Origin: an uncultured Bacteroidaceae bacterium
GTDB lineage: Bacteria; Bacillota; Clostridia; Christensenellales; CAG-917
Reading direction: 5' to 3'
NCBI GenBank assembly: GCA_964637515.1
Contig: CAZWUI010000003.1
Span: 46,087-110,086 of the forward strand
DNA: 64,000 nt
Shown: piece after piece, positions 1-64,000 of the stretch
Numbering within the stretch: the first letter of the stretch is position 1
Layout of the letters: the number at the start of each line of letters is the position of its first letter
The notes under the pieces: model-generated
What the model saw: the letters and a program-made list of their open reading frames with translations, nothing else
What the model was told of the DNA's origin: nothing
The model's database searches: none
Translations under genes and position numbers: made by a program

Positions 1-76
1 AGTGCATACTGCAACCGGGAGATTGCTCTCCGTCCCTGAGCGTAGTGTCGAAAATTATAATTCTTTTGTCCATAGT

Positions 77-592
77 TTAGTTTTTGTTCTCGTCGATGGA
101 TTTTGAGAGAGAGGAGTTGCCCCTTTCGAGTGCCGCACCGCCCGTCCTTGCGAGTTCGAGAATTTCGTAGGCGGACAGAGTGAGAATGAATGCGTCCACT
201 TTTTCGGTGCTACCCGTGAGTTCGAGCATCATCGTATCGGGAGTAATGTCGATTGCTTTCGAACCGAAAAGGGAACAAAGATCCACGATTTCGCCCCTAC
301 GAGAAGCACCCACCGCGATTTTGACGATGAGAAGTTCGCGGAACACGACTTCGCTATCGTCGAAATCCACGACTTTGACGACGTCTTCTTGTTTTTCGAG
401 TTGCGCTACGATTTGTTTGATTGTCGCAGTCGTTGCGCCGACGGTTATCGTCATACGCGAATACTTGTCGTCCTCGGTCGCACAGACGGAGAGTCCGTCA
501 ATGTTGTATCCGCGACGGGAGAAAAGTCCCGAAATTCGCGAAAGTACGCCGGGTTGGTTGTTGACGAGAATGCTGATGATTTGCTTGTTCAT
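77..592 (-). CDS. ilvH: acetolactate synthase (AHAS) small/regulatory subunit
   Basis: 171-aa ORF. N-terminal ACT-domain signature (ILVNNQPGVLSRISGLFSRRGYNIDGLSV) typical of AHAS regulatory subunits. Lies directly downstream of ilvB, with AAGGAG next to the ilvB stop. Confidence 0.85.
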   Translation of the reverse strand: MNKQIISILVNNQPGVLSRISGLFSRRGYNIDGLSVCATEDDKYSRMTITVGATTATIKQIVAQLEKQEDVVKVVDFDDSEVVFRELLIVKIAVGASRRGEIVDLCSLFGSKAIDITPDTMMLELTGSTEKVDAFILTLSAYEILELARTGGAALERGNSSLSKSIDENKN

Positions 593-600
593 ATAACTCC

Positions 601-2181
601 TTACAATCCTTCGTTTATGCCTATTCTGAAATCAATGAGAAGGGGGAGAGGTCCGTTGAGAGCCTCCGTCAATTTTTGTTTCACGTTGTCCTTTTCGTCG
701 ATACGTACCGAGCGCACTCCGAATGCTTGACCGAGCAAGGCGTAGTCCGTTGCAAGGTAGAGGGTGCTTGTCGCAACTCTCCTACCCGCGCGCTCCTGTT
801 GCAGCTTGCGTATCATACCGAGAGAGTTGTTGTTCATCACGGAGATGATGAGGGGTATGCGGTTTTTCACGACTATGGGAAGTTCGTTCATATTCATATG
901 GAAAGAGCCGTCCCCTGTTATACAAAGGCACTTCTTATTGGTGGCGAAGTGAGCACCGATAGCCGCACCGATACCGAATCCCATTGCGCCGAGTCCGCCG
1001 CTTGTGAGGAAGGTGTTGGGGGATGAGAAAGGATAGGTATGTGCCGTCCATTCCTGATGAAGTCCGACGTCTGTCGTGACGATGACGTCGTCGCCGAGAA
1101 GTTCGGAAAGGCACTTTATGCACTCGGTTCCGCGGTTTGAAAGTTCGTTTTTGTCGAAATCGCGGAACGCCCAGTCTTCGTTGTGGTTGTCGCCAATAAG
1201 GGGGATGAGTGCTTTTAGGGTTTCGTTTATATCTGCGGTTATGCTTGCGCTCGTCAAAACGTTTTTATCGATTTCCGCCTTGTCAATATCAATCTGCACC
1301 ACGGGAATTTTGCGCTTTCTCAACGTGTCAAATGCGTTGTATCTGCTCGTGTATCTTGCGCCGAGAGTGATGAACAAATCGCATTCTCTTATTGCGTGCA
1401 GGGGGGTGGGGTTGATATTGGAAAGCACGCCGAGATAGCTTGCGTCTTTTGGGTCGTAGCAACCGATACCCATATAGGACACTGCCACTTGCGCACAAAT
1501 TTTGAGTGCAAATTCTTGAAGAGTTTTGCTTGCTCCGCTTGCCTTGACTCCACCGCCCGCATATATGACGGGGCGTTTAGAGCGGTTGATAAGGTCGGCG
1601 ATTTTTTGAAGTTCGTCTGCGCTTGGGAGAATAGGAGTCTCCGCCACGGGAAGTACCTTTTCATATTCCGCTACGTCGTCGAATACGTTCGAGGGTATAT
1701 CCACAAGCACCGGACCTTTTCGTCCGCTTGTTGCGACTTTGAACGCTTTGCGTAGGGCGGGGGCGAGTTCTTTCACGTCCTTGACGATGATATTGTATTT
1801 GGTTATGGACATAGTCATATCGAATATATCCACTTCTTGAAAACTGTCGTGTCCGAGATTTTCGACGGGTACGTTGCCCGTTATCGCAACAAGGGGGACA
1901 CTGTCCATATATGCGTCCGCAATTCCGGTGACGAGATTTGTCGCACCGGGGCCTGACGTAGCCAGCACCACGCCCGCTTTTCCGCTTGCTCTTGCATATC
2001 CTTCCGCCGCAAAGCAGGCGCCTTGCTCGTCCGCGGTGAGAGTGTGCCGCACGGGAGAACCGTCCAACGCGCCGTACACAGAAAGTATACTTGCGCCCGG
2101 ATAACCGAAAATATGGTTTACACCCTGCTCGGTCAGGCAGTTGACTAAAATTTGCGCTCCGTTAAGTATTGTTTTTTTCAT
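601..2181 (-). CDS. ilvB: acetolactate synthase large (catalytic) subunit
   Basis: ThDP-enzyme hallmarks (TSGPGATNLVTG; ThDP-binding GDGSF...NN block). The ORF-track start at 2217 is a TTG, so I use the ATG at 2181 (MKKTILNGAQ...), which matches family N-termini. Confidence 0.9.
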   Translation of the reverse strand: MKKTILNGAQILVNCLTEQGVNHIFGYPGASILSVYGALDGSPVRHTLTADEQGACFAAEGYARASGKAGVVLATSGPGATNLVTGIADAYMDSVPLVAITGNVPVENLGHDSFQEVDIFDMTMSITKYNIIVKDVKELAPALRKAFKVATSGRKGPVLVDIPSNVFDDVAEYEKVLPVAETPILPSADELQKIADLINRSKRPVIYAGGGVKASGASKTLQEFALKICAQVAVSYMGIGCYDPKDASYLGVLSNINPTPLHAIRECDLFITLGARYTSRYNAFDTLRKRKIPVVQIDIDKAEIDKNVLTSASITADINETLKALIPLIGDNHNEDWAFRDFDKNELSNRGTECIKCLSELLGDDVIVTTDVGLHQEWTAHTYPFSSPNTFLTSGGLGAMGFGIGAAIGAHFATNKKCLCITGDGSFHMNMNELPIVVKNRIPLIISVMNNNSLGMIRKLQQERAGRRVATSTLYLATDYALLGQAFGVRSVRIDEKDNVKQKLTEALNGPLPLLIDFRIGINEGL

Positions 2182-2462
2182 ATAATATACCAATATATAT
2201 TGTATAACTATACGCAAAAACCGTCAAGAAATTTTTGATTGCGCCTTTTGTCGAAGTAGGGGGAGAAGAACGAAAAGTCGTCGTATACGTCGGAAAAAGT
2301 GAATAAATGTATAAAATTTGTATCAAAAATGCATAAAACCATATAAAATCAAGAAAATATAAATTTTTTTGAAAAAATATGCAAAAATGCTTGCATTATT
2401 TTTCACACGGTGCTATCATTCAATCATCAAAAACAAAAAATAACTTTACGGAGATACAAACT

Positions 2463-3347
2463 ATGAAAAAAGCAATGATAATCTTGATGCTCGTCGCTTC
2501 CGTCCTCGCAGGCTGCTTCGCCTTCGTCGCGTGCAACGACAACGCAAATGCAGACTTCGTCGCAGTAGCGGCAACCGACCTCATTCAAGAAGACTTCGGC
2601 ATCGCAATCACGAAGGGCAACACCGCTCTCAAAGAAGCAGTCAACCAAGTCATCGACGAATGGAACGCAAACGGCAATATGACCAAATATATGGAATACT
2701 ATTCCGCAGTTGCAGATGAAGAAACCAGCGGTGTGAAAGCGACCGCTCCCGAAGGACTCAAAGTTAGCTGGGACTTCGGCAACGCAACCGAAACCATCAC
2801 CGTCTACACCGAATCCGGTTTTGCTCCTTATGAATTTATCTATGGAAACAAAGTCATCGGTCTTGACATCGCGATCATGAATCAAGTTGCAGTCAACCTC
2901 GGCAAGAAAATCGACATCCAAGACGGAGCATTCGACCTTGTCGCAACCAACGTTGCAAGTGCAAGCGGAGATGCAGTCGGTGCAGCGGGCATGACCATCA
3001 CCGATGAACGTAAAGAAATCGTTGATTTCAGCAACGTGTACTCCAGCTCCACTCTCGTCGTAGTGTCCAAAGACGGTCAATACAAGAGCGTTGCAGACCT
3101 CGCAGGCAAGAAAGTCGGCGTGCAAGAAGGCACCAGCGGTGACCTCATCATCAGTGCGGCGGCAAGCGCGGCAGGCTACTCCTACGAAGTGACCAACGAC
3201 GACGAAAGCGTTGACACCGTCACCGTCAAAGCGTCGGGCGCAGAAGTGAAACAATACAAACAATACGCACTTGCATTGCAAGACCTCAAAAACGGTCGTA
3301 TCGATGCAATCCTTATGGACAAAATTCCTGCGGAATTGATGCTGTAA
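2463..3347 (+). CDS. amino-acid ABC transporter substrate-binding lipoprotein
   Basis: Signal peptide with lipobox (LVASVLAGCFAFVAC). Type-2 periplasmic-binding-protein-like sequence. Forms an operon with the permease and ATPase. ATG 2463 follows GGAGA; the track start 2379 adds a non-signal extension. Confidence 0.8.
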   Translation: MKKAMIILMLVASVLAGCFAFVACNDNANADFVAVAATDLIQEDFGIAITKGNTALKEAVNQVIDEWNANGNMTKYMEYYSAVADEETSGVKATAPEGLKVSWDFGNATETITVYTESGFAPYEFIYGNKVIGLDIAIMNQVAVNLGKKIDIQDGAFDLVATNVASASGDAVGAAGMTITDERKEIVDFSNVYSSSTLVVVSKDGQYKSVADLAGKKVGVQEGTSGDLIISAAASAAGYSYEVTNDDESVDTVTVKASGAEVKQYKQYALALQDLKNGRIDAILMDKIPAELML

Positions 3348-3348
3348 T

Positions 3349-4107
3349 ATGAATATACTACTATCAGCAACTTTACAAGAGCGTTTGCAACGCGCGTTCA
3401 TCTACGACGACAGATACAAACTGTACTTCGACGGACTCGGAAACACTCTTTTGATAGCCTTATTTGCCACACTTGTCGGTGTGGCAATCGGCGTTATATT
3501 GGCGATGATAAACTACGTCAACAAGCGTACCGGCAAACTCAAAATTTTGTCGGGCATTGCCAACGTCTACATAATGATTATCCGCGGTACTCCCGTCGTG
3601 TTGCAGTTGTTCATCATGTACTTCGTGGTGCTTGCATCTCTTGACAACGGCATAGTCATCGGTGCGATAACTTTCGGACTCAACTCGGGTGCTTACGTTG
3701 CGGAAATCGTCCGCGCAGGCTTTGAAAGTGTTGACTACGGTCAAATGGAAGCAGGTCGCTCTCTCGGTATGTCCACGGGGCAGACTATGATAAAAGTCAT
3801 CACTCCGCAGGCGGTCAGAAACGTTATGCCCCCGCTCTTCAATGAGTTTATAACTCTCGTCAAGGAAACCGCAATCGTCGGCTACGTCGGCATTCTCGAC
3901 CTCGGAAAAGTCCCCGGACTCATTCAATCCAGAACTTTCGATTATCTATTCCCGTTGCTCATCGCCGCATGTATGTATCTCGTTATCGTCATGATTTTAA
4001 CCGGGATTTTGAAGCTCATCGAAAAGCGTATGGCAAAGACCGACCGCAACTATAAGAAGATCAAAGTTCGCGGAAAGAAAGTCGGCGAAAACGTAGTGGA
4101 GGCGTGA
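3349..4107 (+). CDS. amino-acid ABC transporter permease (His/Glu/Gln/Arg family)
   Basis: Polytopic membrane protein with the EAA-like loop ([25 protein letters not shown]). Starts 2 nt after the binding-protein stop. Confidence 0.85.
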
Positions 4108-4109
4108 TT

Positions 4110-5234
4110 ATGTTAAGTGCAATAAATTTGACGAAAAAGTTTGGGGATTTGCTCGTGCTCGACGACATCACCGAAACCATAAACGAAGGTGAAAGAGTGG
4201 TTATCGTCGGCCCGTCCGGCGGTGGAAAATCCACGTTCCTTCGTTGCTTGAACTGCCTTGAAGACCCCACTGCGGGGAAGATTATGTTCGACGGCGTGGA
4301 CCTTGCAGATCTTAAAGTCGATATCAACGAACAGCGTGAAAAAATGGGAATGGTGTTCCAACAATTCAACCTGTTCAACAATATGACCGTCAAGCAAAAC
4401 ATAACTCTCGCACCCGTGCAAATCGGTGTGAAGAATATGCGCAAGACGAAAATCAAGAACGCACTTGTGCCCGTATATAACAAGTGGTTTGAGGTTTGCG
4501 GAGAGAAGTATAATAAGGGAGTGGATAAAAAAATCGTCCGACTCGAACAAAAACTGTCCGCATTGAAAGAAGAACTCGGACCTATCGCAACCGAATGGGA
4601 AGAGACCAAAGTCATCAAGGAAATCAGCGGAAAAACCTATGCGACTTACGACAAAAAACTCACCAAAGCAAAACTTGGTTTGACAGAAAAAATCGAACAA
4701 GTCGAACGCAAAATTACCCACTCCGTGCATGTAAACGAAAAGGAAGTCAAACCCCTTGAATATAGCAGTGCGAAAGAGATAAAAACGGCGGCGGAAGAGA
4801 ACGCAATACGCCTTCTGAAACGCATAGGACTTGAAAGCAAAGCGGACGTCTATCCCAGCACTTTGTCGGGCGGACAAAAGCAACGTGTAGCAATCGCACG
4901 CGCACTTGCGATGAATCCGAAAGTCATGCTTTTCGACGAGCCGACTTCCGCTCTCGATCCCGAAATGGTCGGTGAAGTTCTTGACCTTATCAAACAGGTC
5001 GCAGACGACGGAATGACTATGGTCATCGTCACGCACGAGATGAACTTTGCACGAGAAGTAGGCACGAGAGTGTTGTTCATGGCGGAAGGAAAAATTCTTG
5101 AACAAAACACCCCGGACAAGTTTTTCACCGAGCCGGAACACCCCAGACTCAAAGAATTTTTGGCGAAAGTGTTGTCGTCGTCAAAGCCCGGCGCAAAGAA
5201 AAACGAGGACAACGAAGAAACCGAAATAGCATAA
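4110..5234 (+). CDS. amino-acid ABC transporter ATP-binding protein with a ~110-aa insertion
   Basis: Walker [11 protein letters not shown]-loop MVFQQFNLF, signature LSGGQKQR, Walker [15 protein letters not shown] 4110 lies 9 nt after GGAGG. The signature motif sits about 110 residues later than in canonical GlnQ-type ATPases. Confidence 0.85.
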
Positions 5235-5285
5235 GTTTTGCCAAAATCAACGGTTTATCACTGTAAAAACAATAGTTAAAGTTGC

Positions 5286-5325
5286 GTTACGCGCCGAAAA
5301 TTTCGGTGCGTAACTTTTAATTTTT
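5286..5325 (+). terminator. intrinsic terminator of the first amino-acid ABC operon
   Basis: Hairpin gttacgcgccgaaa/tttcggtgcgtaac followed by ttttaattttt. Confidence 0.65.
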
Positions 5326-5397
5326 AGGGCGGTGCGAATAAGAAATTTCTTTACATTTTCTAATAAGCTATGTTATGATATAAAATAATATAGAAAA

Positions 5398-6504
5398 ATG
5401 AGATACCTTGACCTTGAAAAACACCTATCCGCCGTGAATACGGGATTTGAACAAGCGAAACCTTTATATGTTATCGCCGGGGTTGACGCATATCTTCGTC
5501 ACACTGCGCTCGATATGTTCAAAGCACTCGTCGACGAAGATTTCAAGGAGTTCAATCTCACCCTTGTTTCGCAGTCGGACGGTAGGGGGGCGGTCGAAGA
5601 TGCGCTTTCGATGTTTCCTATGTTCGGGGACAGAAAGGTGGTTGTCGTGCCCGATGTATCGGAAAGGCTATCTGATGACGACAAGAAGTTCGTTCAGACC
5701 TACGTGTTGTCTCCAAATCCGACGACGATTTTCGTTGCTGTCGTTGACGACGTCCAAGTGAGCGATGATGACGACGAAACGGACGAACAGACGAAAAAAA
5801 ACGATAAAGAGAAAAAAGCGGATAAGGACGACGAAGGTGAGCAGGACAAGAAAAAGAAAAATAACAATATCACCGGACTTGCAAAAACTTTCTGCTCGAA
5901 ATATGGAATAGAATTTGTTGATTGCTCTCATCTCGAACCGCAAGAAATCGCAAACGAAGTCAAGCAGATTTTGGATGAAGAACCCGTCCGTAAAATGGCC
6001 CCCGCCGCTTTGAGTGCGCTCATCAACTTTACGAAGTCGGATATGTCGCGTATCGTGAGAGAAGTGCAGAAATTGAAAGCATATTCAAACGACGTCATCA
6101 CCGAAAAGGACGTTGAAAATATGGTCGTCCCCGATAGCGAATACGCAGGGTATATGTTGTCGAGCGCGGTCAGCGAGAAACAGGGGGATAGAGCACTTGA
6201 AATTCTCAACGCTCTTTACGGTCGCGGAATGAGAGGGGTAACTATCATTTCCATGCTCTACAACCACTACCGCAAAATGCTCCACTCCACTCTCTACAAG
6301 GGAGACGACAAGCAACTTTGCACCCTTCTCGAAGTGTCAAGCGGACAATTGTATCACTTGAGAAGAGTTGCGAAAAACTATACGCAAGTCAGACTCAAAA
6401 AGTGTGTGGACTATCTGCACGAATTGCAGTACTCAATCCTAACGGGCAGGCGCACCGAAGAAAGCGCAGTGCACGACGCAATATTGACCTTGTTGAACGC
6501 ATAA
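5398..6504 (+). CDS. holA: DNA polymerase III delta subunit with an acidic/lysine-rich insertion
   Basis: Family pattern by eye: KPLYVIAG near the N-terminus, FNL..., MFPMFGDRKVVVV, EVQKLKAY...ITEKDVENMV, and C-terminal helical repeats. Confidence 0.7.
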   Translation: MRYLDLEKHLSAVNTGFEQAKPLYVIAGVDAYLRHTALDMFKALVDEDFKEFNLTLVSQSDGRGAVEDALSMFPMFGDRKVVVVPDVSERLSDDDKKFVQTYVLSPNPTTIFVAVVDDVQVSDDDDETDEQTKKNDKEKKADKDDEGEQDKKKKNNNITGLAKTFCSKYGIEFVDCSHLEPQEIANEVKQILDEEPVRKMAPAALSALINFTKSDMSRIVREVQKLKAYSNDVITEKDVENMVVPDSEYAGYMLSSAVSEKQGDRALEILNALYGRGMRGVTIISMLYNHYRKMLHSTLYKGDDKQLCTLLEVSSGQLYHLRRVAKNYTQVRLKKCVDYLHELQYSILTGRRTEESAVHDAILTLLNA

Positions 6505-7307
6505 TGAAAATAATCGTAGTCAAAAACAGAATAGATAGAAAATACTCCGCTCTCATTTGGACGGCGTTGATTCTTGCATCCCTATTCAATGCGCTATATT
6601 CTCTCATCTTGGAGTTTGGCACCTATGTCGGAGTGAAAGACATCGTCATCAACGTCATTCTCGACGTGCTATACAACGGACTGCTCCCTGCGTGGCTCTG
6701 CTACTGTTGCGCATCCATATTCAGTTCTATGGCGTTGAGAAGGGGATTGCGGGATATATCGCACTCGGATTTCATCTATCTCACGATGATATTCACCGCT
6801 GCGGCAAGATTTTTGATGGGACTCGTCAAAATATGCGCGCTTGCATCCGAAGTCGTGTTCGTGTATGCAAGTTATATTTGCGACGTCACCATACTGTCCG
6901 CCGCATTGTACGCAATGTTCTTTGCGGTGATTTATCCGAAGTATCTCGATCCGTTTTCGGGCAGGATGTGTTTCAAACTGTGGACGACCGCCTATCTCGT
7001 GTGTCAGGGAATACACACTCTGCTCCCTTGCATAGCGAACTTCGTGTTGAAAAACGACGCTTCGTTTGCGGATAGGTTTCAATCGACCTTTGCAAATTAC
7101 GGCATCAGTTTCGGCGGGACTTTGGTCACCGACGATACCGTCACCGCAAGCATAGTGGCGGTGTCGATATTTGCGGTGCTCGTCGTCCTGACTCTCGTTT
7201 TGCAAGCGGTGCTTGACAACAAAGCCAAAAACTATATCCCCGTCATCGAAGCCGAAAACAATCCTTTCGACGACGACGGAAAAGTCTTTGATGAATTTGA
7301 TATTTAA
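6504..7307 (+). CDS. hypothetical polytopic membrane protein
   Basis: ATG overlaps the holA stop (TAATG). About 6-7 hydrophobic segments and an acidic C-terminal tail. No recognisable family motif. The track start 6318 would overlap holA by 186 nt. Confidence 0.6.
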   Translation: MKIIVVKNRIDRKYSALIWTALILASLFNALYSLILEFGTYVGVKDIVINVILDVLYNGLLPAWLCYCCASIFSSMALRRGLRDISHSDFIYLTMIFTAAARFLMGLVKICALASEVVFVYASYICDVTILSAALYAMFFAVIYPKYLDPFSGRMCFKLWTTAYLVCQGIHTLLPCIANFVLKNDASFADRFQSTFANYGISFGGTLVTDDTVTASIVAVSIFAVLVVLTLVLQAVLDNKAKNYIPVIEAENNPFDDDGKVFDEFDI

Positions 7308-7331
7308 CGTGCTCTGCACGAGGAGTAAAAT

Positions 7332-8195
7332 ATGAACTACAATTTTGTCGAATGGGTGAAAAACATTGATTACTACGCAGTCCTTGACGGCGTGGTGATA
7401 GCGACCGTCTTGGTGTTGCTGTTCACGTTCTTCGCATACAAACGCAACGTCAGGGTATTGTGCTTGTTGCTATCCGTTATGGTGTTGGAAATTCTCGTAC
7501 AAGTGCTATCGCAACTCTGCGACCACGAGATACTCACCGTATCGAGATATATCTTGCACTACGCGATGATTTTCGTCATAGTGATCACTGCCGTCGTCTA
7601 TCAGACCGACCTCAAATCGTTGTTCCAAAAGATAGGCAATCCCCGCGGACTGTCCATTTTCAACGACCAACTCAACAGTGACGACGAATTGAGAGATGCG
7701 ACCACCGAAATTTTGACCGCTTGTCAGGATATGGCAAAACAGGACGTCGGTGCGATCATCATCATTGATATGAACGGAGACATTCAGGACACCATCATCG
7801 ACACCGGCACGGTGCTCGGCGCAACCTTGACCGCTCCTTTGCTCGAAAGCATTTTCAACACGAAAGCACCACTTCACGACGGTGCAGTTATCGTCAGAGG
7901 TAACAAAATCGTGGCGGCGGGTTGTTTCTTGCCCCTTACCCAGAGAAACGTCAACAAGGAAATGGGCACCCGTCACAGAGCCGCTATCGGTATCACCGAA
8001 GATACGGATGTTTTGTCCATCGTCGTCAGTGAGGAAACGGGCATCATCTCCGTCGTCAAACACGGCGAAATCAAACGCTATATGACCATGGACAAACTCA
8101 AAGACGAGATCGAAGAAGCTTACGGTATTTCCCTTGCCGCTCTCGCTCGTCGTCAGGCAAAACAGGAAAAGAAACACCACGGAAGATTGCAATAA
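7332..8195 (+). CDS. cdaA: diadenylate cyclase (c-di-AMP synthase), membrane-anchored CdaA type
   Basis: Three N-terminal TM helices plus a DAC domain with the DGAVIV and GTRHRAA motifs. Strong RBS GAGGAG. Confidence 0.9.
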   Translation: MNYNFVEWVKNIDYYAVLDGVVIATVLVLLFTFFAYKRNVRVLCLLLSVMVLEILVQVLSQLCDHEILTVSRYILHYAMIFVIVITAVVYQTDLKSLFQKIGNPRGLSIFNDQLNSDDELRDATTEILTACQDMAKQDVGAIIIIDMNGDIQDTIIDTGTVLGATLTAPLLESIFNTKAPLHDGAVIVRGNKIVAAGCFLPLTQRNVNKEMGTRHRAAIGITEDTDVLSIVVSEETGIISVVKHGEIKRYMTMDKLKDEIEEAYGISLAALARRQAKQEKKHHGRLQ

Positions 8196-8204
8196 GGAGT
8201 ATTT

Positions 8205-9425
8205 ATGAAGACCGTAAAATGCGTAGACGTATTGTTGCCGAAAGTCGCCGACCTTTCAAAATGGGCGGTCGTTTCTTGTGACCAATTTACGTCCCAGCGC
8301 GACTACTGGAAAGAAGTTGAAGAATACGTGGGGGATAGCCCCAGCACCCTAAAACTGATTTTCCCAGAAGTCTATCTCGAAGACGGCGACGCAGACGAGA
8401 GAATTTCAAAGATAAACGCCACTATGGAAGACTATCTCGCAACCGGTAAATTCACCGAATTAAAGGATAGTTTTATCCTTGTCAAAAGGGACACCGCCGA
8501 AGGCAATTCACGTCTTGGATTGGTGGGCGCAATCGACCTTGAAGACTACTCCTACGTGCATCCGACCGACGCTCCTTTGCGTGCGACCGAAGGCGTGGTT
8601 TTGGACAGAATCCCCCCACGTCTTAAAATCCGCAAGGGCGCACCCATCGAACTTCCGCATATCATCGTTCTTATGGATGACAAGGAGAAGTGTGTCATTG
8701 AAGAACTCTGGAAAGAGAAGGATGAGAGCGACAAACTCTACGACTTCGACCTCAATATGAAAGGCGGTCATTTGACGGGATACAGGGTTGACAGTGAAAA
8801 AGCGTTCGATAAACTTGCGATTTATGAAAATGATATGCATTCTCGCTACGGCGAAAAATCGACGTTTGTCTTTGCGGTAGGGGACGGAAATCACTCCCTT
8901 GCAACCGCACAGGCGCATTGGAATGAAATCAAAAAAACTCTGTCCGACGAGGAAAAAGAAAACCACCCCGCAAGGTTTGCGCTTTGCGAAATCGAAAATC
9001 TGCACGACGACGGCATAACTTTCGAGCCTATTCATCGTGCGATTTTCGGAGCGGATAACGCAGACTTCATCACCTATCTTTCGAGCGTTTTGAAGGGTGG
9101 TGGAAAACTCACGCTCGAGGCGGACGGAATCGCTTACGTCATCGCTTGCAACGATATGAGCGCAGAGTGTATTGCAGAAGTGCAATCCGCTATTGACGAG
9201 TATATATCGAAAAACGTGGGTGTGAGTGTGGACTACGTGCACGGTGAAAATCACCTTCGCAACGTCGCGGAGAGCAGTGGAGGTATCGCTATCTTCATGC
9301 CTTCAATCAAAAAGGACGAACTTTTCCGCTACGTCATCGACCACGGCAATCTCTGCCGTAAAGCGTTTAGTATGGGTGAGGCGGAGGAGAAGAGATACTA
9401 CTTCGAGTGCCACAAAATCAAGTAA
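8205..9425 (+). CDS. DUF1015-like protein of unknown function
   Basis: 406 aa. The N-terminal pattern and a central VGDGNHSLATAQ block resemble the DUF1015 DGHHR-type motif. Assignment is by eye only. Confidence 0.5.
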   Translation: MKTVKCVDVLLPKVADLSKWAVVSCDQFTSQRDYWKEVEEYVGDSPSTLKLIFPEVYLEDGDADERISKINATMEDYLATGKFTELKDSFILVKRDTAEGNSRLGLVGAIDLEDYSYVHPTDAPLRATEGVVLDRIPPRLKIRKGAPIELPHIIVLMDDKEKCVIEELWKEKDESDKLYDFDLNMKGGHLTGYRVDSEKAFDKLAIYENDMHSRYGEKSTFVFAVGDGNHSLATAQAHWNEIKKTLSDEEKENHPARFALCEIENLHDDGITFEPIHRAIFGADNADFITYLSSVLKGGGKLTLEADGIAYVIACNDMSAECIAEVQSAIDEYISKNVGVSVDYVHGENHLRNVAESSGGIAIFMPSIKKDELFRYVIDHGNLCRKAFSMGEAEEKRYYFECHKIK

Positions 9426-9467
9426 CCGAAAAGAAAAAAATTTACATAGAGTGAATTAGAGGTAATT

Positions 9468-10778
9468 ATGAAAATTTGCAAATTCGGCGGTACGTCTATG
9501 GCAAACACCAAGACGATATTGCAAGTAGCGGACATAATAGGCGCGGATAGCGACAGACGATTTATCGTCGTTTCCGCTCCCGGCAAGAGAGACAAAGCGG
9601 ACGTCAAAGTCACGGACGCTCTTTACAAGTGCTTCAACGAAGTCAAAGAGTGCGGAAATTGTGACGAAACTTTCCCCGTCATCGAGAAACGTTTTCTCGA
9701 AATCGAAGAGGGATTGGGCGTTGACGTCGGCATGAAAAACGAACTTGCCGAAATCAAATATAGGATTGAAAACGGAGAGTCAAAGGATTACACCGCATCC
9801 CGCGGAGAGTATCTCTCTGCAAAACTCCTTGCCGCAAGACTCGGCGTTGCGTTCATCGACACGTTTGAACTCATCAAATTCAACGACAAAGGCAATCTCC
9901 AACTCGACTACTCGATAGACCTTATCCGCAGTAGACTCGAGGACGTGGACAGAGCGGTGCTTCCCGGATTTTACGGCTCGGACGCAGAGAGCAAAGTGCG
10001 CACTTTCTCCCGCGGCGGCAGTGATATAACGGGTGCTATCGTTGCTCGCGCAATGAATGCGGAAGTCTACGAAAATTGGACGGACGTCAACGGCTTCCTC
10101 ACCGCAAATCCCACTATCGTGGACGATCCCGAACATATCAGATATTTGAGCTATAAGGAACTGAGAGAACTTGCCTATATGGGTGCGGAAGTCCTGCACC
10201 CCGAAAGCGTGTTCCCCGTCCGTAGCGCAGGCATACCTATCAATATCAAAAACACATTCAACCCGAGTCACGAAGGCACGATGATCGTGCCGTCCAACAA
10301 ACTCCCCAAAAACGACAAAGTCATCACGGGTATCGCGGGCAAGAAGGGTTTCACAATCATCAATATCGAAAAAGATATGATGAATAGCGAAATCGGTTTC
10401 GTGCGCAAAGTGCTGTCCATTCTCGAATACGAAGGCGTATCTTTCGAGCACGTGCCGAGCGGTATCGACACCATGTCCCTTGTCGTCAGGGACGAATACC
10501 TGACCGGCAAAATGCAATCCCTGATCACCAAAATCCAAGATAGCGTGCAAGCGGATAGCGTGGATATTCACAGCGGACTTTCCTTGATAGCGACCGTTGG
10601 TCACAACATGGCATCTCGCCACGGCACCGCCGCAACGATAATGACTGCGCTTGCGGATGCGCATATCAACATACGAATGATAGACCAAGGCTCGTCCGAG
10701 CTTAACATAATCGTCGGCGTAGACACGTTCGACTACGAAAAGGCAATCAACGCAATCTACTATGCGTTCCGGAAGTGA
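9468..10778 (+). CDS. lysC: aspartate kinase
   Basis: KFGGTS N-terminal kinase motif, central amino-acid-kinase fold and two C-terminal ACT-like repeats. 436 aa. Confidence 0.9.
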   Translation: MKICKFGGTSMANTKTILQVADIIGADSDRRFIVVSAPGKRDKADVKVTDALYKCFNEVKECGNCDETFPVIEKRFLEIEEGLGVDVGMKNELAEIKYRIENGESKDYTASRGEYLSAKLLAARLGVAFIDTFELIKFNDKGNLQLDYSIDLIRSRLEDVDRAVLPGFYGSDAESKVRTFSRGGSDITGAIVARAMNAEVYENWTDVNGFLTANPTIVDDPEHIRYLSYKELRELAYMGAEVLHPESVFPVRSAGIPINIKNTFNPSHEGTMIVPSNKLPKNDKVITGIAGKKGFTIINIEKDMMNSEIGFVRKVLSILEYEGVSFEHVPSGIDTMSLVVRDEYLTGKMQSLITKIQDSVQADSVDIHSGLSLIATVGHNMASRHGTAATIMTALADAHINIRMIDQGSSELNIIVGVDTFDYEKAINAIYYAFRK

Positions 10779-10780
10779 GA

Positions 10781-10809
10781 AAAAGCACTCCAAACGGAGT
10801 GCTTTTTTA
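10781..10809 (+). terminator. intrinsic terminator of lysC, part of a repeated module
   Basis: aaaagcactcc-aaac-ggagtgctttttt. The extended module 10781-10813 is 32/33 identical to the module after upp (49024-49056). Confidence 0.75.
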
Positions 10810-10858
10810 ATGAAATATTCTATGCGTGTGATATATTGCCGCCGCAAGCATGATAAAT

Positions 10859-10888
10859 GCGGCTTGGGGACGGAGCAAAAATACGCAG
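10859..10888 (+). repeat. 30-nt dispersed intergenic motif (copy 1)
   Basis: gcggcttggggacggagcaaaaatacgcag is 27/30 identical to 30900-30929. Its core recurs in both arms of the 30932-31000 palindrome. Confidence 0.9.
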
Positions 10889-10924
10889 AAATAAAACTAA
10901 CTTTCTTTAATAAGGTGCGCTCCG

Positions 10925-10987
10925 GCGAGATTCCCACGCTTTGCTCGGAATGACAGAGTGAGTACACACTTGCTTTTTCGGAGACGG
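10925..10987 (+). repeat. X-Y hairpin repeat unit
   Basis: X (gcgagattcccacgctttgctcggaat) is 25/27 identical to the reverse complement of 38702-38728. Y (gagtacacac...ctttttcggagacgg) matches the reverse complement of 38739-38768. The 3' part of X is 18/20 identical to 49229-49248. Confidence 0.85.
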
Positions 10988-11081
10988 AACACGAGCCGCA
11001 ACGGCGGCGAGAACTTCGAGTGCCGAGCACGTCACAAGGAACTTTGCTTATTTCGCTTTCACAGAAAGCGATGACGGCATT

Positions 11082-11114
11082 AAAAAAGCACTGCGGATTG
11101 CAGTGCTTTTTTTT
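11082..11114 (-). terminator. intrinsic (bidirectional) terminator of the acyl-CoA synthetase gene
   Basis: A-run, then gcactgc-ggatt-gcagtgc, then T-run, immediately after the stop codon on the minus strand. Confidence 0.75.
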
Positions 11115-12768
11115 ATTTCTTTTCGTCGTTTTTGCGGATCTCGACACGACGGATTTTGCCTGAAATCGTCTTTGGCATTTCGTCCACAAATTCGATGATG
11201 CGCGGATATTTGTAAGGCGCGGTCGCTTGTTTTACGTGGTTTTGAAGTTCCTTTTTCAGTTCTTCGCTAGGGGTGTAGCCGTTTGCAAGCACGATCGTCG
11301 CTTTGACGACTTGCACACGGAGCGGATCGGGTACGCCCGTGATTGCACATTCGAGAACGGCGGGGTGTTCCATAAGCGCAGATTCCACTTCAAACGGTCC
11401 GATACGGTATCCGCTCGATTTGATAATATCGTCCTTTCTGCCTACGAACCAGAATATGCCGTTCTTATCGCGCATGGCAAGGTCGCCTGTGTGGTAGTAT
11501 TTGCCGTTGCGTGCCTGTGCGGTGCGTTCGGGTTCCCCCTTATAGTTTGAGACCAAGCCGTATTGGTGGGGGCGTAGGCGGATTGCGATTTCGCCTTCGA
11601 CGCCGTCCGCAACGGGATTTTCGTCGTCGTCGATGAGGTCTATGTCGTAGCAGGGACTAGGCTTGCCGAGAGAGCCGGGAATAGGCTCCATACCCTTGAA
11701 AGTCGCAAGAATAACGGATGATTCCGTCTGCCCGAAACCTTCGTAGATTTTGTGTCCCGTCGCGTCGTAGAATTGCTTGAAAACTTCCGCATTCAACGCT
11801 TCTCCTGCGGTGGTGCAGTGCACGATAGAGCCGAAATCGTATTTGGACAAATCTTCTCTTATCAAGAAGCGATATATAGTGGGCGGTGCGCAGAAAGTCG
11901 TAACGCCGTATTTGCCGAGAAGGGGGAGAATATCCGTAGGGGTGAATCTGCCGTTGTAGTCGTAGACGAAAATCGCAGTGCCTGCAATCCATTGTCCGTA
12001 GATTTTGCCCCAACTGCACTTCGCCCAACCTGTTTCCGCCATGGTGAAATGCAGACCGTCGTCCACAACCTGTTGCCAGAAAAATGCGGTGAAGATATGC
12101 GCCAAAGGATATTCAAAATTGTGTTGGACCATTTTGGGCATACCCGTAGTGCCCGACGTGAAATAGCAGAGCATATCGTCGTTCCATTGGGGGCGGGGTA
12201 GGTCGGACGGCAAAACGTCGGATTCCTGCATGATAAGGTCGTCGAAACAACGATAGCCGTCGACGGGCTCGGTGTATATGCACTCTTTGAGAGTGGTGCA
12301 TTTGTCAAGGGCAAGTCCTATATGTTCGATGACGTCCGCTTCTGCCGTCGCGACGATGACTTTGACTTCTGCATTGTTTGCGCGGTAGTAGACGTCTTTG
12401 GGGGTGAGCAGGTGAGTGGCGGGGATAAGCACGACGCCGATTTTGCAACAGGCAACCGCAAGCACCCAAAACTCCCATCTACGATTGAGCATACCCATCA
12501 CGTAGTCGCCTTTTTTCAGTCCCATACCGAGAAGAAGATTTGCGCAACGATTGCTGAGTTTGGATATATCGTCGAAAGTGAAGATGCGCTCCTCGCCCTT
12601 GCTATTGCACCAAACCAATGCACGCTTTGAGGGTTGGAGTCGTGCATATTCGTCAACAACGTCAAAACCGAAATTGAAACCGTCGGGGACGGTCAGTCTG
12701 CAATTCGCACTGAAATCCTCGTAATCGTTGAAGTCGGTTCTGTTCAGAAATTTTGACAAAAGGTTCAT
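11113..12768 (-). CDS. AMP-forming acyl-CoA synthetase (medium-chain/acetate-like family)
   Basis: AMP-binding motif YFTSGTTGMPK, GEALN, YHTGD...DGIFWFVGRKDD and a C-terminal GKIRR lysine motif. Confidence 0.8.
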   Translation of the reverse strand: MNLLSKFLNRTDFNDYEDFSANCRLTVPDGFNFGFDVVDEYARLQPSKRALVWCNSKGEERIFTFDDISKLSNRCANLLLGMGLKKGDYVMGMLNRRWEFWVLAVACCKIGVVLIPATHLLTPKDVYYRANNAEVKVIVATAEADVIEHIGLALDKCTTLKECIYTEPVDGYRCFDDLIMQESDVLPSDLPRPQWNDDMLCYFTSGTTGMPKMVQHNFEYPLAHIFTAFFWQQVVDDGLHFTMAETGWAKCSWGKIYGQWIAGTAIFVYDYNGRFTPTDILPLLGKYGVTTFCAPPTIYRFLIREDLSKYDFGSIVHCTTAGEALNAEVFKQFYDATGHKIYEGFGQTESSVILATFKGMEPIPGSLGKPSPCYDIDLIDDDENPVADGVEGEIAIRLRPHQYGLVSNYKGEPERTAQARNGKYYHTGDLAMRDKNGIFWFVGRKDDIIKSSGYRIGPFEVESALMEHPAVLECAITGVPDPLRVQVVKATIVLANGYTPSEELKKELQNHVKQATAPYKYPRIIEFVDEMPKTISGKIRRVEIRKNDEKK

Positions 12769-12880
12769 CGTTAGTCCTTTTCCGCTCGCGCGGAATATAC
12801 GTCGAATATATATTGCTTTAGTACGCTAAATAAAATAATATCACAGTTTTTACGTCTTGGATAGCATTTTGTTAAAATTA

Positions 12881-12909
12881 TTGCATACGGCGACGGTTTG
12901 TGCTAAAAT
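12881..12909 (+). promoter_or_regulatory. sigma-70-type promoter of the orf-orf-uvrB-uvrA operon
   Basis: ttgcat, 17-nt spacer, taaaat, followed by AGGAGG and ATG 12932. Confidence 0.5.
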
Positions 12910-12931
12910 CATATAGCAATAGGAGGTCGTT

Positions 12932-13342
12932 ATGCTTGACGGAGATGCCAAAGTAGTGTACGAAGCACTCAAAAAAATCACGGGGGACGACGAAGTCTAC
13001 AAAGTCGTCGAGGCGGAAGAAATCATGGAGATTTTGCCGTACGCTATGTCCAAACTTCAACTCTCCGGCGCAATCCGCGATTTGAAAGATAGCGACTACA
13101 TCAGAGTTAAGTATTTCACCCCCGACGAGTATTGTCTCATCACACTGAAACGCAACGAGCAACCCGCCGTCGTCGAGATAGGCGAGAAGAAAGAAACGAC
13201 ACCCGAAATCGCTCCCGAAAAGACCGTCGTCACAGTCAAAAGCGGAGGCGGAAAAGCGTTTTTAGGTGCATTTCTCGGTGCTTTGCTCGGTTCGGGAATC
13301 GTCGTCACCATTGCTATACTGATAACAAGATTCGCACTTTAA
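12932..13342 (+). CDS. small membrane-anchored protein with wHTH-like N-terminal domain (paralog 1)
   Basis: Strong RBS AGGAGG. A soluble domain of about 75 aa, a Pro/Glu/Thr linker and one C-terminal TM helix (AFLGAFLGALLGSGIVVTIAILI). Paralogous to the next gene. Confidence 0.55.
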   Translation: MLDGDAKVVYEALKKITGDDEVYKVVEAEEIMEILPYAMSKLQLSGAIRDLKDSDYIRVKYFTPDEYCLITLKRNEQPAVVEIGEKKETTPEIAPEKTVVTVKSGGGKAFLGAFLGALLGSGIVVTIAILITRFAL

Positions 13343-13390
13343 CCATACATAACGATGATATAAACGTCGCATTATGCGACTTGGGAGATT

Positions 13391-13792
13391 ATGGCAGTTA
13401 CACTCGAAAAACAACACGTTCTCACCAAAAAAGAGAAAAACGTCATGCGCATTATCTATCAGGCGTCCGCAAAAAACGGCACCTGTTTGATCACGCCCAT
13501 AGACATTTTCGAGAAACTCTCTCTCGACCTTGAATACGACGAGGAAGAATTGGACACCATTCTTCGTAACTTGGAACTCGACGACTACTTCGACTTGACG
13601 AGATCGGACAAAAAAGGGGAACTCGTCTATTGTATCAATATGCACCAAAAGGGGCTTGCCTTCGCAAGAGTCGAAAGAGCGTTCAGAAGCAATATCGTGT
13701 TCAGACTTTTGCTCGCACTTGCGACGGGCACCGTGTCCGCAATCATTGGCGTGCTCATCAAGTACGTGTTCGTTCCTCTCATACAAGGCTGA
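13391..13792 (+). CDS. small membrane-anchored protein with wHTH-like N-terminal domain (paralog 2)
   Basis: Same architecture as 12932-13342 ([13 protein letters not shown]..., DDYFDL, LVYCI; C-terminal [20 protein letters not shown]). Its stop overlaps the uvrB ATG (TGATG). Confidence 0.55.
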
Positions 13793-15747
13793 TGAAATTT
13801 GAACTTGTTTCTTCATATAAGCCGTGCGGTGATCAACCGCAGGCAATAGAAAAACTTGCCGAAGGCATTGAAAACGGTTTTTCCACTCAGGTACTATTGG
13901 GCGTTACCGGGAGCGGAAAAACTTTTACTATGGCAAACGTCATCGAAAAAGTTCAACGTCCCGCACTCGTCATTGCGCACAACAAAACCCTTGCCGCCCA
14001 ACTTTGCAATGAGTTTCGCGAATTTTTCCCGAAGAACAGAGTTGAGTTTTTCGTGAGTTACTACGACTACTATCAACCCGAAGCGTACATTCCCCGCTCG
14101 GATACCTATATCGAAAAAGAACTCGAAATCAACGACGAAATCGATAAACTCCGCCACTCCGCCACCGCATCCCTTTGCGAAAGACGGGACGTTATCGTGG
14201 TGTCGTCCGTCAGTTGTATCTACGGCTTGGGCGCACCCGTGGACTACTATTCACAGGCGGTTTCGTTGAGAGAAGGTGAGGACGTCGACCGCGACGAACT
14301 TCTCCGAAAACTCGTGGATATTCAATATAAGCGTGCGGACTTCGATTTTGTGCGTTCCACGTTCAGAGTGCGTGGGGACGTCGTGGATATTTTCCCTGCA
14401 AGTAATAGCGAAATCGCAATAAGAGTGGAATTTTTCGGGGATACTATTGAGAGAATAAGCGAAATCGACGGTGTAACTGGCAAAATCGTCAACGACTTGA
14501 AACATACCGTCATTTTCCCCGCAAGCCATTACGTAGTCAGCGGTGAGAAAGAAAAAATATTCGCTCAAATCATGCGCGATAAACAGGCGCAAGTGGAGTT
14601 TTTCGAGGCAAACGGCAAACTTATAGAGGCGCAACGTATCGACGAAAGAGTCAATTACGACGTCGAAATGATGAGAGAAATGGGGTACTGTACGGGTATC
14701 GAAAACTACTCTCGCTACTTCGATGGCAGACAGGTCGGACAACCGCCTTATACTCTGCTTGACTTCTTCCCGAAAGACTTTGTTGTATTCGTGGACGAGA
14801 GTCATATGACTCTTCCGCAGGTCAGGGGTATGTTCAACGGCGACAGGGCAAGAAAGAAAAATCTCGTTGATTACGGATTTCGTCTTCCCGCGGCGTACGA
14901 CAATCGTCCCCTTGAATTTAACGAATTTGACAGTCGAATACGTCAAATGGTGTGCGTGTCCGCAACTCCCGCGCAGTTTGAACTCGACCGTGCCGACGAA
15001 GTTGCAGAGCAACTCATACGCCCTACGGGACTCTTGGACCCCGAAATCGAAGTGCGCCCTGTGGACGGGCAGATTGACGACCTAATCGGTGAAATCAAGA
15101 AAGTCACGGACAGAAAGGGCAGAGTGCTTGTCACGACTCTCACCAAAAAAATGGCGGAAAATCTCACCGAATATCTGAAAGAAGTCGGGGTGAAAGTCAG
15201 ATATATGCACTCGGATATCGACACCTTGGAACGTATTGATATAGTGGGTGCGTTACGCAGCGGAGAGTTCGACGTGCTTGTTGGAATCAACCTTTTGAGA
15301 GAAGGGCTCGACCTTCCCGAAGTCGAACTCGTTGCCATTCTCGATGCGGACAAGGAAGGCTTTTTGAGAAGCGAACAGGCACTCATTCAAACTATAGGCA
15401 GAGCCGCCCGAAACGACAAGGGCAGAGTCGTGATGTATGCCGACGTCATCACGGACAGCATGAAGAAAGCAATCGACGAAACAAACCGCCGTCGCAAGAT
15501 CCAAGACGACTACAACAAGGCGCACGGCATTGTTCCGAAGACCATAGAACGCAAGTTCACGAACACCCTTGAAATCACCAAAAAGAAAGTTAAAGATACA
15601 AAATTGTCACCTAAAGACCTTATTTCGGAAATCGAACGCTTGAAAGGACTTATGAAAGCGGCATCCGCAGAACTTGATTTTGAGCGCGCTATCAAGCTCC
15701 GCGACGAGATGAACGAATTGAAAAAACAGGTCAAAAAACTGAAGTAA
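13792..15747 (+). CDS. uvrB: excinuclease ABC subunit B
   Basis: Canonical N-terminus [19 protein letters not shown], Walker A GVTGSGKT, helicase motifs and a C-terminal UVR domain ([14 protein letters not shown]). The track start 13630 is an out-of-context extension. Confidence 0.95.
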
Positions 15748-15748
15748 T

Positions 15749-18559
15749 ATGAAAGACATAATCGTAAAAGGCGCAAAAGAAAACAACCTTAAAAACGTTG
15801 ACTTGACAATACCGCGTGACAAACTCGTGGTGTTTTCTGGTTTGTCGGGAAGCGGTAAATCCTCCCTTGCTTTCGACACCATTTTTGCGGAAGGACAACG
15901 CAAGTATATGGAGAGTTTGTCTTCGTATGCGCGTATGTTTCTCGGTCAAATGCAAAAGCCCGATGTCGAGTATATCGAAGGGCTTTCCCCGGCGGTTTCC
16001 ATAGATCAAAAAACCACTTCCAAAAATCCGCGTTCGACGGTCGGCACCGTCACTGAAATCTACGACTACTTCCGTCTTCTTTACGCACGCATAGGCAGAC
16101 CTCATTGCCCGAAGTGCGGGCGTGAAATCGAAAGGCAGACGGTCGATCAAATAGCGGATAGAATTATGGCGAGAGAAGGTGCGAAAACTCTTATCGTTGC
16201 GCCTATCGTCAGGGGCAGAAAGGGGGAATATAAAAAGGAACTCGAAATGCTCAAACGCGCAGGCTATGTCAGAGTGCGCGTGGACGGAGTGAATTACACC
16301 CTTGACGAAGAAATCAAATTGGATAAAAACGTCAAGCACGAAATCGGCGTGATTATCGACAGACTCGTCATAAAAGACGGTGTTATGCGCAGAGTAACCG
16401 AAGCGGTTGAAAACGCGGTCAAACTTGCAGAAGGACTCGTCGTTGTGGACTTTGACGGCGAAGTCGTCACTTATTCCACGAAATATTCTTGCCCCGATTG
16501 CGAATTGAGTTTTGAGGAACTCACTCCGAGATTGTTCTCGTTCAACAATCCTTACGGTGCTTGCCCCGCTTGTACTGGACTTGGTTTCACGCAAGAAATC
16601 GATCCCAATCTTCTCATCAAAGACAAAAATTTGTCCTTGCGCGAAGGCGGTATCAAGGCAAGCGGTTGGTTTATCGACACGAGCAAAATGTGCGATATGC
16701 AATTCCGCGCGCTTGCGGACGCGTACGGTTTTTCCATTGATACGCCAATAAAGGACTTGCCCGAATGGGTGCTGAATATGATTTTCTACGGCAACGACGG
16801 GGACAGGATTCCTATGGAATACAATACTCGCAACTTTTCGGGAAAATTCAACAGCAGTTTTGAAGGCATAGTCAACAACTTGCAACGCAGATACCGCGAA
16901 ACGGACAGTGAAATGGTCAAAATGGAAATCTCTCGCTATATGCGTGAAGTTCCTTGTGCCGTATGTGGCGGAAAACGGTTGAAACCCGAAGCGCTTGCGG
17001 TCACCGTAGGCGGAAAAAATATCGTCGAATTGTGCGATATGTCCGTCGTGGACGTTGATGCGTTTTTGAGCGCACTCACGCTCACCGAGACTGAAGAGCT
17101 TATCGCGCGCAGAATACTCAAAGAGATACACGCAAGACTCCGATTCCTCATCAACGTCGGACTTGGCTATCTCACTCTATCTCGTACCGCAGCGACTTTG
17201 AGCGGCGGTGAGAGTCAACGTATCCGCCTTGCCACTCAAATCGGTAGCGGACTGACGGGAGTGCTTTATATTCTTGACGAGCCGAGCATAGGTTTGCACC
17301 AACGCGACAATCAAAAACTCCTTGCATCTCTCAAAGGTTTGAGAGATTTGGGCAATACGCTCATCGTCGTCGAGCACGACGAAGAAACCATACGAGAAGC
17401 GGACTATATCGTAGATATAGGTCCCGGCGCAGGCGTGCACGGAGGTGAAGTCGTTGCGTGCGGTAGCGTTGACGATATTATCGCTTGCAAGGATAGTATC
17501 ACGGGAAAATATCTGTCGGGAGAGTATAGTATAGACGTGCCTATCGCAAGGCGCGAAATCTCGGATAGGTGGATCGAAATCAAGGGCGCAAAACAAAACA
17601 ACTTGAAAAATATCGACGTCAAATTGCCCGTCGGAGTGTTCACCGCGATAACAGGTGTGTCGGGAAGCGGGAAATCGAGCCTTATCAACGAAATTCTCTA
17701 TCCCGCACTCTCGAACGAACTTATGGGTAGCAAACTTCCCGAAGGTGCATATTCAAAAATCAATGGTGTCGAATTTCTCGACAAGGTCATCTGCATAGAC
17801 CAAAGTCCGATAGGGCGCACTCCGCGCTCCAACCCCGCAACGTATACCGGTGTATTTTCACCGATTAGGGAGTTGTTCGCATCCTTGCCCGACGCAAAAT
17901 CAAGGGGATACGGCGCGGGCAGATTCTCGTTCAATATTTCGGGCGGCCGTTGCGAGCATTGTTCGGGGGACGGTATCATCCGCATAGAAATGCACTTTCT
18001 GCCCGACATCTACATTCCGTGCGAAGTGTGCAAGGGCTCAAGATACAACCGCGAAACTTTGGAAGTCAAATACAAAGGCAAGAGCATAGGCGACGTGCTT
18101 GAAATGACGGTTGAAGAGAGCCTTGAATTTTTCAAGAACGTGCCGAAGATCAGAAACAAAATCCAAACCCTTTACGACGTCGGACTCGGTTATATCAAAC
18201 TCGGACAGTCGTCCACCACGCTCAGCGGCGGTGAGGCGCAGAGAGTGAAACTTGCAACCGAGCTCAGCAAACGTAGCACGGGCAAAACCATATACATTCT
18301 TGACGAACCCACGACGGGACTTCACACTCACGACGTCGCAAGACTCCTCGACATACTCGGCAGACTTGCGGATGCGGGGAATACTGTCGTCGTCATCGAA
18401 CACAATCTCGACGTCATCAAAGTCGCGGACTACGTGATAGACCTCGGCCCCGAAGGCGGAAACGGCGGCGGAAGAGTCATTGCAAAAGGCACCCCCGAAC
18501 AAGTTGCAAAATCCAAAGGCAGTGCCACCGGAGAATTTCTATCCAAAATCCTAAAATAG
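15749..18559 (+). CDS. uvrA: excinuclease ABC subunit A
   Basis: Two ABC modules (GLSGSGKSS and GVSGSGKSS; two LSGGE signatures) and CxxC zinc modules. 936 aa. Confidence 0.95.
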
Positions 18560-18641
18560 CAATATGAGCGGGGAGCGACAGAAATCGTTTAATTACGAAG
18601 TGTTAATATAGAATCAAAATTGATTAAAAAGCAAAGAAAAA

Positions 18642-18674
18642 AGCGGGACACTAAATGTGTTCCGCTTTTGGTTT
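18642..18674 (+). terminator. intrinsic terminator after uvrA
   Basis: agcgggacac-taaat-gtgttccgct followed by a T-rich tract. Confidence 0.55.
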
Positions 18675-18711
18675 GGGCGGCGACGAAAAAATGGAGAAAA
18701 CGTCGCGCTGA

Positions 18712-18924
18712 TTAGTAATTTCTTCTGCCGATGAGATAGTCAACCGATACGCCGAAAAGTATGCTCATCTCAATGAGTACGTCAAAACTCGGTTGATTTC
18801 TGCCGACTTCCCAGCCTGATACGGCGGATTTTGTGACTTTGAGATGCTCCGCAAGGTCGCTTTGTTTCAAGCCTTGCTCTTTGCGTAGGGACTTCAATCT
18901 TTCAGGAAAACAGGTGTGTAGCAT
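18712..18924 (-). CDS. XRE-family HTH transcriptional regulator
   Basis: HTH_3 pattern (LKSLRKEQGLKQSDLAEHLKVTKSAVSGWEVGRNQPS). ATG 18924 lies 5 nt after GGAGG; the track start 18960 lacks an RBS. Confidence 0.75.
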   Translation of the reverse strand: MLHTCFPERLKSLRKEQGLKQSDLAEHLKVTKSAVSGWEVGRNQPSFDVLIEMSILFGVSVDYLIGRRNY

Positions 18925-18948
18925 ATTTGCCTCCATAGTTATGAAAGC

Positions 18949-18977
18949 ATTATAAAACACGGTTTGTGTTTTGTCAA
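18949..18977 (-). promoter_or_regulatory. consensus promoter of the XRE gene with a palindromic spacer
   Basis: On the minus strand: ttgaca, 17-nt spacer, tataat. The spacer contains aaacac-N5-gtgttt. Confidence 0.6.
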
Positions 18978-19027
18978 CGCACGAACCGTGTTTTTCGTCA
19001 AATTTTTCTATATTTTGTCAAACGCTG

Positions 19028-21127
19028 TTAAGATTTCTTACGGTCGGGCTTGTAGTTCAACACTCTCAATGCATTTAGCACAGCAAGGCAGGAGAGTCCT
19101 ACGTCCGCAAACACCGCCCAAGCAAGTCCCGTCACGCCAAGAAGACCAAGCACGACGAACACGATTTTGACGGCAAAGGTTGCAAAGACGTTTTCGGCAA
19201 CCGTGATTTTGGTGCGTTTTGAAATTTTCATTAGGGTGACGAGAGATTTCGGATCGTCGTTCATGAACACGACGTCTGCGGTGTCCACGGTTGCGGAACT
19301 GCCGCCAAGTCCCATTGCGATGCCGACGTCCGCACGGTTTAGCACGGGCGCATCGTTTATGCCGTCTCCGACGTACGCCACGACGTCCGATTTTTTCGCC
19401 TTATTTCCGATGAGTTTTTCCATTTCGTCAAACTTGTTTTTTGGGAGCAAGCCTGCTTTGAACTCATCGACACCAATAGCGTTTGCAACTTTTTCGGCGG
19501 ATTTCACGTTGTCCCCGGTGAGCATTTCGGTGCGCACTCCCTTTTGTTTGAGATAGGCAATAGCGTCGATTGCGCCGTCTTTGATTTTGTCTTCAAGGTG
19601 CAATACCGCAAGAATTTCTCCATCTTGTGCGATCGCAACCGAAGTGCCGTCTTGTCCGTCCCGTTTGCCGACTTCGATGAGTTTTCCGTCTGCGATATAC
19701 TCAACGCCTTTCCCTGCGATTTCTCTGACGTTCGAGATTTTCAACGGATTTTCAAGCCATCCGTCCACCATAGGAGATACGTAGTTTACGATTGCTTTCG
19801 CAATTGGGTGGGATGAGTTGCGCTCGGCAAAGTATGCGTATTTCAAAGCATCGTCAAGGTCACCTTGTTTTAAGTCAACTTTCACGACGTCGAAGTTGCC
19901 TGTGGTCAGGGTGCCCGTCTTGTCAAACGCTACGGTTTTGACAGAGCCGATGCAGTCGAGATAATTCGTGCCTTTCACGAGTATGCCGTTTTTGGATGCG
20001 TTGCCGATGCCCGAAAAGTAGGAGAGCGGTACGGAGATTGCAACGGCGCAGGGGCAGGACACGACGAGAAACATCATCGCTTTGTAGATTGCGTTTTCGA
20101 CACCGTAACCCGACAAACCGAATGCAAGCCCGACGACGACCGCGCATACGATGACGGCGGGGACGAAGTATTTCGTGACCCTTGCAACGATAGTTTCGCT
20201 CTTTGCTTTTCTTTCGGAAGCGGTTTCGAGAAGGTTAAGAATTTTGGTTATCGTGCTATCGCTATCCGTGCTTGTTGTGCGCACGGCAAGCACACCGTCG
20301 ATACTGACCGCACCCGAGGTGATTTCACCGCCTTCTGTGATTTCGACGGGTAGGCTTTCACCGGTCAGTGATGATAGGTCAAGAGAGCCGTGACCTTCTT
20401 CGACGACTCCGTCAAGGGGTACGATTTCACCCGCTTTGACGAGAATGAGAGAACCGACCTTGACGTCTTCGATGGGTGTTTCGACAAGGTTTTCGCCGTC
20501 TTTGACAAGAACCGTTTCGGGCTTGACCATCATAAGACTTTTCACACTATTACGGGTTTTATCCACCGCTTTTGACTCGAAGAACTTGCCGATTTGATTT
20601 AATACGATTATCATAAGTCCTTCAAAACCTTCGCCAATTGCGATTGCGCAAATGCTTGAAATGCTCATCAAGAGGTTTTCGTCAACGGTGTGTGAGCGCA
20701 CGAGTTTCGTTATTGCGATGACGAGAGTTTTTGACACGAGCATTGCCCCGCCTATGCAGATAAAAACGAAAGACAGGACGGGCGAGGGGAAGTTTCCCTC
20801 AACGTGGTTGGGCAGAAAATCGAGAAGTACGCCGACCGCGCCAAAGACTAAACCAATGATGAACAAGGGAAGATACCAGTCTACGGTTTTCTTTTTTTCC
20901 ACAGTGGATTTCACTCCGACAATGGTGCATTCCGGCTCGACAGAACGCGCGATTTCGTTGAGTTCAGAAAGAAAATCATCGGTGCGATTTGTTGTTATCA
21001 CGACCTTTTCGGTGTTGAAATTGACGGTCGCACTCTCAATCCAATCGACACTGTTCAGTTTTTCCTCGACTTCTTTCGCGCAAACCGCACAGTCAAGGTC
21101 TTTGATTGTAAAAGAATATCTTTCCAT
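19028..21127 (-). CDS. cadA: heavy-metal (Cd/Zn/Co-type) translocating P1B-ATPase
   Basis: N-terminal HMA domain with CAVC, TM CPC motif (SCPCAVAIS), DKTGTLT and GDGINDAP. ATG 21127 follows GGAGTG. Confidence 0.85.
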   Translation of the reverse strand: MERYSFTIKDLDCAVCAKEVEEKLNSVDWIESATVNFNTEKVVITTNRTDDFLSELNEIARSVEPECTIVGVKSTVEKKKTVDWYLPLFIIGLVFGAVGVLLDFLPNHVEGNFPSPVLSFVFICIGGAMLVSKTLVIAITKLVRSHTVDENLLMSISSICAIAIGEGFEGLMIIVLNQIGKFFESKAVDKTRNSVKSLMMVKPETVLVKDGENLVETPIEDVKVGSLILVKAGEIVPLDGVVEEGHGSLDLSSLTGESLPVEITEGGEITSGAVSIDGVLAVRTTSTDSDSTITKILNLLETASERKAKSETIVARVTKYFVPAVIVCAVVVGLAFGLSGYGVENAIYKAMMFLVVSCPCAVAISVPLSYFSGIGNASKNGILVKGTNYLDCIGSVKTVAFDKTGTLTTGNFDVVKVDLKQGDLDDALKYAYFAERNSSHPIAKAIVNYVSPMVDGWLENPLKISNVREIAGKGVEYIADGKLIEVGKRDGQDGTSVAIAQDGEILAVLHLEDKIKDGAIDAIAYLKQKGVRTEMLTGDNVKSAEKVANAIGVDEFKAGLLPKNKFDEMEKLIGNKAKKSDVVAYVGDGINDAPVLNRADVGIAMGLGGSSATVDTADVVFMNDDPKSLVTLMKISKRTKITVAENVFATFAVKIVFVVLGLLGVTGLAWAVFADVGLSCLAVLNALRVLNYKPDRKKS

Positions 21128-21129
21128 AG

Positions 21130-21468
21130 TCACTCCGTAACGTGTTCAAGAGTCATAACGATGAGTTTTTCGACATGCTCGTCGGACAGAGAATAGTAGA
21201 CGATTTTTCCGTCTCGTCTTGTATGCACGACGTCCGCTTTGCGAAGTACGGACATTTGATGGGATACGGCGGAATGCTCCATACCTATAAGACTTGCGAT
21301 ATCGCAAACGCACAATTCGCTGTTGAGAAGAGCGGTTGCGATTTTAAGTCTTGTGGGGTCTGCAAGGACTTTCAAGAATGCGGACATTTTGATCAAAATC
21401 TCTTCGTCGGGCATTTTGGTTTTGACGGAAGTTACGACTTCGGGGTGCTTTGTGCAAACGTGTGCCAT
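21130..21468 (-). CDS. cadC: ArsR/SmtB-family metalloregulator (CadC-like)
   Basis: ELCVCDI metal-site motif plus a wHTH (HSAVSHQMSVLRKA). Lies immediately upstream of the ATPase. RBS AAGGAG. Confidence 0.8.
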   Translation of the reverse strand: MAHVCTKHPEVVTSVKTKMPDEEILIKMSAFLKVLADPTRLKIATALLNSELCVCDIASLIGMEHSAVSHQMSVLRKADVVHTRRDGKIVYYSLSDEHVEKLIVMTLEHVTE

Positions 21469-21556
21469 ATTATCTCCTTTCGGTGCGACGCACGATAGCG
21501 TATCCTTTACGCTATATATTTTGTGTCGCTACCGAGTGTTATTTTGTTTTATATTA

Positions 21557-21620
21557 CATATGAACGGACATTCATATGAAACATCATTCATATATTATTA
21601 CCGCATTTCAGATTTGTCAA
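21557..21620 (-). promoter_or_regulatory. cadC-cadA promoter with two overlapping inverted-repeat operators
   Basis: Minus strand: ttgaca (21620-21615), 17-nt spacer, taatat (21597-21592). catatgaa-N6-ttcatatg occupies 21557-21578 and catatgaa-N6-ttcatata occupies 21573-21594; the two share the central arm. Confidence 0.65.
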
Positions 21621-21785
21621 CGGTTTTGGAAAAAAATTCAAAAAATTTTAAGATAGGGTGGGTAGTGTTAGTTTTTTTGCGACTATCTTGGTGAAAAATT
21701 TGACGAATGCAAGGCGGTATCGTCAAAATGTGGATTTTAAGTTGATAAAAAAGATAAAGAATTTGTTGTGAAAACTGCAACAAAA

Positions 21786-21810
21786 ATCCCCCTTGTAGAG
21801 AAAGGGGGAT
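21786..21810 (-). terminator. intrinsic terminator of the first MacB-type ABC gene
   Basis: atccccctt-N7-aagggggat followed on the minus strand by tttttg. Confidence 0.6.
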
Positions 21811-21833
21811 AATCGTTTTTTTGAAAACGGTAA

Positions 21834-24734
21834 TCAGTTTCCGCTGCGCAGGGCGATGACGGGGTCTTTCTTCGACGCTATAATCGCAGGAATAAAGCCT
21901 GCTATCAAGTTCAGTACGATTGCAAGGACGACGAGAAACACGGCGTGTAGCGGGTTGAGTTGCGCAAGGTTGGACGGCGCTTGTGCGGCAAGGGTGGATA
22001 GCCAGTGATTGAGCGGTATCGTGATGAGATAGGCGATAAGCACGCCGAGCACGCCCGATATTGCACCAACTATCGTCGTTTCCGCATTGAACACGTTGGC
22101 GACGTCAATTTTCCTTGCGCCGATACTGCGTAGCACACCGATTTCGACGGTGCGTTCAAGGACGGATATGTAGGTGATGATAGCAATCATTATGCTCGAC
22201 ACGACAAGGGATATTGCCGCAAACGCTATAAGCACGTATGACACGAGTTTTACAACGAGAGATACCACTTCGGATATAGTGCTTGCAAGGTCGGTGTATT
22301 CCACGGTTTCGGTGGAGGACTTGCCATCGTTCCAAGCGTCGAGATAGCGGAGCACTTCGTCTTTCGCATCGAAGGACGCGGGGTAGATATAGATTGCAGT
22401 CGGTCTATCCGATGCGCCGATTTCTTGCAATGCGGTTTGGTAGGCACTGTTGAGAAGTTCGAGAATGACTTCCGCATCGATATCAATGCCTTCTTGCGAG
22501 AGTCTAGACGAGATCAAAGATGACATCAAAACTTTCAACGCACCGATTGAAACGCCGTTGTTTTCGAGCACTTGGGTAATTTCGTTGACTCTCGTGCAGT
22601 CCTTAATTTGTTGGACGATAGACGAACTTTCGCCGAGATAGGATTCGAGTCCTTGTTTGAGGGTGGACACGAGCACGCTTTCGCTCATACCGTAGGATGA
22701 GAACAAGGAAATCACTCCCGACATATCGCTATTGAATGAACTGCCCGTGAGAAGATTGGTATCTTTGTCCGCGATTTGCGCTCCGGCGACGTCCGAATCC
22801 GCAGCGTTAGCAAGTGCGAGAGCGGTGAGATTCTCGGTGTATGCGATGCCCTGTTGCATGAAGGGATACATCACGTTTTCTTTGATACGGAGAATGCCTA
22901 CGACCGTCAGGGTTTCGGATTTGTCGCTATCCCAAGCGGATTGGTAGTCGTTTTTGGGCATGTAGTAGGTTTTGCCGTCCACGTCCACGGGGGTGTAGTA
23001 GTCGTCGTTATGCACGACTTTGAACTGTTTTCCGATGAACGTATCGAAAGGCATAGGACTATAGGTGTTTGTATCGGGATCGAAGAATGCGCCTACGTCG
23101 AAGCCCATACTTTCGAGAATATCCGTTTCGATCATGTTGAAAGAGTTGACGACGATAAGCACTTGTCTTGCCTTTTTGCCGTCCGTATCGTAGGTTGCGG
23201 AGTCGGCGTCGTAGGTGGATTGAATGGAATCCGCTTCGCTACTTCCGGGATAACCGCCCGCAAGCACGTCGTATTGCGCTTTCATAAAGTCGTCCCAGAG
23301 CAATTCCTGCCAACCGGTGTGGCGGTTGTTGAGTTTGATCGCCTGACCGCTTGCATTTTTGCCGATGACGTTGATTTTCATCGAGTGGACATACTGAACC
23401 GAGCTCAACAACGACTTATCCATTGCTTTCACGTAGTCCACGTATTCGTCGGTGATGATATTCGCACTGACGGACACACCGCCCATAGTCCTTTCGGGCT
23501 CGTAGGGGATGACGTAGTCGACGTCGGGGAATGCGCCGTCGGAATTTCCACTGTTCATAGTTTCGTTCATCACGTCGTTGACGTTCACTTTGATACCCAC
23601 GCTTGCGACGGTGACGGGCATAATGGACAGTGTGGAGCGTTCGAGGTCGTTCATATAGAGGGTGAAACCGTTGGACAAACTCAACACGAGAGCGATACCG
23701 ATGATGCCGATAGAGCCTGCAAAAGCGGTGAGTCCGGTGCGCATTTTTTTCGTCCAAAGGTTTCTTGCAGACAGGGAAAGTGCGGTGAAGAAGTTCATCG
23801 AGCTATGTTGACGGACTTTTTTCGGTCTATGCCTGAAACGAGTGAGTTGTTCGGGTTTTTCGGGTGTGATTTGTGCGATGAATTTCTCGTCCGTATCGTT
23901 ATCCGTTTTGGTTTCGACGGGGACTTCTTCGACGATTTCTTCTTTCTTTTTCTTTTTGCGGTTTTGTTTGGATTTTTGTTTTTTGGGGACGGAATCGCTT
24001 GCCTTATCGCCGTCGTCGCCTATAGGTTTGACCTGTTCGAGCACGGTGGGAAGTCCGTCGTATGGATTCGTGTCGCTGACGATAAGTCCGTCTTTCAGGG
24101 ACACGGTGCGGGTTGCGTAACGGGAAGCGAGTTCGGGATTGTGCGTGACCATGATGACGAGTCTGTCGTCAGAAATCTCTTGCAACAAATCCATAATTTG
24201 TTCGCTTGTTTCGCTGTCGAGTGCGCCGGTCGGCTCGTCGGCGAGGATAATATCGGGGTTGTTGACGATTGCTCTTGCGATAGCGACTCTCTGCATTTGT
24301 CCGCCGGACATTTGAGAAGGTTTCTTTTTGAGTTCACTGCCGAGACCGACTCTGATTAGCGCATCGGTTGCGAGTTCGCGTTTTTTGGACGAGCTAACGC
24401 CCGAAATCGTCAAAGCGAGTTCGACGTTTTGAAGAACGTTGAGGTGGGGGATCAGGTTGTAGGACTGAAAAATGAAACCGATAGTGCGGTTGCGGTATTT
24501 ATCCCAATCACGACTGGTATATTCTTTCGTGGACTTGCCTTCAATCATCAAGTCGCCGTCCGAATACCTATCCAGACCGCCGATGATATTGAGCATAGTA
24601 GTTTTTCCGCACCCGGACGGACCGAGAACGGCTACAAATTCGCTTTTGCGAAAGTTAAGACTGATACCCTTCAATGCGTGGACGGTGTAATCAGCCATTT
24701 TGTAATCTTTGACGATATTGCAGAGTTTTAGCAT
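21834..24734 (-). CDS. fused ABC ATPase / MacB-FtsX-type permease (966 aa)
   Basis: N-terminal ATPase ([33 protein letters not shown]), a K/E-rich linker, a large extracytoplasmic domain and a C-terminal FtsX-type TM bundle. Paralog of 32614-35397. Confidence 0.85.
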   Translation of the reverse strand: MLKLCNIVKDYKMADYTVHALKGISLNFRKSEFVAVLGPSGCGKTTMLNIIGGLDRYSDGDLMIEGKSTKEYTSRDWDKYRNRTIGFIFQSYNLIPHLNVLQNVELALTISGVSSSKKRELATDALIRVGLGSELKKKPSQMSGGQMQRVAIARAIVNNPDIILADEPTGALDSETSEQIMDLLQEISDDRLVIMVTHNPELASRYATRTVSLKDGLIVSDTNPYDGLPTVLEQVKPIGDDGDKASDSVPKKQKSKQNRKKKKKEEIVEEVPVETKTDNDTDEKFIAQITPEKPEQLTRFRHRPKKVRQHSSMNFFTALSLSARNLWTKKMRTGLTAFAGSIGIIGIALVLSLSNGFTLYMNDLERSTLSIMPVTVASVGIKVNVNDVMNETMNSGNSDGAFPDVDYVIPYEPERTMGGVSVSANIITDEYVDYVKAMDKSLLSSVQYVHSMKINVIGKNASGQAIKLNNRHTGWQELLWDDFMKAQYDVLAGGYPGSSEADSIQSTYDADSATYDTDGKKARQVLIVVNSFNMIETDILESMGFDVGAFFDPDTNTYSPMPFDTFIGKQFKVVHNDDYYTPVDVDGKTYYMPKNDYQSAWDSDKSETLTVVGILRIKENVMYPFMQQGIAYTENLTALALANAADSDVAGAQIADKDTNLLTGSSFNSDMSGVISLFSSYGMSESVLVSTLKQGLESYLGESSSIVQQIKDCTRVNEITQVLENNGVSIGALKVLMSSLISSRLSQEGIDIDAEVILELLNSAYQTALQEIGASDRPTAIYIYPASFDAKDEVLRYLDAWNDGKSSTETVEYTDLASTISEVVSLVVKLVSYVLIAFAAISLVVSSIMIAIITYISVLERTVEIGVLRSIGARKIDVANVFNAETTIVGAISGVLGVLIAYLITIPLNHWLSTLAAQAPSNLAQLNPLHAVFLVVLAIVLNLIAGFIPAIIASKKDPVIALRSGN

Positions 24735-24782
24735 AGTCTTATGAGATTAGAGTGTAAGAGCGGAGATTGATACGGGATAAAT

Positions 24783-24811
24783 ATTATATGTGCGCGCACA
24801 TACATTGTCAA
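24783..24811 (-). promoter_or_regulatory. consensus promoter of the MacB-type ABC gene carrying a 16-nt perfect palindrome
   Basis: Minus strand: ttgaca, 17-nt spacer, tataat. The palindrome tatgtgcgcgcacata spans 24787-24802 across the spacer and -10. Confidence 0.6.
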
Positions 24812-24862
24812 TATAGAATGGTAAAATCCTATCATTAAAAAGCCGTTAAAGAGAGAAAAAAT

Positions 24863-24887
24863 CACCGCCTTTTTCGGCGGTGTTTTT
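24863..24887 (-). terminator. intrinsic (bidirectional) terminator
   Basis: caccgcc-tttttc-ggcggtg flanked by an A-run and a T-run, directly after the stop at 24888. Confidence 0.7.
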
Positions 24888-25358
24888 CTAATACGGATAG
24901 TTTTTCTTTTCTTCCATTTGTTTGTCCCAATCGGGTTTCTCTTCCCCTGTGACGAGTGCGCCAAGGGCATTTGCTCCGCTTTCGGGGTAGAAGTCGTAGT
25001 AGGTTTCGAGTCCTTGATTTCTGCGCTCGATATGCTTTTTGGAGTTGCACCAAATAATTGACGGCAGCCCTATGACGAGAAGATAAAACGGGCCGAGAAT
25101 TAGCGATTGAATGGTGTGTCCGTATTCGTGCACTCTTGCGTACTTCGTCCAAATAGGCGGTCTGTTGCTGTTGACGAGAGTGAACATGCCAAGGGATATA
25201 CCGCCCCAATTTCCGTTGTGGTAGGTGATGATTGCGCCGTGATAAAACTCCCTTTTCACCTTGCCTTGAGCAAGAGAATAGACGAGTCCGATGAGAGTTT
25301 GCGGAAGCCCCCACGTCCATTGAATAAGCCAGTAGATAGGGTAGAGAAGTTTCTTCAT
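24888..25358 (-). CDS. small membrane protein with HExxH motif (putative metallopeptidase-like)
   Basis: ATG 25358 follows AAGGAG. Two or three TM segments and a HEYGH motif. The track start 25553 overlaps tcdA. Confidence 0.5.
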   Translation of the reverse strand: MKKLLYPIYWLIQWTWGLPQTLIGLVYSLAQGKVKREFYHGAIITYHNGNWGGISLGMFTLVNSNRPPIWTKYARVHEYGHTIQSLILGPFYLLVIGLPSIIWCNSKKHIERRNQGLETYYDFYPESGANALGALVTGEEKPDWDKQMEEKKNYPY

Positions 25359-26047
25359 TTGAGTATCTCCTTGATCGCAAATTCCGCGAGCATAAGTCCC
25401 GAGATCGGCGGGACGAAAGATATGCTTGCAGGTGCGTGTCTGCCGTTTTCGGTGAGGACGCTCGTCCTTGGTTCTTCGGTCGAATAGACGACGGGAAGGC
25501 TTGATACGCCCCTTGATTTCAACTCTTTGCGCAGGACTTTTGCAAGGGGGCATACCGAAGTTTTGAAAAGGTCAACTTGCTCAAAACGAGTGTTTAACTT
25601 GTTGCCTGTGCCCATTGAACTCACGATTGTGACGCTTTGCGCTTTTGCACGTACGATGAGTTCTATCTTGGCGGTGACCGTGTCGATAGCATCTATCACG
25701 ACGTCGTAATCGTCGAGCGCAATACGGTCCGCTGTTTCGGGAAGGTAGAAAAAATCGTAGACGTCCACCTTGCAATTCGGGTTTATCGAGAGAATGCGTT
25801 CTCTTGCAACTTCCGCCTTTTTTCTGCCTATTGTTGCGGTGGTCGCAAGGATTTGACGGTTGAGATTGCTCTCGTGAATATCGTCGTTGTCAAGCACCCC
25901 TATGCGCCCGACGCCCGCTCTTGCGAGTGCTTCGATAGCATATCCGCCCACACCGCCCGCACCGCAGACGAGAACGGCGGACGACGAGAGTTTTTGCACT
26001 CCGTCCGCACCTATCAATAATTCAGTCCTTGAAAAAGCGTTTTCCAT
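25355..26047 (-). CDS. tcdA: tRNA threonylcarbamoyladenosine dehydratase (ThiF/MoeB family)
   Basis: Rossmann motif GAGGVGG, NLNRQ, and a family-typical length of 230 aa from ATG 26047. The upstream extension in the track is low-complexity and overlaps the next gene. Confidence 0.8.
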   Translation of the reverse strand: MENAFSRTELLIGADGVQKLSSSAVLVCGAGGVGGYAIEALARAGVGRIGVLDNDDIHESNLNRQILATTATIGRKKAEVARERILSINPNCKVDVYDFFYLPETADRIALDDYDVVIDAIDTVTAKIELIVRAKAQSVTIVSSMGTGNKLNTRFEQVDLFKTSVCPLAKVLRKELKSRGVSSLPVVYSTEEPRTSVLTENGRHAPASISFVPPISGLMLAEFAIKEILK

Positions 26048-26048
26048 A

Positions 26049-27392
26049 TTATTCTGCTTTCTTCCACTTTCTGTCCGTACCGCGTTTGACGTTGCCGTCG
26101 TATTTTGCATTTGCTTCGATTTCCGCCGCGACTGCGTCGTAGTCAATATAGTAGTCGTCGTAGTAGTTGGGGATGACGTCGCGTGCAAACGTCTGGGACA
26201 CCGTGAAGTTTCCGTCCGTGGAAATCGTGATAGTCGTGCCCCCTCTGTCGTCGCCGTAGTTGTCAACGAGCTCAAAACTGATACCTTTCCAGTCAGACAT
26301 CGTTAAACCGTTGTCATCGTGCGTCGTGCGATAGTTGTGTGCGACTCCCGAATGCTGTCCGAAAGTCAGGCGAATGCCTTGATAATCCACCGAGAAATCG
26401 TTGTCGTGGTGGTGGCACATGAAGATAGCGGTCGTGCTTCCGAGTGCTTTCGCAACGCTGAAAATCTGTTCGTCTTCTGGCATATCGCCGTAGTTTGACG
26501 TGTAGTTTCCTTGAAGTCTATAGCCGTAATGGTAGTTTTCAGTGGGGTTACCTTTGTTCCAAGCCTCGTCCCAAGCGGTCTTAAATTCGGGAATGCCTAC
26601 GTGGTTGAAAATCATGGATTTCACGACGTCCGTCCTATCCTTGCCGAGAGCAACGTCGGACAAGGAGTTCACCGTGTCGCGATACCACCTGACTTGCTCT
26701 GCGGTGGGAGTTCTTGAATAGGTTTTGTTTTCTTCGTCGTAAACGCAGTCGAACAAGCACAGCGTGTAGGCAAGGGATTCGTCTTGTCTGCGCACGTTGA
26801 TGAAGTAGTTTCCGTCGCCGTCCGCGCAGTTTTCGTCGGAGTTTATCATGCAGTATTCAAACTCCGCCATATATTCGACCATAGCTGCTTTTGTGATTTG
26901 TTTGTATTCGTCGTCTATGGTAGCGTCTTCGTCCGCATATTGTCCGTCGCAATCGTGATTGCCGAAAGTGAACGCCCACGGCATTTTGATTTCGTCGAAA
27001 AGTTCACCGTAACGAGTGAAAAGGGGAACTTGAGAAGGGTTGAATCCGAGAAAACCGTCCGCCATGACGAGATCCCCGTTGATGATGACGAAGTCGGGAT
27101 TCGCAGACGAAACAAGGTCTTTGATGAAATCAAAAGTCGCATCGTTTCCGAGACTGCCGACAGCGGTATACTTTTGAGTTGTGTCAACTTGCGGGTCTGA
27201 GAGAAGAAGGATATTTATATCCCTATCCGACGGGATATAGACGGTTGCGTAACCGTCTGCGCTTTCGTCCGCTTTGACAAAGGTTTTGTCGGGTTGCGGA
27301 GCGGGTTCGTTGCAAGCAACGAAAACCACGGACAGTGAAAGTACGATTGCAAGAGTGAGCAACACGCCCACGAATTTTTTAAGGTTTGACAT
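26049..27392 (-). CDS. metallophosphoesterase lipoprotein (calcineurin-like)
   Basis: Signal peptide with lipobox (LSLSVVFVAC). Motifs INGDLVMADG, GNHD and HHHDND. ATG 27392 follows GAGGTG. Confidence 0.75.
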   Translation of the reverse strand: MSNLKKFVGVLLTLAIVLSLSVVFVACNEPAPQPDKTFVKADESADGYATVYIPSDRDINILLLSDPQVDTTQKYTAVGSLGNDATFDFIKDLVSSANPDFVIINGDLVMADGFLGFNPSQVPLFTRYGELFDEIKMPWAFTFGNHDCDGQYADEDATIDDEYKQITKAAMVEYMAEFEYCMINSDENCADGDGNYFINVRRQDESLAYTLCLFDCVYDEENKTYSRTPTAEQVRWYRDTVNSLSDVALGKDRTDVVKSMIFNHVGIPEFKTAWDEAWNKGNPTENYHYGYRLQGNYTSNYGDMPEDEQIFSVAKALGSTTAIFMCHHHDNDFSVDYQGIRLTFGQHSGVAHNYRTTHDDNGLTMSDWKGISFELVDNYGDDRGGTTITISTDGNFTVSQTFARDVIPNYYDDYYIDYDAVAAEIEANAKYDGNVKRGTDRKWKKAE

Positions 27393-27412
27393 AATCACCT
27401 CAAATATGCAAA

Positions 27413-27440
27413 AATCGGCGGAGATTTTTCTCCGCCGATT
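27413..27440 (-). terminator. intrinsic terminator of the GPH transporter gene
   Basis: Perfect 12-bp stem aatcggcggaga-tttt-tctccgccgatt, followed by a T-run on the minus strand. Confidence 0.75.
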
Positions 27441-27453
27441 TAAGCCAAGAATA

Positions 27454-29103
27454 TTATTCGTTGTCAGATTGTTCTTCGACGATTTCGCTTTCTTCTGCGA
27501 CGGCATCGACGATCGCTTCGTCTGCGCTTTCTTCTGCGACGACGGATTCTGCGATCTCTTCCGTTGCTTCTGCGATTGCCGCATCACGCTCTGCGATTGC
27601 CGCACAAATCTCTTCGTATTTTTCTTCGGAGATGTTGTACTTCAACATGTAGAGGATGAATGCGCCGATGATGAAGAGCATAGGAATGACGGACATAAAT
27701 ACGACAAGCCATTGAGAAATGCTGTTGTCCGCCCCGTTGAGAATTTCGGTGATGCGAGCCACGTCGGTAGTTCCACCCGTAGCATATGCTTCGTTTTCGA
27801 TTTCGGAAATTCTGTTTGTAATATCGGTGACACCGAGAATGACGAGTCCGAGACCTTGAATGCCTACACCGATTGCGCTTGCCATTTTCGCCATGAAGGG
27901 CCGGACGGAGAAGATTGCGCCTTCGTTGCGTTCGCCCGTCTTGTAGTCGTTGTATTCGACGGTGTTTGCGATTGAGATGGTGAGCACTTGATAGAACAAG
28001 GTTTGACCGAAGAATGCGATTGCACCACTGATTGCGATGAAGTAGAACACGATAGAGTCTGCTTTGGAGCCTTGTTCAAGTGCGAACCCGGTGACAAGAC
28101 CGAGGATGAGCAAGAGAGTGTAGCCGATGATAATCGTGGAGAAGGAAATCGTTGCGATTTTTCTTCTGGACATACGCTTGGACATCCAAGGATAGACGAT
28201 TATGATGACTGCGGAGCACGCAGTGAGCAAACTGAATACGGTGACGAGAGTGCCTTGATAGCCGTAACGGAACCATACGAAGTAGGTCGCGAAAAGGTTA
28301 AGGACGCCTGCGCCTACGTTATACATAAGCATAGAGCCTGCAGTGACGAGAAGTTGGTCGTTCTTGAAGATGGTTTTGAAAATCTTTTTGAGGGGACCTT
28401 CTTCGCCTTTGACTCTGGGTTGGAGCGGGGGAAGGGGTTTTTCCTTGACCACGAAGAAAGTCATGGTTTGGCAAATTGCGAAGATTGCGCAAATGACGCC
28501 CGCAATAATATGGTATGCGTTGGTGGAGTTGCCGAAAATCGAATTTGCAAGGTCGCCGTAGGTGAACAAAGAAGTCGCGCCGATTGCAAGACCTGCACCG
28601 ACACCCGCACCGATATTTGCAAGGGTGGATATGTTGTTTCTGTCGTCGGGATTAGATGCAAGGGAGGGCATCATTCCCCAATAGGAGATGTCGTTCATCG
28701 TGTAGGTGATGCCCCAAAGGAGATACATAAATCCGAAGAAGATAACCCAATCCCAGCCTTTCAGGTCTACGAAGAAGAGTAGGCAGATGACTACGACGTT
28801 GGTGATCATACCGATCATCATCCAAGGTTTGAACTTGCCGAATTTCGTTCTTGTACGCTCGATGACTGCGCCCATGAAGGGGTCGTTGCAACCGTCGAAT
28901 ATACGACAGACAAGGAAGATAATGGTGATTGTGGAAACCATTGCGGCGTCCAATTCTTTGGTGATGAGCATGAAAGTCATCAACGCGGTGTTGACGAGTT
29001 GATAGACCATATCACGGCCGATACCGCCCATGGAGTATCCCCAAAGATTACGCTTGGAAAGCCTATCCTCTTGCGGGGTGTTGATAGTGACTTGTTGTTC
29101 CAT
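27454..29103 (-). CDS. glycoside-pentoside-hexuronide (GPH/MFS) cation symporter with acidic C-terminal tail
   Basis: About 12 TM segments. MelB/YicJ-like N-terminal pattern (NLWGYSMGGIGRDMVYQLV). A cytoplasmic tail of about 55 aa rich in Glu and Ala. Confidence 0.8.
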   Translation of the reverse strand: MEQQVTINTPQEDRLSKRNLWGYSMGGIGRDMVYQLVNTALMTFMLITKELDAAMVSTITIIFLVCRIFDGCNDPFMGAVIERTRTKFGKFKPWMMIGMITNVVVICLLFFVDLKGWDWVIFFGFMYLLWGITYTMNDISYWGMMPSLASNPDDRNNISTLANIGAGVGAGLAIGATSLFTYGDLANSIFGNSTNAYHIIAGVICAIFAICQTMTFFVVKEKPLPPLQPRVKGEEGPLKKIFKTIFKNDQLLVTAGSMLMYNVGAGVLNLFATYFVWFRYGYQGTLVTVFSLLTACSAVIIIVYPWMSKRMSRRKIATISFSTIIIGYTLLLILGLVTGFALEQGSKADSIVFYFIAISGAIAFFGQTLFYQVLTISIANTVEYNDYKTGERNEGAIFSVRPFMAKMASAIGVGIQGLGLVILGVTDITNRISEIENEAYATGGTTDVARITEILNGADNSISQWLVVFMSVIPMLFIIGAFILYMLKYNISEEKYEEICAAIAERDAAIAEATEEIAESVVAEESADEAIVDAVAEESEIVEEQSDNE

Positions 29104-29222
29104 AATAAACTCCCGTTTGTTATTTTTATAAATCAGACTGCGTAGTGCAGAAAATTTATCTAACTATCACAACCGCTTGTTTATCGTGCGGAATTTTGCC
29201 GATAAACTGCGGATTTTGCGTT

Positions 29223-29666
29223 TTAGCACTCAAACACAAAGGACAAAGGTCCGTCTTGTTGTTGCTCAATATACATATGTGCGCCGAACACGCCGTTCTT
29301 GACGGTGATCCCTTGTTCGCGGATTTTCTCGGTGATATACTCATAGAGAAATCTTGCTCTGTCTGGTGCTTCCGCATTGCCGAAGTCGGGGCGGTTGCCG
29401 CTGCCTTTGCCGAGTTTTCCCGCAAGCGAGAATTGGGACACGAGAAGAATTTCTCCGCCTGCTTGACGGATGTCGAGATTCATCTTTTCGTTCTCGTCGC
29501 GGAACACACGCAGTTTTGCCATTTTGCCTGCGAAGTAGTCCGCTTGCGCTTCGGTGTCTCCCTTTTCGATGCCCAAAAATATGGTGAGTCCGCCGGGAAT
29601 TTCACTGATGAGTTCGCCGTCTACGTATAAGGCGGATTTGAAAGTTCTTTGTATCAATGCTCTCAT
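29223..29666 (-). CDS. dtd: D-aminoacyl-tRNA deacylase
   Basis: MRALIQR N-terminus, an SQFSL block and a C-terminal DGP motif. 147 aa. The ATG overlaps the upstream stop (ATGA). Confidence 0.9.
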   Translation of the reverse strand: MRALIQRTFKSALYVDGELISEIPGGLTIFLGIEKGDTEAQADYFAGKMAKLRVFRDENEKMNLDIRQAGGEILLVSQFSLAGKLGKGSGNRPDFGNAEAPDRARFLYEYITEKIREQGITVKNGVFGAHMYIEQQQDGPLSFVFEC

Positions 29667-30805
29667 TTTTTCGGTTTTGCGCCGAGATAGGCGTACAGGT
29701 TGCATTCAAGTTCGGAATTGTACATTTTGCGAATCTTGTCCGCACGCTTGCCAAAGTACTTTTCAAACGCTCTATACGACGTGATCACGTAGGCGCACCA
29801 TTCGTCAAGAGAGGAAAACGTGCGACCAAATTCACGGTATAACGTCTTCAATTCGTCTTCCTTCATCAACCGCTCTCCGTATGGCGGATTGGTGACGATG
29901 ACGCCGTGTGCGTAGCGCGACGAAAAGTCTTTCATGTCGGCGACTTGTAGATGTATTTTGTTTCGCACTCCCGCCTTGTCCGCATGGCGTAAGGCGAGTT
30001 TGATTGCGTCGGGGTTTATGTCGAATCCGCTTATGCGAAGTTCTCGATCTCTTGCGATCAGTTGTTCTGCTTCGTCCTGTACCGCTTTGCGCAGGTCGGG
30101 TGCGTTCGTGAAGGATTCGCAAACAAAATTTCTGTTCATTCCGGGGGCTATATTCAATCCGATAAGGCTCGCTTCGATGGGTATCGTCCCGCTTCCGCAA
30201 AACGGATCCGCAAACGCGCGGTCGGGATTCCACACCGACAACATAATTATTGCCGCCGCAAGAGTTTCTCTGATGGGTGCGTCCCCAAGCCAAGTGCGGT
30301 ATCCGCGCTTATGAAGCCCTGCGCCCGACGTGTCGAGTGTGATTCGCACCACGTCGTTGATGATAGATACTTCGATGCCGTAGGTCGCACCGTCCTCGGG
30401 GAAAACTTTCACTCCGTAGTGGGATTGCATTGATGCGATGATAGCCTTTTTGACGACACTCTGCACACTGCTCAAAGCGAATAATTTGCTTTTCACGCTC
30501 TTTGCCGTAACGATGATTTTTGCGTCAATCGGCAGCACTTCGTGCCAGTCGTATTTTGCCGTATTTTCAAATAGACCGTCGAAAGTGTCCGCAGTGAAGG
30601 TCGTGAGCAATATCCGCACTCTGCCTGCCGTCCGCAAGAAAACGTTTGTGCGCAACACGTCGGAATAGTCGCCTTCAAAGAGTATTCTTCCTGCTTCCGC
30701 CCCGCTCGGAGCGTAGCCGAGAGAGATCAATTCCCGCTTGGTCACCGCTTCGATACCGCTTGCGGATGCAACTTCGATATTTAGTCTGCCGTCAAAAATA
30801 CTCAT
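29663..30805 (-). CDS. THUMP-domain class I SAM-dependent RNA methyltransferase (RlmL/YpsC-like)
   Basis: N-terminal THUMP-like region, SAM fold DPFCGSGT and catalytic NPPYG. Confidence 0.8.
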   Translation of the reverse strand: MSIFDGRLNIEVASASGIEAVTKRELISLGYAPSGAEAGRILFEGDYSDVLRTNVFLRTAGRVRILLTTFTADTFDGLFENTAKYDWHEVLPIDAKIIVTAKSVKSKLFALSSVQSVVKKAIIASMQSHYGVKVFPEDGATYGIEVSIINDVVRITLDTSGAGLHKRGYRTWLGDAPIRETLAAAIIMLSVWNPDRAFADPFCGSGTIPIEASLIGLNIAPGMNRNFVCESFTNAPDLRKAVQDEAEQLIARDRELRISGFDINPDAIKLALRHADKAGVRNKIHLQVADMKDFSSRYAHGVIVTNPPYGERLMKEDELKTLYREFGRTFSSLDEWCAYVITSYRAFEKYFGKRADKIRKMYNSELECNLYAYLGAKPKK

Positions 30806-30813
30806 ACGCTATT

Positions 30814-30841
30814 ATTATAATATAAAAATAAAATAAGTCAA
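30814..30841 (-). promoter_or_regulatory. promoter placed for a leaderless or near-leaderless methyltransferase mRNA
   Basis: Minus strand: ttgact, 16-nt spacer, tataat, then only 8 nt (aatagcgt) before ATG 30805. No SD. Confidence 0.45.
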
Positions 30842-30899
30842 TATCAAAAAAAACGTACGCGCCCCCGCTTTAAGCAAGCGGTATATTATGAGCGGACGT

Positions 30900-30929
30900 G
30901 CGGCTTGGTGACAGAGCAAAAATGCGCAG
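30900..30929 (+). repeat. 30-nt dispersed intergenic motif (copy 2)
   Basis: gcggcttggtgacagagcaaaaatgcgcag is 27/30 identical to 10859-10888. Confidence 0.9.
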
Positions 30930-30931
30930 TT

Positions 30932-31000
30932 GTTTTCCTCTTGGGGACGGAGCAAAAGCGGAAAACTTTTCCGCTTTTGCTCCGTCCCCAAGAGGAAAAC
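30932..31000. repeat. 69-nt perfect palindrome (34-bp arms, 1-nt centre)
   Basis: 30932-30965 (gttttcctcttggggacggagcaaaagcggaaaa) is the exact reverse complement of 30967-31000, checked base by base. Confidence 0.95.
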
Positions 31001-31075
31001 GTTTCAGCGGGGCGAGAAAATTAAAACTTGACTTGCATTTCGACATTCGGCATAATTATAGAAAGGAGATTTGCA

Positions 31076-31603
31076 ATGAATTTCAATGAATTGATTTTGA
31101 AAAGAGAAAGTTGCAGAGCGTTTTCGGGTGAGAGCGTGTCAAAGGACGATTTGACTCTCATCGTCGATGCCGGACGTTTTTCACCGTCTGCAAGGAATAG
31201 GCAACCGTGGGATTTCTACGTTGTGTCAGGAAATAAAACGGACGATGTGAGAAAAGCGGTGCAGTTTTACGGCGGAAACCTTTTCACCGATAAAGCGGCG
31301 GCGTTTGTTGCAGTCGTGAAAAACGAAGTCGAATCGAATATCCCGTCCAACCTTCCGCAAAGGAATTTTGTGGAATGCGATCTTGGTATGGCGATGGTCA
31401 GCATGGCGTATCAAGCGGCGGATATAGGACTCGGCACTTGCATTCTCGGAATGTTCAACGAAGATATGATCAAATCGGCGGTTGGTATCGACGGTGATAC
31501 GCGCACCGTCAAACTCGTGCTTGCAATAGGCGTGCCCGAATCAAAATCCGTCCGCACGAAAATGCGCAGAGATGCGGACGACGTAGCGCATTTTGTAGAT
31601 TGA
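31076..31603 (+). CDS. nitroreductase-family protein
   Basis: RESCRAF and SARNRQPW motifs. ATG 31076 follows AAAGGAG. A ttgact, 17-nt spacer, cataat promoter lies at 31028-31056. Confidence 0.75.
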   Translation: MNFNELILKRESCRAFSGESVSKDDLTLIVDAGRFSPSARNRQPWDFYVVSGNKTDDVRKAVQFYGGNLFTDKAAAFVAVVKNEVESNIPSNLPQRNFVECDLGMAMVSMAYQAADIGLGTCILGMFNEDMIKSAVGIDGDTRTVKLVLAIGVPESKSVRTKMRRDADDVAHFVD

Positions 31604-32073
31604 TGAAGAAAGTTAGATTGAATTTCGTATGCCTTGGCAATATTTGTCGCTCACCTATGGCGGAATTTATCGCCGCAGACATGATTGCAAAAAGAGGTCT
31701 TGAAGACAAAATATCCGTTTTTTCGCAGGGTGTAAGTAGGGAAGAAGAAGGAAACCCCGTCTATCCTATGGCGAAAGCAACGTTGAGAGCGCACGGCGTG
31801 CCTATCTACGAGCATAGGGCAAACGTGGTGACCGCCTGCGACTACGACTCGTACGATTTGTTTCTCGGAATGGAAGAATATCACGTGTCGAGAATGCGCA
31901 GAGTTTTTGGAGGAGATGACGGCGGAAAGGTGAAACGACTCCTTGATTTCACGGAAAAGGGCAAGGATATCGAAGACCCTTGGTATACGGGCAACTTTGA
32001 AAAAGTGTTCGATGAAATCGGTTTGGGAGTCAGCGCACTTCTCGATTACGTCGAAAAGAATATGCTCGATTGA
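31600..32073 (+). CDS. low-molecular-weight protein-tyrosine phosphatase
   Basis: P-loop CLGNICRSP (CX5R-S) and a DPWY aspartate loop. The start overlaps the nitroreductase stop. Confidence 0.85.
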   Translation: MMKKVRLNFVCLGNICRSPMAEFIAADMIAKRGLEDKISVFSQGVSREEEGNPVYPMAKATLRAHGVPIYEHRANVVTACDYDSYDLFLGMEEYHVSRMRRVFGGDDGGKVKRLLDFTEKGKDIEDPWYTGNFEKVFDEIGLGVSALLDYVEKNMLD

Positions 32074-32141
32074 TTTTGCGTGACAATTGAAAGATAATCG
32101 CAATAAAACATAGCGGCAAAAAGAATTGAATAGACGACAAT

Positions 32142-32199
32142 AAAACACGATACGTTTACCAAAAATTATTTTGCAGTAAACGTATCGTGTTTTATTTTT
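32142..32199 (+). terminator. intrinsic terminator (18-bp stem)
   Basis: aaaacacgatacgtttac-N16-gtaaacgtatcgtgtttt followed by a T-run. Confidence 0.8.
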
Positions 32200-32613
32200 G
32201 AAAACCATATGAATTTATGCTTGTTTTTCTCTTGGAAAGGGCGGTGAGAAACATGGCGAAAAAGTTATAAATAATTTCATATTAGAAAATATGCACGATT
32301 GTATACTATATCATGCTAAATTCCTAAATTTTTAACAGTGAAAAATCAAAGATTTTTCAAATTATTTAGTAGTTTTTAATACACGCGTTTCGTTATCGAA
32401 CAAAAATTTTGTTTTTGGCGCTTGAAAATTACACAAAAATTGCGTTTTTGTAAAAAATCTATTTTCTTTATTGGTAAATCGTGGTATAATCATTAAAGAC
32501 GTATATCCTAAACGCAGCGCACGACTGCGCGCGAAAGGTTGAAAATTTGCACTTTTGAGTGATTCGACCACTTTGGGACCACCTGCGTCTAAAACAAAAA
32601 GGACAAAATTTTT

Positions 32614-35397
32614 ATGCTAAAACTTGTTAATATCACCAAAGAATACAAGGTCGAAGAGGAGATTACTCTCGCCTTGAAAAACGTTTCTATCGAATTCAGA
32701 CAAAATGAATTCGTCTCAATATTAGGTCCCTCCGGCTGTGGCAAAACAACCCTGCTCAATATCGTCGGCGGTCTCGACCGTTACACCTACGGCGACATTC
32801 AAGTCGACGGAATTTCCACCAAAGAGTACGATGACGTAGACTGGGATACCTACAGAAACAAGCGTGTCGGTTTCGTTTTCCAATCCTATAACCTCATTCC
32901 TCATATGAGCATTCTCAAGAACGTCGCACTTTGTCTTACCCTGTCCGGTGTGGATAGAGAAGAGCGTAGAGAGCGCGCTATGGAAGCACTCCGCAAAGTC
33001 GGACTTGAGTCGCAGGCAAGAAAGAAACCTATGCAACTCTCGGGTGGTCAAATGCAAAGAGTCGCAATCGCACGTGCTCTCGTCAACAACCCCGACATCA
33101 TCCTTGCCGACGAGCCGACGGGCGCACTCGACACCGAATCCGGCTTGCAAGTCATGGAGCTTCTCAAAGAAGTCGCGAAAGACAGACTCGTCGTCATGGT
33201 CACGCACAATCCTCAACTTGCCGAAGAATACAGTACGCGTATCGTGTACTTGAAAGACGGTGAAGTGGTCGGCGACACTATGCCCTACAATAGCGACGAA
33301 ACACCCGCAGTCGAGAATGCCGAAGAAACCGTTGCCGAACTCGTCGAACTCGAAAACGTAGCGGAAGAAAGCGCAGAAAATGCGGACGCAGTCGAAAACG
33401 CCGATTTGACCAATACCCAAAAAATCAAAAAGAACGTCAAAAAAATGGGCAAATTCATGATGAAGATGCTCAAGCGTCGTCAATACGGCAAGTCCGCCAT
33501 GAAACTCGGCACCGCAATCAACCTCAGTTGGAACAACCTTATCAGCAAGAAAGGCAGAACCTTCCTGACTTCGGTTGCAGGCAGTATCGGTATCATCGGT
33601 ATAATTCTCGTTTTGTCCTTGTCTAACGGCGCAACCGCCTACGTTAAGGCCCTTGAAGAAGACGCTTTGTCCACCTATCCTTTGACGGTCACGAAATCCA
33701 GTCTTGATATTAGTTCGCTCATGCAAGAACTCATGGGCATCGGTGGCAATACTTCGAAGAACGAACCTGTCAACGATAATGAAATCAAAGGTCAAATCGT
33801 GCTCGGTGGCCTTGCCGGAATGTTCTTGCATCCGTCAGCGCAGGAAGAGAACGATTTATACTCACTCAAGAAAAAGATTGAAAGCGACTTCGATCACGAT
33901 CTTGCAACGGTGAAATATAACTACGGTACTTCTTTCAACGTCTACGCAACCGATCCGAAGAATGACGTCGAATATATGAAGACGACACCTTATGCGGAAA
34001 ATATGTACACGCTCTTCGAGTATTTCAACACTCTGCTTGGCGGTGGGTTGTCGAATATGGAAATAAATATTATGGGCGTATCAATGACTTTGACGGATGC
34101 GATGGGTTATTTGTCGTCCATGATAGGCGAGCCGTGGGCGCAGATTTCCACCAATACGCAACTCGTCGAATCGCAATACGAGGTCGTTGGCGGTAGCTGG
34201 CCGACAAAAGCAAACGAAGTCGTTGTCGTCGTCAATTCCGACAACACTCTTTACGACTATCAGCTGTTCATGGTGGGATTGAAGTCAAGCAATGACTTGC
34301 TTCAACTTATCATGGATGCGGATGCATTTGTCGCAGAGCCTTATTCCATTGACGAAATTCTCTCTCTCGAATACAAGATCATGTCGAACGTAGACTATCT
34401 CAAGTCGAACGGCGACGGCACGTGGTCCATGGAAAACAGATCGACTTTGAACAAGGAATACGTCGATTCGCACGCTATGACGTTTGCGGACGGCACGGAT
34501 ACGGTCAAAGTCGTGGGCGTCGTTCGTCCCAAAGAAGGCTCGATCGCAAGTTCAATCGGCGGCGTCATCGGATATACCTCCGCACTCGACGAAGCGTTGC
34601 TCCAACACTCCGAAAATCACGAAGCAGTGAAAGAAATGAAATCTCGCTATGACGCAGCTGTTGCAAGCGACAGTACGACGTATGAAAGCGTGATGTCTGT
34701 TTATAAGTACGTATATCCCGATCAGGACGACGAGGTCAAAACCATTCAGGAAAAGCCACTTATCGGCATCGGCGAATCGGTTTCGATAGATACGGAAAAC
34801 GTCGACGGCGACAAGCACGCAACGATTATGCGTGAACTTGGATTTATCGACAAGGATTATCCGCAAAGCATCGACTTCTATTGTTCGAGTTTCGAGTCAA
34901 AAGAAAAGGTTGCGCAATTCCTGTCGGATAACGAAATCAATTATTCGGATTCGTTGGCGGGCATTATGGGATTCGTGAACACGATGGTTACGACGATAAC
35001 CGGCGTACTCGTCGGATTTGCGGCAATTTCACTCGTCGTTTCCACGATAATGATTGCAATCATCATCTACACGTCCGTCATTGAAAGACGCAAGGAAATT
35101 GGTGTGCTCCGCAGTATCGGCGCAAGAAAACGCGATATATCCCGCGTATTTTTGGCGGAATCCGCAATACTCGGCGGATATTCGGGATTCATCGGTGTGC
35201 TTGTCAGTTCAGTGATAAGCGTCGTGGCAAGCGTGATCGTAGGCCTAGAACTCGGCATCGAAAATTTGTTGTCGGTGTCTTGGTGGCAGTGCCTTTTCAT
35301 GTTTGGAGTGAGTATCGTGCTCAGCATGGTCGCAGGATTCATTCCTTCTCGTATTGCAGCGAACAAAGATCCCGCTATCGCGCTCCGCTCCGAATAA
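32614..35397 (+). CDS. fused ABC ATPase / MacB-FtsX-type permease (927 aa)
   Basis: Same architecture and motifs as 21834-24734 ([35 protein letters not shown]; C-terminal FtsX bundle). Acidic, repeat-like linker (ENAEETVAELVELENVAEESAENADAVENAD). Confidence 0.85.
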   Translation: MLKLVNITKEYKVEEEITLALKNVSIEFRQNEFVSILGPSGCGKTTLLNIVGGLDRYTYGDIQVDGISTKEYDDVDWDTYRNKRVGFVFQSYNLIPHMSILKNVALCLTLSGVDREERRERAMEALRKVGLESQARKKPMQLSGGQMQRVAIARALVNNPDIILADEPTGALDTESGLQVMELLKEVAKDRLVVMVTHNPQLAEEYSTRIVYLKDGEVVGDTMPYNSDETPAVENAEETVAELVELENVAEESAENADAVENADLTNTQKIKKNVKKMGKFMMKMLKRRQYGKSAMKLGTAINLSWNNLISKKGRTFLTSVAGSIGIIGIILVLSLSNGATAYVKALEEDALSTYPLTVTKSSLDISSLMQELMGIGGNTSKNEPVNDNEIKGQIVLGGLAGMFLHPSAQEENDLYSLKKKIESDFDHDLATVKYNYGTSFNVYATDPKNDVEYMKTTPYAENMYTLFEYFNTLLGGGLSNMEINIMGVSMTLTDAMGYLSSMIGEPWAQISTNTQLVESQYEVVGGSWPTKANEVVVVVNSDNTLYDYQLFMVGLKSSNDLLQLIMDADAFVAEPYSIDEILSLEYKIMSNVDYLKSNGDGTWSMENRSTLNKEYVDSHAMTFADGTDTVKVVGVVRPKEGSIASSIGGVIGYTSALDEALLQHSENHEAVKEMKSRYDAAVASDSTTYESVMSVYKYVYPDQDDEVKTIQEKPLIGIGESVSIDTENVDGDKHATIMRELGFIDKDYPQSIDFYCSSFESKEKVAQFLSDNEINYSDSLAGIMGFVNTMVTTITGVLVGFAAISLVVSTIMIAIIIYTSVIERRKEIGVLRSIGARKRDISRVFLAESAILGGYSGFIGVLVSSVISVVASVIVGLELGIENLLSVSWWQCLFMFGVSIVLSMVAGFIPSRIAANKDPAIALRSE

Positions 35398-35410
35398 TTC
35401 AATGCAATTC

Positions 35411-35441
35411 GAAAGGTCGGTTTATGCCGACCTTTCTTTTT
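35411..35441 (+). terminator. intrinsic terminator
   Basis: gaaaggtcgg-tttatg-ccgacctttc followed by ttttt. Confidence 0.75.
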
Positions 35442-35518
35442 GTAAAATTGTTTTGACAATATGCGGATTTTAAGATTATACTTATGTAAATAAATAAAAT
35501 TAACTATAAGAGGAAATT

Positions 35519-36955
35519 ATGGAATACTTTTTGAACGAAGTCACATCAAAAGAAAGAGTGCTTGAAAATATGAACAAGATGAACTCTTTCGGCGGAGGCG
35601 ACCGCCTTACCGGCACCGTCGGACAACACGATTACTGCGCATGGCTCAAAGACGAAATCAAGAGCATGGGCGTCGAAGTCGTATCGAAAGAATACACTTT
35701 CGACCGTTGGGGCGCAAAGGATTTCTCCTTGTATATCGACGGAGAGAATATCCCTGTGTCATCTCCCTTCCATTATAGCGGACTCACCGACGAAGAAGGC
35801 GTGACGGGCAAACTCTGCGTAGTGTGCAACAATCCGCTCGACTTCCAACGCGCAAGAGGCAAAATCGCAGTCTGCCACATCAAAAACCTGTCCGTAATCA
35901 GCAGTAAAATCGCATTCAACAAACGCAATTCTCTTCCCGCAGACCTTGCGGTTGAGAAGAGTTACAAAGGACCCGTCAGCACGTCTTTCGTCAAAACGTT
36001 GCTCACTTTCTGGTCCCTTAAACTCGCAGGCGTAAAGGGTATGATTTGCATATGGGAAGATATGTCCGACCAAATGGTTGACGGACAATGCCTGAATTTC
36101 ATACTCGGCTATCTCAAAGTTCCCGTGATTTGGGTGAACGAAACCCAAGGCAAGAAAGTGCTCAAAGCGGCGAAAGAAAAGAAACGCGCAACCCTTCGTC
36201 TTGTCGGCGAATACGAAAAGAACGCAAAAACCGAATCTTTCCATGCGATTATCAAGGGTACGGGCAACACCAACGAGGCAATCATCATCAACACCCACAC
36301 GGACGGTTGCAACTTCTCCGAAGAAAACGGCGGTGTAGGCATGCTCGAAATGATGAGATATTTCGTCAAACACCCCACCGAAAGAAACCTTATCTTCGTG
36401 TTCGTTACGGGACACTTCCGTCTGCCTAAATTCCGCGAAGGCATCATGACTTCCAATCAAGCGACGGGCAGATGGCTCGCCGACAACAAGGATATGTGGA
36501 ACGGCAAGACCTATAAAGCGGTCGCGGGATGCGCAGTCGAACACCTTGGTTGCACCGAATGGAAGGACGTGAACGGCATTTACACCAAGACCAACGAGAT
36601 CGACACCGAACTCGTCTACGTCGGCAACAAGAAACTCGACGCAATCTACTACGAAGCGGTCAAAGATAGAGATAATGTCCGAACGATGACTCTTCGCGGA
36701 CACAATACGATGCACTTCGGCGAAGGTCAACCGCTCTCCAAAAAGCACATTCCCGAAATCGCACTTGTCACCGCACCCGACTATCTCTGCTCGGTGGACT
36801 ACACCGGCAATAACCATATGGATAAATTCAATCTCGACCTTGCGTACGAGCAAATACACACTTTCGTGAAATGCGTGCAAATCCTCGACAAGAAGACCGT
36901 CAAGGAAATCGGAAAATCACAAGCGTATTCTCTCGGCTTAGGCAGGCTTAAATAA
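35519..36955 (+). CDS. hypothetical protein, divergent PA-domain/M28-peptidase-like
   Basis: Layout by eye resembles M28 enzymes with an inserted PA domain (NTHTDG ... EENGGVGMLEMMRY ... FVTGHF), but several canonical metal ligands appear substituted. RBS GAGGA. Confidence 0.4.
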   Translation: MEYFLNEVTSKERVLENMNKMNSFGGGDRLTGTVGQHDYCAWLKDEIKSMGVEVVSKEYTFDRWGAKDFSLYIDGENIPVSSPFHYSGLTDEEGVTGKLCVVCNNPLDFQRARGKIAVCHIKNLSVISSKIAFNKRNSLPADLAVEKSYKGPVSTSFVKTLLTFWSLKLAGVKGMICIWEDMSDQMVDGQCLNFILGYLKVPVIWVNETQGKKVLKAAKEKKRATLRLVGEYEKNAKTESFHAIIKGTGNTNEAIIINTHTDGCNFSEENGGVGMLEMMRYFVKHPTERNLIFVFVTGHFRLPKFREGIMTSNQATGRWLADNKDMWNGKTYKAVAGCAVEHLGCTEWKDVNGIYTKTNEIDTELVYVGNKKLDAIYYEAVKDRDNVRTMTLRGHNTMHFGEGQPLSKKHIPEIALVTAPDYLCSVDYTGNNHMDKFNLDLAYEQIHTFVKCVQILDKKTVKEIGKSQAYSLGLGRLK

Positions 36956-36974
36956 TCATCTGAGGAGAAGTCCT

Positions 36975-38105
36975 ATGAAGAAAAGAATGGTACCTATCAC
37001 ACTGCTCACCGGTTATCTCGGCGCAGGCAAAACCACTCTCCTGAACCACGTGCTCAACAACCAACAAGGTTACAAAGTTGCGGTCATCGTCAACGATATA
37101 GGGGAGGTCAATATCGACGCAAGTTTGCTCGGCGCAGGCGGTGTGGTGACTCAAAAGGACGAAAATCTCGTCCCGTTGCAAAACGGTTGTATCTGTTGCA
37201 CTTTGAAACAGGACCTTATGGAACAAATCGGAAACCTTGCGGAGTGCGGAAAATACGACTATATTCTTATCGAAGCAAGTGGTATTTGCGAACCCGTCCC
37301 CATCGTTCAAACCATCGAATTTTTGTCCGAAGGGCTCGAGGATGCTCCCACCGATTTTGGAGTAAGACTTGACAATATCGTGTCCGTCGTGGACGCGTCC
37401 AGACTTGTTCAAGAGTTCGGCAGCGGTAGAGAATTGATGAAGGAAGAAATCGAAGACGACGACATCGAAAATCTCATCATTCAACAAGTCGAATTTTGCA
37501 CCAAAATCGTCGTCAACAAGACCGATCTCGTGTCTCGCGAAGACTTGAACGAAGTCGAAACCGTCTTGAAAGCGTTGCAACCCGACGCGGAATTTATCGA
37601 AGCGGAACACGGAAAAGTCGCTCTCGACAAAATCCTTGACACCAACTCTTTCGATTTCGACACCGCAAGCGGTTCGGCGGCGTGGATCAAGGGACTCGAA
37701 GAAGTGGATGAGGACGAAGAACCCGAAGGGGAAGTGCTTGAATATAACATTATGACTTTCGTCTACAAGCGCAGACGTCCGTTCGTCACGAAGAAGTTTC
37801 TTGATTGGGCAAATCACTCATATCCCGCAAGTATCATTCGTTGCAAGGGCGTGACTTGGCTCACTCGCGACAACAAGAATATGTATATGTTCGAGCAGGC
37901 AGGCTTCCAAAAAGAACTGTCAAACGCAGGTCCTTGGGTGGCGTCTATGCCCGCAGAAGACCAAAAAGAAATTCTCCGCTACAATCCCGACGTGGCGGCG
38001 GAATGGGACGAAGAAGTGGGGGATAGAATCAATAAAATAGTCTTTATCGGCAAGGATATGGACAGACAAGCGATCGAATCCGCCCTTGATGCGTGCTTGA
38101 AATAA
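36975..38105 (+). CDS. COG0523-family G3E GTPase (CobW/YjiA/ZigA-like metallochaperone)
   Basis: Walker A GYLGAGKTT, CxCC metal motif (GCICCT), EASG switch and a CobW_C-like C-terminal domain with an acidic stretch. Confidence 0.85.
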   Translation: MKKRMVPITLLTGYLGAGKTTLLNHVLNNQQGYKVAVIVNDIGEVNIDASLLGAGGVVTQKDENLVPLQNGCICCTLKQDLMEQIGNLAECGKYDYILIEASGICEPVPIVQTIEFLSEGLEDAPTDFGVRLDNIVSVVDASRLVQEFGSGRELMKEEIEDDDIENLIIQQVEFCTKIVVNKTDLVSREDLNEVETVLKALQPDAEFIEAEHGKVALDKILDTNSFDFDTASGSAAWIKGLEEVDEDEEPEGEVLEYNIMTFVYKRRRPFVTKKFLDWANHSYPASIIRCKGVTWLTRDNKNMYMFEQAGFQKELSNAGPWVASMPAEDQKEILRYNPDVAAEWDEEVGDRINKIVFIGKDMDRQAIESALDACLK

Positions 38106-38117
38106 GAAAACTTAAAC

Positions 38118-38152
38118 AAAAAAAAGTCGCATGCTAGCGACTTTTTTTTTGT
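38118..38152. terminator. bidirectional intrinsic terminator
   Basis: A-run, agtcgc-atgcta-gcgact, T-run, lying between convergent genes. Confidence 0.7.
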
Positions 38153-38473
38153 TTAGCCTTTGCCTTGAAGTCTGTCGATTAGTTCACAAATCAACGTGCG
38201 ATTGTCCGCCGACAATTCGTTTATCATATGCAGAGTGGCAAGGTCGGATAACGGTGTTTCTGCATTCTTTGCGATAACGTCGTCGTCCGTGTTGCCGACA
38301 AGATAGTCCACCGATACGCCGAAAAATTTCGCCATTGAAACGAGTTGCTCGATAGACGGCTCGGTCGTGCCTTTTTCCCAGTTGCAGTACGTGCCCTGAC
38401 TGACGCTGAATAGGTCTGCCATTTGGCGTTGTGAGTGTCCTTTTTCTTTGCGGAGTTCAAAAAGCCTTATCAT
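38153..38473 (-). CDS. XRE-family HTH transcriptional regulator
   Basis: HTH_3 pattern (LRKEKGHSQRQMADLFSVSQGTYCNWEKGTTEPS) and a C-terminal extension of about 40 aa. Confidence 0.75.
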   Translation of the reverse strand: MIRLFELRKEKGHSQRQMADLFSVSQGTYCNWEKGTTEPSIEQLVSMAKFFGVSVDYLVGNTDDDVIAKNAETPLSDLATLHMINELSADNRTLICELIDRLQGKG

Positions 38474-38701
38474 GTTGTATTACCTCATCTCACTTACCCC
38501 CGCAATAATAATATTAGGAAAATTAATCACGCGCTTGCAATATTAAATAATTTCATATATAATTGTGAAAAAGATTAAAATTTCTAATTGAAATCTTTAA
38601 AATTAGCAACACAAGCTTTGTCGTACAAGTTGAAACAAAGGAAAGAGGACCGCTGAAATGGCGGTTTTCTTTTTATACCGTCATTACGCACTGTTTCTGT
38701 T

Positions 38702-38768
38702 ATTCCGAGCGTAGCGTGGGAATCTCGCGGGTACGGTGCCGTCGCCGAAAGAGTGGGTGCGTACTCAC
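38702..38768 (-). repeat. X-Y hairpin repeat unit (inverted and permuted copy)
   Basis: The reverse complement carries Y (gagtacgcac...ctctttcggcgacgg) followed by X (gcgagattcccacgctacgctcggaat). Compare 10925-10987. Confidence 0.85.
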
Positions 38769-38899
38769 ACCCACTCATTGTAAGTGCGAGTTGATTTTTT
38801 CTGTCGGTCTTGACAACGTGCGCGCGCTATTGTAGGATATAATCATATATTATCTTTCGGCTGTGGAAGATAAATCAATGGCTAAAGGAGTGATAAATC

Positions 38900-39328
38900 A
38901 TGTGCGCACTTGCGTTTTTCCCTGCACATCCGTCGGATGAAAAAACCAATTTGATAGAAACGACCGCTATGCCGATTTTGGAGCAATCCGCACCGTTTTC
39001 AGTCAAGGCGCTTGCAGATGAATTTTCGGAAAACGAGAATGAGTTTTACGCAAAATATTTTGACAAGCGTTTTGAAGTCGTCGGAATTGCAAAAAACGTC
39101 GGTCCCGATATTCACAACAAGCCGTCTATAGAATTGTCGGACTCAACTCACGGCAAGACGTATGCGCTCGTGATTTTCCCGACTGAAGACCATTACGATA
39201 AAGTGTGCGTAGGGGATAGAGTGGTCGTGCGTTCAAATTATCTCGTTATGAGCAGCACCTACGGCATTGTTATGAAATTCAGTGAACTTTTGTCTGTCGA
39301 TAAAAAAAGAGCGGAGGAAACACTATGA
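38900..39328 (+). CDS. hypothetical OB-fold-like (tRNA_anti-like) protein
   Basis: AAAGGAG lies 8 nt upstream of the ATG. The pattern EFSENENEFYAKYFDKRFEVVG... resembles the tRNA_anti-like family. The call is weak. Confidence 0.4.
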   Translation: MCALAFFPAHPSDEKTNLIETTAMPILEQSAPFSVKALADEFSENENEFYAKYFDKRFEVVGIAKNVGPDIHNKPSIELSDSTHGKTYALVIFPTEDHYDKVCVGDRVVVRSNYLVMSSTYGIVMKFSELLSVDKKRAEETL

Positions 39329-40278
39329 TAGAGCTTGATCGCTTGGGGCTTGGTTGCATGGGAATGTCTTGCAGCCGCAACCCTGAAAATTCGTTGAAAA
39401 CAATCCAATACGCTTTGGACAACGGCATAACGCTTTTCAATACGGGCGAGTTTTACAACGCCGGCGAAAGCGAAATGATAGTGGGGCAGGCACTGAAAGG
39501 AGTGGATAGAGACAGTTATTTTCTGTCCGTGAAATTCGGTGTGTTGCCTATGCCGCAGGGCGGTATTTACGGTCTCGACGTCAAACCGTTCAACGTGAAA
39601 GGGCATTTGACTTATTCTTTGCGTCGCTTGGGACTTGACTACGTCGACTTGTATCAACCTGCAAGAATGGATACGGAAATTCCCGTCGAAGACGTCGTCG
39701 GCGCAATCGCAGATGAAGTCAAGGCGGGTTTCGTGAAACACATAGGACTGTCTATGGTGGATGCCGAAACTCTCCGTCGTGCTTGCAAAGTGCATCCGAT
39801 TCACACCGTCGAAACAGAATATTCGTTGATAGAGCGCGGAATCGAGAACGAATTGATATCTACGGCAAAGGAATTAGGCGTCAAAGTGCTTGCTTTCGGG
39901 ACGGTCGGTCACGGTATTTTCACAGATGACGTTTTGTCAAAAGTCGGCGCTAATACGTATATGTCAAGGGGGCTACTCTCGCCTGAAAACCGAGAACATA
40001 ATGTTTCTCTCATACGCAAAGTGAAAGAGATAGCCGACGAAAAAGGTTGCTCGCTTTCTCAACTTGCGCTTTTGTGGTCGCTTTCCAAATACGACAACGT
40101 GCAAAGTCTAATCGGCACGACCAATCCCGAACACCTGCAAAGTGCAATAGACGCGCTAAAATTCAACCTCACGGCAGAAGAAATCAAAAACCTCGAAAGA
40201 GTGATTTCCCCCGACAAAATCAAAGGGAAAGGGATGCGCAACTTTCGATTCACCAACGGCATAGCAACCATAGTGTAA
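39325..40278 (+). CDS. aldo/keto reductase
   Basis: AKR pattern (LGLGCMGMS, LDYVDLYQ, HIGLS, C-terminal tail). The start overlaps the upstream stop (ATGA). Confidence 0.85.
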   Translation: MIELDRLGLGCMGMSCSRNPENSLKTIQYALDNGITLFNTGEFYNAGESEMIVGQALKGVDRDSYFLSVKFGVLPMPQGGIYGLDVKPFNVKGHLTYSLRRLGLDYVDLYQPARMDTEIPVEDVVGAIADEVKAGFVKHIGLSMVDAETLRRACKVHPIHTVETEYSLIERGIENELISTAKELGVKVLAFGTVGHGIFTDDVLSKVGANTYMSRGLLSPENREHNVSLIRKVKEIADEKGCSLSQLALLWSLSKYDNVQSLIGTTNPEHLQSAIDALKFNLTAEEIKNLERVISPDKIKGKGMRNFRFTNGIATIV

Positions 40279-40373
40279 GGAGTTGATTGCCGATCTTGCA
40301 TAGCAAGATTTCATCGCAAAGCGATTTTATCCACGATAGTGGATTTATTCCAATGTAGGCGGATTTAGTTAAA

Positions 40374-40409
40374 AAGGCTTGGGATTGTTGCCAATCCCAA
40401 GCCTTTTTT
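40374..40409. terminator. bidirectional terminator between the AKR gene and ssrA
   Basis: aaggcttgggatt-gttgcc-aatcccaagcctt followed by a T-run, abutting the tmRNA 3' end. Confidence 0.75.
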
Positions 40410-40773
40410 GGTGGAGGTGCGGGGAGTCGGACCCCGGTCCGGAAAGCCTTCACCGCGACTTTCTACACGTTTATCTCGCGTTTAGATTTTTCGCACCTTG
40501 GTACACGAGCGAACCGCGGATTGATGAGTCCGTGATGACAATCGCACTACCGGACGATTATGCGACGTTGTCCGTTTTTCTGACACCGCTTGCCAAGGGA
40601 ACGGAAAACCTTGGGGCGATGCGCTGACTTAAATTATGCAGCGAGGGCGAAATCCATAGAGGATCTCTGAGTATTGTTTTTCGCGTTTAATTATTTGCGT
40701 TCCGTTTTTACGCAGACGAGCCTGCGACGTGCTTATCCCGACTCCAACTAGCCGTCGAATCCAGTACACCCCC
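40409..40773 (-). ncRNA. ssrA: transfer-messenger RNA (tmRNA)
   Basis: Minus strand begins GGGGGTGTACTGGATTCGACGG and ends GGACCGGGGTCCGACTCCCCGCACCTCCACCA. The internal tag reading frame GCG AAA AAC AAT ACT CAG AGA TCC TCT ATG GAT TTC GCC CTC GCT GCA TAA encodes AKNNTQRSSMDFALAA. Confidence 0.92.
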
Positions 40774-40809
40774 GATGGCGCGAACGCGACCTGCGCCGAG
40801 AGTAGATTA

Positions 40810-40838
40810 TTTATAGCACACAATCCTGCGGAATGCAA
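40810..40838 (-). promoter_or_regulatory. candidate ssrA promoter
   Basis: Minus strand: ttgcat, 17-nt spacer, tataaa. This leaves a precursor leader of about 30 nt before the mature 5' end. Confidence 0.45.
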
Positions 40839-40943
40839 GTGATTTTTCAAGTATTCCGTTGCGGTTATTGACTATTTTGCGGAAAGCGGATAAAATCACA
40901 TATGTGCGTAGGTTGATACGCACGCATATCCATAGAGGTGCAT

Positions 40944-41747
40944 ATGAGCATATTCGTTTGTCCAAAATGCAAAAAGGAGTTGACAATTTCGGGCGGTTCA
41001 TACCGTTGCGAAAGCGGGCACTGCTACGACGTAAGCCGTGAAGGGTACGTCAATTTGTTGACTGCGGACAAGAAACACTCTCTTGAACCCGGGGACAACA
41101 AAATTATGGTGCGCGCACGCTACGATTTCCTTGAAAAAGGCTACTACAAACCACTTGCGGACGAACTCTGCGCCACGTTGAAAAGGATAGGTGCGGAAAG
41201 CGTGCTCGATGCGGGATGCGGAAGCGGTTACTATTCAAGGGTGATTGCGACTGCCTTGCCACACGTGCGCATAGGTGCAATCGACGTATCAAAGGAAGCA
41301 GTGCGCATAGGCGCAAAAAGGGGGAGTGCGGAATATGCCGTTGCGGGCGTATACGATATACCCGCCGCAGACGGCAGTTTCGATGCGGTTTTGAACGTGT
41401 TTTCACCGCACGCATTTTCAGAGTACGCAAGGGTGTTGAAAGAGGACGGAAGTTTGATCGTGGTCTATCCGGCACCCGAACACCTCATTGAACTCAAACA
41501 AGTTTTATATGATGAAGGGACGTTTGAAAACGACAAGTCGATAGACAGCGATTTGTTTGAAAATCGGGATAAACGCACGGTGAAATATACCACAGACGTC
41601 ATAGGGGAAGACGTCGGAAAACTGCTTGCGATGACACCGTATTATTATCGCACTTCTCCCGATAAAATTGCGAAAGCAAGTGCGCTCGAACATATAACCA
41701 TAACGGTAGCGTTTTGCGTTGAAACGCTCACAAAAAGGACTTTATGA
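40944..41747 (+). CDS. rlmA: 23S rRNA (guanine-N1)-methyltransferase RlmA-type
   Basis: N-terminal zinc ribbon (CPKC...CESGHCYD), GYVNLL and SAM motif LDAGCGSGYY. Confidence 0.8.
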   Translation: MSIFVCPKCKKELTISGGSYRCESGHCYDVSREGYVNLLTADKKHSLEPGDNKIMVRARYDFLEKGYYKPLADELCATLKRIGAESVLDAGCGSGYYSRVIATALPHVRIGAIDVSKEAVRIGAKRGSAEYAVAGVYDIPAADGSFDAVLNVFSPHAFSEYARVLKEDGSLIVVYPAPEHLIELKQVLYDEGTFENDKSIDSDLFENRDKRTVKYTTDVIGEDVGKLLAMTPYYYRTSPDKIAKASALEHITITVAFCVETLTKRTL

Positions 41748-41944
41748 CTGAAAAAGAGTTGAATGAAATGCTTTTTAGGGATGTTGACACCTGTCGTTGC
41801 GGTTGCCGAAACGGTGCTTACGTAAGGCATGACGACGAGGGATATTGGTACGTTTGCAACGACTGCGACCTGCCTGTCAAGAACTCCTATCATCTCAACG
41901 AAACCGTATCTCACCGACACCGTGACGAAGAATACGAAGACTGA
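41744..41944 (+). CDS. Cys-rich miniprotein (66 aa), hypothetical
   Basis: The start overlaps the rlmA stop (ATGA). Cys cluster CRCGC...CNDC. Acidic C-terminus. Confidence 0.45.
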   Translation: MTEKELNEMLFRDVDTCRCGCRNGAYVRHDDEGYWYVCNDCDLPVKNSYHLNETVSHRHRDEEYED

Positions 41945-41989
41945 ATATTTTGCCGAAAAAATCCCATACTATCTCCAAAGGAGGTGCGT

Positions 41990-42232
41990 ATGAGCAACGA
42001 CAAATCTTTGATCAAAAAGGTCGCGGAACTCAACAATATAAATATGATGTTGTTAGGGTTGTTGATTGCGGTGATTGCATTGTCCGTAGGACTTGCGTTC
42101 TTCTTCCTAGTCCCCGGCGGAGTCGGGTTTGGGGTTGGAATCGCAATGTTTATCGTCGCGGGTTTGACTTTCGTGATAGGGGAAATAACCTACTTTGCAA
42201 AACTTGCAAAAATCAAAAGACAGGCAGAATAA
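41990..42232 (+). CDS. small two-TM membrane protein, hypothetical
   Basis: AAGGAGG lies 5 nt upstream of ATG 41990. Two hydrophobic helices and a basic C-terminus. Confidence 0.5.
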   Translation: MSNDKSLIKKVAELNNINMMLLGLLIAVIALSVGLAFFFLVPGGVGFGVGIAMFIVAGLTFVIGEITYFAKLAKIKRQAE

Positions 42233-42246
42233 TACTGCAATAAAAA

Positions 42247-42273
42247 AGCCACCGACAATGCGGTGGCTTTTTT
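42247..42273. terminator. bidirectional intrinsic terminator
   Basis: A-run, agccaccg-acaatg-cggtggct, T-run. Confidence 0.75.
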
Positions 42274-42283
42274 CATGATCTTG

Positions 42284-43474
42284 TTAGTCGGATGCGTAGT
42301 TGGTGAAGTAGTTTTGAATGTAGATGAAGGGAGTGCCCTTGTCACCGCTTCCGCTTGTCAGGTCGCAGAGAGAACCGAGTAGGTCGGTAAGACGGCGAGG
42401 AGTGGTGCCTTGAGATGCTTGGGATGCAAACAAATCGGAGGGTTTTGCCTTGATCATATCTTGGATTGCGTGTTTTGCTTCTTCACCGCTAAGGTTGCCG
42501 ATTGCGTTGTCTGCGAGATATTTGAGTTTGAGTTCGTTGGGGGTGCCGACGAGTCCGCTCGTATACGCGGGGGATACAACGGGGTCTGCGAGTTCCCAAA
42601 TCTTGCCGACGGGATCTTTGAATGCGCCGTCGCCGTAGACCATAACTTCCACTTTCTTGCCGGTTTTTTCAAGGAGCATTGCTTGGATTTTGTCTACGAT
42701 AGGTTGGCAATCACGGGGGAAGAGTTTGACACTGTTGTCGGTGGCAAGGTTGGAACCGAGAATGCCGTAGTCGGGATTGTAACCGCTTCCGTTCACGGGT
42801 GCGTTCATAATGTCGTGCATAGAGAGAACTTTTTTCGCGCCTGCTTGTTCGAGAATGCGTTTCGTTCTGAAGCGGGTGTGAATGTCTGCGTTGATGACGA
42901 CGTCGGTATATTTGAGAATTTCTTGCGGACGGTTTGCAAGAATGATTTCGGTGTTTTCACCCGCCATTTCCTTGTAGAGTTGCACGTAGTCGATGCCGGT
43001 GAAGGGGTGTTTGATTTCGCCGAAAGTTTCGTAGATTTCTTTCTCGGTGAACACGTCGGAGTAGGGGTTGACGCCCTTTTCGTCGAGAAGGTCGATGCTC
43101 ATAAGGTGATTGCCGACTTCGTCGCTGGGGTAGGACAACATGATGATGAGTTTGTCAACGCCTTTTGCGATGCCTTTGAGAAGGAGAGAAAAACGGTTTC
43201 TTGAAAGGATAGGGAAGATAAGACCTACCGTACCGCCACCCGTTTTTGTGCGGACGTCTGCTGCGATGTCGTCTACGGTTGCGTAGTTGCCTTGGCTTCT
43301 GCCCACGACCGCTTCGGTGAGAGCAAGAACGTCTTTGTCCTGAATTTTGAACCCGGTTTCGGGATCGTTCGCGGCATTGAGAAGGCTATCAACAACGATT
43401 TGAACTAGGTCGTCGCCTTGTTTGATGATGGGTGCTTTGATACCTCTGGATATAGTACCGAGAGTCTTTGACAT
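42284..43474 (-). CDS. F420-0:gamma-glutamyl ligase (CofE)-like family protein, function unknown
   Basis: ATG 43474 follows GGAGG. N-terminal APIIKQGDDL...ALTEAVVGRSQG and C-terminal SGSGDKGTPFIYIQ blocks resemble the CofE/F420_ligase fold. Assignment is by eye. Confidence 0.5.
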   Translation of the reverse strand: MSKTLGTISRGIKAPIIKQGDDLVQIVVDSLLNAANDPETGFKIQDKDVLALTEAVVGRSQGNYATVDDIAADVRTKTGGGTVGLIFPILSRNRFSLLLKGIAKGVDKLIIMLSYPSDEVGNHLMSIDLLDEKGVNPYSDVFTEKEIYETFGEIKHPFTGIDYVQLYKEMAGENTEIILANRPQEILKYTDVVINADIHTRFRTKRILEQAGAKKVLSMHDIMNAPVNGSGYNPDYGILGSNLATDNSVKLFPRDCQPIVDKIQAMLLEKTGKKVEVMVYGDGAFKDPVGKIWELADPVVSPAYTSGLVGTPNELKLKYLADNAIGNLSGEEAKHAIQDMIKAKPSDLFASQASQGTTPRRLTDLLGSLCDLTSGSGDKGTPFIYIQNYFTNYASD

Positions 43475-43620
43475 ATATGCCTCCAAAAAATTTGATTTCG
43501 GATTAAGGCGGACTGAACCGCAGAGTGTTCCAAGAACACTCGTACAGTCTACCACACACGCGCCCGATTGTAAACAAAAAATTTTTCAATGCGGCGTGTT
43601 TTTTTCGCAAATTATCCGTA

Positions 43621-43661
43621 TTGACAACATATGGGATAGAAGTTATAATCTATATATAGAT
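43621..43661 (+). promoter_or_regulatory. perfect-consensus promoter followed by a 14-nt perfect palindrome
   Basis: ttgaca, 17-nt spacer, tataat (43621-43649). The palindrome atctatatatagat spans 43648-43661, overlapping the -10 and the expected TSS. Confidence 0.6.
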
Positions 43662-43679
43662 TAAGTCAGGGAGAAAATC

Positions 43680-45005
43680 ATGAGCAAAATCGCTGTTATA
43701 GGCCTTGGGCAAGGCGGTGCGGTCGCCGCATTGAAACTTGCCGAACAAGGACACGACGTCGACGTGTTTGAAACGGAACGCAAAGGGGAAGTCGGTTATG
43801 ATTGGTACGACGATATTCGTTTCGACGTCTTTTCGCTTTGCTCTCTCCCGTCCCCCGCAGAGAGCATTTACACCCAAAAAAGCAAGTGGCTTTTCGTTTC
43901 CCCCGATGAGAAAAACAGTCTGAAAGTCCCCCCGACAAAACCTATGGAAGAGGTTTCCGTTTCTCGTAGGGGACTGTCCGCTTATTTTGACGAATTGTTG
44001 ACGGCGGCGGGAGTCAGAATATATTACGGATTGCGGGTGCAGGCACTCGTCATCAGAGAAGAAAAAGTCGTCGGCGTAACCGTCGGCGGTGAAGAATACG
44101 TCTACGACCTTGTGATAGACGCAAGCGGACTCAATTCACCGTTCAGGGCGCAAGTCCCCGCCAAATTCGGTGTGCAGGCAAAACCCGACAAAAACGATAT
44201 TATGAAAGGCTACCGCGCGTTTTATAGGCGCAGAGCAGGCAGTCCGACTCCAACCCCCGAAAGCACCCTCTATATCAAACACCTTGACGGCGTGGGTATC
44301 AGTTGGTGCAATCTCAACGACCGTGACGAAGTGGACGTGCTTATAGGCAGGATAGGCGGTCTGACCGCGGATGAAAAGGACGAAGCACTGTCCGCACTTT
44401 TAGCGAAAAACGCAATTATGACAACCGAAGAAATCCGCCCGGCACGCTTTGTGGATATAGGAGTGAGAAGACCGTTGTCCGTGATGGTTGCGGACGGCTA
44501 TGCTGCGGTCGGAGACAGTGCGTTTATGACTATGCCGATTATGGGAAGCGGTATCGAATCCGCGATGAAAGCGGGTGTGTGGCTTGCGGACTCGGTGAAA
44601 GGAAAAACGGACTATTCCGCAAAGGAACTTTGGGGGTATCAACTCAAGTTCATGGAAGAATTCGGGGCGGACTATACGTTCATAGATATTATCAAAAGGT
44701 GGGCTTTAAATATCAATCCCGCCATGATAAACTGGCTTTTTGGTTGCGGAGCGGTAACAAACGAGGATATGGCGTTGTTGTCTACGGACAGCGAAAATCC
44801 CGTCAAATTGGGTGCGGGCGATATTCTCAAAAAGGCGTGCATAATTCTCAAAAAACCCTCTCTCGTTTGTCAAGCGATAAGGTGGCTTTTGAAGGCGTTG
44901 CACGGAAAGAAAGTCGCAAGCCGTATACCCAAAAAGTACAAGCGGTCGGCGGTCGTCAAATGGGCGAATAAGTACGACGGCATTTTCGCAAAAATCGAGA
45001 GGTAG
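43680..45005 (+). CDS. FAD-dependent oxidoreductase (geranylgeranyl-reductase/FixC-like)
   Basis: N-terminal dinucleotide fold VIGLGQGGAVAALKLAEQGHDVDVFE and a GD motif (AAVGDSAF). Confidence 0.7.
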   Translation: MSKIAVIGLGQGGAVAALKLAEQGHDVDVFETERKGEVGYDWYDDIRFDVFSLCSLPSPAESIYTQKSKWLFVSPDEKNSLKVPPTKPMEEVSVSRRGLSAYFDELLTAAGVRIYYGLRVQALVIREEKVVGVTVGGEEYVYDLVIDASGLNSPFRAQVPAKFGVQAKPDKNDIMKGYRAFYRRRAGSPTPTPESTLYIKHLDGVGISWCNLNDRDEVDVLIGRIGGLTADEKDEALSALLAKNAIMTTEEIRPARFVDIGVRRPLSVMVADGYAAVGDSAFMTMPIMGSGIESAMKAGVWLADSVKGKTDYSAKELWGYQLKFMEEFGADYTFIDIIKRWALNINPAMINWLFGCGAVTNEDMALLSTDSENPVKLGAGDILKKACIILKKPSLVCQAIRWLLKALHGKKVASRIPKKYKRSAVVKWANKYDGIFAKIER

Positions 45006-45008
45006 CTT

Positions 45009-45848
45009 ATGTCTGCAAAGGACGGAACTTTTAAGATTGCAAGAGTGGGACTTCACCGTTTTGAAGAACCCTGCATCTCGGGGACGGGCGGCAGCGGCAC
45101 TATTTTCTTTTCGGGGTGCAACCTGAAATGCCTGTTTTGCCAAAACTACAAGATTTCGCACGAAGGTTTAGGACTCGAAGTCACTCCCGACGAGCTTGTC
45201 AGAGCGATGCTCTATCTGCAAGACGAGGGGGCGGAGAATATCAATCTCGTCACACCCCCTGCAAACGTAAATCTGCTTGCTCAAACCCTGTCCATAGCAA
45301 AACCCGCATTGCATATTCCTATCGTATGGAATTCTAACGGTTACGAAACGGTTGCGAATTTGAGGAAACTCGAAGGACTCGTTGACGTGTGGTTGCCCGA
45401 CTTCAAATATAGCGACGACACTCTTGCGATGAAGTATTCAAACGCTCCGAACTATTTTGAAGTCGCAAAAAACGCAATAACCGAAATGCGCCGTCAACAA
45501 CCTAAAAATATTTTCGACGACGACGGTATGATGGTCAAAGGCGTCATCGTCAGGCATCTCGTCTTGCCCCGCGGACTCCGCAATACAAGGGGAGTCATGA
45601 GTGCGATAGCGGAGATTGACAAGGGTATGTTCGTCAGCGTTATGGGACAGTATTTCCCCGTACCCGCGGTGGAAGGGCATGAAACACTCGGCAGACGTCT
45701 CAACGAACTCGAATATAATACCGCTGTCGACGCATTTTTCGATGCGGGACTGACGAACGGTTTTTCCCAAGAACTCGACAGTGCGAAAGAAGAATACGTA
45801 CCCGACTTCGATTTGGACGAACTGAAAAAAATTCTCGACAAGAAATGA
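45009..45848 (+). CDS. radical SAM protein, PflX (COG1313)-like
   Basis: CNLKCLFCQN (Cx3Cx2C) preceded by GSGTIFFSG. Starts 4 nt after the flavoprotein stop. Confidence 0.8.
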   Translation: MSAKDGTFKIARVGLHRFEEPCISGTGGSGTIFFSGCNLKCLFCQNYKISHEGLGLEVTPDELVRAMLYLQDEGAENINLVTPPANVNLLAQTLSIAKPALHIPIVWNSNGYETVANLRKLEGLVDVWLPDFKYSDDTLAMKYSNAPNYFEVAKNAITEMRRQQPKNIFDDDGMMVKGVIVRHLVLPRGLRNTRGVMSAIAEIDKGMFVSVMGQYFPVPAVEGHETLGRRLNELEYNTAVDAFFDAGLTNGFSQELDSAKEEYVPDFDLDELKKILDKK

Positions 45849-45963
45849 GCCGAGATTGACACCCCGAAAACGACCGCTATTATTGTCGTAGCGGAAATAA
45901 GGGCGTAAAAGAAAACCGTTTCTCGTGCGCTCGTGTTGCGTGCGCATAAATTTAAGGTGATAT

Positions 45964-46503
45964 ATGGAACTCAAAAAAGTTTTACTTGACGAAACCGCAC
46001 TCGGTCGCGCACTACTGCGCATATCCCACGAAATCGTCGAAAAAAATAACGGCGTAGACGACGTGGTGCTTGTGGGAATACACACCCGAGGTGTGCCCAT
46101 GGCGAAACGTATCAGGGATAATATCGAAAATATCGAAGGCAAAAGCGTGAATATGGGGGTTATGGACATCACCCTTTACCGTGACGATTTGTCCGAGATA
46201 GGGGAGGCGGCGGACGTCAAAAGCACGGATATTCCTTTCGATATAAAGAACAAAAACGTCATTCTTTGCGACGACGTTTTGTATACGGGCAGGACGGCAA
46301 GGGCGGCTATTGACGCACTCCTTCATTTCGGGCGACCTAAGACCATACAACTTGCGGTGCTTATCGACCGCGGACACAGAGAAATCCCCATACGTGCCGA
46401 CTATGTCGGCAAAAATATTCCGACTTCCACGCAAGAGATGATCGCGGTGCGCTTTGACGAAACGGACGGCGGCGGGAATAACCGAGTCGAGTTGTATTCG
46501 TAA
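45964..46503 (+). CDS. pyrR: bifunctional pyrimidine regulatory protein / uracil phosphoribosyltransferase
   Basis: PyrR N-terminal pattern ([20 protein letters not shown]) and PRPP-binding loop [13 protein letters not shown]. 179 aa. Confidence 0.9.
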
Positions 46504-46565
46504 CCGAAAAACATTGCCGTAATTGAAAGAAAATCGTTGACACCGATTTTTCACTATGGTATTAT

Positions 46566-46670
46566 TCTTGTAATAAAAATCTTTAAGGGCTATACGAGAT
46601 ATAGACAAGATTGAAAACTATCAAAACAATTAGTTTGCCTTGTCCGTGTTCCGCGCCGACAAGGTTTTTT
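46566..46670 (+). promoter_or_regulatory. PyrR-type transcription attenuator upstream of the uracil permease
   Basis: Terminator ccttgtc (46638-46644) / gacaagg (46658-46664) plus tttttt. An upstream gacaag (46604-46609) can alternatively pair with cttgtc as an antiterminator. The stem tcttgt (46566-46571) / acaaga (46605-46610) encloses a purine-rich loop tctttaagggct resembling the PyrR binding loop. Confidence 0.55.
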
Positions 46671-46727
46671 AATAGGGTATCAACTTGTAGCAAAAACACA
46701 AGAAAATTAAAAATGGAGAGTAACACT

Positions 46728-48317
46728 ATGAACAAAAACGGTCTTATCTATGACGTTGAAGACAAACCTAAGTTCGGTAAACTCTTGATATTCGCGCTCC
46801 AACAAGTTCTCGCCATTATGGCAGCAACTATCGCGGTTCCTACGATTATCGGTTTGCCCACTCAAATCCCCGCGGCAATTCTCGGCGCAGGTCTTGGCAC
46901 TATCACCTATCTCCTGTTCACGAGATTCAAGAGCCCCGTCATCGTATCGTCGTCATTCGCATTCTTGAGTTCCCTTTCTACCGCACTCATGTTCGGTTAT
47001 TGCGGAATCATCATCGGCGGTATCCTTGCAGGACTTGTGTACGTGATCATCGCAATCGTGATCCACTTCGTCGGCACAAAATGGGTTTCCAAACTCATGC
47101 CCCCCGTCGTCATCGGACCGACCGTCGCACTCATCGGACTTTCTCTTGCAGGCTCTGCAATGGGTGACATCGTCAAGGCAAGCGGTGCAACCGTCAACGC
47201 ATCTTACAACCTTGTCGCACTCCTTTGCGGTCTCGTGACTCTCATCACCATCTGCATTTGCTCCACCCAAAAGAAATTCAAAATGGGTAGACTCATTCCG
47301 TTCATCATCGGTATCGGCGTCGGCTACGTCGTCGCATCCTTCTTCTCCATCTTCGGTTACTGCTTCGACGTGGAATATCTCAAGATAGTCAACTGGACTC
47401 CCTTGGTTCAAAACTTCGTCGTGGACGGTCAATTCACCGGCGTAACCGCATTCCTCAACTATCCTGACTTCGCACTCATCGAAGCAATCAAAGAACTCGT
47501 CAACGGCAACGTCAACGGCGCAGTCTTGGAAGCAACCAAGGGCGCAGGCACCGTCATCAACGGCGCAGGCGTTGCGGAAATCGCACTCGCATTCATTCCC
47601 GTCGCATTCGTCGTCTTTGCGGAACATATCGCAGACCACAAGAACCTCGGCTCTATCATCGGTCGTGACCTCGTCGAAGGCGAACCCGGTCTTGAAAGAA
47701 CCCTTCTCGGTGACGGCGTCGGCTCCATGGTCGGTACCATATTCGGAATCTGCCCCAACACCACTTACGGTGAATCCGTCGGTTGCGTGGCAATCACCAA
47801 GAACGCATCTATCACCACCATTTTCGCAGCGGCAATCATGTGCATAGTCTTGAGTTTCGTCACTCCGATTATGTCCTTGCTCCAAACCATTCCTTCTTGC
47901 ATAATGGGCGGCGTCTGCCTCACCCTTTACGGATTCATCGCAGTCAGCGGTCTCAAGATGTTCAAGGACATCGACCTCGGCGACAACAAGAACCTCTTTA
48001 CCGTCAGTGCAATCCTCATCGCAGGTATCGGCGGACTCGCAATCAAGATCCCTTACGCACTCGAAGGTGACGGCACTGTGTCCAAAACCATCACCATCAC
48101 TTCCATCGCAACCGCACTCATTCTCGGTATCTTGGTCTACACCATCATCACCAAGATCGAAAAGAAACAAGAAGCAAACGGCATCGAAAAGGAAGAGGGT
48201 GAACCCGATAGCCTTATCACCGGCGCAGTCGCTCCCGAAGCAAACTTCGAAGTCGGCACCACTGTCGTCAAAGAAGAAGCAGAAGAAGTCGCAGAAAACA
48301 ACAACGACGCTGAATAA
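46728..48317 (+). CDS. pyrP: uracil/xanthine permease (NCS2 family) with acidic C-terminal tail
   Basis: NCS2 pattern (FGKLLIFALQQVLAIMAATIAVP; TTYGESVG). ATG 46728 lies 7 nt after GGAGAG. Genomic context is pyrR-permease-upp. Confidence 0.85.
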   Translation: MNKNGLIYDVEDKPKFGKLLIFALQQVLAIMAATIAVPTIIGLPTQIPAAILGAGLGTITYLLFTRFKSPVIVSSSFAFLSSLSTALMFGYCGIIIGGILAGLVYVIIAIVIHFVGTKWVSKLMPPVVIGPTVALIGLSLAGSAMGDIVKASGATVNASYNLVALLCGLVTLITICICSTQKKFKMGRLIPFIIGIGVGYVVASFFSIFGYCFDVEYLKIVNWTPLVQNFVVDGQFTGVTAFLNYPDFALIEAIKELVNGNVNGAVLEATKGAGTVINGAGVAEIALAFIPVAFVVFAEHIADHKNLGSIIGRDLVEGEPGLERTLLGDGVGSMVGTIFGICPNTTYGESVGCVAITKNASITTIFAAAIMCIVLSFVTPIMSLLQTIPSCIMGGVCLTLYGFIAVSGLKMFKDIDLGDNKNLFTVSAILIAGIGGLAIKIPYALEGDGTVSKTITITSIATALILGILVYTIITKIEKKQEANGIEKEEGEPDSLITGAVAPEANFEVGTTVVKEEAEEVAENNNDAE

Positions 48318-48330
48318 TATCAACAATTTC

Positions 48331-48360
48331 GAAACCGCCCTATTTGTTTAGGGCGGTTTC
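48331..48360 (+). other. perfect 10-bp stem-loop without a T-run between the permease gene and upp
   Basis: gaaaccgccc-tatttgttta-gggcggtttc. No U-tract on either strand, so probably a stabiliser or processing element rather than a terminator. Confidence 0.5.
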
Positions 48361-48380
48361 TACCAAATATGAGGTTAAAA

Positions 48381-49019
48381 ATGAAAGAATACAAAAACGT
48401 AACGATCTTCAATCATCCGCTCATCCAACACAAAGTCGCAATCCTTCGCGATGAAAAAACCAGCATGAAGGAATTTCGCGAACTCGTTGAAGAAATCACC
48501 ACGCTCATGGTTTACGAAGCGTTCAAAGACGTTCCCACCAAAAAAGTCATGGTGCAAACCCCCCTTGAACTCACCGAACAAACTATGGTCGCGGACAACG
48601 CGGTGTCTATCGTCCCCATTCTTCGCGCAGGTCTCGGCATGGTGAACGGCGTTCACACTCTGTTCCCCACCGCACACGTCGGTCATATCGGTCTCTACCG
48701 CGACGAAGAAACCTTGGAACCTCACGAATACTATTGCAAACTCCCTCAAGGCATTGAGAACAGTGTGGCAATCCTTCTCGATCCGATGCTCGCAACGGGC
48801 GGTAGTGCAGTGGCTGCAATCAAATTCTTGAAAGACCGTGGTTGCAAAGAAATTCGTCTTATGAACATCATCGGCGCCCCCGAAGGAATCGAAGCGGTTG
48901 CGGAAGCGCACCCCGACGTGAAGATCTACGTATCCACTCTTGATCGTCAACTCAACGAAAACGGCTACATTCTTCCCGGACTCGGCGATGCAGGCGACAG
49001 ACTATTCGGAACGAAATGA
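48381..49019 (+). CDS. upp: uracil phosphoribosyltransferase
   Basis: Upp pattern (NHPLIQHKVAILRD, LLDPMLATGGS, GYILPGLGDAGDR). ATG 48381 follows GAGGT. Confidence 0.9.
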   Translation: MKEYKNVTIFNHPLIQHKVAILRDEKTSMKEFRELVEEITTLMVYEAFKDVPTKKVMVQTPLELTEQTMVADNAVSIVPILRAGLGMVNGVHTLFPTAHVGHIGLYRDEETLEPHEYYCKLPQGIENSVAILLDPMLATGGSAVAAIKFLKDRGCKEIRLMNIIGAPEGIEAVAEAHPDVKIYVSTLDRQLNENGYILPGLGDAGDRLFGTK

Positions 49020-49023
49020 TGAA

Positions 49024-49052
49024 AAAAGCACTCCAGACGGAGTGCTTTTTTA
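49024..49052 (+). terminator. intrinsic terminator of upp (copy of the lysC terminator module)
   Basis: aaaagcactcc-agac-ggagtgctttttt. Confidence 0.75.
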
Positions 49053-49064
49053 ATGATATGCGTT

Positions 49065-49133
49065 CCTTGCGGAATGCATGATATATTGTTGGCGCAATAT
49101 GATATACTTGCTTCGCAAGCATGATATATGCAG
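49065..49133 (+). repeat. three tandem degenerate ~22-nt units
   Basis: ccttgcggaatgcatgatatattg / ttggcgcaatatgatatacttg / cttcgcaagcatgatatatgcag. The last is 17/18 identical to 10843-10860. Confidence 0.8.
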
Positions 49134-49179
49134 ACGACAGTCGCTTGTTAGCGACACCGTCTGCATATTTTGGTTTTTT
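49129..49179 (+). terminator. second terminator-like hairpin in the upp-lplA spacer
   Basis: tgcagacg..gtcgc-ttgtta-gcgac..cgtctgca followed by tattttggtttttt. Confidence 0.55.
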
Positions 49180-49343
49180 AGTTTGAATTATTTTGTCATT
49201 CTTGCTACTTAACTTAACGTCATTTCTTCGCTTTGCTTGGAATGACTGATAATAATATACGCACTTTCTATACGAGTTTGTTTGTCTACGAGAGTCGTTT
49301 TGTAATTGGTGCAGTTTTTTCGGTTAATTATTTGCATTTGCTC

Positions 49344-49372
49344 TTGATAATTGGTGCGCAGTTTGGTATACT
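49344..49372 (+). promoter_or_regulatory. promoter positioned for a leaderless lplA mRNA
   Basis: ttgata, 17-nt spacer, tatact, then 7 nt (gttatct) before ATG 49380. No SD. Confidence 0.5.
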
Positions 49373-49379
49373 GTTATCT

Positions 49380-50327
49380 ATGATAACAAAACTTACAGTA
49401 GTTAAATCTGAAAGCACAAACGTGTTCGTCAATCAGGGTATCGAACTCGCTCTGTTCGACAAGGTCGAAGAAGGGGAGGCTATACTCTATCTTTGGACGA
49501 ACGATAACACCGTCGTCATCGGTCGAAATCAGGACGCGTATCAGGAAGTCAACGTCGATTTGCTCGAATCGGAGGGCGGTTTGCTTGCTCGTCGTCTGTC
49601 GGGTGGTGGGGCGGTCTATCACGACCTTGGCAATATCAACTTTACCTTTTTCGGCAGGACGGGGGACTTCGATGTGGAGCGCAATCGCAAGATACTTTTG
49701 GCCGCTCTCAAATCCCTTGGACTCAACGCGATTTTGACGGGTAGAAACGATATTGAAATCGACGGTTTCAAGGTCAGCGGAAACGCATACTACCGCAAGG
49801 ACGGACACGAATATCATCACGGCACTATGCTTGTGACTTCGCCGTCCGAGAAAGTGGCTCGCTATCTCACTCCGCCCGAATCGAAATTCGTGGGGAAGAA
49901 GGTCAAGAGCGTGAAAAGTCGGGTATCCTGCCTGACCGCTTTCGACGAGAATATCACGAAAGAGAAGTTTGCGGATGCGATTATCGATGCATTTAAGGCG
50001 GAATACGGCTTGCCCTGCGAAGAAATGCAACCTTTCGCACTTGGCGGAAACGCAATTATGGGCGGGACTATGATTTTCGCATCGGACGATTGGCGTTACG
50101 GCAAGAAAGAAGAATACGACGTGTACGTACCGCTGACGGTAGAGGGAAATAAAATCAACGTTGCGGTTGCGGTCAAAGACGACGTCGTTACTGCCGCGCG
50201 CGCGTATACGGATAGTATGGATAGCGAGATTTCCGAGTTTTTGGAAAGCCAAATCATCGGCAAAAATCTCAAAACCGATAACAACGAATACCTTGAAGAG
50301 ATAAAGAAGGTGTGGTATGAAATATGA
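49380..50327 (+). CDS. lplA: lipoate-protein ligase A
   Basis: RRLSGGGAVYHDLGN motif. The N-terminus aligns with LplJ/LplA family starts. The track start 49233 is a TTG within the repeat region. Confidence 0.85.
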   Translation: MITKLTVVKSESTNVFVNQGIELALFDKVEEGEAILYLWTNDNTVVIGRNQDAYQEVNVDLLESEGGLLARRLSGGGAVYHDLGNINFTFFGRTGDFDVERNRKILLAALKSLGLNAILTGRNDIEIDGFKVSGNAYYRKDGHEYHHGTMLVTSPSEKVARYLTPPESKFVGKKVKSVKSRVSCLTAFDENITKEKFADAIIDAFKAEYGLPCEEMQPFALGGNAIMGGTMIFASDDWRYGKKEEYDVYVPLTVEGNKINVAVAVKDDVVTAARAYTDSMDSEISEFLESQIIGKNLKTDNNEYLEEIKKVWYEI

Positions 50328-51633
50328 TTTAGTAATATTGGGCGGTGGCCCCGCAGGCTATCCCGCGGCACTCAAAGCGGCGGAACTCGGGAAATCCGTC
50401 GCCCTCATAGAGAAGTCCTACGTGGGCGGAACTTGTCTTAATCGCGGTTGCATCCCGACAAAAGCACTTCTGCACTCGTCCGACCTTTACTCATCCCATG
50501 CGGATTGGGCGGAACTCGGGGTAAATGCGGACTCCGTTGCGGTGGACGAAAACGCTATCTATGCTCACAAAAATAAACTTGTGGAAACCTTGCGACAGGG
50601 CATACGCACTATGCTCAAAGCGGGCAAGGTCGCATATATCGAAGGGGAAGGCAAATTCGTGTCGAGCCGTGAAATTGCGGTCGGGGACGAAATCGTCGAA
50701 GGGGACAACGTCCTTATCGCAGTCGGTTCTTCTCCCGCAAGACTCCCGATAAAAGGCATTGAATATGCGCTCAATTCCGACGACGTTTTGTCATCTCCCG
50801 TGAGTGGTGAGAATATCGTCATCATTGGCGGCGGCGTCATCGGAATGGAATTTACGTCCTACTTTGCGGGACTCGGAAAGACGGTCACCGTCGTGGAAGC
50901 AACGGACAGAATTTTGCCTATGTTCGGCAAGGAAATCAGCGTGCAACTCTCTTCCGTATTGAAGAAGAAAGGTGTGAATTTCGTCACGGGTGCGAAGGTC
51001 GTTGAAATCTCTGAAAACTCCGTCAAATACGAGAAAAACGGAGCGGAAGAAGTTATCCCTTGCGACTCCGTTGTGATTGCGATAGGCAGAAAAGCGAATA
51101 TCAAAGATATAGGTCTTGAAAACGCAGGTGTGAATACAGACGGTCGTTTTATCGTAACGGATGAAAAAATGCGCACGTCCGCAGGCGGTGTTTACGCAGT
51201 CGGCGATTGCAACGGCAAAGTGCAACTTGCGCACTTTGCGACCGCATCCGCATACGTGGCACTTGCGGATATGTACGGATACGCATGTGATATAGACTTG
51301 TCCGTCGTGCCGTCCTGCGTGTATACGTCTCCCGAAGTCGCTATGGTCGGCGAAACCGATTTCGACGGCGCAAAGGTGGGCAAATTCCTACTCGGCGGAA
51401 ACGGTAAATCTTTAATTAACGGTTCAAATAGGGGCTTTATCAAACTGATTTGCGATGATAAAGGCGTTGTTCGCGGTGGTGAACTCTTCGGTTACGGCGT
51501 GACAGAACTTGTTGCCGAAATTGCACTCGCTGTGAAAAATCATCTTACCGTAGACGACATTGCCACCACCATCCACGCTCACCCGACTATGTACGAAAGC
51601 ATTTTCGAGGCGGCACAAAAAATCAAGTTTTAA
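50317..51633 (+). CDS. lpdA: dihydrolipoyl dehydrogenase (L-protein/E3)
   Basis: GGGPAGY, redox disulfide GGTCLNRGCIPTK and C-terminal HAHPT. Overlaps lplA by 11 nt. Confidence 0.85.
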   Translation: MKYDLVILGGGPAGYPAALKAAELGKSVALIEKSYVGGTCLNRGCIPTKALLHSSDLYSSHADWAELGVNADSVAVDENAIYAHKNKLVETLRQGIRTMLKAGKVAYIEGEGKFVSSREIAVGDEIVEGDNVLIAVGSSPARLPIKGIEYALNSDDVLSSPVSGENIVIIGGGVIGMEFTSYFAGLGKTVTVVEATDRILPMFGKEISVQLSSVLKKKGVNFVTGAKVVEISENSVKYEKNGAEEVIPCDSVVIAIGRKANIKDIGLENAGVNTDGRFIVTDEKMRTSAGGVYAVGDCNGKVQLAHFATASAYVALADMYGYACDIDLSVVPSCVYTSPEVAMVGETDFDGAKVGKFLLGGNGKSLINGSNRGFIKLICDDKGVVRGGELFGYGVTELVAEIALAVKNHLTVDDIATTIHAHPTMYESIFEAAQKIKF

Positions 51634-51658
51634 GCGGTCTATCCGCAAAGGAGAAAAT

Positions 51659-52735
51659 ATGGGCAAGAAAACACCTCTTTACAACAAGCACGTCGCTCTC
51701 GGCGGTAAAATCGTTGAGTTTGCAGGCTACGATCTCCCCGTGCAATACTCGGGAGTTATTGCGGAGCATAACGCAGTCCGCAATGCAGTCGGTCTATTCG
51801 ACGTTTCGCATATGGGCGAATTGCTCGTCTGCGGTGAAAGAGCGGAAGAAGCAATCAACGCAATTCTCACCAACGATATTCGCGGTATGTACGACGGACA
51901 AGTCCGCTACTCCCTGCTCCCCAACGAAAACGGCGGTGCGGTGGACGATATTCTCGTATACCGTGAAAACGGCGAAAAATTCTGGATTGTCGTCAACGGC
52001 GCAAATGTCGAAAAGGATGCGGATTGGGTGGAAAATCATTTGCCCGACTACGTGAGTTTTGAGAATAAGTCCTACGAAATCGCGCAAATTGCGGTGCAAG
52101 GACCGAAAGCAATCTCTCTCATCTCGAAACTCGTTGCGGAAGAGAATATCCCCGCGAAAAATTACTCTTTCAAAACGAACGTCAATATCGGCGGAATTTG
52201 CACTTATCTTTCTCGCACGGGTTACACCGGCGAGGACGGCTTTGAAGTGTACTGCTTGAACGACGACGCAGAAAAACTCTATGATATTCTTCTCGAAGCA
52301 GGAGAAGAATTTGGCGTTCTTCCTTGCGGACTCGGCGCACGCGATACTCTCCGTCTCGAAGCGTCAATGCCCCTTTACGGACACGAACTCGGCGACGATA
52401 TTCCCGTCAACGAAGTCGCTCTCAATTTCGCAATCAAAATGGGCAAGGAAGATTTCATCGGCAAATCCGCTCTCGAAAACCACGCACCCGAATACGTCAG
52501 ACTCGGTGCGAAGGTCGTTGGAAAGGGCATCGTCCGCGAACACTGCGACGTCTATTCCGGGGATGAAAAAGTCGGTATCTCAACGAGCGGTACGCATTGC
52601 CCGACCTTGGGTTATCCCGTGTGCATGTTGAGAATAAAGAAAGAATACGCAGACAAACCTTTGTGCGCGGACGTCAGAGGCAGACGTATCGAACTCGAAG
52701 TCGTGCCTATGCCTTTCTATAAGAGAGCAAAATAA
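51659..52735 (+). CDS. gcvT: glycine cleavage system T protein (aminomethyltransferase)
   Basis: KTPLYNKH N-terminus, FDVSHMGE and TGYTGEDGFE. ATG 51659 follows AAAGGAG. Confidence 0.9.
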   Translation: MGKKTPLYNKHVALGGKIVEFAGYDLPVQYSGVIAEHNAVRNAVGLFDVSHMGELLVCGERAEEAINAILTNDIRGMYDGQVRYSLLPNENGGAVDDILVYRENGEKFWIVVNGANVEKDADWVENHLPDYVSFENKSYEIAQIAVQGPKAISLISKLVAEENIPAKNYSFKTNVNIGGICTYLSRTGYTGEDGFEVYCLNDDAEKLYDILLEAGEEFGVLPCGLGARDTLRLEASMPLYGHELGDDIPVNEVALNFAIKMGKEDFIGKSALENHAPEYVRLGAKVVGKGIVREHCDVYSGDEKVGISTSGTHCPTLGYPVCMLRIKKEYADKPLCADVRGRRIELEVVPMPFYKRAK

Positions 52736-52866
52736 CGCTTGTGCAGTTGTTGTTATGATATGAAATCCGAAGAAATAACGATTGCAGGACAATGAGTGAG
52801 TATAGCAATATAATAAATTAACCATAAAAAATAAATTCTATGCAAAGCATAGAGCAGGAGATAATT

Positions 52867-53220
52867 ATGACAAAGTATTCAAAAACCCACGAATGGGCAG
52901 ACATCAACGGAAACGACGTAACCGTCGGCATCAGCAAATTCGCATCTGAAGAACTCGGCGATATAGTGTACATTTCCTTGCCCGAAGTCGGTGCAACCGT
53001 CACCGCAGGGGAAAGTATGTGCGAAGTCGAATCCGTCAAAGCGGTCAGCGAAATCAATGCACCCGTGTCCGGCACCGTCGTTGAAGTCAATTCCGCTCTC
53101 GAAGACGCTCCCGAACTCATCAACGAGGATGCAATGAGCGCATGGATTTGCAAAATCGACGCATCCGATATTCCTTCCGACCTCATGAGCGAAGAAGATT
53201 ACGAAGCATACGCAAAATAA
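52867..53220 (+). CDS. gcvH: glycine cleavage system H protein
   Basis: YSKTHEWA N-terminus and lipoyl-lysine motif VESVKAVSE. ATG 52867 follows AGGAG. Confidence 0.9.
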   Translation: MTKYSKTHEWADINGNDVTVGISKFASEELGDIVYISLPEVGATVTAGESMCEVESVKAVSEINAPVSGTVVEVNSALEDAPELINEDAMSAWICKIDASDIPSDLMSEEDYEAYAK

Positions 53221-53230
53221 TAGGTGAATT

Positions 53231-54526
53231 ATGGCAGACTATCTTTCCTTGACCGAGGCGGAAAGACAGGAAATGCTCAAAGCAATCGGCATTGATAGCG
53301 TTGACGGCTTGTTTGAGGATATTCCTAAATCTCTCCGCGCAGGCAAGTTGAATTTGCCCGACGGCAAATCTCAGCAGGAAACCTTCGATTTCATGAAGGC
53401 TCTCGCCAAAAAGAACAGGGTATACGACAGCGTTTTCCTCGGTGCAGGCTCTTACGACCACTATATTCCGTCGGTCGTGAAGTCCATTTGCTCTCGTTCG
53501 GAATTTGTTACCGCATACACCCCCTATCAGGCGGAACTTTCCCAAGGCATTCTGCAAGCGATATTCGAATATCAAACCATGATTTGCAACCTGACCGGTA
53601 TGGATGTCAGCAACGCATCTCACTATTCCGGTGCGACGGCGGCGGCCGAAGGTTGCATTATGTGCGCGGACAAAGTGAAGAGAGTCGTAACGTTCGACAA
53701 TATCAATCCCGATGTTATGGACGTGCTCTCCACCTACCTTTCCGCAAGAGGTATAACCCTTGACGTGCTGGACAGCATTGACGGCAAGGCGATTTTGCCC
53801 GACGATTTGGGAGCGGTCGGCGCAGTCTACGTCGAAAACCCCAACTTCTACGGACTCTTGGAAGACACCACCGCAATAGCGGATGCATGCCACGCAAACG
53901 GCGGTAAATTCGTGTTGGGATCGAACCCTATCGCACTCGGTATTCTCCGCACTCCGCGCGAACAAGGCGCAGACGTAGCGGTCGGCGAAGCGCAACCCCT
54001 TGGACTTCCTATGAGTTTTGGCGGTCCGTATATCGGATATATGGCGACCACTTCAAAGGAAATGCGCAAAATGCCCGGTCGTATCGTCGGTGAAACGGTA
54101 GACCACGACGGAAACCGCGCGTACGTGCTTACACTCCAAGCCCGTGAACAACATATCCGTCGCGAAAAAGCAACGAGCAATATCTGCTCGAACGAAGCGC
54201 TCTGCGCTCTCACCGTATCCGTATATCTTGCGGCAGTCGGTGCGGTAGGACTCAAAGAAGTCGCAACCGCTTGCGCATCCAACGCTCACTATCTTGCATC
54301 TAAACTCGAAGAAAAAGGCGCGCGCCTTGCATTCGGCGGTGAGTTTTTCCATGAGTTTGCAACAATAACCGAAGGCAAAGCATACGAGATTATTTCCGCT
54401 CTCGAAAAGAAAAATATTCTTGGCGGTCTTGCCATTGACGGCGATACTATTCTTTGGTGTTGCACCGAAAAGGCGACCAAGGAAAGCATGGATAAAGTCG
54501 TAGAAATCGTAGGAGGCGTGCTGTGA
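53231..54526 (+). CDS. gcvPA: glycine dehydrogenase (decarboxylating) subunit 1
   Basis: Family pattern ([26 protein letters not shown]). Size and position precede subunit 2. Confidence 0.9.
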
Positions 54527-55947
54527 AAACCTTGTTTGAAATTTCCAAAGACGGCAAAAGGGCAGTGACGTTCGCCCCCTTGAGCGTGCCCGAATATTCG
54601 TTCGATAAGAGTCTTGAAAGAGAGTCCGCACCCGTTCTTCCGTCGGTCGCGGAAGTGGATCTCGTCCGCCATTACACCGCACTTTCAAAACGTGCTTTCG
54701 GCGTTGACGACGGATTCTATCCCCTTGGCTCCTGCACGATGAAATACAACCCCAAAATCAACGAAGAAGTCGCGAACCTTGAAGGTTTCACCGCAGTGCA
54801 TCCGCGCCAGAAAGTCGCAGATATTCAGGGTTCACTTGAACTAATCGAAGTTTTAAGTGCCGATTTGTGCGAAATCACGGGTATGGATGCGGTCACGCTC
54901 CAACCTTGCGCAGGCGCACACGGCGAGTATACGGGGCTCCAACTCATCAAGAAATACCACGAGTCGAGAGGGGATAAAAACCGCACGAAAATCATCGTCC
55001 CGGATTCCGCTCACGGCACCAATCCCGCATCCGCCGCAATGGCAGGTTTCGAGATTGTCGCAGTCAAATCCAACGACGAAAAGGGCGTTGACCTTGACGA
55101 ATTGAAGAAGGTCGTCGGTGACGACACCGCCGCTCTCATGCTCACCAATCCGACCACTCTCGGTCTGTTTGAAAAGAATATCGAAGCCATTGACGAAATC
55201 GTCCACAATGCAGGCGGATTGCTCTACTATGACGGAGCAAATCTCAACGCGGTTATGGGAATCGTCCGCCCCGGCGATATGGGCTTCGACGTCGTGCACC
55301 TTAACTTGCACAAAACTTTCTCAACTCCCCACGGCGGTGGCGGTCCCGGTAGCGGTCCCGTCGGTTGCAAGAAAGCACTCGTGCCTTATCTTCCCAATCC
55401 CTGCGTGGTCAAGACCGAAGGCGGTTACGACTTCGATTACAGTGAAGAGAGCATAGGCAAAGTCACCGCATTCTACGGCAACTTCGGCGTGTACGTGAAG
55501 GCACTTGCGTATATAGTGACTCTCGGCGGAAAGGGCTTGAAAGAAGCGTCCGAAACCGCAGTCCTCAACGCAAACTATCTCAAATCCAGAATCGAAAGCG
55601 TGTATCCCACCGAAAAGGGTAGACACTGTATGCACGAATTCGTCGTGTCCCTTGAACAGCTCAAAGAAGAAACCGGAGTTAGCGCAATGGATATTGCAAA
55701 GGCAATGATAGACGGCGGAATCCATCCCCCTACGATGTATTTCCCGCTCATCGTCCACGAAGCGCTTATGTTCGAGCCGACCGAAACCGAAAGCAAAGAC
55801 ACTCTCGACGAAGTCGCGGAACTTCTCCTCGGACTCTATCACAGAGCGTTCGACGATCCCGAATCCTTGCACACCGCACCGCACAACGCAGTCATCTCTC
55901 GACCTGACGAAGTGCGCGCAGCAAGAATGCCGAAACTTCGCGGATAA
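54523..55947 (+). CDS. gcvPB: glycine dehydrogenase (decarboxylating) subunit 2
   Basis: [11 protein letters not shown] and the PLP-lysine region [16 protein letters not shown]. Overlaps gcvPA by 4 nt. Confidence 0.9.
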
Positions 55948-55953
55948 AAAACA

Positions 55954-55980
55954 ACGGAGCGTTCCGCTCCGTTTTTTTTT
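55954..55980 (+). terminator. intrinsic terminator of the glycine-cleavage operon
   Basis: acggagcg-ttc-cgctccgt followed by nine T. Confidence 0.8.
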
Positions 55981-56119
55981 ATTTGTTGAATAGGCGATAT
56001 GTTTGTAGTGGAGAAAATATATAATATATTAGCTTATAACATTAAAAAAATCAAAATAACTGTTTACTTTGTAAACGATTTATGATATACTAATCATAGA
56101 AAGCATCGGAGGTAAAATT

Positions 56120-56338
56120 ATGGCAGCAAAAAAAGATTATTTTGGTCTTAGTTACATCGTCAGCCTTATCCTTGCAATAATCCCCTTCACCGCATGGATT
56201 CTTGGCGTCATCACTCGTTTCTCGGAAGGCAAAATCGTTGCAGGTATCATCCGTATCTTCGGCGGTTGGCTCATCTGGGTGCTCGATCTCATTTTCATGA
56301 TCGTCAAACACAGCATTTGCCGCATTCTCAATATCTAA
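56120..56338 (+). CDS. small two-TM membrane protein, hypothetical
   Basis: GGAGGT RBS 7 nt upstream. 72 aa with two hydrophobic helices. Confidence 0.5.
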   Translation: MAAKKDYFGLSYIVSLILAIIPFTAWILGVITRFSEGKIVAGIIRIFGGWLIWVLDLIFMIVKHSICRILNI

Positions 56339-56499
56339 TGAGAGTAGAGATAGAAAACAAACTATTTGAAGATAAAAAGCAAGCCTTGACTTGGCTTGCT
56401 TTTTGTCATTATCCCGCAGTTGTGAAAGCGGGCGGAGAAGAAATAACGTTCATATCTTTTCTTGACGCAAGCGAATATATCGAGAGTTTGTTTTCATAG
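56338..56499 (+). CDS. 53-aa hypothetical protein
   Basis: The ATG overlaps the preceding stop (TAATG) and is followed by terminator 56524-56552. No family signal. Confidence 0.3.
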   Translation: MRVEIENKLFEDKKQALTWLAFCHYPAVVKAGGEEITFISFLDASEYIESLFS

Positions 56500-56696
56500 T
56501 TTGGATAATCTCAAGAAAGAAAAAGCACTGCTTATGACGGTGCTTTTTTGCTTGTTTATTCCGTTATGGCGTCATGTTTAGATATATATACACCGCACTA
56601 TGATAGTGCGTACTTATACACGGCGGTTTTCATTCGAAATCGGTGCCAAAAATTATAAAAAATTGTTCGGTAACTAACTTTTTTGTGTTCAAACAG

Positions 56697-56725
56697 TTGA
56701 CAATGAATATGCATATGAATATCAT
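56697..56725 (+). promoter_or_regulatory. promoter of the MarR-ABC exporter operon
   Basis: ttgaca, 17-nt spacer, tatcat. Flanked by 15-nt direct repeats gttcggtaactaact (56665-56679) and gttcgtaaactaact (56729-56743). Confidence 0.5.
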
Positions 56726-56776
56726 ATAGTTCGTAAACTAACTAAACGCTGTATTACGTGCGTAAAGGACGGTGCG

Positions 56777-57226
56777 ATGGACAAAATCGTAGGTATGGAA
56801 ATCAAGTGCCTGAATAACCTGATAAGGAGATATTTCTGCTCGTCGTCGCTCATGAAAGAATGCGACAATTTGACGGGTATGCACGGGTTCATTTTGGATT
56901 ATCTTTTTGAAAAAACGAGCGAGGAGCAAGAAGTGTTTCAAAAGGATATAGAGAAGAGGTTTGACATCCGCAAAAGCACTGCGAGCGAAATCCTAAATCT
57001 CATGGAGAAAAACGGACTTATCGTGAGAGAGAGCGTGGACTATGACGGACGTTGCAAGAGAATCGTGTTGACGGACAAGGCAAACGAACTCTGCGCAAGG
57101 ATTGGCGAGCAGGTTGTGGACACCGAAAAAACGATCACGGACGGCGTGTCCGAAAAGGACATGAAAACCTTTTTCGACGTCATCGAGCAAATGAGGGCAA
57201 ACGTAGCAAAGAGTTTAGAACAATAA
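56777..57226 (+). CDS. MarR-family transcriptional regulator
   Basis: wHTH pattern (QKDIEKRFDIRKSTASEILNLMEKNGLIVRESVDYDGRCKRIVLT). Confidence 0.8.
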   Translation: MDKIVGMEIKCLNNLIRRYFCSSSLMKECDNLTGMHGFILDYLFEKTSEEQEVFQKDIEKRFDIRKSTASEILNLMEKNGLIVRESVDYDGRCKRIVLTDKANELCARIGEQVVDTEKTITDGVSEKDMKTFFDVIEQMRANVAKSLEQ

Positions 57227-57268
57227 CGAAAATCAAATTTCAGCGCGTCGCGCAGAAAAGGAACGTAT

Positions 57269-59143
57269 ATGGAAAAAGTGCAAAAACAAAAAAAATCCGA
57301 AGGTGCGGTGAGAAAACTGGCGTCTTGTATAGGGGAGTATAAAACCCCGTCCATACTTTGTGCCGTTCTCGTCGTATTCGAAGTCATTCTCGAAGTTTTG
57401 ATACCTCTCGTTATGGCGCAAGTCATCAACGTGGGACTCGTCGAAAACGCAACGGAATTTACGTTTATATTCGAGTTTGGCAAGATTGCAGAACCGATTT
57501 TCACGGTCTACAACAGAATTGAATTTATCTGCATATGCGGAGCAATCATCATCGTTATGGCGTTGGTTTCTCTCGCGTGCGGAATTTTGGCGGGCAAATT
57601 CGCGGCGGAAGCGTCGTCGGGATTTGCGTATAACGTCCGCGTGAAGATGATCAACAAAATCGAAAAATTCAGTTTTGCAAACCTCGATCACTTCAACACG
57701 GCAAGCATCGTGACTCGACTCACAACCGACGTCGGTTTCGTGCTTATGGCGTATATGACGATAATTCGTACTCTCGTCCGTTCGCCCATAATGCTCGTAC
57801 TTGCGCTCACGTCTGCAATCACGATAAATCCGCGTATGTCTATCGTATTTGCAGTGACTCTGCCCATCATCCTTATCGTGCTTCCCATCGGCGTAAAACT
57901 CATCTTCCCGAAATTCATGAAGATGCTCGACGAGTACGACGGCATGAACGAGTCCACCCAAGAAAACCTTACGGGTATCAGAGCGGTCAAGGCATTCGTC
58001 AGAGAGGATCACGAAACCGAGAAATTCCGCAAGGTCAGCGCAAGAGTTCAAAAACTCCAATTCGACGCGGAAAAATGGCTCGTTATCGCAATGCCTTTCT
58101 TGCAAATCATCATCTACGCAAGCATTCTCATTCTCGTGTGGGTTGGCGGAAACGAAATCATAGCCGGCAATATGCAAATCGGCTATCTCAGTTCGTTCTT
58201 GACCTATGTCATGCAAGTGTTCATGTCTCTTGCAATGGTGGCGATGGTGTTCGTAACGATCGTTATGTCTCGTGCGAGCGTACAACGTATAGTTGAAATC
58301 TACGACGAGAAGATCGACATCGAAGACGACGAAAACGCAACCGACGACGAAGTGGCAGACGGCTCTATCGATTTTGAAAACGTCAACTTCTCTTACAGCA
58401 AAAACCCCGACAATCTCAATATCGAGAACTTGAATTTGCACATCAAGTCGGGAGAGAGAATAGGTATACTCGGCGCAACGGGATCGGGCAAAACCACTCT
58501 CGTGCAACTTATCCCACGCCTATACGACGTGCTTGACGGCGAAGTCAAAGTGGGCGGAAGAAACGTCAAGGAATACAAGATCGAAAAACTTAGAGATTCG
58601 GTCGCAGTGGTCTTGCAAAAGAACGTTTTGTTCAGCGGTACGATAAGAGAGAATCTTCTCTGGGGCAACCCCGATGCAACGCAAGAACAAATCGAACACG
58701 CAACCAAAGTTGCACAAGCGCACGACTTCATCACGTCTTTCCCGAACGGCTATGAAACCGAACTCGGTCAGGGCGGTGTGAACGTGTCAGGCGGACAAAA
58801 ACAAAGGTTAAGTATAGCAAGAGCGTTGCTTAAACACCCGAAAGTTATGATTATGGACGACAGCACGTCCGCGGTCGATACCGCAACAGATGCGTCTATC
58901 AGAGCAGGTCTCAAGAACGAATTTGGCGACACGACCGTCATCATCATCGCACAACGCGTGGCGTCCGTCGAAGATGCGGATAGAATTATCCTTATGGAAA
59001 ACGGCAAGATTAAAGACATAGGCTCGCACGAAGAACTTATGGTGTCTAGCGAAACCTATTGCGACCTTTACAACTCGCAACAAAAGGGCGGCGGAGATTT
59101 CGACGTCGTCAGCGACAACAAAGGAGGTTCTGACAATGAGTAA
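57269..59143 (+). CDS. ABC exporter, fused permease/ATPase (heterodimer subunit 1)
   Basis: Six-TM type I exporter domain plus NBD (GATGSGKTT, VSGGQKQRLSIARAL, MIMDDSTSAVD). Confidence 0.85.
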   Translation: MEKVQKQKKSEGAVRKLASCIGEYKTPSILCAVLVVFEVILEVLIPLVMAQVINVGLVENATEFTFIFEFGKIAEPIFTVYNRIEFICICGAIIIVMALVSLACGILAGKFAAEASSGFAYNVRVKMINKIEKFSFANLDHFNTASIVTRLTTDVGFVLMAYMTIIRTLVRSPIMLVLALTSAITINPRMSIVFAVTLPIILIVLPIGVKLIFPKFMKMLDEYDGMNESTQENLTGIRAVKAFVREDHETEKFRKVSARVQKLQFDAEKWLVIAMPFLQIIIYASILILVWVGGNEIIAGNMQIGYLSSFLTYVMQVFMSLAMVAMVFVTIVMSRASVQRIVEIYDEKIDIEDDENATDDEVADGSIDFENVNFSYSKNPDNLNIENLNLHIKSGERIGILGATGSGKTTLVQLIPRLYDVLDGEVKVGGRNVKEYKIEKLRDSVAVVLQKNVLFSGTIRENLLWGNPDATQEQIEHATKVAQAHDFITSFPNGYETELGQGGVNVSGGQKQRLSIARALLKHPKVMIMDDSTSAVDTATDASIRAGLKNEFGDTTVIIIAQRVASVEDADRIILMENGKIKDIGSHEELMVSSETYCDLYNSQQKGGGDFDVVSDNKGGSDNE

Positions 59144-61046
59144 GAAAAAAGGTATGTTGAGTAGAACTCAAGTTGAGAACCCTATGGAAATTTTGCGTAG
59201 AATACTCAAATTGTATCTGCCGTATAAAGGACAAGTCATAATTGCGCTCGTGTGCTTGATTTTGAGCACTATCGCGACCGTCGCAGGCACTCTTATGCTC
59301 ACTCTCATCATCGACGGATATATCGAACCGTTGATGAACCACTCCGCCGACGTCACCATGGGCGGATTTGCTGCGATGATAGGGGTTATGGCGGTGATAT
59401 ACGCACTCGCGGCGGGGTTGCACTACGTGTTCAACTTCATATGCGTGAAGGTCACCACGAAGATTATGCAAGACGTGCGTGACGATATGTTCGCCAAAAT
59501 GCAAAAACTTCCCATCAAATTCTTCGACACTCACACCCACGGCGATTTGATGAGTTGCTACACCAATGACACGGACACTCTCCGCGAATTGTTGTCGAAC
59601 GCAGTGCCCAACCTCATCTCCAATGCACTTACCATGCTTGCGGTGTTCTGCGTGATGATGTACTATTCGTGGTTGCTCACCCTCATACTTCTCGTATCCA
59701 TTACAGCGATGACCTTCATCGTGAGATATATATCGGGCAAGTCGGGCAAACACTTCATGAACCAACACCGCGACTACGGCGCACTCGTCGGCTTTGTCGA
59801 AGAGCATATCGACGGTCTGAAAGTCGTCAAGGTATTCTGCCATGAAGATGCGGAAATCAAGGACTTTGACAGGTTCAACGCCCAACTCACCTACTCCAAC
59901 CGTAAAGGTCACACGTACGCAAACGTTCTTATGCCTACGATGAACAACTTGGGATACGCCAACTATGCGATAGTGGCAATCGTCGGCACGATATTCTGCT
60001 CACCTATCGGCATACCGTCCTTCCTTGCGATGACGGTCGGCAAACTTATCGGCTACGTGCAACTCACCAAGCAATTCAGCAACCCGCTCGGACAAATGGC
60101 GCAACAAGCAAACGTCATATTGCAAGCGATTGCAGGCGGAAAGCGTATATTCGAACTCGTCGACCAAACTCCCGAAGAAGACGACGGCTACGTCACTCTC
60201 GTCAACGCAAAGACCGACGAAAACGGCAATATCGTCGAATGCAAAGAGTATACCGGCGAATGGGCGTGGAAACACTTCCACAAGGCGACCAACACCACCA
60301 CCTATGTCAAATGGCAGGGTGAAGTCGAGTTTGAAGACGTGTCCTTCGGCTACGTGCCTGAAAAGACGGTTTTGAAGCATATCGACCTCATCGCACAACC
60401 CGGACAAAAAATTGCTCTCGTCGGCTCGACCGGCGCAGGTAAGACCACGATAACCAACCTTATCAACCGATTCTACGACATAAACGACGGCAAAATCCGC
60501 TACGACAACATCAATATCACCAAGATAAACAAAGATGATTTGCGTCATTCTATGGCAATGGTGTTGCAGGATACCCACTTGTTCACGGGCACCGTCAAGG
60601 ATAATATCCGTTTCGGCAAACTCGACGCAACCGATGAAGAAGTCTACGCGGCGGCAAAACTCGCAAATGCGGATTACTTCATATCCCACTTGCCCAACGG
60701 CTACGATACCGTCATCACCGGGGACGGCGCAAACCTCTCTCAAGGACAACGCCAACTTCTCGCAATCGCAAGAGCGGCGGTCGCCAATCCCCCCGTGCTC
60801 ATTCTCGACGAGGCAACGTCGTCAATCGACACCCACACCGAGAAACTTATCGAACAGGGTATGGATCAACTCATGCAAGGGAGAACGGTATTCGTGATAG
60901 CGCACAGATTGTCCACCGTACGCAATGCGGATATGATTTTGGTCATCGAAAACGGTGAGATCATCGAACGTGGCAACCACGACGAACTCATCGCACAAAA
61001 GGGCAGATATTACCGCCTTTACACCGGCTCGTTCGACCTCGAATAA
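59136..61046 (+). CDS. ABC exporter, fused permease/ATPase (heterodimer subunit 2)
   Basis: Six-TM domain plus NBD (GSTGAGKTT, LSQGQRQLLAIARA, LILDEATSSID). Overlaps subunit 1 by 8 nt. Confidence 0.85.
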   Translation: MSKKKGMLSRTQVENPMEILRRILKLYLPYKGQVIIALVCLILSTIATVAGTLMLTLIIDGYIEPLMNHSADVTMGGFAAMIGVMAVIYALAAGLHYVFNFICVKVTTKIMQDVRDDMFAKMQKLPIKFFDTHTHGDLMSCYTNDTDTLRELLSNAVPNLISNALTMLAVFCVMMYYSWLLTLILLVSITAMTFIVRYISGKSGKHFMNQHRDYGALVGFVEEHIDGLKVVKVFCHEDAEIKDFDRFNAQLTYSNRKGHTYANVLMPTMNNLGYANYAIVAIVGTIFCSPIGIPSFLAMTVGKLIGYVQLTKQFSNPLGQMAQQANVILQAIAGGKRIFELVDQTPEEDDGYVTLVNAKTDENGNIVECKEYTGEWAWKHFHKATNTTTYVKWQGEVEFEDVSFGYVPEKTVLKHIDLIAQPGQKIALVGSTGAGKTTITNLINRFYDINDGKIRYDNINITKINKDDLRHSMAMVLQDTHLFTGTVKDNIRFGKLDATDEEVYAAAKLANADYFISHLPNGYDTVITGDGANLSQGQRQLLAIARAAVANPPVLILDEATSSIDTHTEKLIEQGMDQLMQGRTVFVIAHRLSTVRNADMILVIENGEIIERGNHDELIAQKGRYYRLYTGSFDLE

Positions 61047-61067
61047 AATCAATATCAACCACAAATC

Positions 61068-61137
61068 AAAAACCGCTCTTCATCGAAAGAGCGGTTTTAA
61101 TTAACGAAGAAAAAATCACGACCGAAGTCGTGATTTT
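61068..61137. terminator. two back-to-back terminator hairpins between convergent genes
   Basis: aaaaccgctctt-catcga-aagagcggtttt (61068-61098) and aaaaatcacgac-cgaa-gtcgtgattttt (61111-61137). Confidence 0.75.
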
Positions 61138-61150
61138 TGTTTTCAGAATC

Positions 61151-62098
61151 TTACTCCCATTCGATGGTCGCAGGGGGTTTGGTGGTGCAGTCGTAGACGA
61201 CACGGTTGACTCCGTCGATTTGACTGATACGATTGCTTGCCGCGCGGATGACGGAGTAGGGGACTTCCGCCCAGTCTGCCGTGACTGCGTCGTGGGTGTT
61301 GATTGCACGGAGTGCGATCATATGACCGTAAAGTCTTTCGCCGTCTTTCACGCCGGTGGTGAGAGAGTCGTTGATGATTGCGAAATATTGCCAAATCTTG
61401 TCGCCAAGGCCTGCGTTTTCGATTTCTTCGCGGAAGATTGCGTCTGCTTCGCGGAGGATTTCGAGTTTTTCACGGGTGATTTCGCCTACGCAACGGACGC
61501 CGAGACCGGGACCGGGGAAGGGTTGACGATCAACGATGAAATCGGGGAGTCCGAGCGCTCTGCCGACTTCGCGAACTTCGTATTTGTAGAGATCGCGTAC
61601 GGGTTCGATAAGTCCTTCAAAACCGATGTTTTCGGGAAGACCGCCGACGTTGTGGTGGGATTTGACGAGCTTGTTTTTGCCGTCCGTACCGCTCTCGATA
61701 ATGTCGGGGAGAATGGTGCCTTGAGCAAGAAATTCGATTTGACCGAGTTTCTTTGCTTCGTCTTGGAATACGCGGATGAATTCGTCGCCGATGATCTTGC
61801 GTTTTTGTTCGGGATCGGTCACGCCCTTGAGTCTGTCAAGGAAGCGATCCTCTGCGTCGACTGCGATGAGGTTCATGCCGAATTGACCTTTGAAAACTTC
61901 TTGAACTTGCTCAAATTCGCCCTTGCGGAGAAGACCGTGATTGACGAATACGCAAACGAGAGATTCGGGAGCCGCCTTGTGAATGAGGGCTGCGCAGACC
62001 GAACTGTCGACACCGCCTGAAAGAGCGAGAAGGACGCGTTTGCCTTTGAGTTTTGCAGAAAGTTCTTCAAGTTGCTTCTCGATGAAGTTTTTGTCCAT
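61151..62098 (-). CDS. guaA: GMP synthase, ATP-pyrophosphatase and dimerisation domains only (no glutamine amidotransferase domain)
   Basis: PP-loop [26 protein letters not shown] and the canonical C-terminus KPPATIEWE. 315 aa from ATG 62098, preceded by AGGAGA. No GATase sequence on either side. Confidence 0.85.
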
Positions 62099-62174
62099 AA
62101 GAAAATTCTCCTGTAAAATTTTGATTTCAGGAGAATTATACAACAAAAATTTGAGATAGACAACAATATGAATG

Positions 62175-63020
62175 CTAAAAATCGTTTGAGTGCGACAAAA
62201 AGTTTTTAGTTTTTTCGCTCTGCGGATTTTCAAAAACCTGATAGGGCGTGCCGTACTCTTCGATGACGCCGTCCGACATGAAGATGACCTTGTCCGCGAC
62301 GTTTCTTGCGAAGTCCATTTCGTGGGTGACGATGATCATCGTGCTATCAGCGCTTTTGAGACCTCTGATGACCTTCAAAACCTCACCCGTGAGTTCGGGA
62401 TCGAGAGCGGAAGTCGGCTCGTCGAAACAGAGAATATCGGGGGAGAGCGCAAGTGCGCGAGCGATTGCGATACGTTGTTGTTGACCGCCGCTGAGTTCGC
62501 AGGGGTATGCGTTTGCCCTGTCTTTCAGTCCGACTTTGTCAAGGAGAGCGTATGCTTTTTCGTCAAGTTCGGAATTTGCCTTTTTGCGCATATTGGACTT
62601 TAAGGAGCGTAGTTCTGACAGTTTAACTCCGCTTTTGCGCATTTCCTTGATTTTTGCGTTTATGTTTTCCTTGGCAATGAGTCCTGACGCCAGTCTGACG
62701 TTTTTGAACGCAGTCATGTGCGGAAACAGATTGAAAGATTGGAACACGAGTCCGAAGTGCAGTCTTTTTTTACGTATGCTTTCTGCGCTCTCTTTCTTGC
62801 CGTTTTTCTCGCCGTCGAACAGGACTTCGTCGTTGACTATGATTTGTCCTTCGTCAGCGGTTTCAAGGAAATTAAGGCAACGGAGTAGGGTGGTTTTTCC
62901 ACTTCCCGACGAGCCTATGATGACGACGACTTCACCCTTTTCTACGGTGAAATCAATACCTTTCAGCACTTCGACGTCGCCAAATTTTTTCTTTAAGTTT
63001 TTGACTTCGAGTATGGACAT
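62175..63020 (-). CDS. amino-acid ABC transporter ATP-binding protein with a ~30-aa insertion
   Basis: [33 protein letters not shown] and [11 protein letters not shown]. Extra K/S/E-rich segment between the Q-loop region and the signature. Confidence 0.85.
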
Positions 63021-63021
63021 A

Positions 63022-63711
63022 TTACACCTTGTAGTAGCTTAATTTCTTCTCGATCCAGTTGAAAAGGAGAGTGAGTGCGCCGACGAATATCAGATAGAAC
63101 GCTCCCGAGTAGAATAACGGCCATATGAGAGCAGACGCCATGAGTTGTTCCGCTTTCATGATGAGTTCGCCGACCAGTATGACTCTTGACAGTGCCGTAT
63201 CCTTGACGAGGGTGATCACTTCGTTGGACATAGGGGGCATGATGCGCTTGAAAACTTGGGGAAGAACGACGTAGAAGAAGGTTTGAGTCTTGTTCATGCC
63301 AAGCACCTGTGCCGCCTCGTGTTGTCCGACGGATATACTTTGAATGCCGCCTCTGAATATCTCGGAGAAGTAGCAAGCGTAGTTGAAAGAGAACGCTATG
63401 ACGACGGCGATGAAACGCCCCATATCCTGCAAGCCGTAGTTCAAGATGAAGTAGGTGTCAACGCTTGCAAAGATATTGTTGTCCAAGAATCCCGGCACGT
63501 AGTAGATGATGAAAATTTGGAGCATAAGGGGGATTCCGCGGACGATCCACACGACGATTTTCGTGAAAACCGAAAGGGGTTTGAACTTGCTCATCGAACA
63601 GAAAGAGATGAGGAGTCCGAGGGGCAGAGAGAAAATCAACGTGAGTGCAAAAAGCAAACACGTGATTTTGAAACCGTCCAGCAGATATAAGGTTACTTCG
63701 CCGAAATTCAT
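63022..63711 (-). CDS. amino-acid ABC transporter permease
   Basis: Polytopic, with an EAA-like loop (GQHEAAQVLGMNKTQTFFYVVLPQV). Confidence 0.85.
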   Translation of the reverse strand: MNFGEVTLYLLDGFKITCLLFALTLIFSLPLGLLISFCSMSKFKPLSVFTKIVVWIVRGIPLMLQIFIIYYVPGFLDNNIFASVDTYFILNYGLQDMGRFIAVVIAFSFNYACYFSEIFRGGIQSISVGQHEAAQVLGMNKTQTFFYVVLPQVFKRIMPPMSNEVITLVKDTALSRVILVGELIMKAEQLMASALIWPLFYSGAFYLIFVGALTLLFNWIEKKLSYYKV

Positions 63712-63736
63712 AGTTTATCTCTCTTTTTCAGACATA

Positions 63737-64000
63737 TTAACCGTTGATTTGGTCGGAATAGTCGGTGATGACGGAAGTTTCGACACCGTATTTTTGTGCG
63801 AGTTCAAGGATGGTTCCGTCCGCCGCAAGTTCGACGAGTGCCGCATTGACTTTCGCGGTCAGGTCGCTACCTTTCTTGAAACCGATTGCGTAAAATTCAG
63901 ATTCGGATTTGAGTGCGTCGATCATCTTGAGTCCTGCATAGTCGCCCTTGCCGACGATGCTGTTTGCGAGTTGGAAGTCAACGACTGCATATGCCGCTGC
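63737..64000 (-). CDS. amino-acid ABC transporter substrate-binding protein (C-terminal part; 5' end beyond the window)
   Basis: The frame stays open to the window edge. C-terminal PBP type-2 pattern (YAIGFKKGSDLTAKVNAALVELAADGTILELAQKYG). Confidence 0.7.
   Translation of the reverse strand, partial: AAAYAVVDFQLANSIVGKGDYAGLKMIDALKSESEFYAIGFKKGSDLTAKVNAALVELAADGTILELAQKYGVETSVITDYSDQING

Follow-up and report, generated by a model that had tools for sequence, protein, structure and literature searches.

In the window, by which we mean the whole stretch of 64,000 nucleotides that was analysed, the divergent genes for an RlmL-like methyltransferase and a nitroreductase are separated by a spacer of 270 nt that holds a long palindrome. 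The two arms of 34 nt (30932-30965 and 30967-31000) were read directly and were also found by an inverted-repeat scan. They are 100% complementary around a single C at position 30966, so the exact 69-nt palindrome (34 + 1 + 34) of the original prediction was found again on re-reading. By our own arithmetic, approximately 2e-16 perfect 34-bp inverted repeats are expected per 64 kb. Folded as single-stranded DNA the 69-mer reached -42.7 kcal/mol (z = -13.9), which was equalled by 0 of 200 shuffles, and a 151-nt region folded as RNA reached -75.4 kcal/mol (z = -8.2). Both arms contain cttggggacggagcaaaag. Alleles of the spacer with the element are referred to below as filled and those without it as empty. 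The features are:

29663-30805, minus strand: RlmL-like methyltransferase gene
30814-30841, minus strand: promoter-like site of the RlmL-like gene (30841 to 30814, TTGACT-16-TATAAT, 11/12), intact in filled and empty alleles
30865-30881, plus strand: small hairpin CCGCTT-taagc-AAGCGG, which abuts the extra block on its left, is kept in the empty allele and forms the left edge of the indel
30882-31000, no strand: block of 119 nt with a single unit and a doublet, missing from the empty allele of three approximately 90% identical relatives (L135, L140 and L141)
30898-30929, plus strand: decayed single unit of a second subfamily, with stem TGCG ... CGCA and core CTTGGTGACAGAGCAAAA with 2 substitutions
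30932-31000, no strand: inverted doublet (REPIN or TIR-dimer type) of unit A, the centre C and the exact reverse complement of unit A, as judged from sequence, inverted repeat, folding and the same architecture elsewhere
30932-30965, plus strand: unit A, with stem half GTTTTCC (30932-30938), core CTTGGGGACGGAGCAAAA (30940-30957) and complementary half GGAAAA(C) (30960-30966); the terminal C of the stem (30966) is the centre base, just outside 30932-30965
30967-31000, minus strand: unit A', which is unit A on the minus strand, with its core at 30975-30992
31028-31056, plus strand: promoter-like site of the nitroreductase gene (TTGACT-17-CATAAT, 10/12), intact in filled and empty alleles
31076-31603, plus strand: nitroreductase gene
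10858-10888, plus strand: single unit whose core is exact, belonging to the TGCG/CGCA subfamily and flanked by the terminators of two convergent genes

The 18-nt core CTTGGGGACGGAGCAAAA is over-represented in the window. At no more than 3 mismatches four matches were found (10863+, 30904+ with 2 mismatches, 30940+ and 30975-), against 0.03 expected from shuffles, and all core copies of the window are intergenic. The third, direct copy that had been reported upstream of the palindrome (30900-30929) was reproduced, including its 27/30 identity to 10859-10888. A T-run directly after the hairpin was absent from both strands, as noted earlier, and the terminator scan made no call at the palindrome. 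Both flanking promoter candidates were recovered by a promoter scan, with the palindrome upstream of each.

The extreme stability of the 151-nt hairpin would suit a structured RNA, such as a hairpin small RNA, a stabiliser of mRNA or an atypical or bidirectional terminator. Transcribed REP-type elements elsewhere do act as RNA elements (PMC3733652), and in our own reading the loop of the reverse strand, rich in C and U, looks like an anti-Shine-Dalgarno sequence. However, as the palindrome is located upstream of both predicted promoters, neither gene's transcript should include it, and its stem is not followed by the T-run of a terminator. A search of the whole window against Rfam at the gathering threshold gave only the tmRNA elsewhere in the window, and with a permissive E-value on 30800-31100 only generic long-hairpin miRNA models appeared, all below threshold. 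Furthermore, copies of the repeat occur in both orientations. The two window sites are outside transcription units, one between divergent promoters and the other between two terminators, which fits propagation at the DNA level into neutral sites. A function as structured RNA is, in our opinion, very unlikely.

Since a long perfect palindrome had been flagged as a possible assembly artefact, independent assemblies were compared. Logan assemblies were found by exact-protein look-up of both flanking genes. Five independent runs gave assemblies with 99.9-100% identity to the window, in which the right-hand contigs begin at 30971 and the left-hand contigs stop at 30960. Breaks at these positions are what a perfect palindrome causes in k-mer assembly, and they show that each arm is joined to its own unique flank; independent support covers all but the central 10 nt (30961-30970). 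Inverted duplications do arise from assemblers, and a hairpin chimera could be sought in these 10 nt, which are spanned by no independent contig. Nevertheless, the palindrome is contig-internal, its two unique flanks are adjacent in relatives too, the breaks in all five runs fall inside the arms exactly where a perfect palindrome breaks the k-mer graph, and near-identical doublets are present in other assemblies. The suspicion of an artefact was thus refuted by the contigs of the five runs, with each arm on its own flank, and we consider a chimera extremely improbable.

The core was scanned against one genome per species, which returned 100 stretches. In approximately 70 of these the 18-mer falls by chance within a gene of an unrelated phylum (one case is a conserved Planctomycetes gene, another a Gastranaerophilales gene), and their context led to their exclusion. 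Among viral contigs there was one core match, inside coding sequence, which was also attributed to chance. A coherent family was present in gut Clostridia-type MAGs (CAZJZV01, CAZRHE01, MGYG-HGUT-03977, CAKPOI01, Ca. Limadaptatus and CASEOS01) and on human-gut metagenome contigs. Over a GC range of 26-57%, gut Clostridia genomes and metagenomes contain the identical 18-mer (18/18) with unchanged architecture, both in singlets and in doublets, which bears out the expectation that the motif occurs elsewhere and in relatives. At least 30 units were counted in 12 sister-MAG stretches of 8 kb, which had been chosen for containing the core; the copy number of the window is modest (4 in 64 kb), where canonical REPs number tens to hundreds per genome. 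When the literature was searched in full text for either orientation of the core, unrelated primer matches were all that appeared. A repeated gene near the cores in L043 and L068 proved to be a lipoprotein paralogue and not a transposase, and the indels between L031 and L054 consist of unrelated AT-rich sequence outside the repeat family.

The unit of the family is approximately 30 nt long and consists of a variable stem of 4-9 bp around the conserved 17-18-nt core (C)TTGGGGACGGAGCAAAA. Short segments that are complementary to each other flank the core on its two sides in every family genome; they vary by genome or subfamily, and 16 different stem sequences were present among the aligned units. 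The window and its relatives have TTTTCC/GGAAAA and TGCG/CGCA; other stems are GCGGACT/AGTCCGC, AATGA/TCATT, GATGT/ACATC, TCCA/TGGA and GAAAC/GTTTC. Because the register of the stem differs between subfamilies, pairing was tested against shuffled controls by a script that tolerates shifts of register. Of 104 distinct units, 73% showed an uninterrupted run of 4 or more Watson-Crick pairs directly next to the core; the share fell to 6% after shuffling of the 3' flanks and to 17% when the two flanks were taken from different units. By folding energy the stems of single units are too weak to stand as evidence (-3 to -6.6 kcal/mol, with z-scores that are not significant), and the argument for the reality of the small hairpins is the covariation of their stems.

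The doublets have a fixed order. Among neighbouring cores at most 90 nt apart, 42 pairs were in (+,-) orientation, none in (-,+) and 21 on the same strand, and the spacing between cores was 16-20 nt in 38 of the 42 doublets. With 42 doublets in one order and none in the opposite one, the inverted doublet is a defined, inherited form of the family. Single units and doublets are equally common. At two unrelated loci, L074 (711-779, in CAZJZV01) and L024 (6965-7033, in CAZRHE01), the TTTTCC doublet is near-identical to that of the window and slightly imperfect.

The very recent duplication-inversion that had been proposed as the origin of the palindrome is not supported by these data: the doublet is standard in the family (42 other loci in one order), and its right arm is identical in strains (L142-L146) whose flanking genes have diverged by 2.5-4% (96-97.5% identical). 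The argument from the instability of long perfect palindromes in bacteria is not supported either. Such instability depends on SbcCD, arms of 34 bp are well below the destabilising size, and REP doublets as small as this one are common. A related explanation is that local template-switching at short inverted stems turned a single unit into a palindrome, with no transposase involved. Both arms of the window share a 1-nt deletion relative to the L074 and L024 doublets (AAAAGCGG versus AAAAAGCGG and AAAAAGAGG, respectively), which indicates that the arms were homogenised or copied from one another, and template switches of this kind are known to be favoured by short inverted repeats. However, doublets that agree in order, in spacing and in stem type are present at 42 further loci across many genomes, never in the opposite order, and transposase genes are directly flanked by doublets (see below). 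As the origin of the doublet, template-switching is therefore very unlikely; it may still be the source of the perfect symmetry in the window copy.

The allelic states of the locus were traced via nitroreductase variants within one 90% cluster. The sister MAG CAZJZV01 is approximately 94% identical to the window. In the empty state (L135, L140 and L141, approximately 90% identical) the spacer is 152 nt, with both promoters and the CCGCTT-taagc-AAGCGG hairpin intact. Five other sequences that are also approximately 90% identical (L136-L139 and L147) have a different dispersed module, CCCGCGAGATTCCCACGCTACGCTCGGAATGAC, in the spacer. The filled state of the window has 119 nt extra (30882-31000), and the palindrome is also carried by strains at 96-100% identity. 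The converse case was also found: the window is empty at 40290-40295, where the sister MAG has a 300-nt mosaic that includes a core doublet. At the level of sequence comparison, the three states of the spacer and the converse case reveal turnover within a short evolutionary time. The pairs of filled and empty alleles yielded no clean target-site signature and no precise insertion boundary, since the blocks are composite and the genomes share only approximately 90% identity. Part of the allelic variation could stem from repeats recombining with each other and not from transposition.

A palindrome between two divergent promoter-like sites might also be an operator, i.e. a maintained protein-binding site that co-regulates the RlmL-like and nitroreductase promoters. 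Dimeric regulators typically bind inverted repeats, and conservation of the core (18/18) in distant genomes implies recognition by some protein. Against this, relatives at approximately 90% identity have the same genes and promoters and either lack the element or carry an unrelated module in its place, which argues against a conserved regulatory role. The doublet also recurs at unrelated loci beside unrelated genes and brackets transposase genes, and no regulator gene is adjacent to the palindrome. An operator at this site is highly improbable. The alternative put forward at the outset, a maintained protein-binding site or hairpin RNA, is accordingly not supported in either form: the approximately 90% identical relatives keep both promoters without the element, and the element, upstream of both promoters, matched no Rfam family beyond the generic miRNA models. 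The other alternative, a small mobile REP- or MITE-like repeat, proved right: the motif is a dispersed extragenic hairpin that flanks a transposase of the REP-associated type, and the locus is polymorphic in close relatives.

This transposase was recognised in related genomes. In L055, inverted single units (1775+ and 2764-) bracket an ORF of 247 aa at 1962-2705, whose product matches Y1_Tnp of Pfam (1.4e-11) and, at 80.4 bits with a cutoff of 80, the NCBIfam equivalog NF047646 for REP-associated tyrosine transposases. Across the transposases of related genomes the Y1_Tnp matches range from 1e-8 to 1e-12, and the HUH histidines H60 and H62 and the catalytic Y120 are invariant. Core-bearing units adjoin such a gene (approximately 250 aa) at all nine distinct loci inspected (L055, L100, L113/L132, L148, L150, L151, L153, L157 and L158), with units on both sides at eight of them; L100 has a single visible flank. 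The core differs by protein clade (GGGGACGGAGCAAAA, GGGGTCGGAGACAAA and GGGGACGTAGTAAAA). By sequence, the repeat family was thus shown to be genetically tied to an HUH/Y1 tyrosine transposase of approximately 250 aa and of putative TIRYT (RAYT subclass 2.1) type.

Homologues from further protein clusters, counted among the nine loci, add detail. In P0057, P0067 and P0123, which are 46-50% identical to L113, core doublets flank the gene on both sides and the gene order PEPCK / (AMP-binding) / transposase / giant protein of approximately 3500 aa is kept. In P0052 and P0106 the transposase gene is located between those for GlyRS and M18 peptidase, with RecO upstream of GlyRS in P0052, and is flanked by related palindromes built on GGGGACGTAGTAAAA. 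In P0033 (26% GC) the gene is flanked by inverted singlets, whose core is a variant (TTGGGGTCGGAGACAAA) and whose complementary stems are GATT/AATC. Judging from the conserved neighbours in two lineages, the transposase gene appears to be vertically inherited. A profile search gave 1527 protein clusters at E <= 1e-20, most of 245-275 aa. Many homologues lie alone on contigs of approximately 1 kb, which is expected if the flanking palindromes break assemblies.

The transposases were compared by BLASTP to published TIRYT and RAYT sequences. E-values were 1e-18 to 1e-31 to most TIRYTs and 1e-10 to 1e-13 to the acidobacterial TIRYT aba 3477; they were 1e-4 to 1e-7 to the E. coli RAYT, and with E. 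coli b0228 and P. fluorescens pfs3939 as subjects they ranged from 1e-4 to 1e-13. The best match among solved structures was 4ER8, E. coli TnpA-REP. All members have a C-terminal extension of approximately 100 aa, in which weak Pfam matches to HTH domains were found (HTH_24 0.0016, HTH_38 0.006 and HTH_23 0.06), and some homologues carry a precomputed HTH_23 or HTH_28. Against the IS200 equivalog the transposase scored 20.6 bits (cutoff 55). On these comparisons, the predicted enzyme is closest to the TIRYT type, RAYT subclass 2.1.

A tblastn search detected no transposase of the Y1/TIRYT type in the 64-kb window or in approximately 96 kb of the sister MAG, so a cognate enzyme in the lineage of the window is assumed. 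The AMP-binding gene of the window (11113-12768) is 52% identical to the gene that precedes the transposase in L148 and L113, which is a weak lead. The spacer after this gene was considered as a decayed transposase locus and rejected, as tblastn found no remnant and there is no PEPCK neighbour.

The bracketed gene also bears on a further explanation, in which the palindrome is a MITE derived from a DDE-type insertion sequence, with two terminal inverted repeats and the interior deleted. The whole element is indeed an inverted repeat whose conserved part starts with GGGG, like the ends of the Tn3 family, and it is small, non-coding and dispersed. However, no target-site duplication was evident at four TTTTCC-type copies (window, L074, L024 and L043), single units are as frequent as doublets, and the gene bracketed by the units is a Y1/HUH transposase at nine of nine loci and a DDE transposase at none. 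A DDE origin has very little probability.

Taken together, we consider it likely that the palindrome is a non-autonomous repeat of the REPIN or TIR-dimer type, acting at the DNA level and tied to a Y1 transposase of TIRYT type, and that it is a passenger at this locus. A transposase encoded elsewhere in the genome would recognise single-stranded DNA in which the unit or doublet has folded. The core is probably the determinant of specificity and the stem a structural determinant. An invariant core, covarying stems and a core that changes with the enzyme clade are what is expected from such a division. By analogy with IS200/IS605 TnpA and E. coli TnpA-REP, whose biochemistry is established, the enzyme would cut and rejoin DNA next to the folded repeat; our search of the literature on TIRYT and RAYT classes found no biochemistry on enzymes of the TIRYT type. 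Cutting and rejoining would spread copies and maintain them in transcriptionally quiet spacers. At the present locus the element, with a decayed single unit, may have been added between the divergent promoters as a passenger that left the promoters untouched. The symmetry of its arms would then result from the hairpin requirement of the family, from correction or copying between arms, or from both, and not from a local function.

More tentatively, enzymes of subclass 2.1 (Group 1) in a large clade of gut Clostridia might maintain genome-wide REPIN-like hairpins from a fixed, vertically inherited locus, with recognition of the 17-nt loop, possibly via the HTH, instead of a GTAG-tagged stem. We regard this broader proposal as possible, with somewhat less than an even chance of being right. 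If true, it would represent a domesticated, long-term partnership of the REPIN-RAYT style in Gram-positive bacteria.

With the reading as a transposase-linked repeat, a striking palindrome is explained as ordinary selfish or commensal DNA and need not be counted as a regulatory signal. There is also a practical side: palindromes of this kind break short-read assemblies of gut Clostridia, and many public contigs end inside them. The family offers an abundant and clean test case for REP and RAYT biology outside the Proteobacteria, and bears on the generality of REPIN-RAYT-type partnerships. Its invariant core, covarying stems, clade-linked core and syntenic locus make the recognition rules of the little-studied TIRYTs directly testable.

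Several known kinds of element resemble the palindrome in part. From an intrinsic terminator it differs by the absence of a T-run and by its position upstream of both genes. With bacterial MITEs (RUP, Correia/NEMIS, ERIC and Bcr1) the family shares its small, non-coding, dispersed intergenic inverted repeats, but neither a target-site duplication nor a DDE parent was found, the unit of 30-70 nt is much smaller, and single half-elements are frequent. The IS200/IS605 elements and PATEs likewise combine an enzyme of the HUH/Y1 superfamily, acting on single-stranded DNA hairpins, with non-coding miniature copies. In contrast to those elements, the transposase gene described here is not IS-like, keeping its neighbours across genomes and scoring below the IS200 equivalog cutoff, and the same unit is found left and right of it instead of distinct LE and RE hairpins.

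The resemblance to the REP/REPIN-RAYT systems and BIMEs of Proteobacteria (Nunvar 2010; Bertels & Rainey 2011) is closer. Shared features are the short extragenic palindromic units, the inverted doublets that fold into one long hairpin, clustering with other repeat modules in BIME-like mosaics, units that flank a Y1 transposase gene with constant neighbours across related genomes, and presence or absence that varies among close relatives. Canonical RAYTs are flanked by GTAG-tagged REPs, whereas no GTAG or GTGG was present at a fixed position beside the stems of the 104 aligned units, in contrast to the GT[AG]G foot of REPs. Moreover, the conserved part is here the loop and not the stem, the protein is distant from Groups 2 and 3 (subclasses 2.2 and 2.5) and approximately 90 aa longer, and the host is Gram-positive.

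The best agreement is with the TIRtrons and TIR families of Di Nocera, De Gregorio & Rocco 2013 (PMC3733652), in which TIRYT genes are flanked by inverted repeats that share GGGGWSAS, and some of these repeats form moderately abundant families in dimers and clusters. Most TIRYTs belong to subclass 2.1, which equals Group 1 of Bertels, and have a C-terminal HTH-like extension (Quentin et al. 2018, PMC6006769). RAYT Group 1 has also been reported in Clostridia, with flanking 16-mers at approximately 12 copies (Bertels et al. 2017, PMC5581495). As in these cases, a Y1/HUH transposase gene of approximately 250 aa with a C-terminal extension weakly similar to HTH domains is here bracketed by inverted repeats with a GGGG-led motif, and further copies of the repeats, single, in dimers or clustered, are found in the rest of the genome in moderate numbers. 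Where the published motif reads GGGGWSAS, the core has GGGGACGG, which agrees at 7 of 8 positions (G for A at position 7), and sister clades have GGGGTCGG, GGGGACGT and GGGACAGG in its place. The differences lie in the hosts, since published cases are mainly from Proteobacteria and Acidobacteria with one clostridial lineage, Desulforudis; in the repeat, which here has the form of a hairpin unit of defined structure, its stems covarying and its 17-18-nt core unchanged over 26-57% GC; and in the arrangement, with REPIN-like doublets that flank a syntenic transposase locus left and right, within a large gut-Clostridia clade. For subclass 2.1 no REP-like sequences had been identified (PMC6006769), and the family described here gives this subclass a well-defined REP-like partner. 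The element is a TIRYT/RAYT-associated hairpin repeat of REPIN-like form and belongs to a known kind of system.

Two transposase loci of related genomes differ in the orientation of the gene. Comparison of L150 (2383-3332) with L151 (2376-3325) showed that the transposase gene, together with both flanking doublets, is inverted against the conserved neighbours (PEPCK and the giant protein). Such an inversion would result if the flanking palindromes recombined with each other. In addition, partial cores were found nested in or in tandem with others, for example as TGACTTGGGGACGGA-GGGTGA-CTTGGGGACGGAGCAAAA (L038 1784-1883, L054 6374-6470, L029 5141-5240 and L033 38-80, all stretches of other genomes or metagenome contigs), and some palindromes thereby reach 100 nt. 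Their arrangement suggests that units have inserted into units, or that palindromes grow stepwise. Public contigs frequently stop exactly within core doublets (L033, L055, L090, L094 and L126), and many Logan contigs of approximately 1 kb with the transposase likewise end inside doublets; the repeat family therefore systematically causes assembly breaks in MAGs of gut Clostridia.

The following further features were noted in the window:

10828-10858, mini-hairpin array
10922-10957, reverse orientation, GTCATTCCGAGCGTAGCGTGGGAATCTCGCGGG module
10958-11047, non-coding module of about 90 nt
11113-12768, minus strand, AMP-binding enzyme gene (downstream spacer 10779-11112)
38696-38731, GTCATTCCGAGCGTAGCGTGGGAATCTCGCGGG module
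40290-40295, empty site beside the tmRNA gene
40296-40350, mini-hairpin array
40409-40773, minus strand, tmRNA gene, tag AKNNTQRSSMDFALAA
49050-49135, mini-hairpin array, TRF period 21
49127-49168, nested hairpin ATATGCAGACG...GCGAC...CGTCTGCATAT

In L148 and L113, the gene immediately before that of the transposase is 52% identical to the AMP-binding gene of the window. The spacer downstream of the window gene contains a core unit and other modules; no transposase remnant was found in this spacer. The gene and spacer might represent a locus that lost the transposase gene; the homology to the AMP-binding genes of L148 and L113 could be paralogous.

The arrays are short and consist of units of 21–23 nt. 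In each unit, a mini-hairpin with a stem that varies between units comes after a constant octamer (ATGATATA, ATGTAATC or GATGAAATC). The arrays look like another structured repeat family, and are also present in L081 (3655-3740 and 5470-5560), part of the sister MAG, which is approximately 94% identical to the window. There, the site that is empty in the window carries a 300-nt mosaic just downstream of the tmRNA gene (L081 5267-5575), composed of a core doublet, a GTCATTCC module and a mini-hairpin array. The nested hairpin recurs in the sister MAG beside a core unit (L052, about 380-430).

The GTCATTCCGAGCGTAGCGTGGGAATCTCGCGGG module is a second dispersed intergenic module (two copies in the window, 0 expected), which core units often adjoin and which in some strains fills the palindrome's own spacer. 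Further copies are located in L074, L081 (5390-5425), L089, L136-L139 and L147; no associated gene was identified for these or the window copies. The 10958-11047 module has five counterparts in the sister MAG at 91–94% identity (two in L019 and one each in L063, L089 and L069) and, with core units and the GTCATTCCGAGCGTAGCGTGGGAATCTCGCGGG module, makes up mosaics between convergent genes that resemble BIMEs.
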